From IMG/VR virus record IMGVR_UViG_3300046804_003398: a stretch of DNA of 64,000 nt; one strand, written 5' to 3'. The notes under the pieces are model-generated. The model made no database searches, was not told the DNA's origin, and saw only the letters and a list, made by a program, of their open reading frames with translations. Every line of letters begins with the position of its first letter. Position 1 is the first letter of the stretch. Shown here one piece after another: positions 1-64,000 of this stretch. Both the position numbers and the translations under genes were made by a program. The DNA comes from a virus. Taxonomy: Duplodnaviria; Caudoviricetes.

Positions 1-86
1 GAATTAACCGCAACAGAAATAACTGGAATTGGAATAGGGAATCACAATTTCCTGGCCAAGAAACACTTGCATACTTTGATTGCCGT

Positions 87-449
87 GTGTTTACCATTCC
101 TGACCGAGTGGAAGTAATGAACTATTTCCGTTGGAGGCAACAAGATTGTATTCGTAATAGTGTGATTATGGTAGCACAAAGCAATTTCAGTCACAAACAA
201 TTGCATGGTAAGAGTCAGCGTGATATGCACGATATGCTTCATTCTAAAGGTGTAAATTGGGCAACTGATTACACTGATGGTGAAAAAAATGGTAGAATCA
301 TTTTGAAAGAAACCTATGAACTTGATCCGGTATTGGAACAAGTTGGACCCATTGAAAGAACTCGTTGGGTTGCCAAAGATGCTTGGGTATTTACCAAGGA
401 TGAAGGTAAATTGTTAAATATGATTCCAAAATATGAACAGACCAATTAA
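87..449 (+). CDS. hypothetical protein
   Basis: 120-aa ORF whose end overlaps the start of the next co-oriented gene; no recognised motif. Confidence 0.6.
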   Translation: MFTIPDRVEVMNYFRWRQQDCIRNSVIMVAQSNFSHKQLHGKSQRDMHDMLHSKGVNWATDYTDGEKNGRIILKETYELDPVLEQVGPIERTRWVAKDAWVFTKDEGKLLNMIPKYEQTN

Positions 450-801
450 ATTTAGAGTGTGGGATAAATTGGCAAAACGCATGATTTATCCTCATAATGA
501 CAATCAACAACACTTTATCATTGATTTAAATGGACGATTCCATAATCTACAAAATGGCAGCGGTGGTGATGATTATGTAATCCAACAATACACTGGCTTA
601 AATGATAACACGGATATTCCCATTTACGAGGGTGATATTATTCATTTAAAATTTGGTGAGTTAAATGCTAATCTTGTGGTAAAGTGGGATAAATATATGG
701 GATTGAAATACCATAATGGAGGATGGACTTCTTTGGTGCATGTTGATACCCACGGAGAAGTAATTGGCAATATTTTTGAACATAGTGAACTATTAAAATG
801 A
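433..801 (+). CDS. YopX-family protein
   Basis: IKFRVWDK N-terminus, QYTGLND..IYEGDII, EVIGNIFEH C-terminus: typical YopX motifs. Confidence 0.8.
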   Translation: MNRPIKFRVWDKLAKRMIYPHNDNQQHFIIDLNGRFHNLQNGSGGDDYVIQQYTGLNDNTDIPIYEGDIIHLKFGELNANLVVKWDKYMGLKYHNGGWTSLVHVDTHGEVIGNIFEHSELLK

Positions 802-959
802 TTGTTTTAATTACTTATCTTGATAAAGAAACAAATACCAAAATGGTGAGTCACGGATACAATACAGAAACCGATGAACTTGTTGTTTTGCCAAATTCTC
901 CACTGCGTGAATTTGATTATTCATTTGATTCAGTGCATAGAGAGTATATACTAAACTAA
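798..959 (+). CDS. small hypothetical protein (53 aa, not in ORF track)
   Basis: ATGA overlap with the YopX stop; reads MIVLITYLDKETNTKMVSHG...REYILN. Confidence 0.55.
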   Translation: MIVLITYLDKETNTKMVSHGYNTETDELVVLPNSPLREFDYSFDSVHREYILN

Positions 960-1000
960 TCTTACGATAATCTTCTGATAAACAAACACAATCTACTGAT

Positions 1001-1447
1001 ATGAATAAAAATATTAAAACCTGCCCAAATTGTGACGCATATGAAGTAAAAGGTGAATATCATTCTCTTTTTGGATGCGGTTCTTACTACTCTGATATGC
1101 GAATGGGAACGCCTACAATTACAGAGAAACGAGAAGGTTATAGATTTCAAGAAACACTACAGTGCGCTCATAACAGAATTGCAGTCTTAAATATTAGACT
1201 CCGTAAAGTTGAAGAATATGTTAAAAAACAAACAGAAGTTCCAAAGAAAACACTAAAAAGTCTTGAGGAACATAATAACGAAGCATATAACACTTTTGCC
1301 GCAGTCAATAACCTCAACTCTGGCTTTGCTTGTCCAAAGTGTGGAGAAGAATTGTATTATTCTAATCCCAATGTTATGTTGACAACATATCCTCCTAAAC
1401 GAGGTGTGCATTGTAACAAGTGCAATCATACAGATTATGTCTATTAA
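1001..1447 (+). CDS. hypothetical protein with Zn-ribbon motifs
   Basis: CPNC, CPKC and CNKC pairs. Confidence 0.65.
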   Translation: MNKNIKTCPNCDAYEVKGEYHSLFGCGSYYSDMRMGTPTITEKREGYRFQETLQCAHNRIAVLNIRLRKVEEYVKKQTEVPKKTLKSLEEHNNEAYNTFAAVNNLNSGFACPKCGEELYYSNPNVMLTTYPPKRGVHCNKCNHTDYVY

Positions 1448-1448
1448 T

Positions 1449-1724
1449 ATGAATAAACCAATAGGCGCGACACAAAAACAATTAGAAGAAAATAATATTG
1501 AATGGGTATATTGTTCTGAGTATACCCATAGAAATGTTTATGAACCAATATGGGCATTACGACATAGTAGTGAATACGACTGGGCTAAAGAAAGAACTAT
1601 GCTACTACAAGAAATTGCCAATCTAAAAAGAGATTGTCATCATCTTGCAAAATGTATTGATACTGTTGTTACAAATGAATATACTTACGGATTGATAATG
1701 AAGTATACCGACGAATCCAAATAA
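1449..1724 (+). CDS. hypothetical protein
   Basis: Start reset to MNKPIG just after the upstream stop; tight packing. Confidence 0.6.
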   Translation: MNKPIGATQKQLEENNIEWVYCSEYTHRNVYEPIWALRHSSEYDWAKERTMLLQEIANLKRDCHHLAKCIDTVVTNEYTYGLIMKYTDESK

Positions 1725-1725
1725 T

Positions 1726-2103
1726 ATGAAAATACTAAATCTATTCAAGAAAAAGACTGAACCAGAAACAACGCCGGTAGAACAACCGAAGAATAAATAT
1801 TATTTAGCTAAATATAGAGCCAATGTATCTTTACATATTACCTACAATCAACTAGATACTGATGGTTATCACGAATACAGACAATATGAAAATATTGAAA
1901 GTGACGATAATGTAGTTTTTCTTGAACATAAAAATAAACTAATTAAAGAATATCAAGAGGTAATTTCAAATATTAATGAACAACTAAAAGACAATTCAAG
2001 TGAATATATTATGGTGCAAAAAGTATTTCTTTTCAAAAAGTCTGACTTTGTTAATGCAAAAATTATAATCAAAGATAATGACCTATATGAATCTACCAAC
2101 TAA
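1726..2103 (+). CDS. hypothetical protein
   Basis: 125-aa ORF in an operon-like array. Confidence 0.65.
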   Translation: MKILNLFKKKTEPETTPVEQPKNKYYLAKYRANVSLHITYNQLDTDGYHEYRQYENIESDDNVVFLEHKNKLIKEYQEVISNINEQLKDNSSEYIMVQKVFLFKKSDFVNAKIIIKDNDLYESTN

Positions 2104-2266
2104 ACAACCAGATGTAATTGATTTAACTAGATCAATTAGAGACGCACATTACCAACTATTATTAGACTACCAAGCTTTGATGTTGAAAGTCACCGCTTTG
2201 GAATCAGAAAATGCAGACCTCAAAGAAAGATTGAATCAAGTTGCAGATAAAATCCAACTTGGCTAA
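2087..2266 (+). CDS. small coiled-coil protein
   Basis: Heptad-like YQALMLKVTALESENADLKERLNQV. Confidence 0.55.
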   Translation: MNLPTKQPDVIDLTRSIRDAHYQLLLDYQALMLKVTALESENADLKERLNQVADKIQLG

Positions 2267-2271
2267 GGACT

Positions 2272-2514
2272 ATGCGATTATATTCTAAAAACAACAAAGA
2301 AGATCTGTTTGATATCTTTAACATTGATATCCATCTTCCCACATTCAAATGGGAAACACAGCCAGGAACTTCCTGGGGAAATGATCTTCCAACAAATTGT
2401 GTTGATATCAAAGTAAATACACAATTGATTTACCGCAAAGATAAGATTTGGACTTATTTTGAATTGACTTTGCTAGGATTTGGCTTTAGTGTCACTAAAC
2501 AAACTGGTTACTAA
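2272..2514 (+). CDS. hypothetical protein
   Basis: 80-aa ORF; C-terminus LLGFGFSVTKQTGY resembles the LLGFGIGFLRQNGY end of 38345-38611. Confidence 0.6.
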   Translation: MRLYSKNNKEDLFDIFNIDIHLPTFKWETQPGTSWGNDLPTNCVDIKVNTQLIYRKDKIWTYFELTLLGFGFSVTKQTGY

Positions 2515-2517
2515 TTT

Positions 2518-2964
2518 ATGAAATACAGAATTTGGAGCAAAAATGCTGAATGTTATACTCACGAACCTGAATATCCTGGTTCATCACTACATTGCGCATC
2601 AAACTATTACCTAGATAGTGATGGTAACATTGTTGACTTTGTAACAACTATTGGTGGTAATCAAGATGATGCATCAAAATGTGATGTAGACCAAGAAGCT
2701 TATACTATTGAACTATGCACTGGTTTCAAAGCCACTAATGGTGAATACCTATATGAAGGTGATATTGTAGAAATGCCATTGGGTATCAAAACTACAATTG
2801 GTAGAGTTGTATATGAACATTTTGGTTTTATGATTTATGAACGAACTGGTGGTGTTCTACAATTTGTTCAAAAACCATACACTTATATGGGTAATTATAA
2901 CAAAAATCCAGAAATACTTACTGCTCCCGTCAAAATTGATAATGGTAGCGTAGGAGGACATTAA
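2518..2964 (+). CDS. YopX-family protein
   Basis: KYRIWSK, LCTGFKATNGEYLYEGDIV, MGNYNKNPEIL. Confidence 0.7.
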   Translation: MKYRIWSKNAECYTHEPEYPGSSLHCASNYYLDSDGNIVDFVTTIGGNQDDASKCDVDQEAYTIELCTGFKATNGEYLYEGDIVEMPLGIKTTIGRVVYEHFGFMIYERTGGVLQFVQKPYTYMGNYNKNPEILTAPVKIDNGSVGGH

Positions 2965-2967
2965 TAT

Positions 2968-3168
2968 ATGAAATGTATCAAACGAGGAACTCCTCCAGAA
3001 CAAAGAGTATGGGAAGGTGATTGTTATAATTGCAATTCCAAATTTGAAGCACTTGAAGGTGAATTGGTTAATTTTGTAAATGACCCAAAAGATCATACCA
3101 GAATGGCAAAAGCAAAATGTGAAGTATGTAATGCAGAATTCTGGCTGTATCCAAAGAAAAATAGATGA
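2968..3168 (+). CDS. small Zn-finger protein
   Basis: CYNC...CEVC. Confidence 0.6.
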   Translation: MKCIKRGTPPEQRVWEGDCYNCNSKFEALEGELVNFVNDPKDHTRMAKAKCEVCNAEFWLYPKKNR

Positions 3169-3268
3169 ATACCAACATTACATCTGAACAACCCTATACT
3201 AGATACTTTTTAACCAACTCAAAAACAAAAGTAGCTAAAGTAAGAATTGTTCTATTATATAAATCAAA

Positions 3269-3718
3269 ATGAGAGAATTCATTTACAGAATTTGGGATAA
3301 GGAAGCCAAGAAATATGTGATGATAGGATCACTATATGGTTGTGAAGGCACTGCTGGATTATCTTGTTATTTCAATCGTAATACTCATGTCGTGGAAGAA
3401 TATACAGGTCTACATGATAGTAAAGGTAACAAAATTTTTGAGGGTGATATTCTATACTTTGTTGGTAGATATATTTACACTGAACCAGTTGAAGTTATTT
3501 ATTATGGATCTTCATATGGATGCATCACACATGATGAACGTGGTGTTTTGAAAGAATATACAGATCTAAGACATATTGTTGAACAATATCATCCAGAAGT
3601 TATTGGTAATAGACATCAGTTGCCTTGTAAACCAGATCACAATGGCGAGTGTATCCATTGCGACTGTTGGCTTACGGACTGTCCGCTTTTGAAAAATGAA
3701 AACAACGGTGAGGTTTGA
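3269..3718 (+). CDS. YopX-family protein with Cys-rich tail
   Basis: FIYRIWDK, EYTGLHDSKGNKIFEGDIL, EVIGN; C-terminal CxxDHxGECxxCDCxxxDC. Confidence 0.75.
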   Translation: MREFIYRIWDKEAKKYVMIGSLYGCEGTAGLSCYFNRNTHVVEEYTGLHDSKGNKIFEGDILYFVGRYIYTEPVEVIYYGSSYGCITHDERGVLKEYTDLRHIVEQYHPEVIGNRHQLPCKPDHNGECIHCDCWLTDCPLLKNENNGEV

Positions 3719-4025
3719 CCACATATATCTTGGTCGAAATGAAAAAGGTCATGATGAATTTTCGTGTGAGATTAATGATACTAAACTTTCTCGTAAAGTC
3801 GGTTTTTGCAAGTATTATCGAACTGATCCGGTGGGAGACAGTTGTTTTATTGAGTATATTCAAATTCAAGAAGAATTCCAAAGAAAAGGATATGCGACCG
3901 CCACAGTGAAAGAACTGCAACGAATGTATCGGTTGGAGTGGGATTATCGGTTCACGGCAGATGGCAGAGAATGGTTCAATGCTTTAATTAATCGAAAAAT
4001 CGTGAATAATTCCACATATGTATGA
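3696..4025 (+). CDS. GNAT-fold acetyltransferase-like protein
   Basis: IEYIQIQEEFQRKGYAT resembles the acetyl-CoA-binding motif A (Q/RxxGxA). Confidence 0.55.
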   Translation: MKTTVRFDHIYLGRNEKGHDEFSCEINDTKLSRKVGFCKYYRTDPVGDSCFIEYIQIQEEFQRKGYATATVKELQRMYRLEWDYRFTADGREWFNALINRKIVNNSTYV

Positions 4026-4051
4026 TATATATTCACTACAAAAGATTGTGC

Positions 4052-4079
4052 TTGATCTTTGAAAACTTGGTGGTAAGAT
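4052..4079 (+). promoter_or_regulatory. sigma70-type promoter (TTGATC-N16-TAAGAT, extended -10)
   Basis: Hexamers read directly; predicted start near 4086 coincides with the 5' end of a long stem. Overlaps a TGATCTTTGAAAA boxA-like string, so the assignment is less certain. Confidence 0.5.
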
Positions 4080-4084
4080 GATTG

Positions 4085-4208
4085 TGTTGTTGGTGATCGT
4101 TCTTTTAACACGGTGGGGGATGTAACCCTTCCAGAACATCATTGAATGGAGGAGTCGCCTCGACCTTTAATCGAAGGGGACCGCCAAAAAGAACGGTTGA
4201 CAACAACA
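4085..4208 (+). ncRNA. unassigned structured RNA (~125 nt, ~20-bp closing helix plus multiloop)
   Basis: TGTTGTTG/CAACAACA and GATCGTTCTTTT/AAAAGAACGGTT pair; internal CGGT/ACCG, GGG/CCC, TTCCA/TGGAG and TCGA/TCGA stems. Confidence 0.55.
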
Positions 4209-4224
4209 AAGTTCGTGGTAAGAT
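4197..4224 (+). promoter_or_regulatory. sigma70-type promoter (TTGACA-N16-TAAGAT) for tRNA cluster 1
   Basis: Perfect -35, TGn extended -10. Confidence 0.7.
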
Positions 4225-4230
4225 GAATAC

Positions 4231-4365
4231 ATGAACAAAGTAGTATACATCACGTTGGGTTTGATAGTTTATCTAGGTCTTATGGTTTTGATCGGAAGAT
4301 TTTGTGGACTATCAAGTGTGGGTGATGAGATCTTTGAAAGTAAAGAAAAGAAAGATAAAGAATAA
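4231..4365 (+). CDS. small single-pass membrane protein (44 aa)
   Basis: MNKVVYITLGLIVYLGLMVLIGRFCG... with a charged tail. Confidence 0.55.
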   Translation: MNKVVYITLGLIVYLGLMVLIGRFCGLSSVGDEIFESKEKKDKE

Positions 4366-4371
4366 TTTTAT

Positions 4372-4448
4372 GGACTCGTAGCTCAGTTGGTCAGAGCTGC
4401 TGGCTTTTAACCAGTAGGTCGGGGGTTCAAATCCCTCCGGGTCCACCA
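4372..4448 (+). tRNA. tRNA-Lys(UUU)
   Basis: Cloverleaf; anticodon loop CTTTTAA; GGTTCAAATCC T-arm; encoded CCA. Confidence 0.95.
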
Positions 4449-4455
4449 ATTTAAT

Positions 4456-4530
4456 GGTCTGTTCGTCTATCGGCTAGGACACTGGACTTTCACTCCGGTA
4501 AGAGGGGTTCGATTCCCCTACAGACTACCA
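4456..4530 (+). tRNA. tRNA-Glu(UUC)
   Basis: Cloverleaf; loop CTTTCAC; GGTTCGATTCC; CCA. Confidence 0.95.
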
Positions 4531-4559
4531 TTTCTGGTTGATCAGTTATCCAGAAGATA

Positions 4560-4745
4560 AAACTGATTTTGGTTTGGCAGAGATCCAAAGTCAAAACTGC
4601 TTGGTGGAGGACATAGGAAACTACGTCCCTAGAGTTGGAAGGTCTCTTAAAAAACTTCTTGGTTGCGGGGTTAGCGCATGGTATACTTGGTTTGTTGGAT
4701 GGATCAAGTATTCACTAAACACATCCAACCCAATTTCAGTTCTTT
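4560..4745 (+). ncRNA. unassigned structured RNA with an H-type pseudoknot
   Basis: GGAC-ATAG-GAAA-CTAC-GTCC hairpin; stem ATACTTGGT/ATCAAGTAT whose loop GTTGGATG pairs perfectly with CATCCAAC (4722-4729); AACTGA/TCAGTT closing pair. Confidence 0.5.
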
Positions 4746-4753
4746 ATAAAATT

Positions 4754-4831
4754 TGCGGGTGAGTGAAACGGATTATCATTCCACGCTCATAACGTGAGAG
4801 ATACTGGGTTCGACTCCCAGACCCGCTACCA
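4754..4831 (+). tRNA. tRNA-Met-type (CAU), 1:72 mismatch
   Basis: Loop CTCATAA; GCGGGT/ACCCGC acceptor; GGTTCGACTCC; CCA. Confidence 0.85.
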
Positions 4832-4835
4832 CTTA

Positions 4836-4910
4836 CGCCCGGAGAATATCCGATCAATACGCAACACGGAAAGAAACCTCCTCTAAAGGGAAACTTGCTA
4901 GTAGCGGGCG
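4836..4910 (+). other. structured spacer between tRNAs
   Basis: CGCCCG/CGGGCG closing stem with internal CGGA/TCCG, GCAA/TTGC and CCT/AGG stems. Confidence 0.4.
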
Positions 4911-4923
4911 ACAATTTTAAGTT

Positions 4924-4935
4924 AGTTCTTTAACA
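4924..4935 (+). promoter_or_regulatory. boxA-like antitermination element
   Basis: AGTTCTTTAACA versus E. coli rrn boxA TGCTCTTTAACA; similar strings at 4738 and 7539. Confidence 0.5.
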
Positions 4936-4943
4936 AAACAATT

Positions 4944-5030
4944 TGCGGGGTGTCAGAAGTCTGGTATCTGGCTACGCTCATAACGTAGTGCCGTTTGGCC
5001 TCGGAGGTTCAAATCCTCCTCCCGCTACCA
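4944..5030 (+). tRNA. tRNA-Met-type (CAU) with long variable arm
   Basis: CTACG-CTCATAA-CGTAG arm; GCC-GTTT-GGC variable hairpin; GGAGG-TTCAAAT-CCTCC; CCA. Confidence 0.85.
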
Positions 5031-5036
5031 TTTAGT

Positions 5037-5128
5037 GGCCTCAAGATGTAAGGTGCATGGGGAGACTTATAATCTCTATAATCGCTCGATTGGCGTTCTG
5101 GGCAGTTCGATTCTGCATGAGGCTACCA
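5037..5128 (+). tRNA. tRNA-Ile(UAU) with long variable region
   Basis: GGCCTCA/TGAGGCT acceptor; GGAGA-CTTATAA-TCTCT arm; GCAG-TTCGATT-CTGC; CCA. Confidence 0.8.
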
Positions 5129-5133
5129 TTTTT

Positions 5134-5302
5134 GATCGTGTAATGGAATTAGACATACGGATGATGGGTAGCACGAAGTTACGTTACTTGGAGTGGTTTC
5201 CAAGTGTAGTTGAAGCAAATCGTGTCCATCAGACGGGTGCTAGATATAGCCTGACCAGCCTTGAAACTAGTTGTGGGTATTCCAGTCCCACCACGGTCAC
5301 AA
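5134..5302 (+). ncRNA. tRNA-mimic RNA with large insert replacing the anticodon arm
   Basis: GATCGTG/CACGGTC acceptor; Leu/Ser-like D region TAATGGAATTAGAC; GTGGG-TATTCCAGT-CCCAC T-like arm; long inner helix TGATGG..GCACGA/TCGTGT..CCATCA; ends in CAA, not CCA. Confidence 0.6.
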
Positions 5303-5308
5303 TTTACT

Positions 5309-5392
5309 GGGTGTGTGACGGAATGGCAGACGTAGTTGACTCAAAATCAACCGCCGAAAGGCGTGGGGGTTCGACTCCCTCCATACCCACCA
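5309..5392 (+). tRNA. tRNA-Leu(CAA)
   Basis: GTTGA-CTCAAAA-TCAAC; variable arm CGCC-GAAA-GGCG; CCA. Confidence 0.95.
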
Positions 5393-5399
5393 ATTTTTT

Positions 5400-5558
5400 A
5401 TGAGTAACAAAGACGACAAAGAAAGATTCAATAATTTGATCATGACCGGATCGTATGCCACCAATGAAGAACTGGGTTCATTCATGGGTATTGTAATTGT
5501 GTTTGGTTTGATCGCGGCAATTGGATACGGAATTTATTGGTTGGTCAAACATTCCTAA
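5400..5558 (+). CDS. small membrane protein (52 aa)
   Basis: MSNKDDKERFNN...FMGIVIVFGLIAAIGYGIYWLVKHS hydrophobic C-terminal helix. Confidence 0.6.
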   Translation: MSNKDDKERFNNLIMTGSYATNEELGSFMGIVIVFGLIAAIGYGIYWLVKHS

Positions 5559-6429
5559 GTCGTTCTATATTCTCATAATGTTCAGTCCACTCCTTGATAA
5601 ATCTTGGATCTTGTGGAACATCACACTTCAAAGAACGAGGTATCCAATCGCACATTACATTTCCATGTAACTGCCAACGTTGACCATCACCGCCAATGGT
5701 ATAATAATTTCCCCTTCTATAATGATATGCCGTAGTAATTATTCCACCATAATGGAAAAATTCTGGGTAAATATCACTGTCAAAAAAGTGCATGTTTGTG
5801 GTCAACCCATACACTTCACTATTAAAAAATCTAAAATGATCACCACCAGCTGGTTGTGGTAACGTATAAATTCTGTCTGCAATAGGCAATTTACTTTTAG
5901 CTCCTTCACGCAACCTACGCATTGGATAAAACAATGGGTCAGGTGTTGAAGTAAACCATCTGCTGGTTTTATCTATAATTTCTCTCTTGATCCAAAACAA
6001 CGAAGGGTCCATCTTGGGTTCGTTGTCACAATTTGTCACAACATCAAACGTATCTGGCAAATTAAACAAATAATCAAGGTTGTCTAATCGAATGTCGGGT
6101 TCAATAAACAATATGGCTTCACTTGTTGACGCATCCAATCCAACATTCTGTGCATGATCTCTGAAGTCTGTTAGTTTACCATCTTTTCGATAATCAAACA
6201 TATCATTGTGATCAGCCCATATGAAATTGGCAAATGGTAATGTTTGTGTTGTGATGTGAGTGTAATCATACGGACCATCTTTCATTGGCGCCCAAGTCCT
6301 ACTGTTGCAACTGTAGATGTAGTGAATCTTGTTGAAATGGTGGTGGTTATCAATTAGAAACTTTCTGAACAAAGGAAAATCGTGTTCAGGTGCATTGATT
6401 ACAACTATATCTGTGTTTTTAAAATTCAT
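5545..6429 (-). CDS. putative GT-A-fold glycosyltransferase (paralog of 6433-7320)
   Basis: RDHAQNVGLDASTSEAILFIEPDI mirrors the GT2 'RNxGL..a.gdyilflDxD' segment, with EPD at the DxD position. Confidence 0.6.
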   Translation of the reverse strand: MNFKNTDIVVINAPEHDFPLFRKFLIDNHHHFNKIHYIYSCNSRTWAPMKDGPYDYTHITTQTLPFANFIWADHNDMFDYRKDGKLTDFRDHAQNVGLDASTSEAILFIEPDIRLDNLDYLFNLPDTFDVVTNCDNEPKMDPSLFWIKREIIDKTSRWFTSTPDPLFYPMRRLREGAKSKLPIADRIYTLPQPAGGDHFRFFNSEVYGLTTNMHFFDSDIYPEFFHYGGIITTAYHYRRGNYYTIGGDGQRWQLHGNVMCDWIPRSLKCDVPQDPRFIKEWTEHYENIERLRNV

Positions 6430-6432
6430 GAT

Positions 6433-7320
6433 TTACCAGTTTGCAAACTTTCTCATGTTTTGTAAGTGGTGTTTGATTTCCTCGACATATTTTGGGTCCA
6501 GAGGAATATCACACTTTAAACATTGTTCCATATAACGTCCAAGCACATCAAGTTCATACACACCTTCATATATGTCTTTTCTCAAATGCCACATGGTAGC
6601 TACAACACCACCCATGTGACGAAAGTCAAAACTTCTATGATTGATAAAGTGTGCGTTTGTAGATTGTAATATCAACTCGCTTGTAAATTGATTGAAATGA
6701 TCGGTGGCTTGTTTGTCTTTATGAACAAAAAATCTATCCTTGATTGGAATTGTATTTGTCACATATTCACCGTAAGTTGGTCTCATTACCAATACATCAG
6801 GTCCGCTTGTGAATTGAACAATATTATCAAATATGAATTGTCCAGATGCGGTGAACCATCTACGAGTTTTGTCAATCAACTTTCGTCTGGTCCAAATAAA
6901 TGAAGGTGACAGTCTGTAACTGGTATCTTCGCAGTGTGCAATTATGTCCAAGTCATCTGGTAATTTCAATAGATAGTCAATATTACCCACGATGATGTCT
7001 GGCTCCAAAAACAACACCGATTCAGAATTGGATTGATCAAGTGCTTTATTTGTTGCATGATCTCTGAAGTCGCTCAACAATCCATCTTTTCTCCATGTGG
7101 TAATTTCGTTATGATCAGCCCAAATGAAGTTTGCGAATGGCATTGAATCCATTATGGTCTTGGAATAATCATACTTTGCTTCTAGTTGACTTGGTTGATA
7201 ACTAAACACGTAGTGTATTTTGTTGAATAAACAGTGGTTATCAATCAAGAACTTACGAAACAGTGGAAAATCTTGATCTGGCAGACTAACAACAACAATA
7301 TCAGTTTTGGAGAAATCCAT
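6433..7320 (-). CDS. putative GT-A-fold glycosyltransferase (paralog of 5545-6429)
   Basis: RDHATNKALDQSNSESVLFLEPDI; shares DFPLFRKFLIDNH and MPFANFIWADHN with its neighbour. Confidence 0.6.
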   Translation of the reverse strand: MDFSKTDIVVVSLPDQDFPLFRKFLIDNHCLFNKIHYVFSYQPSQLEAKYDYSKTIMDSMPFANFIWADHNEITTWRKDGLLSDFRDHATNKALDQSNSESVLFLEPDIIVGNIDYLLKLPDDLDIIAHCEDTSYRLSPSFIWTRRKLIDKTRRWFTASGQFIFDNIVQFTSGPDVLVMRPTYGEYVTNTIPIKDRFFVHKDKQATDHFNQFTSELILQSTNAHFINHRSFDFRHMGGVVATMWHLRKDIYEGVYELDVLGRYMEQCLKCDIPLDPKYVEEIKHHLQNMRKFANW

Positions 7321-7357
7321 ATAAAATCCTATCGATATGGTATATATATCATGTCGC

Positions 7358-7385
7358 TTGACTAATGTGGTGTATGGTGTAAGAT
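7358..7385 (+). promoter_or_regulatory. sigma70-type promoter (TTGACT-N16-TAAGAT)
   Basis: Lies 12 nt upstream of tRNA-Leu(UAA). Confidence 0.65.
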
Positions 7386-7396
7386 GTTATGTATTC

Positions 7397-14978: not shown

Positions 14979-17900
14979 ATGGCACTACTAGCTCCAAGAT
15001 ATTTAAACGGAACAAACTACAGCGATATATCGACACTCACACCGCAAGATACAAATTACACGATATATCAGCCTGAACGTTATGGTTATCGAATTGGTCA
15101 AGAGAACATAATTCCCTACATCTCGTCTCTTATCTACAAGTATCAACGTGCAGATATTAGTGCCGGCACTCACTGGTGGGGTAGAAAAAGCACAGACCCT
15201 ATGTTTTTGCCAAATACTGCATATCCTGCGATTGATTTGTTGTTATCATCTGGATACAGTGTTGAGACCCAAAATGGATATGAACTAAACGGTGCCGGAA
15301 AGAATGCGACCATTTTAAAGAGAGTGGATGATTATGACAAGACAGGGGGGTATGGTGGATTTGGAATTGTTCCATCTGGAGTTAATTCTTCATATCAAAT
15401 CACAACTTCGGGCACAACATTTACTGCATATTGGCCTGAAGTTTTAACATCTGTTGGAACATACTATTGGCAAAAATCTACAGATGGTGGGACAACATGG
15501 AACACCATCGCGACTGGTGCTGGTCCTACTATTCCAAACTATACTATTTCTACGTTGACTCCGAGTGATTCAGGTAAATACAGATGTGTTGTTTTAACCA
15601 GTCCAGTGTATACTTTTAACAGTGGATATCTCGCCAGTATAGAAATTACAATAACCGAATCAGGTGGAGTATACTTTGTGTCATGGTATTTGAATAACTC
15701 ATCAAACATGTTTTATTCGAATTTCTATGCGGATACTGACGATGTGATTATTCGTGATATGACTTGGGATGGTAATCAAAACAACAACTTCACTGTCAAT
15801 AGTCCCACAAACTCAGGTATATTTATCAAAGGCAAAAGAACACAAATATCAAGATGTAAATTCATAAACTTTGGTGTGGGAAATTCTCTTTATTCATATC
15901 CAGGTCAAGGCGTTGGTGAGTGTTTTGTAATTTTAGCAACAACAACAAACTACAAAACTGATACTGGACCAACAATTGAAGAGTGTGAATTTACTTCGCC
16001 AGGTATTAAAAATGGTCCAGATGTTTCAGGTGCTACACCAGAATATACATGTATAGCATTCAGTGGTTTAGACGCCGTTGTTAAAAACAATAAGTTCTAT
16101 GACTTGAAATTCAATACCAATCAAAGAAGTCCAGTCCACTGTGTCAGTTACGGCGGAAGTTACAACTCAAAGATGATCGGTAACTCATTTGTTAACATTG
16201 ATGGCCAGGCATTTTATGTAGATAGTTATCCAGTCACAGGATCATATATTCAGAACAACTACATAAGTGCTTCATGGTTCGCATTTAGTATAACATCACA
16301 ACCATGGAGTGATCCAAATCAAGTGACCAACTTTAAGGATATTGATTTCAGCAACAACACAGTTATTTTGTCAGATGGTCCAACTACATATGAGTGGTTT
16401 GCTGGTCAAGGTGGAAATGTGTATCCTAGTATTTATTTTGGTTATGTCAAGACTTCTGGTATGGTTACACCATTCAGTAATGTAAAGAGTCATAACAACA
16501 AATTGAAACTTGGTTATTATGATGGATCTGCCCAAAATGGATGGCCTGCCAATTTAGCAGCTGCTGGTGACAGCAGTATTTTATGGTCATTCCCAACTGG
16601 AGGAACTTATTTTGGTGCATCTACGTTTACATCATCAAACGAAACATTAGTAACCAGTTTTCCAACATCAAGTATGCGATTGTCATCCAAGGTAAACAGA
16701 GTTGTTTCGCCTGGTGAACTTTCATATGTTGTATCTAAGGACTCAAACAATCCAATCGGAACTGGAACACAAACTCAAGTAGCCACAGTTTCGTCGTCGT
16801 TCTTAAATCCAAGTAATGGTTCGTTTGTGGTGACCAATTTCAAGAATCTTTCAAAGAATTCTACCTATTATTACTGGTTGAAACACAATGCTGGTAATAT
16901 CTACTATTCATCTAGTTTGTATTTAACGTCAAGCACATATCTTGGAAAGTTCAAGACCAGACCAAACGGATATGAACCATACTCATTTACAGCAAGTTTT
17001 GCAAGTTGTATGCAAAGCAACACTGTATCAACCATATTCAACAAAATCAAGAATTACAATCCCGATGTATTCATTCAAATAGGTGATATATTCTACTGGG
17101 ATGGTAGCCAAGAACCATCATCAACTGCGCAACATGAAAGTGCATATCAAAATGTGTTTTCATCCGCTTCTGGTTACCTATCGTATGGTTCTCCAAATCC
17201 AAACTATTTTCCAAACATGTTAAAGAACGTAGCATTCGACTACATGTGGGACGATCATGACTATGGCAACAACAATTCGGATGGAACCAACGTAAACAAG
17301 GGTCACGCTGCTTTGTCAGTAGCTACGATGGTTCCACACGTTCCGTTCACAGCTCCTACTACAACATACACATCCGCATCAGTGAGTGTGAACTTCCAAC
17401 CAATATATCATTCATGGAACGTAGGAAGAGTCAAGTTTATCATTACCGACAATAGAAGTGAAAGATCTCCATATACTGATCCAGATACGCCATCAAAAGT
17501 TATATGGAGTGCTACACAAGAATCTTGGTTCATGAATGAAGTTCGTGACACAAGATATCCCATAAAATTCTGGGTCAACACATATCCATGGGAAGCAACA
17601 AATTCAGCACCATATGATGGTGATGATGGTTGGGAAGACTATACATACTATAGACAAAAAATTGCCAACTTCTTCACAAGGTTCTCGGGTTCAATTGGCA
17701 AGCTTATTGTGTTGTCTGGTGACGCACACATGACTGCGATAGATGACGGATTGTATTCTACTTGGTATGGTAGTGGAAGTAGATTGTCTCCACCAATGAC
17801 CATATATCATTCAGCACCAATAGATCAGTTTGGTAGCAGAAAAGGTGGACCTTATATGTTAAGCGGGTCAGACATTCTTCGTGGCGGATCAACTGCTACT

Positions 17901-18197
17901 TGGTTAACCAGTGATCCAGACTATGCAGAAGCATTCAATAATTTAAGTTCATCTTATACATCGGCCAACAATAGGTTTGGATGTATTGAAATTGGAGATG
18001 ATCTCACAGGTCTAATAAACATCGATCTATATTCAAGAAGCGGAAATACAGCTACAAATCCACCTTATGCTGGTGATCCTCGTTTTCCAATGGTCAATGG
18101 TAATTATAGAAAGTTAAGATTGACATTGGATGTAAGCAGTTACCTTAGTGGGTCTGGTGGATACATACAACAAAGTTCTAGCTTCTTGGGGTATTAA
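14979..18197 (+). CDS. phoD: beta-helix/Ig-domain protein with C-terminal PhoD alkaline phosphatase
   Basis: Parallel beta-helix repeats, Ig-like YYWQKSTDGG..SDSGKYRCVV; PhoD motifs FASC, IQIGDIFYWD, WDDHDY, DNRSER, VLSGDAH; no signal peptide. Confidence 0.85.
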   Translation: MALLAPRYLNGTNYSDISTLTPQDTNYTIYQPERYGYRIGQENIIPYISSLIYKYQRADISAGTHWWGRKSTDPMFLPNTAYPAIDLLLSSGYSVETQNGYELNGAGKNATILKRVDDYDKTGGYGGFGIVPSGVNSSYQITTSGTTFTAYWPEVLTSVGTYYWQKSTDGGTTWNTIATGAGPTIPNYTISTLTPSDSGKYRCVVLTSPVYTFNSGYLASIEITITESGGVYFVSWYLNNSSNMFYSNFYADTDDVIIRDMTWDGNQNNNFTVNSPTNSGIFIKGKRTQISRCKFINFGVGNSLYSYPGQGVGECFVILATTTNYKTDTGPTIEECEFTSPGIKNGPDVSGATPEYTCIAFSGLDAVVKNNKFYDLKFNTNQRSPVHCVSYGGSYNSKMIGNSFVNIDGQAFYVDSYPVTGSYIQNNYISASWFAFSITSQPWSDPNQVTNFKDIDFSNNTVILSDGPTTYEWFAGQGGNVYPSIYFGYVKTSGMVTPFSNVKSHNNKLKLGYYDGSAQNGWPANLAAAGDSSILWSFPTGGTYFGASTFTSSNETLVTSFPTSSMRLSSKVNRVVSPGELSYVVSKDSNNPIGTGTQTQVATVSSSFLNPSNGSFVVTNFKNLSKNSTYYYWLKHNAGNIYYSSSLYLTSSTYLGKFKTRPNGYEPYSFTASFASCMQSNTVSTIFNKIKNYNPDVFIQIGDIFYWDGSQEPSSTAQHESAYQNVFSSASGYLSYGSPNPNYFPNMLKNVAFDYMWDDHDYGNNNSDGTNVNKGHAALSVATMVPHVPFTAPTTTYTSASVSVNFQPIYHSWNVGRVKFIITDNRSERSPYTDPDTPSKVIWSATQESWFMNEVRDTRYPIKFWVNTYPWEATNSAPYDGDDGWEDYTYYRQKIANFFTRFSGSIGKLIVLSGDAHMTAIDDGLYSTWYGSGSRLSPPMTIYHSAPIDQFGSRKGGPYMLSGSDILRGGSTATWLTSDPDYAEAFNNLSSSYTSANNRFGCIEIGDDLTGLINIDLYSRSGNTATNPPYAGDPRFPMVNGNYRKLRLTLDVSSYLSGSGGYIQQSSSFLGY

Positions 18198-18209
18198 CGA
18201 TTTGAAAAC

Positions 18210-18218
18210 ATATTTATA
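18210..18218 (+). promoter_or_regulatory. recurrent (A/C)TATTTAT(A/T) late-promoter-like motif (representative copy)
   Basis: Also at 12788, 14309, 14961, 40523, 42553, 43547 and 47051 (+) and 9973, 39798, 46992, 57872 and 60452 (-), always 3-16 nt before an ATG on the coding strand. Confidence 0.75.
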
Positions 18219-18223
18219 CTCAT

Positions 18224-20062
18224 ATGATTATTGATTGGGCTGTTTATTATCAACAAAATAAGCATCTTCCATTGAATAGAGTGATGGAAGACTACAAAGT
18301 AATGCTTAACGAGTTTAATGAGATGATGACTCTCATAACTCAACAAAGTGGACAAGCTGCCGGAGGCGGTGGCGGAACAACCCCATCCCCAACACCACCT
18401 GGTCCAACACCAACACCAACACCAACTTCTACAGTCACTCCAACTCCAACAGTCACGGGAACACCAACTCCTACTCCCACTACTACATCAACACCTACGC
18501 CAAGCCCAACGCCTACTGCAACTGCTACATCAACACCTACTCCTACTGTTACTCCGACACCTACTGCAACTCCTGAGCCAGTTTATACGTTTGGTTTATT
18601 AGGTGACAGTGGTCAAGCTGGGTTGTTGACTTATACTCAAGCAGTTGCAGATGGAATTCAAAGTCGCAATCCAGATTGGGTGATACATTTGGGTGATGCA
18701 AACTATAGTGGAATTCCAGAAGTAATGACCAACTTCTTGGATTATTGGTCGAGTTATGATTATGCGAACGACATGTATTTTGCATTTGGTAATCATGATT
18801 TGGATTATGACTATGGTGCTACAATATTGAGTAAATTGACTGCGGTGAATACTCTTATAGGTGCAACAAAAGTAACAAATAGACTTTATTGTTATGATTT
18901 TGTTCGTGGACCAATCCATTTCTTTGTGTTTAATAGCGGTAACAGTCCAGCCGGAGATTCAATGAATGAAGCAATAGATCCTAACATCCAGTTGTCTTCT
19001 CAAATTAGTGAATTGGAACCAAAGATTTTAGCTTCTAGTGCTCCATGGAAGATAGTTGTAGTTCACAGACCACCTTGGTCAAGCGAACAAATTCATAGAA
19101 CTGGAACACCTCCAATGAGATTGGATTATGCGGCTTTGGGTGTTAATGTAGTATTGAGCGCACACTCTCATGATTATGAATATATCTACACCGGTGGAGT
19201 TCCATACTTCGTTCAAGGACTTGGTGGAGCTACAAAACGTTGTGCTGTTGATCCTAGAGTTGATGGCGCAGTATTTGATTTCTGTGATCAATGGGGTTAT
19301 ACCATGGTTTCCGCAACTTCAAATCAATTGACGTTCACAACATATGACATAGATGGTAACACAAGAGATACAAGAGTAATCGCAAAGGGAACACCAACCC
19401 CAACGGCAACTCCTACATCAACACCAACTGTAACGCCAACTCCTACCGTTACACCTACCACTACTCCAACTCCAACACCAGGAGGACCAACGGCTACTCC
19501 TACGCCAACACCTACGATAACTTCAACTCCAACTCCATCACCTACCCCAATTCCATCTTCTACCCTATTACAATCGGGTAGTAATTGGAAATATTTGGAT
19601 GATGGATCTAATCAAGGAACTGCCTGGACCGGTGGTGCGTTTAATGATAGTGCTTGGTCGTCTGGAAATGCTCCTCTTGGATATGGCGATCCAATGACTA
19701 CCACAATCAGTTATGGACCAGATGCTAGTAACAAGTATATAACTTACTACTTCAGAAAACAGATCAACATACCTGATATCTCAGCTGTCACGAATGTGTT
19801 GATTAAGTTGAGAAGAGATGATGGAGCTGTTGTTTATTTCAATGGAACCGAAGTGTTGAGAGACAATATGCCTCTTGGAACAATAACTTATTTGACCACA
19901 GCTGTCGCAGCACAATCTGGTGCTCAAGAAACAACTTATTATGAATTCACTGTGTCTCCATCTTATTTGACTAGTGGCACTAACACCATTGCAGTAGAAA
20001 TCCATCAATCTGGACCTACAAGCAGTGACTTAGGATTTGACATAAGTTTGATTTCCGCATAA
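18224..20062 (+). CDS. purple-acid-phosphatase-like metallophosphoesterase with PT linkers and C-terminal beta-sandwich
   Basis: GD, GDANY, GNHD, VVHRPP and SAHSHDY motifs; two PT tracts; C-terminal WKYLDDGSNQGTAW..APLGYGD..TYYFRK domain. Confidence 0.85.
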   Translation: MIIDWAVYYQQNKHLPLNRVMEDYKVMLNEFNEMMTLITQQSGQAAGGGGGTTPSPTPPGPTPTPTPTSTVTPTPTVTGTPTPTPTTTSTPTPSPTPTATATSTPTPTVTPTPTATPEPVYTFGLLGDSGQAGLLTYTQAVADGIQSRNPDWVIHLGDANYSGIPEVMTNFLDYWSSYDYANDMYFAFGNHDLDYDYGATILSKLTAVNTLIGATKVTNRLYCYDFVRGPIHFFVFNSGNSPAGDSMNEAIDPNIQLSSQISELEPKILASSAPWKIVVVHRPPWSSEQIHRTGTPPMRLDYAALGVNVVLSAHSHDYEYIYTGGVPYFVQGLGGATKRCAVDPRVDGAVFDFCDQWGYTMVSATSNQLTFTTYDIDGNTRDTRVIAKGTPTPTATPTSTPTVTPTPTVTPTTTPTPTPGGPTATPTPTPTITSTPTPSPTPIPSSTLLQSGSNWKYLDDGSNQGTAWTGGAFNDSAWSSGNAPLGYGDPMTTTISYGPDASNKYITYYFRKQINIPDISAVTNVLIKLRRDDGAVVYFNGTEVLRDNMPLGTITYLTTAVAAQSGAQETTYYEFTVSPSYLTSGTNTIAVEIHQSGPTSSDLGFDISLISA

Positions 20063-20074
20063 ACTAATTAAGTA

Positions 20075-20353
20075 ATGAAGAAGCCCAAGGTAAAAGTTCC
20101 AAAGATCAAACTAGACAAGTGTCCAGAGTGTAAAGCAAAAGCGGGACAAATACATCTAAACGGCTGTGATATCGAAAGATGTAGTGTTTGTGGCGGTCAA
20201 TTACTCACATGTAACTGCGCAGGGCATGACAAACAGTTTGCTAGATGGACTGGATTTTGGCCTGGTTATTTAGAAAGCAAGGAACTCAACTTGGATCTAA
20301 ATAGTTTTTATGGAATGGGTCTACAAAAAGTTGTATTCGTAAAACCAGATTAA
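20075..20353 (+). CDS. Cys-rich hypothetical protein
   Basis: CPEC..[13 protein letters not shown]..CNC..HD. Confidence 0.65.
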
Positions 20354-21153
20354 ATAACGATTTCAGCCCTATCCATTAGTTCGTTATATTCAGCTTCACT
20401 CATTTTTGCCAAATCTTCATAGTGACAACCATAATTGTTTTTGGTTGTATGCGCACTTCTACGATTCATGTGAAACGTTGATTTACTCACAGTATACTCG
20501 TATGAAAGATACTTGTAATGCAACATTTTTAACTTGATTGGAGCATCTCTTAAAAACGTTCCCAAAGAAGCATATTCACCATCACCATCTGTGTGTGCTT
20601 CACAATCTGGAACTACAATTCCTTGAGGTTCCGCATAATTACAACCCATGTTATAATTGATGTTTGTAATTTTTTGTGGATCAAAGATGATTCGTTTTCT
20701 AATTGACCCAGGATAACGTGAAGTATCCCATATACCTCTTTTTACTTGATCTGTAATTGGCACACCATACGTTGGAAACACTTTTGATGTCATTTGATAA
20801 CCATTTACTTGAGGCCATGTTACACCTCTGTCCTTGAATTCTTTTAGAACGTCGAGTATGTTTGGATGATATAAAAACTCATCAACATCACATACAATTT
20901 GCCAATCATATTGATTACTGAACTGTTTGTAGTAATTGTTACGAATATCCAACAACGTTAAATCGTCCAACTCTTTTCCATCATCCAAATAAACCAACTT
21001 TGCTTTGGGATATTTACTTACCACCTCAATGGTATTGTCGGTGCTGTGACCATCACAAATCATGATTGAGTCACAGAACTTGGAATAATGATCAAGAAAG
21101 AAAGGTAATATTCTACCTTCGTTTTTTGTAACAGTTATAACATTGATTTTCAT
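20350..21153 (-). CDS. glycosyltransferase family 2-like
   Basis: [36 protein letters not shown]. Confidence 0.85.
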
Positions 21154-21163
21154 CTGACCCTTA

Positions 21164-21379
21164 CTACTTAATGTTCTTCATGGCAGGTGTAGCCTTGTGC
21201 CATGGAACTTCAATTACTGGAATACCTTGATTTTGTTGTTGTGGTGGAACTGGACCAGCTGGTGGTGTTGTTTGTGCCAATTGTGCCTTTGCGGCTTGTT
21301 GACTGTTGTTAAACCCTGGGTTGTTGGACATTACTCCACCTAGTGGTTTTGGGTTTGCGATTCCTAATACAAATGCCAT
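21164..21379 (-). CDS. small Pro/Gln-rich hypothetical protein
   Basis: 71-aa ORF in the minus-strand array. Confidence 0.55.
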   Translation of the reverse strand: MAFVLGIANPKPLGGVMSNNPGFNNSQQAAKAQLAQTTPPAGPVPPQQQNQGIPVIEVPWHKATPAMKNIK

Positions 21380-21411
21380 ATGTTTATTTTATCCTTTCTC
21401 TATATCAATAA

Positions 21412-22338
21412 CTATCGTTTTCCATACACTTCACAGTAGTTTTCTATTACTTTTTTGTATGGTGGAAATAGATTGTAGTTGTCAATATCAATTTCTTGTT
21501 TCATTTTACTGACGTATCTGAGTATTGATGGGTCACTTTCAATTGCCAAGTCAACCAAAGGTTCTCCTCGACGGTGTGTGAAATACTTTTGAGTAATACC
21601 AAGAAAGTGATGATACTTTACTTTCATCGGATTGATCAAATACGCTTTATCAGATGATTGTATACACTTCAACAATCCCCATTCATAATGATCATATGTT
21701 CTTCGTTCATCTGTTTCTTTCAATAAAGTTGTGTTATTGATCAACAAGTAATCTTTAGCATTTTCAAACAATTCACGTTGGTTGTTATGATATGTGTAAC
21801 GTATGACTTCTTTCTCAAGATTCAAGAACGTGATATCTTTCATATTCAATAAAAAGTCACGTTTGATGACAAAAAAAGAAATGTCTCCATGAGGTCGATG
21901 TGTGCTACCGATACCCAATACCACAATTTCAAAGTCTTCATTAAACACTTTTTCTATTTTGTCCCATTCATCAATCACAAGATCGGTTTCGAGTCTAGCA
22001 ACATATTCACAATTGGTTTGATCTACACAATATTCAAATGGATACAAATACTGATGACTAAATGTTGAATCTAATTGATTGCCTGACCACTTGGTAGTAA
22101 TTGGAAGTCCATCAGCTGATAATTGTTCTACTACAGCATATCCCTCCAAATCTTGTTTCAACCACTCATAAAACTCATTTGCTTGTTCTTGAGATATGTC
22201 TATACCGCTTGGAATAGATGGAATTATAACTCTTATTTCAACCATACACTTTGACAACCGTTCTTTGATTAGTTTTCTACAAAGAGGATAGTCACAATAT
22301 TCAGCCCATGGTATACAACATGATATCTTCTTGGTCAT
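21412..22338 (-). CDS. putative glycosyltransferase, paralog 1 of 3
   Basis: CCIPWAEYCDYPL, YVARLETD (ExD at the DxD position), HHFLG; start reset to MTKKISCC. Confidence 0.55.
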   Translation of the reverse strand: MTKKISCCIPWAEYCDYPLCRKLIKERLSKCMVEIRVIIPSIPSGIDISQEQANEFYEWLKQDLEGYAVVEQLSADGLPITTKWSGNQLDSTFSHQYLYPFEYCVDQTNCEYVARLETDLVIDEWDKIEKVFNEDFEIVVLGIGSTHRPHGDISFFVIKRDFLLNMKDITFLNLEKEVIRYTYHNNQRELFENAKDYLLINNTTLLKETDERRTYDHYEWGLLKCIQSSDKAYLINPMKVKYHHFLGITQKYFTHRRGEPLVDLAIESDPSILRYVSKMKQEIDIDNYNLFPPYKKVIENYCEVYGKR

Positions 22339-22340
22339 AA

Positions 22341-23288
22341 TTACTTTGTTCCGTATTCTATACAATAATTGTCTAACAGTGTTTTATACGGTGGAAATAG
22401 ATTGTAATTGTTGAGGTCAATTTCATCACGCATATAGTGAATATATTTCATCCACGGAGATTGAGGATGATTCAACCCATCACTAGCTTGTGGTGTTTGA
22501 TCTGGTGACTTGAGACGGCGATACATAAAATAATGTTGCGTCATACCTACATAGTGATCGAAATTAACTGTGATGGGATTGATCAAATATGTCTTATCAG
22601 ATTGTTCTATACATCTAAATACACACCACTGAAAAATGTCATATAGAAACTCCTCGTCTGATTTTTGTAACATCTTGGCTTTATCAAGTAATATGTAATC
22701 GGTCCCAGACGTTCTTAACTCCTCAGTATTGTTGTGATATGAATACCAAATCTTTCTCTGTTTGACCATCGTGAATATCATATCTTGAATGTTCAACAGA
22801 CGACTTCTTTTGCATGCGAAAAACGACACATCTCCCGCTGATCTGTGTGTTTTGCCTATACCCACAGTTACTACATCAAAATCTTCTTCCAGAGCTTTTT
22901 CAAACTTATCCCAATCTTTTGTAACAAAATCTGTCTCAATTCTGGCCACATAATCATAGTTACACTGGTCTACACAATATTCAAATTGATATGCGTAAAG
23001 TGGATTGTAATTTCTGTCGTTGGTATTGCCGGACCACTTGGTTGTAGTAGTTACTGTATGATCTATGACTGATCTTTCTACAATAGCATAACCACGTAAA
23101 TCTTCACTTAACCAGTTGTAAAACTCATCCACAGCTTCTTGTGACAATTTAATGCCATGTGGGCTAGATGGAATAATTACACGAATCTCCGTCATACACT
23201 TTGACAGTTTTTCTTTGATCAACTTTCGACACAAAGGGTAGTCACAGTATTCGGTCCACGGTATACAACAAAGTATTTGTTTATTCAT
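22341..23288 (-). CDS. putative glycosyltransferase, paralog 2 of 3
   Basis: CCIPWTEYCDYPL, YVARIETD, DHYVG. Confidence 0.55.
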   Translation of the reverse strand: MNKQILCCIPWTEYCDYPLCRKLIKEKLSKCMTEIRVIIPSSPHGIKLSQEAVDEFYNWLSEDLRGYAIVERSVIDHTVTTTTKWSGNTNDRNYNPLYAYQFEYCVDQCNYDYVARIETDFVTKDWDKFEKALEEDFDVVTVGIGKTHRSAGDVSFFACKRSRLLNIQDMIFTMVKQRKIWYSYHNNTEELRTSGTDYILLDKAKMLQKSDEEFLYDIFQWCVFRCIEQSDKTYLINPITVNFDHYVGMTQHYFMYRRLKSPDQTPQASDGLNHPQSPWMKYIHYMRDEIDLNNYNLFPPYKTLLDNYCIEYGTK

Positions 23289-23290
23289 AA

Positions 23291-24202
23291 TCAAGAACCA
23301 TATACTTCACAATAATTCTCCATCAAACTCTTGTATGGAGGAAATAAGTTATAGTCATCAATATTGATTTCCAACTTAACTCTATCAATATACTGTAGAA
23401 ACCTATCGTCGTGACTCTTCTCCAACGGAATATTTCTAAGATGAGCATACTGTCTGATGTTCATACCCAGATAGTGTTTGAATTCCACCACGTTGCTATT
23501 GATAATATAGACCTTATCTGACTTCTCACAAAACTGCATCAATGCCCACTGTAGTTGGTCATATGATTTGGTTTCATTTGGATTACTGATAATACCGTTC
23601 TTTCTATCAAATACGCAATAGGTATCAAAAATATTACCAGAACAAGATCCTAGTCCATTTGGAGCAAACTTGATACTACGTTGTTCAGTTTCGTCAAATC
23701 TCAAGTTTTCAAGTGACAACAATACTTCCTTCTTTGCCACAAAACAACTGATGTCAATCGATTCTCTGTGAAAATGACCGGTTGTGATTAAGTCAAAATC
23801 TTCATCAAATATCTTTTCAATATTGTCCCAGTCTTTGGTGACGAAATCAGTCTCAATTCTAGCAATATAGTCATACTCACATTCATCCAGACACACTTCT
23901 AGGGGATAACTGTAACCATGCTTGTAATTTCCATCACGAAGATTGCCAGAATACTTGGTTGTCTGTGGCACTTGGTCAATGGTGATTACCTTGACCTCCG
24001 CATACCCCTTTAAATCGTTCCGTAACCACTCTACAAACTCGTTTGATTGCTGTTGGGTTATGTGTAGACCCTCCGGGAAAGAAGACACCACAATTTGAAT
24101 TTTGGCCATGCACTTGGATAACTTTTCCTTGATCAGTTTTCTAGCCAATGGAAAGTCACCATATTCAGCCCAAGGGATGCAACAATATATCTGTTTGTTC
24201 AT
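23291..24202 (-). CDS. putative glycosyltransferase, paralog 3 of 3
   Basis: CCIPWAEYGDFPL, YIARIETD, KHYLG. Confidence 0.55.
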   Translation of the reverse strand: MNKQIYCCIPWAEYGDFPLARKLIKEKLSKCMAKIQIVVSSFPEGLHITQQQSNEFVEWLRNDLKGYAEVKVITIDQVPQTTKYSGNLRDGNYKHGYSYPLEVCLDECEYDYIARIETDFVTKDWDNIEKIFDEDFDLITTGHFHRESIDISCFVAKKEVLLSLENLRFDETEQRSIKFAPNGLGSCSGNIFDTYCVFDRKNGIISNPNETKSYDQLQWALMQFCEKSDKVYIINSNVVEFKHYLGMNIRQYAHLRNIPLEKSHDDRFLQYIDRVKLEINIDDYNLFPPYKSLMENYCEVYGS

Positions 24203-24219
24203 AACCCATATAACTAGTG

Positions 24220-24432
24220 TTATTTGGAGTCACAAAATTCAAACTCGTCGTTAAACATAGAATATAAATAATCGGAATACCTATCTGACAGTGTATGATC
24301 ATTTATATTAATAATTCTACGATCATCGCAGCAGTGACAACGCATATAAATGAAATCTTTCTTCACCGCCGCGGGTGTATCACATATATTGCATCTTATA
24401 TCCAAGTGTTTCATGGTTCTATAAAATATCAT
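24220..24432 (-). CDS. small Zn-ribbon protein
   Basis: CNIC..CHCC. Confidence 0.55.
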   Translation of the reverse strand: MIFYRTMKHLDIRCNICDTPAAVKKDFIYMRCHCCDDRRIININDHTLSDRYSDYLYSMFNDEFEFCDSK

Positions 24433-24444
24433 ACCACATGCTAG

Positions 24445-24478
24445 AAAAAAGGGTTGTCACAACTATGTAACAACCCTT
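24445..24478 (-). terminator. intrinsic terminator
   Basis: AAGGGTTGT/ACAACCCTT hairpin with a T-tract on the minus strand. Confidence 0.75.
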
Positions 24479-24504
24479 CGTAATTTGTAACATTAGTAAT
24501 TTAT

Positions 24505-25284
24505 TTAGAGATCAACGTAATCTTTCAATTCGATCTTACCGTTTGTGATAGTAATATACTGATTGAGATGACAGTCAATACAAATGTTATTGGCTTCTGC
24601 CACATTTGTAAAGCCTTCTTTGTGATACTGACACGCTCTACCAGTTTTCCATTGACTAGTATGACCGACAATTTGATTCAAATCCTCAATAGGTTGAAAC
24701 TCATAGTCAAAATCACACCAAACAATACCACCAGTTCTAAATCTACCACCTCTGCTATGACCCACTTGATAAAACCAATGTAGATCGTCACTCTTTAAGT
24801 GTGTTGTAGCATCATCACTACATTGATCAAGATATTTGAAAATATCATCATTTGTAGAACAAGTAGGAGGCAACAACCTTCGATCCAAACCAGCGTGAGT
24901 TAACAGAATACCATCCACAACACAAGCCCAGTGAAACTTCTGTTGAAGATAACCTCTATGTTTCTCAATTACATCATTGATTCTATCAAACTTCCATTGT
25001 TCGTAACCACTACACCACACACTAGGTGCATCAAACAAATAGTGTAGATCGTGATTGCCAAACAACGTATAGTTCTTCTTGTTAGGAATAAACTCTTCTA
25101 ACAGATACTTTGCAGTGTCAGAATAATGATGTGGATCATCATATACAAAGCTATCAAACCAATCACCAAGACAGATGTTAATCTCACCATCTTCTTTTGT
25201 GATAATTTTGTCTAGCTTTTTGTAATCATTGTGTGGATCTGCCACAATGACGATTTTCTTTTTCTTTGAATCTAAAGTTAGCAT
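24505..25284 (-). CDS. calcineurin-like metallophosphoesterase
   Basis: ADPH, LGDWFD, GNHD, THAG, VGHT. Confidence 0.9.
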   Translation of the reverse strand: MLTLDSKKKKIVIVADPHNDYKKLDKIITKEDGEINICLGDWFDSFVYDDPHHYSDTAKYLLEEFIPNKKNYTLFGNHDLHYLFDAPSVWCSGYEQWKFDRINDVIEKHRGYLQQKFHWACVVDGILLTHAGLDRRLLPPTCSTNDDIFKYLDQCSDDATTHLKSDDLHWFYQVGHSRGGRFRTGGIVWCDFDYEFQPIEDLNQIVGHTSQWKTGRACQYHKEGFTNVAEANNICIDCHLNQYITITNGKIELKDYVDL

Positions 25285-25290
25285 GAATAC

Positions 25291-25318
25291 ATTATATCAG
25301 ACTTGTAACAGATGTCAA
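25291..25318 (-). promoter_or_regulatory. sigma70-type promoter (TTGACA-N16-TATAAT)
   Basis: Consensus hexamers with TGn, directly upstream of the phosphoesterase. Confidence 0.8.
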
Positions 25319-25567
25319 CTACAAATCGGCAGTTCTGCTCTTTAGTTTAGTTATTAACCACTGTAGCATCTGTTTTTGAGTTGGATCTTTGCCATCTTTA
25401 CGGATATCGTAGTATGCTAATTCCAAATCCAACAATTTTCGTGTTGTTTCCAACTTATCTAGCCACAGTTTGTCTACAGGGTCACTGTCATTAGTTAATG
25501 TCACTAATGATTCCAAACTGGAAATGAGATATTTATTTTCTATCTCCGACAGGATTATTCGTTTCAT
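25319..25567 (-). CDS. hypothetical protein
   Basis: 82-aa ORF. Confidence 0.6.
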   Translation of the reverse strand: MKRIILSEIENKYLISSLESLVTLTNDSDPVDKLWLDKLETTRKLLDLELAYYDIRKDGKDPTQKQMLQWLITKLKSRTADL

Positions 25568-25620
25568 CCGTCTTTTTCTTTTTGTTACCCCAGTTTATGG
25601 CATCATAATTCTTGTTATAT

Positions 25621-26007
25621 TCACTTTTCTTCACTGGACGAGGTTTGTCCCCCTTGCCCGCTTGTCGATTCTGATTGCTCATATATTTCTTTGTATGCTT
25701 TTTCTATGGTTGAAAAGAATTTGTCTTGACGATAAAGATCTTCAGCAATTACAGTGTCGCTCTTGAGGAAGAAGGGTTTATCGCTAGGCTTAAGCCAGAA
25801 GCCGCCTTTGTCATCTTTTTCATAACTGACAAAAATGACATGGAACAACTTTTCTTGTAGAGTATTATACAAGTCTGCTTGTGGGTTGTCTACATAGAAA
25901 ATGTCTTTTTCCGCCCATTTGCCGTTTACTCTTGGGCATACACACATTCGGTATTCTCCCTTGATGAATACTTTAAAAACAAATGCGTTGGGTATTGATT
26001 CGTTCAT
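25621..26007 (-). CDS. hypothetical protein
   Basis: 128-aa ORF. Confidence 0.7.
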   Translation of the reverse strand: MNESIPNAFVFKVFIKGEYRMCVCPRVNGKWAEKDIFYVDNPQADLYNTLQEKLFHVIFVSYEKDDKGGFWLKPSDKPFFLKSDTVIAEDLYRQDKFFSTIEKAYKEIYEQSESTSGQGGQTSSSEEK

Positions 26008-26011
26008 ATAA

Positions 26012-26236
26012 TTAACAACAGTGTCCTTTCTTGTCTTCAGCGGTAAATCTGTTTAGATAGTTATTGTGTCTTATATCTCTAAGACCATACAACTCTCTAT
26101 ACATCTCATACGTAATCTTATCCAGATCCTTCACAATCATGGGAATCGACTTAGTAGGATCAACAGCACGCATTTGTTTGCAATACTTCGTAATAATTGT
26201 TTTTATATTATCCTCCGGTATAACAGGTTTATTCAT
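26012..26236 (-). CDS. hypothetical protein
   Basis: Start reset to MNKPVIP, overlapping the upstream stop (ATGAATAA). Confidence 0.6.
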   Translation of the reverse strand: MNKPVIPEDNIKTIITKYCKQMRAVDPTKSIPMIVKDLDKITYEMYRELYGLRDIRHNNYLNRFTAEDKKGHCC

Positions 26237-27566
26237 TGTCCCATACTTTAATTTTAGACCACGAAGAATCCTTGAAGAAAATATCAGGTTCACCAAAATG
26301 ATCCAAAGCAGCTTGAACAATGTTTCCACTACCCCAGTGCCAACCACAGATATATCCATCTGTCTTGATCTTAGGCAACCACTGTGCCAATAGTCTCCAA
26401 CAATACTGATATGAGGCGTATTCGTTGATGTAGATCATATCAATGCTATTATCTTCAAATCTATCAGCAGCTTCCAAAGCATCAACATCATCAATGATCT
26501 TAACGTAAGGATATGGCTTGGTTCTCAACTTGAAGTTATGACGAATATCCTCAAGAGCAATGTTCTTTGGCCAAGATGGATCAACCTTATCAAATTGATC
26601 TACTACGGTCAATTCTTCTGGACTCAACAACTTTGCCATCAATGATGTGGTTTCACCTTGATAACAATTGATTTCAACGATTCTCTTGATCTTGAATCCA
26701 CGTTGTTCAGAATCTTTCTTCAAGTATTCGGTGAAATCCAAGAAGCCAGTCAAATACACCTTCACTGGGTTATCAAGCATCGACAAAAACTTGATGTCAG
26801 CATCAGTTGCGAAGAATTGTTCTTGAACACCAATACCAATACGAGAGTTTTGGATGTTCTTTAACTTGTTGGTGTTTGTCTGTAACTTTATCTTGTTGAC
26901 CTTCTTTGCCCAACTTCCGTCATCAAAGTAAGCATCCACATTACCAAGAAGACTTGTGATGTTATACACCGTGTCAGAGGTTCCCCAGTCACTTCCAGCC
27001 ATGATACCACCATTACGTAGTTTAGGAAGATACAACTCAATCAGCTCTCTGGTTCGTTCAGGCTTGGTGTTGGTTCCAAGATAAATAAAGTCCAAACTGT
27101 CATCTTCGATCTTTGAGAGAACACTAACTTCATCACCCTCATGCAAAACGATAGAAGGATATTGTTTTGACCTCAAATAGAAGTTGTGTCTAACGTTTTC
27201 CCAGTTGTGAGTGACAAACTTTGAATCATCATTGATTACGTCCTTAACTGGTCTTGAGGCGAAACGTTCAACTACATTCAACACATTTGGATTCAACTTG
27301 TAGGCAAAAATGGTTGATAGTTCGCCTTGAAAACAATTCAATTCAAGCATATGTTTCACTTGAATCTTGCTGTTGATATACTCGCACAAATCTAAAGCAC
27401 CTTTCAAAGGACTGATAAGAAAGTCCTTTGGGTTTTCCAAGATGAAATCAATGCTCTGTTCGCTAGCATAAAACTGATTTTTTGCAGCAATAGCATTATC
27501 ATGGCTTGGAATTCCCAATCTAAATTTTGGAACTGATGTAATCAAAGGTATATTTGTTGTTGTCAT
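26229..27566 (-). CDS. tandem two-domain class I methyltransferase-like protein (degenerate motifs)
   Basis: Two repeats of E(L/I)NC(F/Y)QGE..DD(S)LD(F/M)IY..LPK(L/I)..GG...G.(D/H)WG..YF.D.SW.K; motif I Gly replaced by Asn. Confidence 0.75.
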   Translation of the reverse strand: MTTTNIPLITSVPKFRLGIPSHDNAIAAKNQFYASEQSIDFILENPKDFLISPLKGALDLCEYINSKIQVKHMLELNCFQGELSTIFAYKLNPNVLNVVERFASRPVKDVINDDSKFVTHNWENVRHNFYLRSKQYPSIVLHEGDEVSVLSKIEDDSLDFIYLGTNTKPERTRELIELYLPKLRNGGIMAGSDWGTSDTVYNITSLLGNVDAYFDDGSWAKKVNKIKLQTNTNKLKNIQNSRIGIGVQEQFFATDADIKFLSMLDNPVKVYLTGFLDFTEYLKKDSEQRGFKIKRIVEINCYQGETTSLMAKLLSPEELTVVDQFDKVDPSWPKNIALEDIRHNFKLRTKPYPYVKIIDDVDALEAADRFEDNSIDMIYINEYASYQYCWRLLAQWLPKIKTDGYICGWHWGSGNIVQAALDHFGEPDIFFKDSSWSKIKVWDNE

Positions 27567-27609
27567 AACTATTATATAGGTTTTTGTATCGTCTTTTGTG
27601 TAATTATAA

Positions 27610-27861
27610 TTATTTCTTGGTCAGGAATTCTGCCAAAGATTTTTGATTTTCTGTGTTTAAAATAACGAAGTCAGACCATGGTTTTCCATATCTAAGAATT
27701 TGCCAGCACCATCGCAGTCTTTCTGACCATCCAAGTGTTCTACCATCAAGTCCACGTTCAAACAAGCTCAATGATACTTCTTCTTCATCTTTGAATCGTT
27801 CAACGAGAAGTCCATGTGCGTGACAATCACAAATCAAAAAGATTGAGTCTTGGTCTTTCAT
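27610..27861 (-). CDS. hypothetical protein
   Basis: 83-aa ORF. Confidence 0.65.
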   Translation of the reverse strand: MKDQDSIFLICDCHAHGLLVERFKDEEEVSLSLFERGLDGRTLGWSERLRWCWQILRYGKPWSDFVILNTENQKSLAEFLTKK

Positions 27862-28445
27862 ATTTTCAGAAATCTTTCAACATTCCAGATTTTATACGTA
27901 ACCCAAGTTGCTGATTTGTGAATTGTTCTACAGATGGTCATTACGAATTTGTTGTAGTATCTACCAAACAGTCTGTAGAACAATGTATATTCAAACTTCT
28001 GTCTATTGGTCCAATACTCTACATCTTTTCGGTGTTGTTCTTTGCGTTCAGCATTGTCTGTAGCAGTAAATTCCATCAATTTGGCGTCAGTTACCTTTCC
28101 ATCAACAAATGTGACTTTATATTCAATCCAATAGTCATATGTGTCATTTGTATCTGTATCATAAGCATACAGTTTGACTGTATCTGTTATAGGATAAATT
28201 TGTTGCCACCAAACTTTGGTTTCTTTACGAGTTGGCAATTTTTCAATTAAAGACTTACCATTTGGGTTACCATCTGTATATTCATACTCAGCACAACGCA
28301 ACCACAATGTTCCATCCTCACGGATTTCATAAAGATCCAAAGCATTATCAAAATCCTTGGTCTGGTATCTGTTATTAGAATATCCCTTAGCATCTTCTGG
28401 TAAAGGAAGAGGATACTTACACACTACGTCGTCAAACATTCCCAT
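27858..28445 (-). CDS. conserved phage hypothetical protein
   Basis: MGMFD..CKYPLP..YQTKDFD..LYEIREDG.LW..EYKVTFVDGKV, a recurrent phage motif set. Confidence 0.7.
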   Translation of the reverse strand: MGMFDDVVCKYPLPLPEDAKGYSNNRYQTKDFDNALDLYEIREDGTLWLRCAEYEYTDGNPNGKSLIEKLPTRKETKVWWQQIYPITDTVKLYAYDTDTNDTYDYWIEYKVTFVDGKVTDAKLMEFTATDNAERKEQHRKDVEYWTNRQKFEYTLFYRLFGRYYNKFVMTICRTIHKSATWVTYKIWNVERFLKI

Positions 28446-28446
28446 A

Positions 28447-29703
28447 TTACTTGATCTCTTTAATCCAACTACTGTCGTCAAAGTATATATCTACATCACC
28501 GATGGTCTCAAGACAAGCAAAAACTACATCTCCGCTGCCCCAACCAATTCCAGCAATATATCCAGGCTTCTTGAGTTTCTTGACAGCGTTGGTCAACTGA
28601 CTCTTGAGTTCTTCTTTATTTTTATGTTCACTCAACACTACCAAGTCAACTGATGATTCTTCTATGATGCGTTCAAACATGATAGTTGGGTCATATTTGA
28701 TTAGTTTAACACAAGGGTATTTTTCAGTTCTCATTGTGAAGTTTTCTTCAGCATGAACTAAATCGACTGGTTCGTTTATATCTTGTGGTGACGATTCAAA
28801 CTTTTCTCCAACCCAAATTGCTTCAGGTGTAAGATACTTGGCAAGTAGTTCGGTGTTTTCACCTTGATAAGCACCAATTTCTAAGATTCGTTTGATGTTT
28901 CTATTTTGCAGATACTTGAAGAACTTTAATGTTCCTTCAGCACTTAGTTTCGCATGACCAGTCTTCTTAGAAAGAGCATATTCAATATCTTCGTCGTTTG
29001 AAGTTATTGGTTGATCCAAACCTCTTCCAATCTTTGCATTTGGAATGGTATGTAGCCTAGAATTGTTTTTTACACGTTGTGTTACTTGAACAACCCAACT
29101 ACTGTCTTCAAAGCGAGCATCCACTTCACCAAGTTGGTTTCTGAGCGCTTTTGTTACACTCTCTCTGCCAAGATCATGACCAGCAATAAATCCACCCACC
29201 TTGATCTTGGGAAGATACATCTTAATATCACGAATGACACCTTCGTAAGTGTGATCTCCATCTACATAAACAAAATCAAGACTGTTGTCTTCAAACTTAT
29301 TAAGCACGGCATAGCTGAAGTCTTTGATGTGATTTATACATTGATATTGACTTATACGGAGGTTGAAATTATGAATGACATTGGTGAAATCACCTGTTGA
29401 ACTACCATCGAATTCATCGTAACCATTCACAAACGGATCGACAGCATACAGTTCTTTTGGATTGAACTTGAGTGCAAACAGTGTGGTTGATTCACCTTGA
29501 TATGAACCGATCTCGACCATCTTCTCGACCTTGGTTCGTTGATTGACATAATCGATACACCCAAGCAACCCAGTCAACCAACTGTTTTGGTAATTGTTAT
29601 TGTTCAATACAGTCGCAATATTTTCTTCTGTTACAAAGTATTGGTCGTCTGGGTAGCCTACCCCAAGACGCATATTGCTACATTTTCGTAAGTTGTTGTC
29701 CAT
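28447..29703 (-). CDS. tandem two-domain class I methyltransferase (Methyltransf_24-like)
   Basis: VEIGSYQGES..AVDPF..VYVDGDHTYE..GGFIAGHD; second domain LEIGAYQGE lacks DGDH. Confidence 0.85.
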   Translation of the reverse strand: MDNNLRKCSNMRLGVGYPDDQYFVTEENIATVLNNNNYQNSWLTGLLGCIDYVNQRTKVEKMVEIGSYQGESTTLFALKFNPKELYAVDPFVNGYDEFDGSSTGDFTNVIHNFNLRISQYQCINHIKDFSYAVLNKFEDNSLDFVYVDGDHTYEGVIRDIKMYLPKIKVGGFIAGHDLGRESVTKALRNQLGEVDARFEDSSWVVQVTQRVKNNSRLHTIPNAKIGRGLDQPITSNDEDIEYALSKKTGHAKLSAEGTLKFFKYLQNRNIKRILEIGAYQGENTELLAKYLTPEAIWVGEKFESSPQDINEPVDLVHAEENFTMRTEKYPCVKLIKYDPTIMFERIIEESSVDLVVLSEHKNKEELKSQLTNAVKKLKKPGYIAGIGWGSGDVVFACLETIGDVDIYFDDSSWIKEIK

Positions 29704-29708
29704 GTTAT

Positions 29709-29909
29709 TTATTCTTTGATATACTCCAACTTACCCGTGTAACATTCAAAACAAAGTTGACCAGCACCTTCTACATAGTTGGATCTATAGTCGATATGTA
29801 GATTCTTGGGAACGTTGGTCAACTTATCACACATGACACAGTTTTCGAAATCACCAGACAAAACTGTGAAATCATCATTATGCTTGTTTTTTACGATTGT
29901 ATTGTTCAT
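29709..29909 (-). CDS. small Zn-finger hypothetical protein
   Basis: CVMC..YVEGAGQLCFEC. Confidence 0.7.
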   Translation of the reverse strand: MNNTIVKNKHNDDFTVLSGDFENCVMCDKLTNVPKNLHIDYRSNYVEGAGQLCFECYTGKLEYIKE

Positions 29910-29912
29910 AAC

Positions 29913-30170
29913 TCAGTTAACTTTCTCGGTTTTATATATCTTACCATCAGTGGTATAATACGCCCTATAAGTATTTTTTGTAATAGTAGTTACCTGAGAA
30001 ATATTTGTTGAATTTGTGTTATACTCAACATAGTCGTTTGTGATTCTGGTTACGGTTCCCTTCTTAGCAGCTTCATTTACAGCTGGTTCAAAAGTGTATC
30101 GAAGACAGACGCATCCAGTTTGAGTTGCGGTGATAATAGTAAACAGTCCGATTAAGAATAGATTTTTCAT
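29913..30170 (-). CDS. putative lipoprotein
   Basis: MKNLFLIGLFTIITATQTGC: signal peptide with lipobox-like TGC. Confidence 0.55.
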   Translation of the reverse strand: MKNLFLIGLFTIITATQTGCVCLRYTFEPAVNEAAKKGTVTRITNDYVEYNTNSTNISQVTTITKNTYRAYYTTDGKIYKTEKVN

Positions 30171-30505
30171 TTCCAAATTACTTGTAGAACGATAATTAAA
30201 CACGACAAACCAAGCAACGTCAAGGTTTTAAGTGACAGTCGTTCATTAAAATAAATAGAGGTCAGTGTAGTAAACATAATGATACCAATACCAAAGGTAA
30301 ACATACGATTTGGCCACATCTTTCCGCCAAAGTAATCACTGATATAACTTACCGCTTTGATGGACATCCAAGTGCATGGAATGCTCAACAATATCAAGTA
30401 GTTTTCATTCTTTCTATAGAATTCATGGATAAATTGTCCATACAGTTGATGCCATCCAATGATATACACAGCAGTCAACAACGCAATACCTATCAATAAT
30501 TTCAT
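30167..30505 (-). CDS. small multi-pass membrane protein (DMT/EamA-like)
   Basis: Four hydrophobic helices; FNERLSLKTLTLLGLS C-terminal pattern. Confidence 0.65.
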   Translation of the reverse strand: MKLLIGIALLTAVYIIGWHQLYGQFIHEFYRKNENYLILLSIPCTWMSIKAVSYISDYFGGKMWPNRMFTFGIGIIMFTTLTSIYFNERLSLKTLTLLGLSCLIIVLQVIWK

Positions 30506-30759
30506 TGTATTAGTTCTATGAACCCCGGTGTATTTGGTCCTACATAAGCACAAACTTGATTAAATTCATGGTATTCAGTAGCTTCATGCCAACTTATGTT
30601 GTTTTCTTTCATGAGCTTATTGATAACTTTGTTGGTATCGTATACAACATAAGGTTCCATCTCATATCTATATCCGATACCAACAATGCAGTCATCATAT
30701 CCATCCATTGTCATCAATTCGTTTGATTGAATGGTATCCCACAAATTATTTTTTGTCAT
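30502..30759 (-). CDS. conserved phage hypothetical protein
   Basis: DGYDDCIVG..VVYD..KVI..EA.EY.EFN...AYVG..TP. Confidence 0.75.
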   Translation of the reverse strand: MTKNNLWDTIQSNELMTMDGYDDCIVGIGYRYEMEPYVVYDTNKVINKLMKENNISWHEATEYHEFNQVCAYVGPNTPGFIELIQ

Positions 30760-30988
30760 AAGATCCTCTCATTTCTTGGTATGAGATCTTCTTAAACACC
30801 AAAGCGTCACCGATATGGATAAATCGTTCCATATCAGTTGCCCATGGATGTCTAAAAGCAAACACGGTAGATGATACAATTAGATAGATCACTGATCCCA
30901 TCAACAGATAGATTGACAGTGATTCAAGTTTTTCTTTACAACGATTTATTATACGATTCCACATAACTAATGATATTTTGTGAACCAA
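30746..30988 (-). CDS. hypothetical membrane protein
   Basis: One hydrophobic segment; start uncertain (overlaps neighbour). Confidence 0.45.
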   Translation of the reverse strand: MVHKISLVMWNRIINRCKEKLESLSIYLLMGSVIYLIVSSTVFAFRHPWATDMERFIHIGDALVFKKISYQEMRGSYDKK

Positions 30989-31313
30989 CGGGATTCATAC
31001 TGTGAACTACATAATCTGGATGTTTCACACCTTTCTTCATACAATAATCGACCAACCACTTGGCACAGTGGTAACCAGTCTTTTCATCATATTTGTCATA
31101 AGGAATTGAGTCTCCACGCAATCCGTGTCCATAATGAATATCACTCAAATCATGATCATAACAAACATATGCAGGAACTCCATTTTTAGAAATAAAGTTG
31201 ACAAACTCGTTATAACTACGAACGATGATCCAATTATGTGGTGGGATGGTTACCCAAGTTACATCGTCTGGGTGACGAACATCATCCAAAAATAGATAGT
31301 ATTTATTACTCAT
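30936..31313 (-). CDS. cyclic-phosphate-processing receiver-like (cREC) domain protein
   Basis: LFLDDVRHP, VRSYNEF, YDHDL, TGYHCAKWLV, VHSMNPVG. Confidence 0.75.
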   Translation of the reverse strand: MSNKYYLFLDDVRHPDDVTWVTIPPHNWIIVRSYNEFVNFISKNGVPAYVCYDHDLSDIHYGHGLRGDSIPYDKYDEKTGYHCAKWLVDYCMKKGVKHPDYVVHSMNPVGSQNIISYVESYNKSL

Positions 31314-31497
31314 TTTTTTTAATTTTCTCTTCTAAGTATAGAGTATATCTAGCTTGTTGTCTACACTTAACTAGTTGAACTCCTAATAAATCTACTTTGA
31401 CGACACGAATACCTTTTGAACCATATTCGTTCATTATAGTTTCCAATTCTTCTGTAGTAGATACAGTATGTATCCTAACACTATATTTGTATTTCAT
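31306..31497 (-). CDS. small hypothetical protein
   Basis: 63-aa ORF overlapping both neighbours by a few nt. Confidence 0.6.
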   Translation of the reverse strand: MKYKYSVRIHTVSTTEELETIMNEYGSKGIRVVKVDLLGVQLVKCRQQARYTLYLEEKIKKNE

Positions 31498-32624
31498 ACT
31501 GCTACCTCCGCTTTAATTGTTGGATGTGGATCATAGTTCAACAACTTGATATCATCATACTTGAAGTTGAACAAATCCTTTACTTCGGGATTCAACCACA
31601 AACTAGGTAGTGCTTTTGGTTCACGACTCATTTGTAGTTTGATTTGATCCAAATGGTTGACATAAATGTGAGCATCACCGTGACTATGAGTGAATGTTCC
31701 CGGCACCATATTACTAACGTGAGCAATCATTGCGGTCAACAAACTATATGACGCAATGTTAAAAGGAACGCCCAAGAAAAAGTCATTGCTGCGTTGGTAT
31801 AACAAACAATTCAAACGACGGGTTGGAGTGTTACTTACATCAAACAACTCAACCATAGTTGATTCTGGTTCGGCAATCAAATCCCCTCCGTTATCTCGGT
31901 ATAATTGAAAACGTTCATCATATGTCAACTCTTCTGTATGAAAGTGAAATAAACAATGACATGGAGGCAACGCACAATGATCAACCCAGTATGGGTGCCA
32001 TGCACTTACAATCATACGACGATCATCTGGATTAGTTTTGAGTTTGTCAATTACTTTTTGTAGTTGATCAACTGTTTCTGCCGACCATCCACGAACTTCC
32101 ATGAAAGAACCTTTTTCATCTTGTTTGTTATAGCCAATTGGGCATATACGAGCGGGAAAATTTCTCCACATTCCACCATAAGTTCCTTCACCAAGCTCAC
32201 CCCATCTATTTGCAAACGATTCGTCAAATTTAATTTTTTCAACAAATTCTTCTTGTGTCAATTTGTTCTCTTGCACCGCTGGAATGTCTCTCTCCATATT
32301 TTCTGGAGAAGTATAGAATTTTGCTCTATTTTCCCACCAATCAGAATATTTCTTATATGCCCATTCGTTCCAAATACGAACATTGTTATCAACCAGATAC
32401 TTGATGTTGGTATCACCACTGATAAACCACAATAGTTCGTGAACAATTGCTGGCCAATGAACTTTCTTGGTGGTTAATAGAGGAAATGCGTTTAGATCCA
32501 CATTGTATTTGGCTTGAGCACCAAAAATACCAATGGTATCTACACCAGTTCGGTTCTTTTTAAGTCTTCCGTTTGTCAAAATATCATTGACAATTCTGAA
32601 ATATTCTGTGTCTACTTTGTTCAT
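31494..32624 (-). CDS. thyA: thymidylate synthase
   Basis: NRTGVDT, FPLLTTKKV, IWNEWA, DDRRMIVSAW, ALPPCH, YQRSND.FLGVPFNIASY, GDAHIY. Confidence 0.97.
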   Translation of the reverse strand: MNKVDTEYFRIVNDILTNGRLKKNRTGVDTIGIFGAQAKYNVDLNAFPLLTTKKVHWPAIVHELLWFISGDTNIKYLVDNNVRIWNEWAYKKYSDWWENRAKFYTSPENMERDIPAVQENKLTQEEFVEKIKFDESFANRWGELGEGTYGGMWRNFPARICPIGYNKQDEKGSFMEVRGWSAETVDQLQKVIDKLKTNPDDRRMIVSAWHPYWVDHCALPPCHCLFHFHTEELTYDERFQLYRDNGGDLIAEPESTMVELFDVSNTPTRRLNCLLYQRSNDFFLGVPFNIASYSLLTAMIAHVSNMVPGTFTHSHGDAHIYVNHLDQIKLQMSREPKALPSLWLNPEVKDLFNFKYDDIKLLNYDPHPTIKAEVAV

Positions 32625-32625
32625 A

Positions 32626-33099
32626 TTACTTACTATACTTTATAACTTTGTGTAGGTCAAATTCTTTCACCACTTCTTGCTTGTTATACAAGTGTTCAAA
32701 CGTTGGCATAAATGTATCACCCTCATAACTACCATTTACATGCGTAACATAAAATTCTGTAATATATGGTAGTAATCTAACATATGTTTTAGCTCCGCCC
32801 GCAACAATTATGTCTGGGTCCAGATCAGATACATCATTGATGATTTTGCCTGACAGACCGTTGTTATTGACAATATACTGGTTGGTTATGTGACTGAGTT
32901 CTTCTACTCTACGAGTCAATACTAGAATTTCTCTATTCTTGAGCATAGGAAGAGTATCAAATGTGTTTTTTCCCACAATAAGTTTTTTGCCCATCGTGAA
33001 CTCTTTAAACCACTTGAAGTCTTCTTTTATGGATGGCCATGGCAGTCCACCATTTTTTCCAATAACTCTATTTTGTGCTAACGCAAGTATGGCTTTCAT
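32626..33099 (-). CDS. folA: dihydrofolate reductase
   Basis: NRVIGKNGGLPW..KEDFKWFK, VGKNTF..LKNR, VAGGAKTY, GDTFMP. Confidence 0.95.
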   Translation of the reverse strand: MKAILALAQNRVIGKNGGLPWPSIKEDFKWFKEFTMGKKLIVGKNTFDTLPMLKNREILVLTRRVEELSHITNQYIVNNNGLSGKIINDVSDLDPDIIVAGGAKTYVRLLPYITEFYVTHVNGSYEGDTFMPTFEHLYNKQEVVKEFDLHKVIKYSK

Positions 33100-33524
33100 T
33101 TAATATAATCTAAGATCATGTTTACTGATTCATCAACTGTATGTTTATCAGTATCAATGTCGAGATAATTGACGAGGGGTGGTTCATAGTAATCCACCAT
33201 TTTACCTTCACGTAGTCGATTACTATGTAAATACACTTCTTTTACCTCATACAACAAATTCTCAGTCTTTAATTCTTCACGCAAATCTCTGAATGGATTG
33301 ACCAATGATACTATGACTGTGATATTATTTTTACAAATCAATCTGGCAAGCATTGAAGCAACTGTGACGTTTCTTCTTCGACCTTCAACACTATAGTCTT
33401 TATTGTCTAATATCTGACGAAGTTCATCACCATCAATAATACTAGAACACGACATATGCTTTTTGAGAGCATATGCCAGTGTTGTTTTTCCAGAGTTTGG
33501 TTGACCTGTAAGTATGATTATCAC
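33096..33524 (-). CDS. cysC: adenylylsulfate (APS) kinase
   Basis: LTGQPNSGKTT, IDGDELR, DYSVEGRRRN, VSLVNPFR, YYEPP. Confidence 0.85.
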   Translation of the reverse strand: MIIILTGQPNSGKTTLAYALKKHMSCSSIIDGDELRQILDNKDYSVEGRRRNVTVASMLARLICKNNITVIVSLVNPFRDLREELKTENLLYEVKEVYLHSNRLREGKMVDYYEPPLVNYLDIDTDKHTVDESVNMILDYIK

Positions 33525-33525
33525 A

Positions 33526-33996
33526 TCAGAACTTAGTTGTTCGATTATCTAGTTGCGCAATCTTTTCTTGTAAGTTTCTGAGTGTCAACAGAACCGCATC
33601 GAATTCACGTTTGAGCGATTCAACGTCATTTGTCGAAACATGGTGTTCGTGTATGTGTTCCGCATTAAGAGCACATTCAATGTGGTCATATCCAAACAGA
33701 TAGTCGATATCAACGTCATAAGTGTCTTTGCCACAGTGACGGCACTTCCATGCCTTATTTTCAATATTGTCGATTCGATTGATGGTCTTTAGAACCTCAT
33801 CGTCACTGGAACAATTCATGATGTCTACAGACCAATCAACTGGACCATTTTCTTCACGATTTGTGATTGATGGAAACTTGATTGTGAGTTCATGCTGAAT
33901 GACTCTAAGAATCGATTCAATTTGGGTTTCTTGAATTCTGCGCAGTGTTCTCGCACATTCGATGATGGTTTCTGTATGTTTATCTTGGTAGTCCAT
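33526..33996 (-). CDS. hypothetical protein
   Basis: 156-aa ORF with CRHC and a coiled-coil end. Confidence 0.7.
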   Translation of the reverse strand: MDYQDKHTETIIECARTLRRIQETQIESILRVIQHELTIKFPSITNREENGPVDWSVDIMNCSSDDEVLKTINRIDNIENKAWKCRHCGKDTYDVDIDYLFGYDHIECALNAEHIHEHHVSTNDVESLKREFDAVLLTLRNLQEKIAQLDNRTTKF

Positions 33997-33999
33997 AAT

Positions 34000-34197
34000 T
34001 TATTCTCCTTTTTTGAAACTGTCTTTCATGTCTTTAAGCAAAATGCCAATCGTATCCAAACTGGTTACACGATCCCGATATAATGCTTCGGTCTTTTGCT
34101 TTTCCAAATCTATAAGCTTAATAAGCTCATTGATCTTTTTCATTGTAACTGTAGGCTTTGTTCTTTCAAATTCGCTAGGATTCATAATTAACATCAT
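34000..34197 (-). CDS. small hypothetical protein
   Basis: 65-aa ORF in the array. Confidence 0.55.
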   Translation of the reverse strand: MMLIMNPSEFERTKPTVTMKKINELIKLIDLEKQKTEALYRDRVTSLDTIGILLKDMKDSFKKGE

Positions 34198-34233
34198 ACA
34201 AGCACTAGCGAAGCTGTCAACAAATCTTTTCTG

Positions 34234-35214
34234 CTACCCTGAAATAAATTTATTCATAGCATTAATAGAAGAACCCAAGTCAGGGTAAGCCCATTCATCA
34301 ACTAAATGGTAATCTATCAGCGATACATTTTGTTTACCAACCAAATAATCAGTTGGACCACCATAGTTTGTAGACACAATCTTCTTGTCGTAGTTCATAG
34401 CATCATATAAACTCAACCCAAATCCTTCACCCTTATGAAGACTGACATAACAATCACCTATTGAGTGTATGCTTAAAATGTCTTTATTTGATGAATTATC
34501 AGTTATCACATATATTGACTTAGATAAATTCTTGGTTCGTTTAGACAACTGTGCAATGATATGTCCCTTGTTTTGAACTGAATAATCTTTGTGATGTAAC
34601 TTTAAGACCAATTGTGTATTTGGATTCTTAGTGTTAACAGCGTCAAAACATTCTATTAGATCATTGATTCCCTTACGGTCAGTATATTCAGCAATACTAT
34701 AGTAAGTGAAAATATTATTGGGTATAGGTTTTCCTGTATAATCACGCAGATTGACTGTGGATCTATCTGGAAGAGTTTGATTCATAAATACATGTGGAAA
34801 TACAGTAATAGGAATTGTTACTCCGCATGATTCAAATGCTGTTTTGTTGAAAGACGATGGAACCCACAATTCCGACATCTTGTTAATATCATAAATCCAA
34901 TGATTGGGTATTTTTGAATTTTCCCAAGTGCAGTAACCTACTTGTTTAACTGGAAATGGTTTTTTGGTTCGTTCAGCTATCAATGACCACAGATTTGGTA
35001 AAGTGTGAAATATCTGCATGTCATAATAATCCAACGACTTGATTTTTGAACACACTTTTTTGTCGATTTCACTGTCTTTGTCGATCTGAGAATTATCAAA
35101 GACCAAAGGACTGAACGACACATTGTGACCTTGTTCTGATAGGTATAAAATGTTACCCTTTGCTGCTACTGCATAACCACTTGTGCCATATTGACCTACG
35201 TATTCAATGTTCAT
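34234..35214 (-). CDS. GT-B glycosyltransferase (GT4-like)
   Basis: SGYAVAA, WVPSSFNK, RKGINDLIECF, HKGEGFGLSLYDAM. Confidence 0.9.
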   Translation of the reverse strand: MNIEYVGQYGTSGYAVAAKGNILYLSEQGHNVSFSPLVFDNSQIDKDSEIDKKVCSKIKSLDYYDMQIFHTLPNLWSLIAERTKKPFPVKQVGYCTWENSKIPNHWIYDINKMSELWVPSSFNKTAFESCGVTIPITVFPHVFMNQTLPDRSTVNLRDYTGKPIPNNIFTYYSIAEYTDRKGINDLIECFDAVNTKNPNTQLVLKLHHKDYSVQNKGHIIAQLSKRTKNLSKSIYVITDNSSNKDILSIHSIGDCYVSLHKGEGFGLSLYDAMNYDKKIVSTNYGGPTDYLVGKQNVSLIDYHLVDEWAYPDLGSSINAMNKFISG

Positions 35215-35293
35215 ACGTTAATAATATAGGTAATTATAAAAACAAACTATCATATAATTTAAACAATAAAAACATATGTATATACATTAGGTT

Positions 35294-36139
35294 ATGAAAG
35301 GTATTATTCTATCAGGTGGCACGGGTTCAAGGTTATATCCATTAACACAAACCTTGAACAAACAGCTTTTGCCTGTATACGACAAACCGATGATTTATTA
35401 TCCTCTGTCTACCATGATCAACTTTGGTATACGAGAGTTTTGTATAATTTCATCGCCCGATTATATTCTTCACTATGAAAAGTTGTTTGGTGATGGAAGT
35501 CAGTTGGGATTGAGTATAACCTACAAGGTTCAGTATAAACCACGGGGTATCGCTGAATCGTTTTTAATTGCAGACGACTTCATAGGTAATGACTCTGTTG
35601 GGTTGATCTTGGGCGACAACATCATACATGGTGCTGCACATTTAAAATCTGAAACCATCGACGGTGCAGTAATATTTGCTTATCATGTCAACAATCCAAA
35701 TGCGTATGGTGTGGTGGAGTTTGACGAAGATGGTAAGGTCATATCAATCGAAGAAAAGCCAGTGTCACCAAAAAGCAACTATGCTGTTCCTGGCTTATAT
35801 TTTTACGACAACACGGTGGTAGACAAAGCAAGAGGTCTTAAACCATCAAAACGGGGCGAACTGGAAATAACAGACCTTAACAACTTGTATTTGGCAGATG
35901 GTAAGTTAAAGGTTGTCAAATTTGAACGTGGAACTGCGTGGTTGGATGCTGGAACTCCCGAGACACTATTTCAGAGTGGAATGTATGTTCAATCTATTCA
36001 AGAAAGACAAGGAGTCAAAGTGGGTTGTATTGAAGAAGACTGTTACAGAAACAAGTTTATAACACAAGATCAACTTTCAAAAATAGTTGACAAAATGGCA
36101 AACTCAGATTACAAACAATATTTACAAAAACTACTATGA
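35294..36139 (+). CDS. rmlA: glucose-1-phosphate thymidylyltransferase
   Basis: GGTGSRLYPLT..NKQLLPVYDKPMIYYPL, LILGDNI, EEKP..PKSNYAVPGLYFYD, RGELEITD, AWLDAGT. Confidence 0.97.
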   Translation: MKGIILSGGTGSRLYPLTQTLNKQLLPVYDKPMIYYPLSTMINFGIREFCIISSPDYILHYEKLFGDGSQLGLSITYKVQYKPRGIAESFLIADDFIGNDSVGLILGDNIIHGAAHLKSETIDGAVIFAYHVNNPNAYGVVEFDEDGKVISIEEKPVSPKSNYAVPGLYFYDNTVVDKARGLKPSKRGELEITDLNNLYLADGKLKVVKFERGTAWLDAGTPETLFQSGMYVQSIQERQGVKVGCIEEDCYRNKFITQDQLSKIVDKMANSDYKQYLQKLL

Positions 36140-37002
36140 TTATACTATTTGGAGCCACGGGCTACATCGGAAGTGAATTCAAACGACAATTGGAATTGCA
36201 AAAGATCCCAGTCTTCTTGTGGCCAAATACACACAAAACAACATTTCAAGATTTGGAAAATTGGTATGACGAAGCTGGATATCCATTGATTGGTGGAGTA
36301 ATCAACGCAGCTGGATTCACTGGAAAACCAAACGTAGATGCTTGTGAACTAAACAAAGACGCAACAATTCATGGTAACATCATCTGGCCACAAATACTAA
36401 CCGATTGGTGTATGTTGAATGACATTCCACTGGGTCATGTATCCAGTGGATGTATCTACGAAGGTAGAAGATCTGATGGAAAACCTTTTACCGAAGAAGA
36501 TGCTCCAAACTTCAGTTTTGCTCAAAATAATTGTAGTTTCTATAGTGGAACAAAAGCAATTGCCGAAAACATTGTTAGCAAGTGGGAGAAGTCATACATC
36601 TGGAGATTGAGAATTCCATTTGAAGAAAAAAACAATCCTAGAAACTATTTGTCAAAGATGTTGAACTACAAGAAACTTCTCAACGCAGAAAACTCAATAT
36701 CCAATAAACAAGAGTTTGTGTCTGCTTGTATTGAGACCATGAACAAGAATGTTCCATATGGAATCTACAACGTGACAAACACTGGATTCACTACCACAGA
36801 AGAAGTGGTCAAGATTTTGAAAAACACTATTGCAAAAAACAGAAAGTTTGAGTTTGTAGATGATGAAGAGTTCTACAAGATCTTTGCAAAAACACCTCGT
36901 TCAAATTGTGTGATGAGTAACGAGAAACTTTTATCAACTGGAATCAAGATGCGAACCACCGAGGAAGCATTGAGTTACTGTGTAAAAAACTGGATTGAAT
37001 AA
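36136..37002 (+). CDS. NDP-4-keto-6-deoxyglucose 3,5-epimerase/4-reductase (NRS/ER-like, RmlD superfamily)
   Basis: GATGYIG, NAAGFTGKPNVDACE, SSGCIY, SFYSGTKA, RLRIP..NPRNY, PRSNC match plant/fungal NRS/ER-type motifs. Confidence 0.85.
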   Translation: MIILFGATGYIGSEFKRQLELQKIPVFLWPNTHKTTFQDLENWYDEAGYPLIGGVINAAGFTGKPNVDACELNKDATIHGNIIWPQILTDWCMLNDIPLGHVSSGCIYEGRRSDGKPFTEEDAPNFSFAQNNCSFYSGTKAIAENIVSKWEKSYIWRLRIPFEEKNNPRNYLSKMLNYKKLLNAENSISNKQEFVSACIETMNKNVPYGIYNVTNTGFTTTEEVVKILKNTIAKNRKFEFVDDEEFYKIFAKTPRSNCVMSNEKLLSTGIKMRTTEEALSYCVKNWIE

Positions 37003-37004
37003 GT

Positions 37005-37964
37005 ATGAACATATTAGTTACAGGCGGATGTGGATTTATTGGGTCTCACTTTATAGAAGAAATCATAAACAGACCCGATGTTAAAACTATTGTTAACGTA
37101 GATTGCATGACTTATGCGGCAAACAAAAACTTGCCATTTGAGTCCAATCCAAAGTATATTCACCATCAATTAGACATCAGTAAAGATTCACTTCTCGGAT
37201 TGTTGAAGGGATATGATATTGATAATGTCATTCATTTTGCAGCTGAAAGTCATGTTGACAATAGTATCAGTAATGCTGGTCCATTCATACAAACAAATAT
37301 TATAGGCACCCATAACATTTTGGTGGATTTGTTACAGTGGAAACAACAAAAGAACTTTAGGTTTGTTCATGTATCAACTGACGAAGTATACGGAACGTTA
37401 AACAGCAAAGAATCAGCATTTAGTGTTGATAGTCCGTATCGTCCAAATAGTCCATATGCGGCTAGTAAAGCGGCTAGTGACTTGTTGGTGAGGAGTTACG
37501 TCAGAACATACAAGTTGCCAGCTATTATCACCAACTGTAGCAACAACTATGGTCCTCGACAGTTTCCAGAGAAGATGATTCCATTGTGTATAGAACGTCT
37601 CAAGAACAAACAACCAATTCCTTTGTATGGAACTGGTCAAAACGTAAGAGACTGGATTTACGTAAAAGATCATGTGAGAGCACTATGGACCGTATTACGT
37701 GAGGGTATTATAGGAAAACAGTATTTGATTGGTGGCGATAATGAAGTAACCAATTTTGAACTGATTCATTGCATACGTGATGCCTACAGATCAATTACTG
37801 GTATTGACCCAGAACAATGGGAATGGTTTAAATACGTCGAAGATAGAAAAGGTCATGATCTTCGTTATGCAATTGACACATCCGATTATAAACTTGAATT
37901 CTCACGATTGGAATTAACAGATTTTAATCAAGCGCTTTCTGACACAATCAGGTCATATTTATAA
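37005..37964 (+). CDS. rmlB: dTDP-glucose 4,6-dehydratase
   Basis: GGCGFIGS, HFAAESHVDNSI, HVSTDEVYG, YAASKAA, NNYGPRQFPEK, RDWIYV.DH, DRKGHDLRY. Confidence 0.97.
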   Translation: MNILVTGGCGFIGSHFIEEIINRPDVKTIVNVDCMTYAANKNLPFESNPKYIHHQLDISKDSLLGLLKGYDIDNVIHFAAESHVDNSISNAGPFIQTNIIGTHNILVDLLQWKQQKNFRFVHVSTDEVYGTLNSKESAFSVDSPYRPNSPYAASKAASDLLVRSYVRTYKLPAIITNCSNNYGPRQFPEKMIPLCIERLKNKQPIPLYGTGQNVRDWIYVKDHVRALWTVLREGIIGKQYLIGGDNEVTNFELIHCIRDAYRSITGIDPEQWEWFKYVEDRKGHDLRYAIDTSDYKLEFSRLELTDFNQALSDTIRSYL

Positions 37965-37967
37965 TAT

Positions 37968-38348
37968 GTGGCAATTAGAATTTATTCTAAATTCGCTAAG
38001 GATCTGACACTGATCGAAGAAAAAGCGTGTGCCAAAATGGTATCAAGCGGTGCCATATATAATGTCTATGTGGAGTGCTGTAACCCCGAGAATCCTCCAA
38101 ACAATCAAGTATTTATTGCTAAAGATGGAGATAAGTTTGTTGGGTGGTCAATCATAAAACATGATCGAAAGAAAAAGTGGCAATTCATGGTCTATGTTAA
38201 AACCAGTCATAGACGACAAGGTATAGGAACAAAACTCTACGAACGATCAAGAAAGTTCTTTAGACTAAAAGACAAAGAAATAACCGTGTATAGGACCAAC
38301 AATCCCAATACACGGTTTTTTGATGCGATAAAGAAACCTGAGCTTTAA
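37968..38348 (+). CDS. GNAT-family acetyltransferase
   Basis: FMVYVKTSHRRQGIGTKL motif A. Confidence 0.85.
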   Translation: MAIRIYSKFAKDLTLIEEKACAKMVSSGAIYNVYVECCNPENPPNNQVFIAKDGDKFVGWSIIKHDRKKKWQFMVYVKTSHRRQGIGTKLYERSRKFFRLKDKEITVYRTNNPNTRFFDAIKKPEL

Positions 38349-38611
38349 TATCCGTTCTGTCTAAGAAATCCAATACCAAAGCCCAACAATTGAATCTTGA
38401 AACCAAAGTGGATATCAGACTTCACGACGTTCACAGTTGTTGGTGCGTTAAAAGCATAAATAACTGATTCTTGCACATCCATATCTTCACGAAATGGACC
38501 CTTCTCAAAGTATGGATAAAAGAAGGTCAAGCTGAAATAGTCATACCACTGTTTTTCAAAGTTCAATTGAAAACATGGGTATATGATTTTGAATGTTGGT
38601 TTATAACTCAT
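38345..38611 (-). CDS. hypothetical protein
   Basis: 88-aa aromatic-rich ORF. Confidence 0.6.
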   Translation of the reverse strand: MSYKPTFKIIYPCFQLNFEKQWYDYFSLTFFYPYFEKGPFREDMDVQESVIYAFNAPTTVNVVKSDIHFGFKIQLLGFGIGFLRQNGY

Positions 38612-38617
38612 ATATGA

Positions 38618-39142
38618 TTATATATCAAACTGTTTACCGTCAAAGTATGCTTTACATCCTAAAATTCTATCAATCGTGTGAACTTCTACCCCAGATTCAT
38701 TGAACATTGTGAAAGTAGCATTGTCATGTCCCTTCCATTGTTCTCGTTGTGTTGCATTACACAAATCATTAAATTGTTGATGTATATAAACACGTTTGAT
38801 ACCACTTTGAATGATTCCTCTAGCACAATCAGCACATGGCAAAGCATTGGTATAAAGAATAGCTCCATCCGTATTTATACCATACTTGGCAGCTGCGTAA
38901 ATGGCATTACGTTCACCGTGTTCATACCACTTGTATTTTTCTGGTCGTTCGTGGCGTGACTTATTTTTATCATCTACACCAATAGGAATACCGTTGTATC
39001 CAGTTGAAATGATGCGTTTATCTTTTACAATAAGCGCACCAATCTTGGTCTTGGGATCTTTGGATTTGCTAGCAACCCAATAAACGCCTTGCAAAAACCA
39101 TTCGTTCCAATCTGGCGGTGTAGGAAAGTTATTATCACTCAT
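38618..39142 (-). CDS. dCMP deaminase family protein
   Basis: SKDPKTKIGA, STGYNG, HGERNAI, PCADC; start reset to MSDNNF. Confidence 0.92.
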   Translation of the reverse strand: MSDNNFPTPPDWNEWFLQGVYWVASKSKDPKTKIGALIVKDKRIISTGYNGIPIGVDDKNKSRHERPEKYKWYEHGERNAIYAAAKYGINTDGAILYTNALPCADCARGIIQSGIKRVYIHQQFNDLCNATQREQWKGHDNATFTMFNESGVEVHTIDRILGCKAYFDGKQFDI

Positions 39143-39174
39143 ACACCCAAATATACACGAACAATTTATGTATG

Positions 39175-39786
39175 TCAATCTTGATCTTTGGGGAGAATTT
39201 TTATAGATCCAATGTAACCATAAACATCATTTCGTGTTGCTGTAGAAAGCACATGATATACATGACCATCACGATTAACAATACGATATGAACATGTAGA
39301 ATTACGTTTGTCTTCTATAGCAGAGTCCCATTCAAGTATTACACGTTCACGATCATCTTCATGGATTATGTTTCTCCAACCATTACCAAGAAAATATGAT
39401 TCACTGTATTTTGTGATTTGACAATACTTTTCATTGACCCAAGTGCATTTGCCTTCGGTATCACACTCAAAAATCGGTTCATCTCTGTTATCAAGAATCC
39501 AACGTTGTCTGTGACATATTTGGTTGGTAATTTTGGTGTTTTCCTCGATTTTTTTATCAATCTTATCTATTTTGTCCTTGATACTTGATCCATGATTAGG
39601 AGTCAGTTCAGAATAAATGAACGATATCATCTTGTGAGTCTTTGAAATACCATCATATTCTTGTTTAATTTTTGAAAACAAATATTTAGTAATCTTGTAT
39701 AAAATTGCAGACACAGCACTTGCTGCTATAATAAATTGAAAATCGAAATATAGATTGGACAAATTAATAGATTTTAAAAATTCCAT
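39175..39786 (-). CDS. membrane-anchored PAS-domain protein
   Basis: N-terminal TM, ELTPNHGSSIKDKID segment, then PAS: FECDTEGKCTWVN..LGNGWRNIIHEDDRERV..W..YRI. Confidence 0.85.
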   Translation of the reverse strand: MEFLKSINLSNLYFDFQFIIAASAVSAILYKITKYLFSKIKQEYDGISKTHKMISFIYSELTPNHGSSIKDKIDKIDKKIEENTKITNQICHRQRWILDNRDEPIFECDTEGKCTWVNEKYCQITKYSESYFLGNGWRNIIHEDDRERVILEWDSAIEDKRNSTCSYRIVNRDGHVYHVLSTATRNDVYGYIGSIKILPKDQD

Positions 39787-39825
39787 ATTTATGTTATAAT
39801 AAATATTGATCGTTACGCCGTAAAT

Positions 39826-39852
39826 AAAAAAACTCTGAGAGTATCAGAGTTT
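39826..39852 (-). terminator. intrinsic terminator
   Basis: AAACTCTGA/TCAGAGTTT hairpin followed by a T-run on the minus strand. Confidence 0.65.
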
Positions 39853-39879
39853 AGTTACAAAAACGTTGATTTTATTGGT

Positions 39880-40443
39880 TTAATCCCATAATTGTTGATA
39901 GTATTCAGCAAACAACAACATTCCTTTTTTACGTCGTTCTTCTAACTCTTCGGATTTCTTAAGATAATCAGCCCAAGCTTGTTTTTGTTCTGGTGTTTTT
40001 TCACGGTTAATATGTTTCATACATTCTTCCATATTACCAATATCATATGTATACTTAGGAATTGGATTAAACTTTTCTTCATCTTCCATATACTCAAACG
40101 TCCAAATGAGTTCATCCAAAATTTCCTCCCAACGTTCAGGCGTAATATCCGGTGGGTGTGTATGAACATTAATCTTCTTGAAGTGTTTCAGTCTGGGTAG
40201 AATAAACTTTGTAAATGTATAATCCAAACTCCAACATTCACTATCACTAACACCATAACGCATGCGTTGATAGGTGCTAATAATCCAACGTTTTACGTCA
40301 TAATACTTGTAGTAGATACGCCATCCATAAGCAACATGGTCCAATATCCAATCACCATATTTGTTGGTTTTATACCATGGCTCCAACGATGTATCCTCAG
40401 CTTTCTCTAGGCTCTCATTAATTTTTTTGACATCAAAGTTCAT
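39880..40443 (-). CDS. conserved phage hypothetical protein
   Basis: ECWSLDYT..ILPRLKHFK..W.EILDELIWTF..KKGMLLFAEYY..LWD. Confidence 0.75.
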   Translation of the reverse strand: MNFDVKKINESLEKAEDTSLEPWYKTNKYGDWILDHVAYGWRIYYKYYDVKRWIISTYQRMRYGVSDSECWSLDYTFTKFILPRLKHFKKINVHTHPPDITPERWEEILDELIWTFEYMEDEEKFNPIPKYTYDIGNMEECMKHINREKTPEQKQAWADYLKKSEELEERRKKGMLLFAEYYQQLWD

Positions 40444-40454
40444 ATTATTGTTTA

Positions 40455-40482
40455 ATTATCACAGACGAAATAAAAAAGTCAA
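40455..40482 (-). promoter_or_regulatory. sigma70-type promoter (TTGACT-N16-GATAAT)
   Basis: Hexamers with TGn upstream of 40443. Confidence 0.65.
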
Positions 40483-40540
40483 CACTAAAGTTTTGTTTTT
40501 ACTTTCCTTCAAATGCGTGTTACTATTTATACACAGATAT

Positions 40541-40729
40541 ATGGAGAATTTTGGTGGGAAGATTCGTGGAATAAGGTTCTTGATCAAAGATGCGAAAACA
40601 ATTCGTATCTGGAAACCTGCGGACATGCCATTAGAAGATTTCAGACCACAATGTGACCTTGTAGTCAAGTATATCATTGACGAAGGATTTTACAACAAAA
40701 AGAGTTGTAAAGTTGAAATTGTCTTTTGA
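40541..40729 (+). CDS. small hypothetical protein
   Basis: MENFGGKIRG...; TATTTATA motif 10 nt upstream. Confidence 0.6.
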   Translation: MENFGGKIRGIRFLIKDAKTIRIWKPADMPLEDFRPQCDLVVKYIIDEGFYNKKSCKVEIVF

Positions 40730-40733
40730 AGTT

Positions 40734-41267
40734 ATGCAAAATTTGTTACATCTAAATCAACACAAAGAGTTTCCAGAAATCATCAACACGATTGTAGAAA
40801 TTCCAAAAGACACAAACACCAAGTATGAATATGATCCAGTGAGTGGATTGATGAAGCTAGACAGATGTTTAATCAGTTCACTACAATATCCTGCAAACTA
40901 TGGATTCATACCCAATACAAAAGCAGAAGATGGTGATCCAGTAGATGTTTTGATTTTTAACAGTGCTCCTTTGCACCCACTAACATTGGTTGAGGTAAGA
41001 GTTCTTGGCGCATTGGTCACTTATGATCATGGTAAGAAAGACTACAAAGTAATAGGAGTTCCACTATTCAATCCAAACAATTACCAAGATATTGATGATA
41101 TTGATCCAATGTTCTTGACGGTTGCTGAAGAATTCTTTAGAATATACAAGAAGGTTAACCGAAAGCCAAACCCAATAAAAATCAAAGGTTGGATCGACAA
41201 CAAAAAAGCAAAACAATACCTACGAGAGACTTTTATTGGGTCGGCAAATCCCCAAACTTCAAAATAG
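40734..41267 (+). CDS. ppa: family I inorganic pyrophosphatase
   Basis: VEIPKDTNTKYEYD, LDRCL..YPANYGFIPNT.AEDGDPVDVL, DHGKKDYKVI. Confidence 0.95.
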   Translation: MQNLLHLNQHKEFPEIINTIVEIPKDTNTKYEYDPVSGLMKLDRCLISSLQYPANYGFIPNTKAEDGDPVDVLIFNSAPLHPLTLVEVRVLGALVTYDHGKKDYKVIGVPLFNPNNYQDIDDIDPMFLTVAEEFFRIYKKVNRKPNPIKIKGWIDNKKAKQYLRETFIGSANPQTSK

Positions 41268-41700
41268 ACTTTCCCTTCATCAACTGTTCTACAGTGTCTA
41301 ACATCTTGGGATTTGTATCTCTAATTTCATTTTCCAGTTCATCAAGCAAATCTGTGATATGATTTGCACTAGCATTTTCTAAAAGCATTCTTGTTTTGAT
41401 GACATAGTGATTATCTACGTTTTTTGAATCTTTTAGTTTGTATACTTTGGTTAATAAGCCAAATGACGGATCTGGAATGTCATCATTTTCAAGTGATTTG
41501 AAATAATCAAAACCCTGGGTATCTTTCAACTCAAACATATCAACACAATCCAGATGTTCGTAGTTGCCAAATATGTGTTCTATACACAACGTGGCTGCTT
41601 CTATGAGTTGATACTCCTTGTTAATGGATTCTTTTGACTTTTCCAAATCCACTTTACACTTCCAATTTGATCCCTCAACAATATATGTTTCGGTTCTCAT
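41233..41700 (-). CDS. hypothetical protein
   Basis: 155-aa ORF; N-terminal WKCKVD..EAAT resembles 49642-50016 (WSSIVEVD..EACT). Confidence 0.7.
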   Translation of the reverse strand: MRTETYIVEGSNWKCKVDLEKSKESINKEYQLIEAATLCIEHIFGNYEHLDCVDMFELKDTQGFDYFKSLENDDIPDPSFGLLTKVYKLKDSKNVDNHYVIKTRMLLENASANHITDLLDELENEIRDTNPKMLDTVEQLMKGKSILKFGDLPTQ

Positions 41701-41703
41701 TCA

Positions 41704-42498
41704 TCAATAAATATCAGCAGGTCTTGGTTCAGCCTCGTTATAGAAGATAATATTCTCAGGTTCTTTTGTTGGTGCTGGTCTTGACAAAAAGTCAAAACTA
41801 TAACTATACTTGCCAATGTGTGCCAATCGAATAGTTGTATCGCAGTAAATGGTGACACCAGACTTCTTGGCTCTGTGACAAAAAGCAAAATCTTCACCCA
41901 CATAGTCCTCACCGATAATCATAGGCAAAAACCATGGGTGAACTGTATATTGACCTCCCCAGATTTTCACCGGATTCATATCATACTGTATCTTGATATT
42001 TTCGTAAACACTCACATGTGTATACATAAACCCAGTAGCCGCATATTCAACTTCATAAAGAGCACCATGTCTACCAAATAAAATCTTATCATAACCATCA
42101 AGAAACTTTGTGGTCAACGCAGGCCATCCTTTTACAGTATATGCTCCCGTCACAAATGGATAAGCTCCACCAAAAATTATATTTCGATTGATGATCTTGT
42201 ATATGTCGGTTGGATGAAAAGCAATATCACTGTCGATCCAAAATAGATGTTCATAATCTTCATCAATTGCTTGTTGTGCCATTACACATCGACCTTGATC
42301 AATAGCACTAAATCCATATTTTCTGTATACCTTTATGCCATCTTTTTCAAGTTGTCTCAGTGATTCATCGCAGGCGGGTTCTATATGTGAACCAACGGGC
42401 ACCAAAATAATAGTTTTTCGCTTTACTTCATCAGTCAAAATATGTTCGTTTGGCACAGACACAATACCGACGACCTTCGGTTCTTTAGTAAACATCAT
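41704..42498 (-). CDS. GT-A glycosyltransferase
   Basis: SAIDQGRC, LFWIDSDIAF, ATGF, GEDFAFC.RA..SG..IYCD...RLAHIG. Confidence 0.85.
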   Translation of the reverse strand: MMFTKEPKVVGIVSVPNEHILTDEVKRKTIILVPVGSHIEPACDESLRQLEKDGIKVYRKYGFSAIDQGRCVMAQQAIDEDYEHLFWIDSDIAFHPTDIYKIINRNIIFGGAYPFVTGAYTVKGWPALTTKFLDGYDKILFGRHGALYEVEYAATGFMYTHVSVYENIKIQYDMNPVKIWGGQYTVHPWFLPMIIGEDYVGEDFAFCHRAKKSGVTIYCDTTIRLAHIGKYSYSFDFLSRPAPTKEPENIIFYNEAEPRPADIY

Positions 42499-42565
42499 AT
42501 GAAATATATAATGTTGATATGATTCTTTTGGGTTATTTTAATTGAGTCAGACATATTTATAAGAT

Positions 42566-42931
42566 ATGTTAGTCACATCTCTATTAACCATACATAACCA
42601 ACTTAAAATTTATCATTGGCAAACCAAAGGTAAAGGTAGCTACGCTCAACATCAAGCACTAGGTGGTGCATACGACGCATTCACAGAGTCAATTGACGAG
42701 TTTGTTGAAGTGTTTATGGGTAAGTATGGTAGAGTTCAAGGACCATTTCAAATTGAGTTGTCAAACTATGAAGGTAAAAATGTCGAAGCATTCGTAAACA
42801 AATCAGTGGATTATCTAATTAACGATCTTCCAAAAGAATTGGATGCCAAAAAAGACACAGATCTTCTCAATATTCGTGATGAAATGTTGGGTGAATTAAA
42901 TAAACTCAAGTATCTACTAACATTGGAATAG
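42566..42931 (+). CDS. ferritin-like four-helix protein (DUF5856-like)
   Basis: LKIYHWQT..YAQH.ALG.AYD...D.FVE..MGKYGR, DLLNIRDEML..LNKLKYLLTL. Confidence 0.8.
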   Translation: MLVTSLLTIHNQLKIYHWQTKGKGSYAQHQALGGAYDAFTESIDEFVEVFMGKYGRVQGPFQIELSNYEGKNVEAFVNKSVDYLINDLPKELDAKKDTDLLNIRDEMLGELNKLKYLLTLE

Positions 42932-42932
42932 C

Positions 42933-43403
42933 ATGCCTTACGAATATAATGCTACTGTTACCCAAGTTGTTGATGGAGATACAATCGTTGTTGATATTGA
43001 CTTGGGATTTAATGTAAAGTTTCAAAACCAAAAAGTTAGACTATTGGGTATTGATACTCCAGAAAGTAGAACCACTGACAAAGTTGAAAAACAATTTGGA
43101 CTAGCAAGCAAAGATTTTGTCAAGAAGTTCATAACCGATTGCAAAAATGAAGTGATTGTAAGAACTCATATTTCGAGTGATACAGACGCAGATGGTAGAG
43201 AAAAGTTTGGTAGACTACTTGGAGAAATAATCAATCCTACTACCAAAACTGTATTGAATGACGAACTGATTGCTAAAAACTATGCAGTCAAGTATATGGG
43301 TGAAAATAAAAGCCTTGTATCTGAACAACACAAGGCTAATCGCAAAATATTGATTGATCGTGGTGAAATCAAACTCACCTACGAACAAGCTGGTTTAAAG
43401 TAA
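42933..43403 (+). CDS. staphylococcal nuclease (thermonuclease) family protein
   Basis: VVDGDTI, VRLLGIDTPES, KFGRLLG. Confidence 0.9.
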   Translation: MPYEYNATVTQVVDGDTIVVDIDLGFNVKFQNQKVRLLGIDTPESRTTDKVEKQFGLASKDFVKKFITDCKNEVIVRTHISSDTDADGREKFGRLLGEIINPTTKTVLNDELIAKNYAVKYMGENKSLVSEQHKANRKILIDRGEIKLTYEQAGLK

Positions 43404-43405
43404 TA

Positions 43406-43501
43406 TTACTTCTTGGTAGTTGTATAATACTTTTGTTGTGGAGTTGACGTTCCAATCGGAGGATTAGATGTCGTCTTGATAGTTGTTGTTTGAGTTGCCA
43501 T
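43406..43501 (-). CDS. 31-aa Thr-rich micro-protein (not in ORF track)
   Basis: MATQTTTIKTTSNPPIGTSTPQQKYYTTTKK fills the gap between two plus-strand genes; CTATTTATG at the start. Confidence 0.5.
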   Translation of the reverse strand: MATQTTTIKTTSNPPIGTSTPQQKYYTTTKK

Positions 43502-43566
43502 AAATAGTTATTTGGTTAAAAACCCACACATAACAGTAACGTATGGATATTTATAAGTATTAGTCT

Positions 43567-43956
43567 ATGAACCCTAATTTGAAACTTATAGTTGCTAAAT
43601 TCATGAAGTTTGTCAACGATGAACTCAACATCAACCAACCATTCAGAGTTAAATTAGCAACATCCCGTGACCAAGATCTTAGAACCTATGCTTATTACAA
43701 CAAAGCTGATGGAACAATCAAGGTGTTTGTTGCAAATAGAGGTGTTGCAGACGTATTGAGAAGCATAGCACATGAATTGGTGCATCATCTTCAAAACCAA
43801 AGACAAGAGTTAGATGTAAATCACCCAGACGTTGGTGGCAAAATTGAAGATGAAGCAAATGCGGTGGCAGGTCAATTGGTTAAGAAGTTTGGTTATGCTA
43901 ATCCAAATTTAGCCATTTATTCTAAAAACTTTGATATTGACACACAACAACCATAG
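43567..43956 (+). CDS. zinc metallopeptidase-like protein
   Basis: DVLRSIAHELVHHLQ (HExxH) and downstream EDEANA. Confidence 0.75.
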   Translation: MNPNLKLIVAKFMKFVNDELNINQPFRVKLATSRDQDLRTYAYYNKADGTIKVFVANRGVADVLRSIAHELVHHLQNQRQELDVNHPDVGGKIEDEANAVAGQLVKKFGYANPNLAIYSKNFDIDTQQP

Positions 43957-43972
43957 TGTATCATATGGATAT

Positions 43973-44200
43973 ATGACATTATATCCAAATAAACAACTCC
44001 ACGTAAAAGTCGAAGACGTTCAAGCAGTATTTAGGAAATACAACATTGTTTCTGAACATCCGATTGATTATCTTAACTTTGTAGACGATATTCATCGTAT
44101 TAGTTGTGTCACATATACTCAAGTAGTTGACACCAGCTCAATTCCCCAATATAGTTTCAATTCAAATGAACAAGGAACTACAGTCATATCTCATAAATAA
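43973..44200 (+). CDS. hypothetical protein
   Basis: Start reset to MTLYP. Confidence 0.5.
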   Translation: MTLYPNKQLHVKVEDVQAVFRKYNIVSEHPIDYLNFVDDIHRISCVTYTQVVDTSSIPQYSFNSNEQGTTVISHK

Positions 44201-44666
44201 GTTTCCTAAACTCTATACAGAGGGTAGAGAAAATACTCCGTTTTCACTATTTCAATTTGAATGTGATGACGGATGGTTTAGAATCATTTTGTGGTTGAGC
44301 AGATACTTACAAAGTTATATTGATCAACAAAATAAATATTCATCGAAGTATCCAGACAAATATTTGCCAGTCAAGCAAATCAAAGTGCTTCAAGTAAAAG
44401 AGAAGTTTGGAACACTTAGATACTACGTCGAAGGTGGTAATGAAAATACTCAAAATGTAATTTCATTTGTTGAATATATCAGTGGGTATATTTGTGAAAC
44501 TACCGGCAAAACCGAAGATGTTGGATTCAATAAAAAGGGGTGGATCAAAACACAACATATCAGTCTTGCTATAAACAGAGATTTTAATTATGTTGATGAT
44601 GAAGAATTGCGTCAAATAATTAACAAACAAATGGAATTTAAGTTTGACGAAGATACCAAACGATGA
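44166..44666 (+). CDS. conserved phage hypothetical protein
   Basis: FECDDGWF, QVKEKFGTLRYY, ICETTG motif set. Confidence 0.8.
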   Translation: MNKELQSYLINKFPKLYTEGRENTPFSLFQFECDDGWFRIILWLSRYLQSYIDQQNKYSSKYPDKYLPVKQIKVLQVKEKFGTLRYYVEGGNENTQNVISFVEYISGYICETTGKTEDVGFNKKGWIKTQHISLAINRDFNYVDDEELRQIINKQMEFKFDEDTKR

Positions 44667-44683
44667 TATGTATTGTATAAGTT

Positions 44684-45298
44684 ATGTATCAATACAAAAA
44701 CCAAAGACCAACTGGCTCAGACTTTGACGACGAAGAAATTATCATAACAAAACCCACTCGGGGACAAAGCCAAGTTCATGGCAACGAAATATACTTCTAC
44801 AGTGATGTCTCACTTGGAAGTATTTTTTCTTTGAACAAAGCTATCTCAGACCTTGAGAAACAAATGTTGATCGCCCAAATTCAATTGGGTATGCCAAAAC
44901 CACCACACGTTAAACTATTCATCAATAGCGACGGCGGTGAAATATTCAGTGCTTTTACAACTGTAGACAGAATTAGCACTTGTAAAGTTCCAATTCATAC
45001 ATACGTTGAAGGTATTGCAGCCAGTGCTGCAACGTTAATCAGTGTATGTGGCAAACGTAGATTTATTGGCAAGACGGGTGTAATGTTGGTTCACCAATTG
45101 AGAAGTTGGTGTGGTGGAACTCACGAAAACTTCAAGGATGAAGCTAAGAACCTTGAGATGTTATCAGATAAAATCCAAAAGATATATCTGGAACATACCA
45201 AGTTTACCAAGGCTGATCTTGATGAAATTCTAAAGCATGACATTTATTTGAGTGCTGAAGAGTGTGTCAAGTATGGATTGGTAGATGAAATCCTGTAA
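44684..45298 (+). CDS. ClpP-family serine protease
   Basis: LFINSDGG, GIAASAATLI (Ser), MLVHQ (His), DIYLSAEECVKYGLVDEI (Asp). Confidence 0.9.
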   Translation: MYQYKNQRPTGSDFDDEEIIITKPTRGQSQVHGNEIYFYSDVSLGSIFSLNKAISDLEKQMLIAQIQLGMPKPPHVKLFINSDGGEIFSAFTTVDRISTCKVPIHTYVEGIAASAATLISVCGKRRFIGKTGVMLVHQLRSWCGGTHENFKDEAKNLEMLSDKIQKIYLEHTKFTKADLDEILKHDIYLSAEECVKYGLVDEIL

Positions 45299-45351
45299 TA
45301 GATAATTAACTCACCCAAACCCTTCTTCTGTTCCGTTGACTACTTATTAGT

Positions 45352-45681
45352 ATGGGTAAGCAACGATCAAAAGAAGGGTTTATTTATATCATTAGCAATA
45401 GTGCTTTCCCCAATTTTTACAAGATTGGGGTTACTAATGATATAAAGAGTCGTTTGCGCACCTATCAAACCTCATCACCCCATAGGGATTATCGTATAGA
45501 ATATTACATACAGCACCCAGATTGTTATGGGGCAGAGCAAAAGATCAAAGAAATGATGAGGCATTTTGCTTTAGAAATTCGAAATGAATGGTTTAAAATC
45601 GACTTAAATATAGCAAAAACCAGACTGGATGAAACTTTAGATCCAGAAGAAAAATTTCCTATTGACATTTATAATAAGTGA
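45352..45681 (+). CDS. GIY-YIG/T5orf172-like protein
   Basis: GFIYII, YKIGVT..IKSRL..YQTSSP, EWF. Confidence 0.85.
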   Translation: MGKQRSKEGFIYIISNSAFPNFYKIGVTNDIKSRLRTYQTSSPHRDYRIEYYIQHPDCYGAEQKIKEMMRHFALEIRNEWFKIDLNIAKTRLDETLDPEEKFPIDIYNK

Positions 45682-45689
45682 GGTATCAT
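45662..45689 (+). promoter_or_regulatory. sigma70-type promoter (TTGACA-N16-TATCAT)
   Basis: Directly upstream of the HNH gene. Confidence 0.65.
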
Positions 45690-45699
45690 AGATAAAGTT

Positions 45700-46344
45700 A
45701 TGAACAATGTTGCGAACAAGTTAATCTGTCTGAATCTTAATGCTAACTGGCAGCCAGTTGGTTTCAAGACCGTCAAGGATGCTATCGTGGATCTTTGTGG
45801 TTCTGACACCAATGGAAAGCCCTCTTCGTTGGCATTGGATATTGACTATGAAATCGACGAAAACGGTGAGCCAATCTTGACCGAGGCAAAGAGCATGAAT
45901 CCTGTGTCATGGTCTGATTGGATGAATCTTCCAGTTCGTAATTGGGATTTGAGCATCAATACCCCAACTAGGATGATTCGTGTTCCTACCGTGATCATCG
46001 CTACTAACTTCAACAAGATGCCTGTCAAGAGCTTCAAAGGTAAGCCTTCAAAGGATGCAATTTACAACCGTGATGGTGGTATTTGTCAATACACTGGTAA
46101 GAAGGTTGACCGTCATACTGCTACCGTGGACCACGTTGTTCCTCGTAGTAAGGGTGGTGAAGACTCTTGGACCAATCTTGTGTTGTGTTCCAAGGATGTC
46201 AACGCTAAAAAGGGTAATCGTATGAATAGTGAAGTGGGATTGAAGTTGCTCAAGCAACCCGTGGTTCCACAGCCTGTTCCTATGTATGCTCTTATCACAG
46301 ACGCTAAGCACATTGACTGGAATCACTTTTTGATCAAAACTTGA
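45700..46344 (+). CDS. HNH endonuclease
   Basis: IYNRDGGICQY..ATVDHVVPRSKGG.DSW.NLV.C...N.KKG. Confidence 0.9.
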   Translation: MNNVANKLICLNLNANWQPVGFKTVKDAIVDLCGSDTNGKPSSLALDIDYEIDENGEPILTEAKSMNPVSWSDWMNLPVRNWDLSINTPTRMIRVPTVIIATNFNKMPVKSFKGKPSKDAIYNRDGGICQYTGKKVDRHTATVDHVVPRSKGGEDSWTNLVLCSKDVNAKKGNRMNSEVGLKLLKQPVVPQPVPMYALITDAKHIDWNHFLIKT

Positions 46345-46389
46345 TGTTGATTTGAATTTAAATTTGATGATGATCGTATATATGATAAT

Positions 46390-46566
46390 ATGCCTTCATC
46401 GAGAAAAGAAAAATATCTGATCAATATTGCCGGTCAAGAAGTGGAATTATCAAAGGATTGCGTCAACTTTTACTTGAAAGAAACAAGGAGACGTGCGCCG
46501 ACAAAAAAATCGATGGAGAAGTTTTTCAGTAACTTGGTCAAATACTTTACTGAGAATGTTTCTTAG
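46390..46566 (+). CDS. small hypothetical protein (58 aa, not in ORF track)
   Basis: MPSSRKEKYLINIAGQEVEL...FTENVS. Confidence 0.55.
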   Translation: MPSSRKEKYLINIAGQEVELSKDCVNFYLKETRRRAPTKKSMEKFFSNLVKYFTENVS

Positions 46567-46976
46567 AAGAGATTGAAAGGCGCACGTCTCCACTTATTGT
46601 TTAGATACAAATACAAAAAGTTGTCGTCGGTCCTTAACTCTCCCTCAACACCATAATCACTGCTGCTGAATGGTGCTGGCACATTGCCATTTGGATTTAT
46701 AAACAACGAGTCGAACGAACCAGTTTGACCTTGTAGGTCTTGAACGTAAGAGGGTTGACCACTGTTTCCACCCAAGTTTGATACACCATCAACATATAGA
46801 CCAGAAGCAGATATGACGCTACCAGAAATGTTATATGGTGGCAAATTTCTACTTCCAACCAAAACACCCTCGTTATTTGTCTGAACTATCAAATTAGATC
46901 CAGAAACAACACGTTCTAAGAACCTCGTATTGTTTGGATCTCTCTGTTGAAATACTACGTCATATTTGTTTGGCAT
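46563..46976 (-). CDS. putative virion protein
   Basis: G.EGELRTDDNFLYLY..NKWRR motif seen in fibre-type proteins; ATATTTATA upstream. Confidence 0.65.
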   Translation of the reverse strand: MPNKYDVVFQQRDPNNTRFLERVVSGSNLIVQTNNEGVLVGSRNLPPYNISGSVISASGLYVDGVSNLGGNSGQPSYVQDLQGQTGSFDSLFINPNGNVPAPFSSSDYGVEGELRTDDNFLYLYLNNKWRRAPFNLF

Positions 46977-47065
46977 ATCTCAAGTAATAAATATAAATAT
47001 CTCGGTCCAACTATATTCACGAAAATAAACGACGTTAATTGTGGATTTTCATATTTATATTAAAC

Positions 47066-47668
47066 ATGGATATCTACTCCAAATACGAAAAACAAATCAA
47101 TGAAACCTACAGAGGTGGATTGAAAGCCTGGTTTGGTAAAGGACCAGTAGGCAGTTCAACTGGTGGTGGATGGGATCGTTATGATTCTACTGGAAAAAAA
47201 GCAGGCAAGTGTGGTGATGCCAAAAAAGGAAGTAGCTATAGCGCATGTTTGGGTAAGAAGTATGCGGCTAGACTAAGAGCAAAAGGTGGTAAGAAAGCAA
47301 TTGCTAATTGGGTCAAACGTAAAAAGTCAGCTCAAAGATCTGCTGGTAGAGGTGAAAAGGGTAGTGGAGGTAAAGGTAAATCTCCAGTCAGAGTCAGTTA
47401 TAACACCAAAGAATGTTTGAGTGAAATATTCATCATACAACACGCTCAAGAACTAAAACAAGATTTGGTTAACTTTCTAAAAAGTGAGTTTCAAAAAGGT
47501 GCTATAGCACCAATTCATTCTGGACCAAGCACAACTGAGTTCAACCCAACAGATTGGTTAGAACCTATGGCAGATGACTTGGTAAACAAGCTGGTTAAGT
47601 ATTTTCAAGTGTTGAGAGGTCAGACTGAAAAGGATATGTATTCGCCTGTTCCTCTTGAACAAGATTGA
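47066..47668 (+). CDS. basic Gly/Lys-rich head-internal-type protein
   Basis: INE|TYRGGLKAWF..W..KCG..Y.AC..RKK; ATATTTATA upstream. Confidence 0.7.
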   Translation: MDIYSKYEKQINETYRGGLKAWFGKGPVGSSTGGGWDRYDSTGKKAGKCGDAKKGSSYSACLGKKYAARLRAKGGKKAIANWVKRKKSAQRSAGRGEKGSGGKGKSPVRVSYNTKECLSEIFIIQHAQELKQDLVNFLKSEFQKGAIAPIHSGPSTTEFNPTDWLEPMADDLVNKLVKYFQVLRGQTEKDMYSPVPLEQD

Positions 47669-47739
47669 TTAACACATGTAAATTATAATATCAATAGTTC
47701 TTGATTTATGCCTATTTATATGGTAAACACTATTGTATT

Positions 47740-48042
47740 ATGAAGCGTTACTATATAAAAGATGATATAAATAAGAAACTTGTATTCAAGCAAACAGTTC
47801 CCGAAGTTGTTTCGTATCTTGAAACGTTGTGTCAGAAAATTCACCGCCAAAGTCGTCAAAACTATATGGTTGAGATGGTCAGTTTGGGACATGGATATGA
47901 TGACAATCAAGGTGCATACTTTACCGAATTGATGGCCAAAAACGTTGATATTGGTATTGTTACAAAGGATGGTAGACTAAAACGTTGTAATATTCACGAA
48001 TACGCTCGTAATCAGAAATTCAAGACCGAAATGGGTGATTGA
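47740..48042 (+). CDS. hypothetical protein
   Basis: Start reset to MKRYY. Confidence 0.7.
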   Translation: MKRYYIKDDINKKLVFKQTVPEVVSYLETLCQKIHRQSRQNYMVEMVSLGHGYDDNQGAYFTELMAKNVDIGIVTKDGRLKRCNIHEYARNQKFKTEMGD

Positions 48043-48044
48043 TT

Positions 48045-49661
48045 ATGATTAATTTGGATATCAAGTGGTCAGATCCAATTAAGATAGAAGAAGGTGACAA
48101 AGTTTACTACGTTCGTGAATGGGTCATACCTGCGCAATATCGACCTCATTTCTTTTCATGGTGGAAGGCAAACAAGTTCACAATGAAAGAACGTGGATTT
48201 GCTGTGGTGAAACGTGATTTGGATTGGGTGTTGTTGGAAGTTCAAGATGATCCAAAAGAGTTTTTCAACAAAAAAGAAAAGTCATCCTCAAAGAAAGTAG
48301 AACCACTTCCAAACTATGACGTAAAACATTCAGATGGGTTGCGTCCATGGCAAGTCACCGCAGTTGGTAAGTTGGTATCATCAATTAAAAAGTGGGGTGC
48401 GGGTGTTGATGGCAGTGATGTTGGCGTAGGCAAAACATACACTGCGTGTGGTGTGGCAAGAGAACTAGACATGGACATATTGGTTGTATGTCCTAAAGCA
48501 GTTAAGGAAAGTTGGAAAAGAGTCATCAAGAACCACTTTAAGATGTGGGGTAGATGTATAGGCATTATCAATTATGAATCTCTACGCATAGGAAAAACCG
48601 ACAGTCTAATTGCTTCTTATGTAAAACGTAGAGATACTCGTCGTAAAGAGTTTGTGTGGAAAATCCCCAAGTCCACTTTGATTGTTTGGGATGAAGCACA
48701 AAAGTTGAAGAATGCCAAAACCAAGAACAGTGAAACGTGTTTGGCTGCATTAAAAGCTGGATACAAAATGTTGTTTTGCAGTGCTACCATGGCAACCAAT
48801 CCTCTTGAGTTGCGAACTGTAGGACAAGGTATACAGTTGTTCAAAGGTAGTCAACAATATTACACTTGGTTGTATGAACATGGTGTTGTAAAAGGTCGTT
48901 TTGGTATGGAGTTCACTGGTGACAAAAAAGCATTGATGAAACTTCATGAAGACATATTTGTGAATCGTGGTGTAAGATTGACCCGTGATACAATTCCAAA
49001 CTTCCCAGAAAGTCAAATATCTGCCGAAACATACGAGATGGATAAGGAAGATGTTGACAAGATCAATAACGTTTATGACGAAATGCGTTTGGAGTTATTG
49101 AAGATTGAGAAGTTGCTTAAGAAAGATAAGGGTCAAACCAAGATGACTGCTATTCTTAGGGCAAGACAAAAGGTCGAGATGTTCAAGGTTCCGTTGATCA
49201 TCGAAATGGCAGAAGAAGCAATTGAAAACGGTATGAGTGTTGCTATATTCTGTAACTTCACTGAGACCATCAATGCACTAAGTGACCGATTGAATACAAA
49301 GTGTATTGTCAATGGTGTTGTAAGTGACAAAAAACGTCAACAAGCCGTTGATGATTTTCAAGCAGACAAACAACGAATAATTTTGATCAATATTGCGGCT
49401 GGTGGAGCTGGATTGAGTTTGCATGATTTGAATGGTAATTATCCCAGAATCTCTCTCATATGTCCTTCATATTCCGCAGTTTTGATGCGCCAGTCTACTG
49501 GTCGAGTTTGGCGTGATAGTGCCAAGACAAAGAGTATACAAAAGATTGTATTCGTCGCAAACACTATCGAAGAAGAAGTATGTAAAATCGTGAATCAAAA
49601 GTTAGAAAACCTTGATTTATTGAACGATGGAGATTTAAATTATGTCAAAAAAGAAGAGTAG
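48045..49661 (+). CDS. SF2 (SNF2/HARP-like) helicase
   Basis: LRPWQ, DVGVGKT (Walker A), WDEAQ, SAT, AAGGAGLSL, QSTGRVWR. Confidence 0.9.
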   Translation: MINLDIKWSDPIKIEEGDKVYYVREWVIPAQYRPHFFSWWKANKFTMKERGFAVVKRDLDWVLLEVQDDPKEFFNKKEKSSSKKVEPLPNYDVKHSDGLRPWQVTAVGKLVSSIKKWGAGVDGSDVGVGKTYTACGVARELDMDILVVCPKAVKESWKRVIKNHFKMWGRCIGIINYESLRIGKTDSLIASYVKRRDTRRKEFVWKIPKSTLIVWDEAQKLKNAKTKNSETCLAALKAGYKMLFCSATMATNPLELRTVGQGIQLFKGSQQYYTWLYEHGVVKGRFGMEFTGDKKALMKLHEDIFVNRGVRLTRDTIPNFPESQISAETYEMDKEDVDKINNVYDEMRLELLKIEKLLKKDKGQTKMTAILRARQKVEMFKVPLIIEMAEEAIENGMSVAIFCNFTETINALSDRLNTKCIVNGVVSDKKRQQAVDDFQADKQRIILINIAAGGAGLSLHDLNGNYPRISLICPSYSAVLMRQSTGRVWRDSAKTKSIQKIVFVANTIEEEVCKIVNQKLENLDLLNDGDLNYVKKEE

Positions 49662-50016
49662 TATCAAACAATATAAAGTATTGACTGCCGATTGGTCTTC
49701 TATTGTAGAGGTCGATAGCAGTATATTTGACGATGGTTATGTTGAAGCATGCACACAAGCAATCGAACAAAAGATAAGATTTGCAAATGCTCCAGTAAAG
49801 ATATTTCAATCTGGACCACATAACTTGTTTGTAAATCCAATCATGGTGTGTCATAACCTATCAAATCCAAAAGAAAAAGAACGATACATCAATACATACA
49901 AGATTTTACAAAACGCTGGTATGCCCAAAAGAGCAGAAAACCTACGAGAAGTGTTTCTGAAAAACGTAGAAGTGGATCTGGCTTATGAACCCCTATCAGC
50001 ATCTCTAAAATCATGA
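49642..50016 (+). CDS. hypothetical protein
   Basis: 124-aa ORF. Confidence 0.7.
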   Translation: MSKKKSSIKQYKVLTADWSSIVEVDSSIFDDGYVEACTQAIEQKIRFANAPVKIFQSGPHNLFVNPIMVCHNLSNPKEKERYINTYKILQNAGMPKRAENLREVFLKNVEVDLAYEPLSASLKS

Positions 50017-50777
50017 ATGCGGAACAATTTGACATAAAAGACATCAACAGTAAGTTACAAGAACTTGAGTCACTAAAGGCTAAGGTAGAAGAGTTATATT
50101 CTCTCAATAAAATCGGTGATGACGTAAGAAAAGAACTAGACCAATACAAAGTTCTACGAGACCGAGGAGTTGAAATACCACACTTAGACAAAGAGTTCAG
50201 TGATCAATTATATCCAAAACGAGGTGCCAATGGTCCCAAGACTAGACCTCTTATGCAAAGTGAAGTGTGTGAAGCATTGGAAAAATCTTCATCGGCACGA
50301 AAGGCAGCAAAACGATTGGGTGTGAGTTATCCAACATTCAAGAAGTATGCCAAGTTATATGGAATTCACAAAACTCCAGGCTGGCCTATAAAGAAGAAAG
50401 ATCCATCAGATACAACCCGAAAACATCGTGGTCCAATAGATCCATACAAAGGTAAGTATCCAGTCACAGAAATCGTAAAAGGTTTGTATCCAGAGTTTCC
50501 AGTTCATAGACTCAAAGACAAACTGATACGTGCTGGTCTCAAAAAACCAGAATGTGAACAGTGTGGCTTTGGTGAACGAAGACTCACAGATGGTAAGTTA
50601 CCGTTGTTGTTGAATTTTGAGGATGGTAATAATAAAAACCACAAGTTGGAAAACATGAGATTGTTGTGTTACAACTGCACATTTACATCGGGTAAGGGAT
50701 ACATAAACCGTGGACCAAAAGCATTTGATCCAGATATTCTACAAGACAGTAAGAAGATACTCAAACAAAGATTTTAA
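50013..50777 (+). CDS. HTH protein with degenerate HNH/Zn domain
   Basis: SARKAAKRLGVSYPTFKKY HTH; CEQC..LLLNFEDGNNKNHKLENMRLLCYNC. Confidence 0.8.
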   Translation: MNAEQFDIKDINSKLQELESLKAKVEELYSLNKIGDDVRKELDQYKVLRDRGVEIPHLDKEFSDQLYPKRGANGPKTRPLMQSEVCEALEKSSSARKAAKRLGVSYPTFKKYAKLYGIHKTPGWPIKKKDPSDTTRKHRGPIDPYKGKYPVTEIVKGLYPEFPVHRLKDKLIRAGLKKPECEQCGFGERRLTDGKLPLLLNFEDGNNKNHKLENMRLLCYNCTFTSGKGYINRGPKAFDPDILQDSKKILKQRF

Positions 50778-50778
50778 C

Positions 50779-51270
50779 ATGAATGACTTTGGACACATAT
50801 TATCTAAACATGGAGTTTTAGTAGCATTCAATATTGCTAAAAAAGTCAAACAGTCCGACATCAACAAAATCAGAAAGAAGTTGAAAGAGACATGTGCGAC
50901 CGAAGAAGAACTCAATGAACAGCTTGAAAAGTTGATTGTGCTCCAAATTAAAAATTCACTACATAACCAAGAAATCCCAGGTATCATCAGTAAACAAACT
51001 GGTAAAAAACTAGAAGACCCATTCGCACATATACCTGCAATATTAAAACAAAAGATATTGAGAATGGTTCTTCATTTCAGTGAAATCATTGACCGTGAAA
51101 AATTTAACAAGGAACTATTATTGATAGTTTCTCAGTTATTGTTGGCTCAAAATAAAATTACACAAAATGATATAATTGAGTTCAACAAAAAATATAAATT
51201 AAAGTCATTCGTTGACGAAGACTATTTAGATAATGAAGAGGACGACGACGACGAAAACGATCAACCTTGA
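50779..51270 (+). CDS. hypothetical protein with acidic tail
   Basis: Start reset to MNDFGH; EEDDDDEND end. Confidence 0.7.
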   Translation: MNDFGHILSKHGVLVAFNIAKKVKQSDINKIRKKLKETCATEEELNEQLEKLIVLQIKNSLHNQEIPGIISKQTGKKLEDPFAHIPAILKQKILRMVLHFSEIIDREKFNKELLLIVSQLLLAQNKITQNDIIEFNKKYKLKSFVDEDYLDNEEDDDDENDQP

Positions 51271-51279
51271 ATTAGTTTT

Positions 51280-52419
51280 ATGGAAATATACAACATCTCA
51301 GACGCTAAAAAATTTATGAACGATAAGAAAACTGTTTTTGTGACCGGCGTTACTGGTCAAGACGGCAGCCACATGGTAGACTATTTGTTGAAAAATACAG
51401 ACTATACCATCTTTGGCGGTGCACGACGATTGAGTATCAAGAATCATGATAACCTCAAACATCTCGAAAATAATCCAAGATTCCAATTGATCAACTTTGA
51501 TTTGAGTGATGCACACAGTATCTCCAAGACGATTGAACAAATCAAGCCAGATTATTTTATCAACCTCGCGGCACAAACCTTCGTTGGTTCAAGTTGGGAC
51601 TTTCCAGCACAAACTTGGGAATGTAACACAACGGGTATTATTCACATCCTAGAAGCTATTCGTCAACACAAGCCAACATGTAGATTCTACAACGCTGGTT
51701 CGTCAGAAGAATATGGCAACGTAGCTTACACACCACAAGATGAAGAACATCCAGCTCGTCCTCGTAGTCCATACGGTGCAAGTAAGAGTGCTGCTCGTCA
51801 ATTGGTAAAGGTCTACAGAGAGTCTTACAATCTATATGCTGTTCAAGGATTGTTGTTCAACCATGAAGGAACTCGTCGTGGCGAAGAGTTTGTTACTCGT
51901 AAAATCACCAAGGGTGTCGCACGAATCAAGCAAGCACTTGTGAATGGCAAGACATTTGAAGCAATCGAACTTGGTAACGTGTATGCAAAACGTGACTGGA
52001 GTGATGCCGAAGACTTTGTTGACGGTATTTGGCGAATGTTGAATCAAGAAAAGTATCGTGTTGACTTTGATAGCAACATGAAACTTCAAGAGTATGTGTT
52101 GTCAAGCAACGAAACTCACACTATTAAGGAGTTTGTTGAGTTGGCATTCAAGTATGCTGGTATCGAAGGTGGATGGCATGGTAATGGAACTGGTGAAGAG
52201 TTTAGTCTCACACCAACAACTGTTGACAAGTTTGATGCTGCTTCAAGTATTCTTGTAAGGATCAATCCAAAGTTCTATCGTCCAGCTGAAGTGGATCTGT
52301 TGTTGGGAAATAGTAACTTGGCACGTAAAGATCTTCAATGGTCACCAAAGACCTCATTTAACCAATTGGTAGAGAAGATGGTTAGAAATGACTTGAGTTT
52401 ATTGGGTTTGACCGTATAA
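51280..52419 (+). CDS. gmd: GDP-mannose 4,6-dehydratase
   Basis: TGVTGQDGS, NLAAQTFV.SSW, FYNAGSSEEYG, PRSPYGASK, LFNHEG.RRG.EFVTRKI, RDW, FYRPAEVDLL.G. Confidence 0.95.
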   Translation: MEIYNISDAKKFMNDKKTVFVTGVTGQDGSHMVDYLLKNTDYTIFGGARRLSIKNHDNLKHLENNPRFQLINFDLSDAHSISKTIEQIKPDYFINLAAQTFVGSSWDFPAQTWECNTTGIIHILEAIRQHKPTCRFYNAGSSEEYGNVAYTPQDEEHPARPRSPYGASKSAARQLVKVYRESYNLYAVQGLLFNHEGTRRGEEFVTRKITKGVARIKQALVNGKTFEAIELGNVYAKRDWSDAEDFVDGIWRMLNQEKYRVDFDSNMKLQEYVLSSNETHTIKEFVELAFKYAGIEGGWHGNGTGEEFSLTPTTVDKFDAASSILVRINPKFYRPAEVDLLLGNSNLARKDLQWSPKTSFNQLVEKMVRNDLSLLGLTV

Positions 52420-52429
52420 TTATAGGTAT

Positions 52430-52831
52430 ATGAGCGAAAGCTATACACTATACAACGAAACGGTAATGGATCACTTTATCAACCCACGTAACATGGGTGA
52501 TATAAAAGACGCAGATGCCATTGGTGAAGTGGGTGCTGCGGCTTGTGGTGATATCATGAAAATCAGTCTGAAAATCGACGATGTTACTGGAACGGTAACT
52601 GATGCACGATTCAAGACGTTTGGTTGTGGTAGTGCTATAGCTGCTTCATCTATGGCTACTGAACTCATCAAAGGAAAGTCGATTGACGAATTACAAAAGA
52701 CTTTTTCAAACGATGACATTGTGAATGCTTTGGGAGGTCTACCACCTGTCAAAATTCACTGTTCAGTGTTGGCTCATGAAGCATTAAGTGCCGCTTTAGA
52801 AGATTACAAAAGAAAAAAAGGAATAAAATAG
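52430..52831 (+). CDS. iscU: Fe-S cluster scaffold IscU/NifU
   Basis: DHFINPRNMG, ACGD, FKTFGCGSAIA, LPPVKIHCSVLA. Confidence 0.95.
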   Translation: MSESYTLYNETVMDHFINPRNMGDIKDADAIGEVGAAACGDIMKISLKIDDVTGTVTDARFKTFGCGSAIAASSMATELIKGKSIDELQKTFSNDDIVNALGGLPPVKIHCSVLAHEALSAALEDYKRKKGIK

Positions 52832-52834
52832 TTT

Positions 52835-53116
52835 ATGTTTAACAACAAAATTGAAGGCATGAATATGCCAGCTCCAAAGCAAAACTTTGGAATCAAAGAT
52901 ACAACCGCCGTTGACTGTCCAGAGTGTCACAACACTGTGTTTCAAAATGGTGTTATATTTCGTAAGGTAAGCAAGATTCTTGCTGGAACTGATAAGGACG
53001 GATTAGTTCCCATCAACGTGCCATACTGTGTAAACTGTTTGGAACCACTACAAGAGTTGCTTCCTATTGAACTCAGAAAGTCAAAGATTCAGTTTCTCGA
53101 CTCAGAAAGCTGTTAA
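52835..53116 (+). CDS. Zn-ribbon hypothetical protein
   Basis: CPEC..CVNC. Confidence 0.75.
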   Translation: MFNNKIEGMNMPAPKQNFGIKDTTAVDCPECHNTVFQNGVIFRKVSKILAGTDKDGLVPINVPYCVNCLEPLQELLPIELRKSKIQFLDSESC

Positions 53117-53787
53117 TACTTCTTGATAAAAACAATACTTTTGTAGAAATGGATAAATTCAATGAGTTTATCCATTTTTGTCATTTTATCATGTTCACAA
53201 CAACCGCTAGCATCACGTTTTATACAACCATGAAGTTCACCAGAAAAACAATATCCATGTGAATTTACATAGTCCACCAATTCTTTTGTATAGTTAATAA
53301 ACTCGGGTGTGTTATTAATACTATGAACTTCCTTGAGATACGATGTGTGTAAGTCTTCAACCACATAAATACCACCATCTCGCAATAATGGAAATAGTGT
53401 ATCAAAGGTTATCTTGGTGTAAGAGTCTATGTGTGAACCATCATCGATGATAATATCAAACGGTCCATATTTTGAATTGAGTTCTTGTAGCAACTGTGTA
53501 TCACGTTGATCTCCCTTTACAATGGTTATACGATCATTTGGTGGATACGCATAATGTTTTATGTCATGGTCCATACAAACAAACCTACCATTGGTAAAAT
53601 ACTTGGACCACATTTGAATAGATTGACCAGAAGCCAATCCTATTTCCAACACATTGATTGGATCATCACGTAGTTCTTGAAAATAACGGTGATATAACTT
53701 ATTGAAGTTATGACCAAATTTGGACTTATCAGTGGTAAAGTTGTTTCCTTCGGCGAGTTTATCAAGTGGGCAATCAGTCTTATCCAT
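53113..53787 (-). CDS. class I SAM methyltransferase (sugar O-methyltransferase, MycE-like)
   Basis: TDK, VLEIGL..G.S..MW..YF, GDQ.D, FDIIIDDGSH, GGIYVVEDLHTSY. Confidence 0.85.
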   Translation of the reverse strand: MDKTDCPLDKLAEGNNFTTDKSKFGHNFNKLYHRYFQELRDDPINVLEIGLASGQSIQMWSKYFTNGRFVCMDHDIKHYAYPPNDRITIVKGDQRDTQLLQELNSKYGPFDIIIDDGSHIDSYTKITFDTLFPLLRDGGIYVVEDLHTSYLKEVHSINNTPEFINYTKELVDYVNSHGYCFSGELHGCIKRDASGCCEHDKMTKMDKLIEFIHFYKSIVFIKKY

Positions 53788-54136
53788 ATAACATCGATTT
53801 ATCTACCCTATAACTAGGAGTTTCTGTTTCTCTAACTCCCATTTTTGACTTTAAAAACATAAGAGCTGCTCTAGGACTCATGGTTCCACAATTAAATCCA
53901 AGAATACCATATTGTTGACAAAACTCCTCCAATGCCTTTACGTCATCAGTATTGTGTTGTTTAATAGTTGGTTCCTGGTCCGTAAAGGGGTCTTCCTGAC
54001 GTTTTTTCCTACTCAACATGGTTTGATAGGGGTCGAACCCACTATTGTTGGATTTAGCCATTACTCGGGTTTGCATCGCACCCATATTTGCCAAATTTGC
54101 AAACATACTAGAGTTCATTGATGGCCAGTCGTCCAT
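53780..54136 (-). CDS. hypothetical protein
   Basis: 118-aa ORF; FC.Q.GILGFNCG.M motif. Confidence 0.7.
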   Translation of the reverse strand: MDDWPSMNSSMFANLANMGAMQTRVMAKSNNSGFDPYQTMLSRKKRQEDPFTDQEPTIKQHNTDDVKALEEFCQQYGILGFNCGTMSPRAALMFLKSKMGVRETETPSYRVDKSMLYG

Positions 54137-54139
54137 ATA

Positions 54140-56359
54140 TCAACCAATTGCGTAGTTAAACCCAAAGTATTCGTTCTTATTTTTTGCGTATTGAGCAAAT
54201 GCTACTGCATTTGTTTTCATTCGTCGTTGAATTTGAGATGGACCACTTTTTGCATTTTGGTGATTCAAGTATTCTCTCGCAGCATTAGTCCAATCGCCAC
54301 TGTTCATCAATCCAATTGTTTTTGGTCCAATATCTCCTCTATACAACGCATTTATAATTGCGTTTTTGACATATGTTGGTAGACTTGTAAAATTACTAAT
54401 TTTCTTGGATGCTAATTTTTCTTTGGTCTTAACATCCACGTTAAACAACTTTTCAATTTGATCGTCTGTAAGTTTTTGTTGACCATTTAATACTTTATCA
54501 TAATCTACAGTATTTCCGAACAAAGCCTTAAATAATTGACGGTCTTGTTGACTATTATTTAGATAGTGACCAATTCCAATCGTAGGCAAACCAGCACTAT
54601 CTTTATAGACAGTATCTTTTTTGCCTTCCCAATGACCTATATAATCACTTGTTTTTTTGTTCAACAAAGAGGCCTCTGAATTTTTTATAGAGGTTTGTGT
54701 TATCGCAGGTTTGCCGGCGACTTTCGAGGCAGCAGCTTGTAACTTATCGCCTCCAGCCAAAGCCCCCAATCCAATTGCTCCGGCAGCAACCCAGTCTTTC
54801 CAACCTTCTTCAAGTTCTTTTGCAATTCTCACTTCGTCCAGCTTTCTACCTTCTGGACCAAAGTGATCTAGGTGGTGATACACATCGTCCAAGTATTCAC
54901 CGGCCAAGTTCAACTTAGCTTTCACCCAATCTTCCAACTCAGAATTTGGTTGCAACATCGACTCCAACTCTTTTGCGTCATTGTTGATTTGTTTCAATGC
55001 TCCCATAGCCATGCTACTATTGAACTCTTTCAACAACTGATTGGTAACTTCTTTATACACTTCTCTCACTGGTTTACTCTTTGTGTGTTTACCAGCTTTT
55101 CTTAACTGTCTAGCTCTACAATGAGCCTTTTGACCAAATCCCTTTGGATTGCTACAGTCTATGCTTCTCTTATACTTCATAGACCATTTCTCACTGATTT
55201 GATCAATTGGAGTTCCAGCCTCCTTTTCGTCTTGATAAAATTTCAAATAATCTCTGACTGTAGCTACATAATCACAAGCATGATTCAACTTAGCCTTTAC
55301 CCAGTCTTCCAAGTTATCATTTACATCAAACATCGATTGTAGTTCATCACTATATTTGATGATCTTATTCACATCACTTTGTGCCATCTCAGCATTTTCA
55401 TTTAACGAAGAATCTGTCCAGTTCTTGACATCAAGTTTTCCCTTTTGGTGTAATTTAGTCAAATCTGAATAATGAAACGAATACTTGTATAAGTCTTTCA
55501 ACCTCTTGGTCAATTCTGGAAATTGTTTGCCCAAACCAATCAACACTGTATCCACAGAACTTTGAGTCACTATATCTTTTGCTGGCGTTTTGGCTTTACC
55601 GAGAAGTTTAATCTTCTCCAACTTGGATATCAACTTCAAAGCATAGTTTTTATAAGCTTGATATGATTGATAGTTGGTCATAGCTACGTCGTTTGATTCA
55701 GTCATATTTCTAAGTTTTTGTAATGCTTTTGCGTAACCAGCTGGTAACTCTGATGCTCTCATGTGTGCTGTTTTTACGAACTCTTTTTCTTTCTTGGACA
55801 ACTTTGGTTTTTCAGATGATATCTTTGGACTAAATCCACTTACCAACTGAAACTCACTTGATGGACCAGTTCCGGCCATACCCATTTGAATATATGTGGC
55901 ACTAGATGGAAACTTGGTGAGATACTCCTTGAGTGCGTCATATTGATTTTGTGTAATGGCTGTATTCCATATACCCACAAAATAGTAATTCTTGTTGTGC
56001 AGATTCACAAGCCATGCACGACCACTCAAACATGTTTTTCTCAAAAATACCATGTCATCTTGATCCGCATACTTTTCTTTTCTTATGTCTTGTAGTTCTT
56101 TACTACTTGCCAAAACAGTTTCTTTATGATCCGATCCTTGACCACCTTTTAAGATCAATTTTTTATCACCGTCTGCATAAATGATAAAAGCATAACCATT
56201 TTCTTCGGTTGCTTGATACACCGTCTCAAACTTCTTCAATCCCAAAGAAAATGCTTTAAGGTTAAAACCCCGAGCAGATGGTGGTGTCCCCAGCCTGTCG
56301 CCGAAGCCACTCACCATATACTCGGAGTTTCCTATTTTGATCGGATATGCTTTGTCCAT
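54140..56359 (-). CDS. modular head-internal protein with C-terminal GH24 lysozyme
   Basis: Two LEDWVKAKLN repeats, KWSMKYKRSIDCSNPKGF module, hydrophobic WVAAGAIGLGALAGG, lysozyme E-x8-D-x5-T (HWEGKKDTVYKDSAGLPTIGIGH). Confidence 0.85.
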   Translation of the reverse strand: MDKAYPIKIGNSEYMVSGFGDRLGTPPSARGFNLKAFSLGLKKFETVYQATEENGYAFIIYADGDKKLILKGGQGSDHKETVLASSKELQDIRKEKYADQDDMVFLRKTCLSGRAWLVNLHNKNYYFVGIWNTAITQNQYDALKEYLTKFPSSATYIQMGMAGTGPSSEFQLVSGFSPKISSEKPKLSKKEKEFVKTAHMRASELPAGYAKALQKLRNMTESNDVAMTNYQSYQAYKNYALKLISKLEKIKLLGKAKTPAKDIVTQSSVDTVLIGLGKQFPELTKRLKDLYKYSFHYSDLTKLHQKGKLDVKNWTDSSLNENAEMAQSDVNKIIKYSDELQSMFDVNDNLEDWVKAKLNHACDYVATVRDYLKFYQDEKEAGTPIDQISEKWSMKYKRSIDCSNPKGFGQKAHCRARQLRKAGKHTKSKPVREVYKEVTNQLLKEFNSSMAMGALKQINNDAKELESMLQPNSELEDWVKAKLNLAGEYLDDVYHHLDHFGPEGRKLDEVRIAKELEEGWKDWVAAGAIGLGALAGGDKLQAAASKVAGKPAITQTSIKNSEASLLNKKTSDYIGHWEGKKDTVYKDSAGLPTIGIGHYLNNSQQDRQLFKALFGNTVDYDKVLNGQQKLTDDQIEKLFNVDVKTKEKLASKKISNFTSLPTYVKNAIINALYRGDIGPKTIGLMNSGDWTNAAREYLNHQNAKSGPSQIQRRMKTNAVAFAQYAKNKNEYFGFNYAIG

Positions 56360-56360
56360 A

Positions 56361-57665
56361 TTACTTCTTCTTCTTGAACTTACTCAAGGTCATTGCCAAT
56401 CGAGCACGTTGACCCAACTTGCCACCCTTCTTTGCGGCAGCTGCCAACTTAGCCTTTGGAATTTTTTCACCTTGTGGAACGTCCAATTGCTTGTGTAGAG
56501 CACCTTTCTTGGCTGGCTTGATTGCGTTCTTGATCCACTTCTTCTTGGTCTCTTCAATTTCCTTGGATTGTTCAAAGGTAATTTCACCAAGAGCTTCTTC
56601 ATCAGCACCTTCATCACCAGTGTCAGTGGACATTTGGGTCGCAGGAGTTTGTTCAGTTTCGTCACCACCAGTTTCTACTTCACTGTCAGATGGTGGTAGT
56701 TGATCAGCATCTTGAGTTGGAGCAGATGCTTGTGGTTCATCACTTGGTGGCAACTCGTTTCCTTCTGGAGCAAGTTGAGTCATCAAAAGATCATGCAACT
56801 TTTGTGCTAGATCTTTGTCAAGTGTGATAGTTACTGATTCTTGGTCAGCACCAACTTCTACTGGTTCGTCACCACCCTCTTGTTCACGAAGGTGCTTACG
56901 AATGATTTTCTTGATTGATTCTTTTAATTGTTTTTCTTTCATAGAGTAATGTTTGTTTTCTGCATATCCGACAAAATCGTATCCACTTCCGTATGTTCCA
57001 AGACCTTCAGGCGATGCTTCGGCTGGACTTGGACCATCGAAAACTTGTGAGACAACACTTTCACTTGGTGTTGATTCTTCGCTCATTCTCCAACCACCAC
57101 CTTTGGATTTATACCATCTAGCTGCCCAACCATTTGCATAGGCACTTGGATAAACATCAAACTTGGATCTAGCAGCTGCTTTTGCTCTTGCCCACAAAGC
57201 TGGATTTGTTGGTTTTGGTTTTTTCTTCTTACTGGCTTCTTGTAGTTGTATGTCGATGGTTTTATTGTGTTTACCTTCTCCATCAAAAGGATTGTTTGAT
57301 TTGTCAATTATTGGTGTGCTAGCTCTACCATCAACTTGACCATCTGATGTTCCACCAATACTACCTTTTACATTGCCTGGTCCTACACCATCTTCACCAA
57401 CTCTGGCTGGATCATTGAAACTTTGATCTGGGTCACCCAAACCAGAACTAGCAGATCCACCAAATTCGTCAGCCAAACCAGCCTTGATTAATTTGGTATA
57501 ATATTCAGGATCTTCGGTCAAATGATCCAATGCAATTTCTTGAGCAATCTTAGGATCATTGGTATGTTCCATTTCGACTTGAATACCAACACTGAGTTGA
57601 GTTGGATCAACGTCACCTGGATTGGTTAAATCACCTTTACCGCCTCCTAAATAGTTTATCTTCAT
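56361..57665 (-). CDS. modular head-internal protein (DUF5661-like plus basic modules)
   Basis: GIQVEMEHT..AQEIALDHLTEDPEYYTKL; PTNPALWARAKAAARSKFDVYPSAYANGW; KKWIKNAIKPAKKGALH..ARLAMTL. Confidence 0.8.
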   Translation of the reverse strand: MKINYLGGGKGDLTNPGDVDPTQLSVGIQVEMEHTNDPKIAQEIALDHLTEDPEYYTKLIKAGLADEFGGSASSGLGDPDQSFNDPARVGEDGVGPGNVKGSIGGTSDGQVDGRASTPIIDKSNNPFDGEGKHNKTIDIQLQEASKKKKPKPTNPALWARAKAAARSKFDVYPSAYANGWAARWYKSKGGGWRMSEESTPSESVVSQVFDGPSPAEASPEGLGTYGSGYDFVGYAENKHYSMKEKQLKESIKKIIRKHLREQEGGDEPVEVGADQESVTITLDKDLAQKLHDLLMTQLAPEGNELPPSDEPQASAPTQDADQLPPSDSEVETGGDETEQTPATQMSTDTGDEGADEEALGEITFEQSKEIEETKKKWIKNAIKPAKKGALHKQLDVPQGEKIPKAKLAAAAKKGGKLGQRARLAMTLSKFKKKK

Positions 57666-57868
57666 TTCTTTAAACCTTGTTGAAATTTTTGAAATCCTTT
57701 GCCACTGTCATATCCATAATCAATCATCCATCTACGTCCATGCATTGCTGGATGACCAATGATAGGATCATTTAGTTTTCCTTGTTGACCGATATAAGAC
57801 CAGTCGGCTGGCAACTTAGAAGGAGTCCTATATTGAGGCTTCTGTGAGTTGGCAAAGTTATTACTCAT
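57662..57868 (-). CDS. small hypothetical protein
   Basis: 68 aa; ATATTTATT upstream. Confidence 0.65.
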   Translation of the reverse strand: MSNNFANSQKPQYRTPSKLPADWSYIGQQGKLNDPIIGHPAMHGRRWMIDYGYDSGKGFQKFQQGLKK

Positions 57869-57883
57869 GTTAATAAATATAAA

Positions 57884-58432
57884 TTAGACCTGATAAATCC
57901 AACAAGTATCCTTAATAGTTATTCTATCTTTTGGAAACAGTTCATCTATAGCCTTAATGACACCCGCATGTTCTGGGTTGGTTGGGTCGTCCAAATTATA
58001 GTCATGACCCGCAAGAATACCCCCTTTTTTCACTTTTGGTAACCATGTGTCTATGTCGAGAGTGATACATTCATACAAATGACAAGCATCAATAAACACA
58101 AAGTCCAATGAATTATTCTCAAAATGTTCAGATCCTTCAACCGATGATCCACGAATATGTTTATATAAGTTAGGATTCTTGAGAAAACCATCCATATTAC
58201 CACGATATATTTGATATATTTCTTCCGCTGGCCAACTGTCCACAGACGTTAGTTGAATGTTTTTCTTGGAATTGATTATTTCCACAAGCATATAAGCCGC
58301 AGATCGTCCTTTCCACGATCCAATTTCAACAAACTTGCTGTTGTCTTTTGCTTGTTCAACAATCATTTTGTAAACGGAGGGATAGTTGAACCAATTTTCT
58401 CCGAAACTAACGTTAGTATATACATGTTCCAT
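57884..58432 (-). CDS. class I SAM methyltransferase (Methyltransf_24-like)
   Basis: FVEIGSWKGRS, VFIDACHLYE, GGILAGHDY. Confidence 0.9.
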   Translation of the reverse strand: MEHVYTNVSFGENWFNYPSVYKMIVEQAKDNSKFVEIGSWKGRSAAYMLVEIINSKKNIQLTSVDSWPAEEIYQIYRGNMDGFLKNPNLYKHIRGSSVEGSEHFENNSLDFVFIDACHLYECITLDIDTWLPKVKKGGILAGHDYNLDDPTNPEHAGVIKAIDELFPKDRITIKDTCWIYQV

Positions 58433-58491
58433 AACTCAAAAAATATCAATTATACGGGTATATAATACATATGTATGCTTCGGTAAATCAT

Positions 58492-59940
58492 ATGAAAATT
58501 ACTCTAATTATACCTCCTTCACCATTTCTACTTGATGAACGAGTGTTTCCAAGTCTTGGGTTGTTAAAAATAGCGTCAGTATTAAAATCCAAATACGATG
58601 TAAGTGTTTTGGACTTGAGTGGTATTAAAAATTACTTAGACGCATGTGAACATTATTTGCAAAATACAACCGACACAGTTTTCGGCATCACTGCTACCAC
58701 ACCTCAATTACCACATTCAATCAAGATCAAAGATTTAATCAAAAAATACAACAGTAATGCCAGAGTAATATTGGGTGGACCACACGTTACATTGATATAT
58801 TCCGCATTCAAGAGTAATCCAAATAAACGATCTACAGTAAACAAAGAAGCACTAGAACATCACTTTGATTGTTTGGTGAGTGGAGATGGAGAAAAGGCTA
58901 TATTTCCAGCTATCGAAACAGATACTAGATTTGTAGACGGTGATGATCCAAAGCAATCATTCTTTCTAACCAACGAAGATTATGAAAAGTTACCATATCC
59001 ATCCAGAGATTTGATCGACTTACATTCATATCATTATGCAATTGATAAAAAATCTGCAACAAGTATCATCGCACAACTTGGATGTCCATTCAATTGTGGT
59101 TTTTGTGGTGGTAGATTAAGCAATTCTCTACGCAGAATAAGAACTCGTAGTGGCAGTAACATTTTGAACGAAATCGAATATCTTCATAAAGAGTATGGAT
59201 ATGAAGGATTCATGTTCTATGACGACGAATTGAATGTAAACAAACAGTTTGAGAATCTATTGAACGACCTAATTGACCTACAAAAAAGATTGGGTGTGGA
59301 TTTCAGATTCAGAGGATTTGTCAAGAGTGAACTATTCACTGACTCACAAGCAAAGTTGATGTATGAAGCTGGGTTCAGATGGATATTGTGTGGATTTGAA
59401 GCTGGCAATGATCGTATTCTTGAAAATATTAACAAGAAGGCTACTTACGATGATAACGTGCGAGTCATTGAAAAGTGTAAGAAGTATGGATTGAAAATCA
59501 AGTCACTGATGAGTGTTGGACATCCCGGCGAAAGTGAACAAACCATCAACGACATATCCAACTTCTTGATCAAAAATGAGACGGATGATTTTGATTGTAG
59601 TGTGATTACTCCATACCCAGGAACTCCATACTATGACAAATCACTTCACATTGGAAATGATATTTACAAGTATACTGTGCCTAAGTCTGGTGACTCACTA
59701 TATTCCAAGAGTATCGATTACAGTGTGACCAGTAACTTTTATAAAGGTATTCCAGGCCAAAACTACGAAAGTTATGTTTACACCGATTACCTTAGTTCTA
59801 CAGAAATTGTCACATTACGTGATAAATTGGAAGCAGATGTTAGAAACAAATTGAAGATTCCATTCAATGCTTCAACTGCGGCAATATTGTATGAACACAG
59901 TATGGGACAGTCACTACCTAACTTTGTTTTGAAAAGTTAA
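58492..59940 (+). CDS. cobalamin-binding radical SAM enzyme (paralog A)
   Basis: B12-binding N-terminus (PSLGLLKIAS..GITATTPQ..LGGPH); GCPFNCGFC; DDELN; GFEAG. Confidence 0.92.
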   Translation: MKITLIIPPSPFLLDERVFPSLGLLKIASVLKSKYDVSVLDLSGIKNYLDACEHYLQNTTDTVFGITATTPQLPHSIKIKDLIKKYNSNARVILGGPHVTLIYSAFKSNPNKRSTVNKEALEHHFDCLVSGDGEKAIFPAIETDTRFVDGDDPKQSFFLTNEDYEKLPYPSRDLIDLHSYHYAIDKKSATSIIAQLGCPFNCGFCGGRLSNSLRRIRTRSGSNILNEIEYLHKEYGYEGFMFYDDELNVNKQFENLLNDLIDLQKRLGVDFRFRGFVKSELFTDSQAKLMYEAGFRWILCGFEAGNDRILENINKKATYDDNVRVIEKCKKYGLKIKSLMSVGHPGESEQTINDISNFLIKNETDDFDCSVITPYPGTPYYDKSLHIGNDIYKYTVPKSGDSLYSKSIDYSVTSNFYKGIPGQNYESYVYTDYLSSTEIVTLRDKLEADVRNKLKIPFNASTAAILYEHSMGQSLPNFVLKS

Positions 59941-60446
59941 TTGTAGTAGTCACCACGTTTCAAAGCATACTTGCGTGCTTTTAGAATCGTCATAACTTCC
60001 ATGAGAGCTTCATCCTTTTCATCTGGATATACGCCCAACATATGGAGTTTGCTGTAATACTTTGGATCTTTCTTTAGATTCTTGACCACAGCAGATTTTG
60101 CCACTTGACGATCCTTCAATACCAACTTCTTCATTTCATAATCAATACCCATGATAACTTCGTCTGGAGTTACTTTGTATTTGATTTGTTCTACGTCTTT
60201 AACATAATCCCAAGGATCTTGACCATTGTAAGGTGCGAATGGAGCAACCTTTGAAATCGAATCTTTTGAACTAACAGTCAACTTGCTTTTGTCATCCAAC
60301 GTTCCAAACTTGCTTGGGTCTTGTGTGACATCTGGACTACTGAACGTGTCAAAATCAGATGCACCAGTTATAGCTCCTCCTTGACCATAAGGAAGCCCTT
60401 GCATCATTCTATCGCCAGTATCTCCCACTTCGTTGATTTTTGACAT
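59937..60446 (-). CDS. head-internal-type protein with DUF5661-like C-terminus
   Basis: MSKINE; GIDYEMK..KNLKKDPKYYSKL parallels 56361; ATATTTATA upstream. Confidence 0.7.
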   Translation of the reverse strand: MSKINEVGDTGDRMMQGLPYGQGGAITGASDFDTFSSPDVTQDPSKFGTLDDKSKLTVSSKDSISKVAPFAPYNGQDPWDYVKDVEQIKYKVTPDEVIMGIDYEMKKLVLKDRQVAKSAVVKNLKKDPKYYSKLHMLGVYPDEKDEALMEVMTILKARKYALKRGDYYN

Positions 60447-60493
60447 ATGTATATAAATATGAACAATTACACAAACTCACCATAAAAAGATGA

Positions 60494-61924
60494 TCAGAAG
60501 AAGTTTGGTGATTGACCCATACTATGTTCGTATAACAAACTGTTTGTATTCAATTCTTTTTTGATACCCAACTCACTCAACACCGTGGTTTCCAACCAGT
60601 CTCTATAATACACCAATTGTTCACGGCTCAAATAATCCGTATAAACAAATGAGGTATACTGTCCCGGCACACCCTTGTAATATTCATACTCTTTAAAATT
60701 GTCTACCTCCACAGAATACAGACTATCGCCATTTACAGTATATTTCCAAATATTGTTATCAGTCAACACCGCATCGTCATAGTATTTGCTACCTGGTATC
60801 ACGGTAATTATCGTTACATCAAATTCGTCTGGTTTAACTGACAATAACCAATCATAGGTTTCTTTAACGGTTTGTTCAGACTCGCCTGGATGTCCGATAC
60901 TCATAAGAGCTTTAACACCAATACCATACTTTCTAGCGATTTCTATACATTTGGTATTCTCGGACTTGGTGGCTTTCTTGTTGATATTTTTCAAGATAAC
61001 GTCACTACCAGATTCAAATCCTACCAACAACTTCTTGAATCCAGCCTTAGCCATCAATTCTGCTTGAATCTCATTGAACAATTCTGCTTTGACACAACCT
61101 CTAAACAAAAACTCTACATTGTTTTGTCGTTGATACTCAATTAATTTCTTCAACAACTCATACACAGACGTTCCAACGTTCAATTCATCATCATAAAACA
61201 TAAATGCTCTGACATCATATGTTTTGTATAGTTGATCAATTTCGTTGATGATATTGTCTACGGTTCTGTTTCTAATCTTTCTGAATGTTGGGCTGTTTCG
61301 TCCACTACAAAATCCACAGTTAAAAGGACAACCAAGTTGACCTATCAAACTCAATCCCCTTTTTCCGTTGATGGTAAACTTGTAACTATTAACGTCGATG
61401 AGATGTCGAGCTGGCAACGGAAGTTCATCAAACTTTTTATCGGTCAAAAACAAATCCGAAGTTACATTATCTGCATCAACGTATTTTTCACCTTCTATAG
61501 CCTTGAACACAGCCAATTCACCATCACCACAAACTACTCGGTCAAACTCTTTCATTATGTTGTTCATTGCTTTTGTAGCACGACCAACAAAGTTCTTGGA
61601 TTGTTCTTTTTTGTAAGCAGAGTTTATCAGTGTAACATGTGGACCACCAAGAATCACAGGTATGTTAAATTCTTTTATTATCTGATTGATCAACACTACA
61701 TTTGGCAATTGAGGTGTCGTAGCAGTAATACCCACCAGATCAACTTGATTGGTGCCTAGATATTCTTTTATTGTATGTAGATATCCTCGGTCTCCCGACA
61801 AGTCCATGACATTTACATCATGATATGGCTCCAAAGCGGCAGCAACCTTAAGGATGCCCAATGACATAAAAACCTTTTCATCCAACAAAAATGGTGATGG
61901 AGGAATTATTAGTGTTATTTTCAC
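60494..61924 (-). CDS. cobalamin-binding radical SAM enzyme (paralog B)
   Basis: MSLGILKVAA..GITATTPQ..LGGPH; GCPFNCGFC; GFESG; GTG start overlapping the upstream stop. Confidence 0.92.
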   Translation of the reverse strand: MKITLIIPPSPFLLDEKVFMSLGILKVAAALEPYHDVNVMDLSGDRGYLHTIKEYLGTNQVDLVGITATTPQLPNVVLINQIIKEFNIPVILGGPHVTLINSAYKKEQSKNFVGRATKAMNNIMKEFDRVVCGDGELAVFKAIEGEKYVDADNVTSDLFLTDKKFDELPLPARHLIDVNSYKFTINGKRGLSLIGQLGCPFNCGFCSGRNSPTFRKIRNRTVDNIINEIDQLYKTYDVRAFMFYDDELNVGTSVYELLKKLIEYQRQNNVEFLFRGCVKAELFNEIQAELMAKAGFKKLLVGFESGSDVILKNINKKATKSENTKCIEIARKYGIGVKALMSIGHPGESEQTVKETYDWLLSVKPDEFDVTIITVIPGSKYYDDAVLTDNNIWKYTVNGDSLYSVEVDNFKEYEYYKGVPGQYTSFVYTDYLSREQLVYYRDWLETTVLSELGIKKELNTNSLLYEHSMGQSPNFF

Positions 61925-63291
61925 TTGAATTTTTTACTAAAATATGTGTGCCACTTCATCAAATCATCTTGAGACAACGCATCAGTGTATACTGTAGGAT
62001 TGTAGTGTTGACCTGGCGCAGCATTGTGAAAATGAACTTCTTCAGTCCAATCAATACCTATGTCATACAACTTGTCACCGTTCTCTGGAACTGTATACAC
62101 CCACACTCCTTTGTCGTTCTGAATTGCGTTATCAAAGTATACTGATGATGGCAAACATTCAATTATTGTAAAGTTTACGTCGCTCAATTTTACTTGATCC
62201 AACCATGCTTCGGTCTCTGCTAATGTTTCTGGTGTTTCACCTGGGTGACCCAAAGACATGATTGACTTAGAATACATACCAAACTCATGCACCCATTCAA
62301 CAACCTTGGTGTTAATTTCTTTGGTTGCCTTTTTATTCATGTTCTTCAATATTCGTTCAGAACCAGATTCAGCACCAGTAGCAATCACTTTGAATCCAGT
62401 ATCAGACATTGCTTTCATTTGTTCTCTGGTGCATAAGTTTGCTTTTACAAATGCTCTGAACTTAAAGGCTACACCCAACTCCATTTGAACGTCTTTGAGT
62501 TGATCCAACAACGTATTCAAGTTTGGATCAACGTTTAGTTCGTCGTCATAAAAAGTAAAATAAGTGTAACCATATGTTTTGTGTAGATGTTTGATTTCTT
62601 CTACGATCTTGAAGTTGGAGGTTCTACGTAGAGTTCTTCCATATTTGTCCATACGACTAGCACAGAATCTACATGAATATGGACATCCACGTTGAGACAT
62701 GATATTGATTGCATTATTCTCTTTGATCGTAACCATACCCAAATTATATGAATAACTGTCCACATCAATCAAATGTCGTGCGGGAAATGGAATAGTGTCC
62801 AAATAGTCATCTTCAACATAATATGGCGATAGTTTATGAGTAGCATCAATCAACTTTGGACTGTCTGGTTCAGCGGCTTTAAGTATTGCTTTTTCAGCAT
62901 CACCCATGACCAACACATCGTATGTATCATTCAAGTCACGTATGAGTTTTTCACATCTAACCGATTGTCTTCTTGATGCTTGAAATGCGTGGGTTACATG
63001 TGGTCCTCCGCCAATAACTCGGATCTTGGGATATTCTTTTCTGATTTCGTGAACCAGTCTACGACCCAATGGAACTTGACTACTTGTAAGACCAATACCA
63101 ACAACATCTGTTTTTAACTCAGACAATTGATCCAATGCTTTTGTTATATAATCTTTATCACCGGCAAGATCTAGTATCTTACAGTCTCTACCAGCATGTT
63201 CAATTGAAGCACCCAGATACAACAGACCAAGAGGCATAAGTGCTTTTTCATCGGTCAAGAATGGTGCTGGTAGGTTTACTAGAGGTATCAT
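61921..63291 (-). CDS. cobalamin-binding radical SAM enzyme (paralog C)
   Basis: MPLGLLYLGA..GGGPH; RGCPYSCRFC; DDELN; GAESG. Confidence 0.92.
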   Translation of the reverse strand: MIPLVNLPAPFLTDEKALMPLGLLYLGASIEHAGRDCKILDLAGDKDYITKALDQLSELKTDVVGIGLTSSQVPLGRRLVHEIRKEYPKIRVIGGGPHVTHAFQASRRQSVRCEKLIRDLNDTYDVLVMGDAEKAILKAAEPDSPKLIDATHKLSPYYVEDDYLDTIPFPARHLIDVDSYSYNLGMVTIKENNAINIMSQRGCPYSCRFCASRMDKYGRTLRRTSNFKIVEEIKHLHKTYGYTYFTFYDDELNVDPNLNTLLDQLKDVQMELGVAFKFRAFVKANLCTREQMKAMSDTGFKVIATGAESGSERILKNMNKKATKEINTKVVEWVHEFGMYSKSIMSLGHPGETPETLAETEAWLDQVKLSDVNFTIIECLPSSVYFDNAIQNDKGVWVYTVPENGDKLYDIGIDWTEEVHFHNAAPGQHYNPTVYTDALSQDDLMKWHTYFSKKFK

Positions 63292-63338
63292 ATGTTTACG
63301 ACCACAAATTATCTTTGTTAATAATATATATCTAACGT

Positions 63339-64000: not shown

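Follow-up and report, generated by a model that had tools for sequence, protein, structure and literature searches.

The element and its place in the tRNA array

The window analysed here, a 64,000-nucleotide stretch of viral DNA from IMG/VR (record IMGVR_UViG_3300046804_003398), carries a tRNA array in which ARAGORN places tRNA starts at 4372, 4456, 4754, 4944, 5037, 5309, 7397 and 8024. All six ARAGORN tRNAs of the block 4372-5392 encode CCA followed by a U-rich linker, and A73-CCA was found in all inspected tRNAs of the array. The CCA of tRNA-Ile ends at 5128 and is followed by a 5-nt U spacer, the element described here, a further 6 nt, and tRNA-Leu(CAA) at 5309. The features of the element were read from the window letters 5134-5302 (+), and consist of an acceptor, a D arm, a bulged rod, a module, a T-like arm and a tail (Table 1).

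Table 1 Features of the element and its neighbouring tRNA genes. Positions refer to the window; n is the numbering within the element (window position = 5133 + n).
Feature	Position	Strand	n	Description
tRNA-Ile(UAU), upstream neighbour	5037-5128	+		92 nt, long variable arm; called by ARAGORN; same gene order in relatives
Whole element	5134-5302	+	1-169	169 nt; covariance model R1 scores 210.7 bits over the full length
Acceptor stem, 5' strand	5134-5140	+	1-7	GATCGTG; pairs with 5292-5298 (159-165)
D arm	5143-5156	+	10-23	3-bp AUG/CAU stem (10-12/21-23), loop GAAUUAGA; 1 of 15 columns variable
Rod replacing the anticodon arm	5158-5235	+	25-102	78 nt; CG/CG, GA/GA, 6 bp, 3-nt bulge, 6 bp, large internal loop, 8-9-bp hairpin
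Terminal loop of the rod	5193-5198	+	60-65	GUGGUU; 0 of 6 columns variable vs 11 of 16 in its own stem
Variable-arm module	5239-5271	+	106-138	33 nt; AGAUA 109-113, loop YURACCA 118-124, CCUUGAAA 126-133 (UGAAA 129-133)
T-like arm	5273-5291	+	140-158	5-bp stem GTGGG/CCCAC (140-144/154-158); non-canonical 8-9-nt loop (9 nt in the window)
Acceptor stem, 3' strand	5292-5298	+	159-165	CACGGTC; directly abuts the T stem, giving a 12-bp minihelix
Discriminator and 3' tail	5299-5302	+		ACAA in the window; all 4 columns variable over 24 variants
tRNA-Leu(CAA), downstream neighbour and probable parent	5309-5392	+		Called by ARAGORN and Rfam

The MFE fold of the element (-53.9 kcal/mol, z = -2.8) gives the acceptor, the D arm, the rod and the T-like arm. 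U8-A9 is present after the 7-bp acceptor, and the D loop GAAUUAGA has an A at position 18 in place of the canonical G18-G19 of the tRNA elbow. The rod, with the arms TGATGG..GCACGA and TCGTGT..CCATCA and the cap ACTTGGA-GTGGTT-TCCAAGT, is composed of the helices 29-34/93-98 and 38-43/87-92, separated by a 3-nt bulge, and of a terminal hairpin (52-60/65-73) with the loop G-UGGU-U. It amounts to ~27 bp and is capped by a loop of 4-6 nt, where an anticodon stem would carry a loop of 7 nt. The acceptor, the long helix with its hairpin cap, the T-like stem with a 9-nt loop, U3-G70 and the in-phase position had all been described in the initial annotation of this DNA; each is in the sequence, and the MFE fold agrees. 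The sequence that had been read as small hairpins following the long helix is also there, but constitutes a single, nearly invariant 33-nt module. Likewise, the CAA noted instead of CCA holds for the window but is specific to it, as the tails of relatives differ, although they are never CCA.

The tRNA block contains a number of other features. Two CAU tRNAs (4754-4831 and 4944-5030, +) have an initiator-like U1-U72 mismatch; the tRNA at 4944-5030 (87 nt) has, unusually for tRNA-Met, a long variable arm, and its counterpart in the locus L002 is of normal size and initiator-like. The class II-like 92-nt tRNA at 5037-5128 (UAU) has the same sequence in the window, in L001 and in L002, and is as tightly conserved as the element. 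The spacer between tRNA-Glu and the first tRNA-Met (4542-4705, +) has a depth of ~90-130 in three of four RNA libraries, above that of the neighbouring tRNAs, and may be another stable structured RNA. Several RNA genes of the array are preceded, at a distance of 10-20 nt, by a recurring motif GTTCTTT(A/G)(A/T)AA.. (4926-4943, 4738-4753 and 7538-7559, +; also in L002), a candidate processing site or promoter element.

Further downstream, an RNA of ~306 nt (7560-7865, +) lies behind a TTGACA/TATACT promoter. Its summed contig depth reaches ~2,500-19,000 in four river metatranscriptomes, compared with single-digit flanks, and the best Rfam result is a weak manA match (19 bits, E 0.08). Head-to-tail joints of this RNA (7865-G-7560, with variant tails) are seen in three runs, which tandem copies in related phages may explain. 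Directly 3' of this abundant RNA, at 7867-8016 (+), are two tRNA-like units with the same odd anticodon arm CTCACATTCCAGTGAG, for which neither ARAGORN nor Rfam made a call. The window also encodes three YopX-family paralogues upstream of the tRNA array (433-801, 2518-2964 and 3269-3718, +) and a SpoU-type RNA methyltransferase (10287-10841). In a relative (L045:661-736, +), ARAGORN identifies a tRNA with the anticodon CUA (an amber suppressor, labelled Pyl), which hints at TAG recoding in part of the phage group.

Homologues, synteny and covariation

Two IMG/VR loci were found using an exact 19-mer of the T arm, and L044, L045/L047 and L046 by further patterns. A metagenome scan with a degenerate module pattern gave 30 additional loci, all from freshwater-type samples and including contigs of 248 kb and 296 kb. 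In total, 37 loci on viral or metagenomic contigs from freshwater were collected, with 24 different full-length variants among them (alignment A2). Looser pattern scans (TACTTGGAGT..CCTTGAAA and GGAATTAGAC..CCTTGAAA) returned mostly chance matches, with no further member found by R1 among the GGAATTAGAC..CCTTGAAA matches, while the pattern CCATCAGACGGGTGCTAGA gave one chance match (L048). GTDB genome contigs contain no exact match to the module pattern, hence there is no host or prophage lead from this source. Use of the 294-aa ORF at 5545-6429 as a protein route yielded no related locus in IMG/VR. When relatives were sought among cultured phages, blastn gave generic tRNA similarity only, and proteins a distant phosphatase domain and no match for the helicase. 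Judging from sequence, the carriers are a clade of uncultured freshwater jumbo phages without a cultured relative.

Exactly one R1 match is present per locus and per record; the remaining matches, at 13-20 bits, are genuine tRNAs only, including tRNA-Leu. This includes G001, a 295.8-kb relative rated 100% complete by CheckV, which carries a single copy of the element. In every inspected locus the element is followed by tRNA-Leu(CAA). Nucleotide similarity between the window and L001 is limited to the tRNA array. In L044-type relatives small ORFs are found between tRNA-Ile and the element, which is equally conserved in these arrays.

In the alignment of the 24 variants, pairing is kept in 98.3% of cells and both sides have changed in 13 pairs, whereas slid alignments gave 0-2 compensatory pairs and none of 500 shuffles reached the observed value. 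Five of the compensatory pairs are located in the rod helices 25-34/93-102 and 38-43/87-92, and four in the terminal hairpin. Two occur in the T stem, where GC is replaced by AU, and the acceptor pair 3:163 is also compensatory. This third acceptor pair, equivalent to tRNA 3:70, is CG in ten variants, UA in ten and UG in four, the window having U3-G70. Variable columns make up 40-69% of the stems, as opposed to 0 of 3 at positions 103-105 and 4 of 33 in the module, the columns of which are partly fixed by the degenerate module search pattern itself. The T-loop varies in 7 of 9 columns, with CA alone kept throughout. The 3' tails of relatives read ACAU, UACA, CACA, CAAA or UUUU, with A, U or C as the discriminator, and an encoded CCA tail was found in none of the 24 full-length variants.

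The D-arm and module search patterns fixed different regions, and neither fixed the GUGGUU hexaloop. The module is unchanged in loci found by the D-arm pattern alone, and the D arm is unchanged in the loci found through the module. The family is narrow (mean identity ~94% across the 24 variants), so that several of the invariant parts could partly reflect shallow divergence. The pattern of change indicates purifying selection on the element, which, by these comparisons, is a real, selected, single-copy family that is narrow in spread.

One locus (L068:4639-4731, -) carries a variant that precisely lacks the rod, by a 74-nt deletion between two ACGG repeats. Like the full-length element, it is missed by ARAGORN and, at gathering thresholds as well as at E<=10, by Rfam. 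Either the rod is dispensable or the rod-less copy is defective. The L068 variant also has U138G, which would strengthen an alternative small hairpin of the module.

Comparison with known RNA families

Searches with Rfam 15 gave nothing overlapping 5134-5302, either at gathering thresholds or at E<=10, with ordinary tRNAs as the only matches. ARAGORN reported neither a tRNA nor a tmRNA at this position, and a literature search found no description of this RNA family. The initial annotation had proposed a novel, tRNA-shaped non-coding RNA, to be checked against Rfam and ARAGORN and by covariation among homologues. This proposal is upheld by 37 loci with 13 compensatory pairs and by the lack of a match to any Rfam family, including tRNA, tmRNA and YrlA. 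The outcome it had named as adverse, a decayed tRNA with no homologues or covariation, is not what was observed, and contigs from RNA libraries cover the element.

Compared with a tRNA, the 7+5-bp acceptor/T minihelix is present, with covariation, and encoded NCCA is seen in 0 of 24 variants. The elbow formed by G18-G19 and a UUCRANN T-loop is lacking, the T-loop being 8-9 nt long and variable. The element resembles tmRNA in having tRNA ends around a large insert. As the initial annotation had pointed out, it is unlike tmRNA in being about half the size and in having no G3-U70; over the 24 variants position 3:70 is CG, UA or UG, in which the U belongs to the 5' strand. Furthermore, CCA and a tag frame are both missing, and none of the tmRNA families in Rfam matched. 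A group I intron would require >=200 nt, a P1-P9 core and normal tRNA exons; the insert measures 74-78 nt and has no Rfam intron match.

Bacterial Y RNAs, some of which are phage-encoded, had also been put forward as a parallel. In common with the element, YrlA and its relatives (RF02553) are non-decoding and have a tRNA-like body on a long helix. However, the ends of YrlA form the Ro-binding helix and its acceptor-like stem is closed, whereas the element ends in its acceptor stem. There is no match to RF02553 or RF00019, and the TROVE protein (PF05731) is absent from the complete relative G001, such that the likeness to Y RNAs is weak.

The T4 tRNA cluster encodes RNA C, a stable RNA for which no role is known (PMC3014915, PMC9697503). 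In the fold of T4 RNA C (species 1 RNA, 139 nt), a long helix and a second hairpin are enclosed by a T arm and a closing stem that resembles an acceptor. Both it and RNA D share with the element an in-phase position inside a phage tRNA cluster and the lack of a decoding function. The tRNA-cluster location and tRNA-like ends of RNA C recur in the element, which is present in RNA libraries, but there is no sequence homology; R1 gave no match at E<=1 in the T4 tRNA region. RNA C differs from the element in its canonical UUCGAAU T-loop and in the absence of a Leu-type D arm, and it contains neither the UGGU/ACCA loops nor the CCUUGAAA module. T4 RNA C is nevertheless the closest known analogue of the element.

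Probable origin from tRNA-Leu(CAA)

The D arm of the element corresponds to that of tRNA-Leu(CAA) with GGC, including G18-G19, replaced by U (cf. AUGGAAUGGCAGACAU), so that G18 is lost and the loop is shorter. The arm in the variable position is in keeping with an ancestor of class II. R1 gives weak matches over the full length to genuine tRNAs only, tRNA-Leu among them. More generally, the element shares with class II tRNA-Leu (RF00005) the 7-bp acceptor and 5-bp T stem, a D stem of 3 bp closed by a Leu-type loop, the nucleotides U8, A14 and A21, and the arm at the variable position. The element differs in lacking an anticodon stem-loop, G18 and CCA, and in having a non-canonical T-loop of 8-9 nt and a variable discriminator. 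On this comparison, the adjacent class II tRNA-Leu(CAA) was evidently duplicated to give rise to the element.

A second tRNA-Leu(CAA) derivative of 91 nt is located between the element and tRNA-Leu(CAA) in L044 (6786-6876, -). It has a canonical T arm, a 10-bp anticodon stem with an 8-nt loop and no CCA (MFE z = -3.4), and is not called by ARAGORN. Its presence in L044-type arrays implies that tRNA-Leu(CAA) spawned non-canonical copies more than once.

The module and the UGGU and ACCA loops

Two folds fit the module equally well. The first has a 5-bp closing stem and an inner 2-bp helix, with 117:125 being CG, UA or AU in 22 of 24 variants, while the second consists of two small hairpins. The module contains the pentamers AGAUA (109-113) and UGAAA (129-133), although A109-G110 may pair in the closing stem. 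In a double T-loop, two such loops form an interdigitated three-dimensional fold that stacks on the tRNA G19:C56 pair. AG..A and UG..A pentamers characterise the elbow-docking double T-loops of the L1 stalk, RNase P and T-box Stem I (Lehmann et al., PMC3664808). E. coli 23S rRNA has AGGAUA at 2114-2119 and UGAAA at 2167-2171, and its CCUUGAAA at 2164-2171 equals module positions 126-133. The region around 2164-2171 is the second T-loop of the L1 stalk (PMC3664808). In the element, the AGAUA and UGAAA pentamers flank a small inner hairpin, and the likeness to the L1-stalk T-loops is one at the motif level only. Unlike the L1 stalk, RNase P or the T-box, the element would be a free-standing tRNA-shaped RNA, as opposed to part of an rRNA, a ribozyme or an mRNA leader.

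The sequence RACCA (120-124; 5253-5257) in the module is complementary to UGGUU (61-65) in the rod loop in 23 of 24 variants. The UGGU of the rod loop is also complementary to the A73-C-C-A 3' ends of tRNAs. In the T-box, UGGN pairs with NCCA (reviewed in PMC4919913 and PMC7583486). The element exposes an invariant UGGU in a loop and the tRNAs of the array have A73, but there is no terminator or antiterminator context, and no variation from which covariation could arise. As UGGU and ACCA are both invariant, covariation cannot decide whether the contact would be made in cis or in trans.

Three further readings of local sequence were considered and rejected. YURACCA is not an anticodon loop, as it is variable at position 34, has a C at position 37 and sits on a stem of just 2 bp. 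The tandem GA/GA at the rod base as a kink-turn or protein site is at odds with the variation of those columns. A sarcin-ricin-like AGUA/GAA in the internal loop could not be reconciled with the flanking pairs.

Presence in RNA libraries

Six river metatranscriptome runs contain the element stretch, and four of these were mapped as contigs. RNA-library contigs extend over 5130-5343, 4942-5372 and 5021-5220; the rod is present in them, and polycistronic contigs span the element together with its tRNA neighbours. Contigs identical to the window have a depth of 29-34, compared with ~3-4 for flanking coding contigs, but the summed depth is inflated relative to the flanks as the array is the sole part shared among co-occurring strains, and contigs give neither RNA ends nor levels. 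In a single contig (X18, depth 119), 5302 is joined head-to-tail to 5130 via one extra A. This junction could reflect a circular RNA, reverse-transcriptase template switching at RNA ends or a tandem-copy strain; R1 detected no tandem copies of the element in the 37 DNA loci.

A T4 Rnl1-family RNA ligase (tRNA-repair type; PF09511, 56.9 bits) is encoded at L080:1258-2349 (+), which corresponds to ~287.5-288.6 kb of G001 and lies 8.3 kb from the element in that genome. An Rnl1-like ligase was not found in the 64-kb window. RtcB, TROVE and the CCA-adding enzyme family had no match in the records of relatives, namely the complete G001 and the fragments G002 and G003, for which, as fragments, an absence carries little weight. 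The ORFs of the window offered no candidate for a partner protein: Pfam and PHROGs were blank for the ORFs between the tRNA blocks, and ten further window ORFs gave nothing relevant to RNA.

A proposed role in trans and its alternatives

We favour, with a probability of roughly 0.6, a role in which the element acts in trans through its tRNA-like body and invariant loops. It would most likely behave as a tRNA-like ligand or mimic, with a tRNA-handling protein or another tRNA as its partner. The element would be the gene for a stable, non-decoding RNA that was duplicated from tRNA-Leu(CAA). Having kept the 12-bp acceptor/T minihelix, U8-A9 and the Leu-type D arm, it would be excised from the polycistronic transcript by the same nucleases that release its neighbours. 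The D arm, the GUGGUU loop and the module with its T-loop signatures and ACCA loop, as three invariant single-stranded parts, would then serve as the working surfaces, and the UGGU/ACCA complementarity would either close the fold in cis or capture a tRNA 3' end. It is in this sense that we infer the processing, stability, binding partner and role of the element. The RNA cannot decode, as it has no anticodon loop. As it also lacks CCA, a conserved discriminator and a canonical elbow, it is unlikely to be aminoacylated. The absence of an anticodon loop also makes a decoy for anticodon nucleases, as originally suggested, unlikely. The accompanying suggestion of T-box or uncharged-tRNA sensing retains some force, as the invariant UGGU is complementary to ACCA, but this points to a CCA-end binder or a T-box/CCA mimic rather than a simple decoy.

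A role in cis could instead be envisaged, whereby the element is a tRNA-shaped 'punctuation' that recruits RNase P/E or blocks exonucleases to aid processing or stability, and the excised RNA itself has no job. The in-phase position between two tRNAs with A/U-rich linkers, the polycistronic contigs, and the retention of the minihelix needed by RNase P as the only part kept are all consistent with this. We nevertheless consider it unlikely: the neighbouring tRNAs already supply RNase P sites, which renders extra punctuation superfluous, and punctuation leaves the invariant 33-nt module, hexaloop and D arm beside covarying stems unexplained. In addition, the L044-type element is split from tRNA-Ile by small ORFs yet equally conserved. 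A more specific trans mechanism is that of a tRNA caliper, comparable to a T-box leader or RNase P, with the T-loop module placed on a tRNA elbow and UGGU on a free ACCA end, that captures or senses uncharged tRNA. It draws on the identity of UGGU with the T-box motif, the A73-CCA of the inspected array tRNAs, the AG..A and UG..A pentamers and the CCUUGAAA shared with the L1-stalk T-loop 2 region. On the other hand, covariation is absent for both contacts, the motifs being invariant, the module fold is ambiguous with AGAUA overlapping a possible closing stem, and the internal ACCA loop is a simpler partner, in cis; we regard this mechanism as quite unlikely. In an extension that we hold to be just as doubtful, the internal ACCA loop would be a pseudo-substrate that keeps the RNA closed until an uncharged tRNA competes, and the 5302-5130 junction of the X18 type could mean a circle ligated by the phage Rnl1-type ligase. 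If the caliper were true, the phage would capture, protect or sense uncharged tRNAs, for example by shielding 3' ends from host toxins or by blunting starvation signalling.

The remaining explanations fit the data poorly. That the element is an unusual decoding tRNA, with the rod and part of the module being introns removed by an unknown pathway, is suggested by the natural L068 variant that lacks exactly the rod, and by the CUUGAAA end of the module, which on its own resembles an anticodon loop (U33, UGA, A37). However, ARAGORN and Rfam fail to detect the rod-less variant as a tRNA, a stem that would close a 7-nt anticodon loop is missing, and the rod, at 74 nt, is much too small for a group I intron, lacks an Rfam intron match and is retained in RNA-library contigs. 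Together with the variable discriminator, the missing CCA and the non-canonical T-loop, this makes a decoding function highly improbable. The tRNA-derived ends, the degenerate T-loop and, again, the lack of CCA might also be expected of a decaying tRNA pseudogene with a palindromic insertion, or of a small selfish element. Compensatory changes in five helices, invariant loops, a single syntenic copy across 37 loci and conservation far above that of the flanking DNA leave very little room for either. We similarly assign a very low probability to a Ro60/Rsr scaffold of the Y RNA/YrlA kind or a tmRNA-related mimic. The fusion of a tRNA-like module to a long helix is indeed reminiscent of YrlA and tmRNA, but none of the YrlA, Y RNA and tmRNA families of Rfam matches, a TROVE gene is absent from the complete relative, and the RNA ends in an acceptor stem as opposed to a Ro-binding stem. 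Position 3:70 is never G-U, both CCA and a reading frame with a resume codon are missing, and no tmRNA was called by ARAGORN.

Discussion

Phage tRNA clusters are usually viewed as codon-supply or anti-defence cassettes. The element described here is a tRNA-derived non-coding RNA of such a cluster, where a tRNA gene was rebuilt, under strong selection, into an RNA that is unable to decode. It has on display motifs that are used elsewhere to grip tRNAs, namely the signatures of T-loops and, in UGGU, the complement of a CCA end. With 169 nt and one copy, the element is a compact candidate for biochemistry. If it were to bind tRNAs or tRNA-handling enzymes, it would represent a trans-acting counterpart of T-box/RNase P recognition, and a new viral means of interfering with the tRNA pool of the host. 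Alongside T4 RNA C and RNA D, which have been unexplained for 50 years, it indicates a neglected class of viral non-coding RNAs.

Follow-up and report, generated by a model that had tools for sequence, protein, structure and literature searches.

A phage gene cassette encoding modular proteins with conserved hydrophobic-x-Glu junctions and a GH24 muramidase: candidate processed head cargo

The window analyzed here is the whole 64,000-nucleotide stretch of DNA, whose source we take to be a large, uncultured, freshwater, T4-like phage. The four open reading frames singled out in an earlier sequence-only reading are all present: P0001 (54140-56359, minus strand, 739 aa), P0002 (56361..57665, minus strand, 434 aa), P0003 (59937..60446, minus strand, 169 aa) and P0004 (47066..47668, plus strand, 200 aa). 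P0004 stands separately, and the other three belong to a five-gene operon in the order P0003-P0005-P0002-P0001-P0006. P0005 (57662..57868, minus strand, 68 aa) is a conserved cassette gene that every relative has between its P0003 and P0002 homologues. For the final conserved cassette gene, P0006 (53780..54136, minus strand, 118 aa), segment and family searches gave no transmembrane segment and no family match, and no holin- or spanin-like membrane protein was found in the cassette. The motif TATTTATA, a putative late promoter, was observed at 60452..60459 on the minus strand, 5 nt ahead of the ATG of P0003, a position that would leave a near-zero mRNA leader. It precedes the first cassette gene at equal spacing in 10 of 10 relatives and is also found ahead of P0004 (47052-47059), and a TATTTAT motif in the window at about 57873-57879 belongs to P0005. 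The conserved late-promoter-like motif ahead of the cassette genes gives indirect support to a putative late expression.

P0001 is built as a chain of modules. Its N-terminal domain (residues 1-215; 55715..56359, minus strand) has a clade-restricted alpha/beta fold (AF2 pLDDT 85.6) for which a fold search gave no match and no known relative, and about 10 cluster representatives were found among 1.84 billion proteins. The helical domain that follows (residues 222-321; 55397..55696, minus strand; pLDDT 70-87, dipping at 319-324) terminates at LNE321, where the conserved S-[LM]-x-E junction lies. Helical repeat 1 (residues 322-390, NAEMAQ...LEDWVKAKLN...; 55190..55396, minus strand; pI 4.4) terminates in ISE390, the basic Cys module (residues 391-445, KWSMKYKRSIDCSNPKGF..AHC; 55025..55189, minus strand; pI 10.3) in LKE445 and helical repeat 2 (residues 446-509; 54833..55024, minus strand) in LDE509, exactly downstream of whose Glu relatives carry extra modules. 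The two LEDWVKAKLN segments noticed earlier were confirmed as a duplicated unit of ~57 aa (322-378 vs 447-503, 42% identity, E 3e-13). Elsewhere among T4-like phages, the basic Cys module is a stand-alone gene of 51-55 aa with a leader resembling a capsid targeting sequence (CTS). The rest of P0001 comprises a signal-peptide-like segment (residues 519-544; 54728..54805, minus strand; GWKDW, VAAGAIGLGALAGG and ..QAAA↓S) after the invariant LEE518↓G519, where arrows mark candidate cuts, a GH24 (T4-lysozyme-like) muramidase domain (residues 576-713; 54221..54634, minus strand) and a conserved C-terminal tail, EYFGFNYAIG (54143..54172, minus strand). In relatives the tail reads EYFGFxxYF, and this type of tail is retained regardless of which catalytic domain stands before it.

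The lysozyme was correctly described as intact. PF00959 is matched with 33.4 bits (cut-off 22.3), and within HWEGKKDTVYKDSAGLPTIG the catalytic Asp lies 9 residues after Glu and Thr 6 after Asp, as in T4 lysozyme, whose catalytic residues we take to be E11, D20 and T26. The domain also matches the phrog_7 endolysin (E 1.2e-14), the JGI label for the homologues is plain GH24 lysozyme, and no other endolysin was seen within the window. Relatives replace the GH24 domain by another lysozyme type or by Hydrolase_2; wall-acting domains are swappable behind a constant leader.

P0002 is composed of DUF5661 (19-59), a Gly/Ser linker, LQE↓, a basic SAYANGW module (144-196), MSE↓ and a helical piece, followed by an acidic low-complexity region (262-372), IEE↓ and a basic C-terminal module (373-434). 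The pI of its fragments alternates between 4.1-4.4 and 10.7-11.2. Of the DUF5661-like domains proposed in two genes, that of P0002 is well supported (PF18905, 46.5 bits; cut-off 27), whereas that near the C-terminus of P0003 is recognized pairwise only (E 1e-7 against the DUF5661 of P0002), with no Pfam match. P0003 begins with the leader M-S-K-[IL]-x-E↓(L/V)GD, 6 aa to the Glu and invariant in 11 homologues. P0004 starts with a 13-aa leader, MDIYSKYEKQINE↓, conserved in the homologue alignment, followed by a basic GGW..CG module (14-120), LSE↓ and an acidic helical piece (121-200). Among the window proteins, only these two have conserved N-terminal leaders (the CTS is ~10 residues long), and an N-terminal capsid-targeting tag is absent from P0001 and P0002. 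As pure conjecture, the basic blocks might bind DNA.

Every tripeptide listed in the sequence-only reading was found in the sequences. That reading had also looked to motif frequency as a test, and here it fails because the raw (I/L/M)-x-E count is at chance: composition shuffles give 6.7 against 7 observed in the 739-aa P0001, and in the other three window proteins 8 were observed against 4.7 (p 0.09), 2 against 1.1 and 2 against 1.2. The claim that these sites are module boundaries holds in part. At the true junctions the P1 Glu is invariant among 11-17 homologues (residues 321, 390, 445, 509 and 518 of P0001; MSE196 and [IM]xE372 of P0002), P3 is I/L/M (F/V) and P2 is unconstrained. However, LTE49, LKE143 and MTE219 are not boundaries: LTE49 sits within DUF5661, LKE143 within a helix of the N-terminal domain, and MTE219 is a gene-fusion point, since shorter homologues have their start Met at the position of its Met. 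Conservation is higher for the P1 Glu of these motif sites than for the remaining Glu residues (0.85 vs 0.65, Mann-Whitney p 0.004), although such statistics are inflated because the homologues share kinship, and acidic low-complexity linkers pull down the baseline of the other Glu residues. Extra modules of relatives are inserted directly beside junction Glu residues, and 5 of 8 automatically detected insertion hot-spots are ≤3 residues from one (rough binomial estimate about 3e-4). On the right-hand side of the modules inserted at junction 321, the sequence is QYE, KAE, TAE or KSE, not L/I-x-E. The conserved tripeptide could simply belong to the fold of each module. The motif at the module junctions is of the type that T4 gp21 recognizes (PMC9026906).

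The last site of P0001 had been thought to expose a membrane-inserting hydrophobic helix. The segment does follow the invariant site, but membrane insertion is less likely than a signal peptide. The segment is only weakly hydrophobic (Kyte-Doolittle 19-residue maximum 0.95). It was found in 54 unique sequence contexts before GH24, GH19-like, Hydrolase_2 and LysM-like domains, in every case preceded by [LIVM]-x-E↓G-W/L. Small-x-small motifs (AQA, ALA, VDA, AAA) come after its uncharged run of 12-22 aa; strict A-x-A is found in 29 of the 54 contexts and the remainder have mostly V-D-A or similar. The 15 residues upstream are net negative in 98% of the 54 contexts and net positive in none. With this acidic flank the uncut internal segment violates the positive-inside rule, whereas a form starting at G519 after the cut does not, and the segment would become N-terminal only once the junction is cut. 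Its appearance is that of a Sec signal peptide hidden behind the acidic flank rather than that of a stable membrane anchor. A SAR endolysin was rejected as the segment begins at residue 519 behind this flank. Stand-alone lysozymes (229-255 aa) have an acidic leader of 14-22 aa ending in L-T/N/V-E↓G, and stand-alone basic modules begin with MKLIELLE..VVE↓KWS or MKSFKQFQE↓SWS, akin to the T4 CTS (PMC9026906).

Modules of P0002 and P0004 are homologous to those of a cyanophage family, T4-GC_119, as both match its protein SBM3_185 (E 5e-24 and 2e-18, respectively). Purified S-SM1 virions contain a T4-GC_119 protein, detected by 13 peptide counts (PMC3037559, Suppl. Table 8). The hydrophobic-x-Glu motif stands before modules in these cyanophage proteins and is enriched there (19 vs 11, p 0.004; 9 vs 3.9, p 0.006). 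Unlike SSM1_115 and SBM3_185, P0001-P0004 gave no match to phrog_727 and DUF6321, so that the modules alone are in common. The gene adjoining the capsid gene of Vibrio phage VPs20 encodes DUF5661 joined to a DUF2213 head-maturation protease. Among more distant module-carrying phages, an S77 protease is encoded on a 92%-complete, 288-kb T4-like contig with the stand-alone module (79.7 bits; module genes 5 kb away) and by S-SM1 (gp21). None was found on three relative fragments of 64-74 kb (about 20% complete), and the sole protease within the window is ClpP.

The sequence-only reading had taken these proteins for precursors cut during head maturation. Junction conservation, relatives in virions or linked to head proteases, the stand-alone leaders and the late motif argue for this indirectly, whereas motif frequency and the missing tag on P0001 and P0002 argue against it. 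Judged from the genes, we give about even weight to the proposal that the late modular proteins enter the prohead, where a T4-type (gp21, S77-like) prohead protease cuts them after the hydrophobic-x-Glu junctions. The cargo set would consist of the products of the five-gene operon together with P0004. Cutting would release pieces of ~6-25 kDa, acidic helical ones alternating with very basic ones, and the GH24 muramidase. The final P0001 cut at LEE518↓G519 would strip the acidic upstream flank, and the internal Gly/Ala-rich segment would thereby become an N-terminal Sec-type signal peptide. At infection the packaged muramidase would leave the particle, either along with the ejected DNA or during envelope crossing, and may reach the peptidoglycan via the host export machinery or by insertion from the periplasmic side. 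We infer that the proteins are packaged and cut, and we likewise infer the protease, the mode of delivery and any role of the basic modules. A point against the proposal is that it gives no reason for a phage to bring an export-competent muramidase into play at infection.

When compared with known systems, the window proteins may represent T4-style head cargo processing in a novel form, a view that is partly supported. T4 IPI/IPII/IPIII and Alt have a capsid targeting sequence and are processed by gp21 (PMC9026906). The T4 internal proteins are small, mostly basic cargo with ~10-residue leaders ending in L/I-x-E, cut after Glu by the prohead protease and delivered with the DNA; a corresponding fate is proposed for the window proteins. 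Comparable leaders, 6 and 13 aa long, are found on P0003 and P0004, and CTS-like ones on the stand-alone module genes of relatives. The window proteins differ in stringing several cargo modules per polypeptide with internal junction sites, in the untagged P0001 and P0002, in the proposed addition to the cargo of a muramidase whose putative signal peptide is masked and in having no sequence homology to the internal proteins. T4 gp22/gp67/gp68 and the inner-body and ejection proteins of phiKZ/SPN3US, which are processed at numerous x-x-Glu sites (PMC9026906, PMC5694885), are similar to what is proposed here in their head-interior location, several Glu-cut fragments, acidic and basic pieces and redundant sites. 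However, those are scaffold or inner-body components, whereas the window proteins look like strings of separate, mobile domains, which occur as single genes too, and have an enzyme at the end. The T4-GC_119/phrog_727 'structural protein' encoded between gp16 and gp17 (S-SM1 SSM1_115, S-SM2, S-BM3, Bellamy; PMC3037559) shares the basic SAYANGW, GGW..CG and KYKKSIDC modules, the helical EDWV..AK modules and the hydrophobic-x-Glu before modules, with one family member virion-detected, but the window proteins are without the DUF6321 C-terminus that is typical of the family, occupy another genome location and contain a lysozyme domain. A peptidoglycan hydrolase carried in the capsid and ejected to aid genome entry, as is proposed here, is known from T7 gp16 and further internal virion proteins with wall hydrolases (PMC8954989). 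In contrast, these podovirus core proteins build a channel across the envelope and have no prohead-protease processing, no signal-peptide-like leader and no homology to the window proteins.

An unlikely but serious alternative is that P0001 is an unpackaged late lysis enzyme. Its internal segment would be a signal or signal-anchor, host Sec and signal peptidase would free the lysozyme to the periplasm, leaving the N-terminal modules in the cytoplasm, the tripeptides would be structural and the other cassette proteins unrelated late cytoplasmic ones. Secreted and SAR endolysins (fOg44 Lys44, P1 Lyz, R21) have an N-terminal Gly/Ala-rich, weakly hydrophobic export segment with a positive n-region and sometimes a signal-peptidase site. 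P0001 resembles them in placing a muramidase behind such a segment, and the hydrophobic run ahead of small-x-small motifs, the endolysin-like swapping of the catalytic domain, the JGI name, the chance-level motif count and the window without a second endolysin all agree with a lysis role. Yet in P0001 the segment begins only at residue 519, after an acidic flank and the invariant hydrophobic-x-Glu↓Gly, and the never-positive flank has the reverse charge of the n-regions in Sec signals and SAR segments. The acidic leader of the stand-alone forms would hinder export unless removed, and the cassette is without a holin- or spanin-like gene. Nor does this reading account for the invariant P3 and P1 with a free P2, or for the finding of the related module family in virions.

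It is improbable that these are virion proteins outside the head, such as tail or baseplate ejection and wall-digesting proteins, with no prohead-protease cutting and the junction as a conserved shuffling linker. Myoviruses usually carry their virion-associated wall hydrolases in the tail, for example T4 gp5, and the cyanophage T4-GC_119 genes are found among tail-fibre-like, neck and terminase genes, both of which favour such a location. However, it does not account for the CTS-like leaders on stand-alone modules, the DUF5661 within a head-maturation protease protein or the strict hydrophobic-x-Glu↓Gly that each copy of the hydrophobic segment has ahead of it. Still less probable are hypervariable small-domain mosaics with no common mechanism and tripeptides derived from Leu/Glu-rich helical linkers and shared ancestry: the chance-level count, the related homologues and the linker-depressed Glu baseline fit this, but the junction repeats over unrelated architectures and phage groups, in 54 contexts and in the enriched cyanophage proteins, and insertion points gather at the sites.

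Under the packaged-cargo reading, we tentatively suggest, as a doubtful extension, a two-key leader that is portable among many aquatic phages, in which hydrophobic-x-Glu↓Gly-Trp-Lys-Asp-Trp is joined to a Gly/Ala-rich core and a signal-peptidase-like site. It would be masked while the enzyme is made and packed, the prohead protease would arm the Sec signal in the capsid and the next host would re-export the injected enzyme to the periplasm. If true, this would be a head-packaged, injected wall enzyme re-exported by the victim. The portable leader itself was found on GH24, GH19-like, SleB-like and LysM domains.

The four flagged open reading frames were found as first described: P0001 (54140-56359, 739 aa), P0002 (56361-57665, 434 aa), P0003 (59937-60446, 169 aa) and P0004 (47066-47668, 200 aa). 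The lysozyme at the end of P0001 was recovered by Pfam as a GH24 domain (residues 576-713), and its Glu, Asp and Thr, read from the protein sequence, are intact at T4-lysozyme spacing. DUF5661-like sequence is indeed present in two genes, P0002 (residues 19-59, Pfam) and P0003 (pairwise E-value 1e-7), and the two LEDWVKAKLN segments are parts of an internal duplication whose unit spans about 57 aa (42 % identity, E-value 3e-13).

The sequence-only reading had proposed that these are head polyproteins cut at (I/L/M)-x-E sites, which would exceed background and mark the module boundaries. When compared with composition shuffles, the four window proteins showed no excess of [ILM]xE (7 vs 6.7, 8 vs 4.7, 2 vs 1.1 and 2 vs 1.2). 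For the boundaries, homologues from 69 related loci in IMG/VR were aligned (11-17 per protein). Junctions with an invariant Glu before the proposed cut (↓) were observed among the listed tripeptides, and three listed or implied ones are not junctions: LTE49 falls within DUF5661, LKE143 falls within the N-terminal domain, and MTE219 is a gene-fusion point because its Met corresponds to the initiator Met of shorter homologues. At the genuine junctions the Glu (P1) is invariant, the residue two before it (P3) is I, L or M (at times F or V), and P2 is free. The junctions are E321↓NAEM, [IL]xE390↓KW, LxE445↓F, [LF]DE509↓ and [LI]xE518↓GW in P0001, and MSE196↓ and [IM]xE372↓[AT]KK.W in P0002. P0003 starts with the leader M-[SRK]-K-[IL]-x-E↓ in 11/11 homologues, and in P0004 a 13-aa leader ends in [IL]xE↓, and L[SH]E↓IF is likewise invariant. 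In addition, the extra modules of relatives enter directly beside junction sites, and five of the eight insertion hot-spots in the MAFFT alignments are no more than three residues from a site Glu (rough binomial estimate ~3e-4). Against the pattern, modules inserted at 321 have QYE, KAE, TAE or KSE, not L/I-x-E, at their right-hand edge. Site Glu are more conserved than other Glu (0.85 vs 0.65, p 0.004), a difference that is inflated by the shared ancestry of the sequences and by acidic linkers, which depress the baseline. The shuffles thus speak against the frequency argument, and on the alignments the placement argument holds.

If every conserved junction were cut, P0001 would yield, by calculation, a 24.8-kDa N-terminal domain, an 11.5-kDa helical domain and a 24-kDa pre-lysozyme, together with two acidic helical units (pI 4.4 and 4.7) and a 6.5-kDa basic Cys module (pI 10.3). 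The pieces predicted for P0002 include two basic ones (pI 10.7 and 11.2) and acidic ones. The N-terminal alpha/beta domain of P0001 (residues 1-215; 55715-56359, minus strand) was folded confidently by AF2 when modelled alone (pLDDT 85.6), and the full-length model was of low confidence (mean pLDDT 56.6). For this domain there was no Pfam or PHROG match and no usable atlas match; Foldseek gave best E-values of 0.03 (PDB) and 0.014 (viral library), and the best Z-score in a wide VIA-align search (3.9, gelsolin-like domains) is not meaningful. Only about 10 cluster representatives were found in 1.84 billion proteins. The domain is clade-restricted, with no fold or sequence relative detectable outside the clade. 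The C-terminal tail EYFGF(N/T)(Y/T)YF is conserved whatever catalytic domain precedes it (relatives' loci L007 and L014-L033, homologous proteins P0014 and P0038), and the window reads EYFGFNYAIG (54143-54172). This tail may resemble the outer-membrane-protein beta-signal or YxF C-termini.

The hydrophobic segment ahead of the P0001 lysozyme recurs in 54 unique contexts, invariably as [LIVM]-x-E↓G-[WL] followed by an uncharged run of 12-22 residues and then usually by a small-x-small motif (AQA, ALA, VDA, ADA, AAA). Its hydrophobicity is weak (Kyte-Doolittle maximum 0.95), and the domains behind it (GH24 of two types, GH19-like, Hydrolase_2 and LysM-like sequence) are all cell-wall-acting. Its upstream flank (15 residues) has a net negative charge in 98 % of the 54 contexts and a positive one in none, the opposite of what a Sec signal or SAR anchor would call for in an uncut protein. 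In stand-alone lysozymes (229-255 aa), an acidic leader of 14-22 aa (e.g. ..ELEQILLTE↓GW..) precedes a classical-looking signal peptide (..VPRLASVGGLAAALAFGNPAQA↓K). One such lysozyme lies on a 314-kb scaffold (L075), 6 kb from three genes starting with MIQLS.YAKLL.E.

The main rival explanation is an ordinary late lysis enzyme exported by Sec, which we consider possible but less likely. No holin- or spanin-like membrane protein is encoded within the cassette, and a lysis-cassette reading was rejected, as P0005 (68 aa) and P0006 (118 aa) include no transmembrane protein and have no family matches. We favour head loading in the T4 style with gp21-type processing, and mechanisms of this kind are already known. 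In T4, processing is blocked by Asp at P1. With the chain cut behind the Glu, the acidic mask would be gone and the new N-terminus would be competent for export; such unmasking of the signal peptide is, we infer, the most economical reading. P0001 and P0002 carry no N-terminal targeting tag, and they might enter the prohead through binding of the repeated helical modules, or of DUF5661, to its core.

The basic modules match T4-like cyanophage proteins (T4-GC_119 in S-SM2, S-BM3, Bellamy and S-SM1) whose genes lie between gp16 and gp17, the terminase genes. SBM3_185 matches P0002 (E-value 5e-24) and P0004 (E-value 2e-18), and both this protein and SSM1_115 of S-SM1 are members of phrog_727. Suppl. 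Table 8 of Sullivan et al. 2010 (PMC3037559) gives T4-GC 119 as "Structural protein, Y, 13", an entry for detection in virions purified from S-SM1. [ILMVF]xE is enriched in Bellamy_123 (19 vs 11.0, p 0.004) and SBM3_185 (9 vs 3.9, p 0.006), and is located before recognisable modules in both. Stand-alone KWSxKYKKSIxC modules open with leaders (MKSFKQFQE↓SWS, MKTLKQFLKE↓ and MKLIELLE..VVE↓KWS) resembling the capsid targeting sequence of T4 IPIII, which is the first 10 residues of that protein; gp21 cleaves after L/I-x-E (PMC9026906). In Vibrio phage VPs20, DUF5661 directly follows a DUF2213 head-maturation-protease domain upstream of the capsid gene. The three genes mentioned above on the 314-kb ENA scaffold (L075:201-2949) are consecutive and share the leader MIQLS(D/K)YAKLL.(K/E), so that another jumbo phage seems to use a capsid-targeting tag.

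An S77 protease (79.7 bits) is encoded beside an acidic scaffold-like gene on a 288-kb contig (92 % complete) that also carries a stand-alone module gene, and about 5 kb from the protease lies a 143-aa gene consisting of the helical module, SINE↓ and the basic module. No S77 protease was found in three 64-74-kb fragments of relatives, and cyanophage gp21 as a query returned unrelated contigs only. The window itself encodes a ClpP-family protease (44684-45298, plus strand; PF00574, 99.5 bits) that is kept in relatives (49-52 % identity). Related PHROGs families are labelled "head maturation protease", and the window enzyme is not of the S77/gp21 type. It was rejected as the processing enzyme for being a Clp-family protease, which is not known to cut after Glu.

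The T4-like phages of lakes and oceans rank with the most abundant viruses, and to our knowledge no role is known for most of the proteins that their virions carry. Should the junctions be true protease sites, annotators could use a single short motif to divide dozens of "hypothetical" mosaic proteins, among them the cyanophage T4-GC_119 family, which is widespread, into mature cargo pieces. That would also uncover a safe mode of carriage for a wall-digesting enzyme whose export signal is masked until head maturation, a new regulatory use of prohead proteolysis. The constant leader ahead of swappable wall-acting domains offers a directly testable handle. Judging from the sequences, three points would be new: a polyprotein layout built of mobile modules, its spread over freshwater and marine T4-like phages (T4-GC_119 included), and what appears to be a wall hydrolase with a signal peptide masked until the cut. 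In our literature search, no paper was found describing a modular polyprotein layout with a masked-signal wall hydrolase. Searches on DUF5661, DUF6321 and DUF3008 gave nothing relevant, DUF5872 gave only an unrelated algal-virus genome paper, and capsid targeting sequence with cyanophages gave only the general T4 head-assembly review PMC9026906.

In every relative the cassette genes are contiguous and co-oriented in the order P0003 homologue, 68-aa gene, P0002 homologue, P0001 homologue and 118-aa gene. The window cassette is interrupted after P0003 by a B12-radical-SAM gene (58471-59940, plus strand) and a methyltransferase (57884-58432, minus strand); locus L003 has the methyltransferase alone, and the remaining relatives have neither. 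The part downstream of the inserted genes has acquired a TATTTAT motif of its own. The motif TATTTATA is found 5 nt upstream of the P0003 start in 10/10 relatives, and also upstream of P0005, P0004 and four more window genes. In the window, the ATGs at 12801, 14326, 18224, 42566, 47066, 57868 and 60446 are preceded by aTATTTATA at a distance of 4-7 nt, too short for a Shine-Dalgarno sequence to fit. These genes may be expressed from near-leaderless late mRNAs.

The window is otherwise phage-like, with eight tRNAs, sugar-nucleotide enzymes, NifU, three B12-radical-SAM genes, methyltransferases and ClpP, and a thymidylate synthase adjoins a dihydrofolate reductase (31494-33099, minus strand). 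No near-identical DNA was found among cultured phages, IMG/VR or JGI metagenome contigs, the SNF2 helicase had no tblastn match in phages, and a gp45 clamp was not found in the relatives' fragments. In one P0002 homologue (L014:7985-9805), the basic module is split between VYP and SAYANGW by a 240-aa intein-like insert whose first residue is Cys and which ends in ..TGN↓S. In L014, L016 and L007, the homologues of NifU and the SNF2 helicase are 1.5-6 times longer than their window counterparts and probably carry inteins too.
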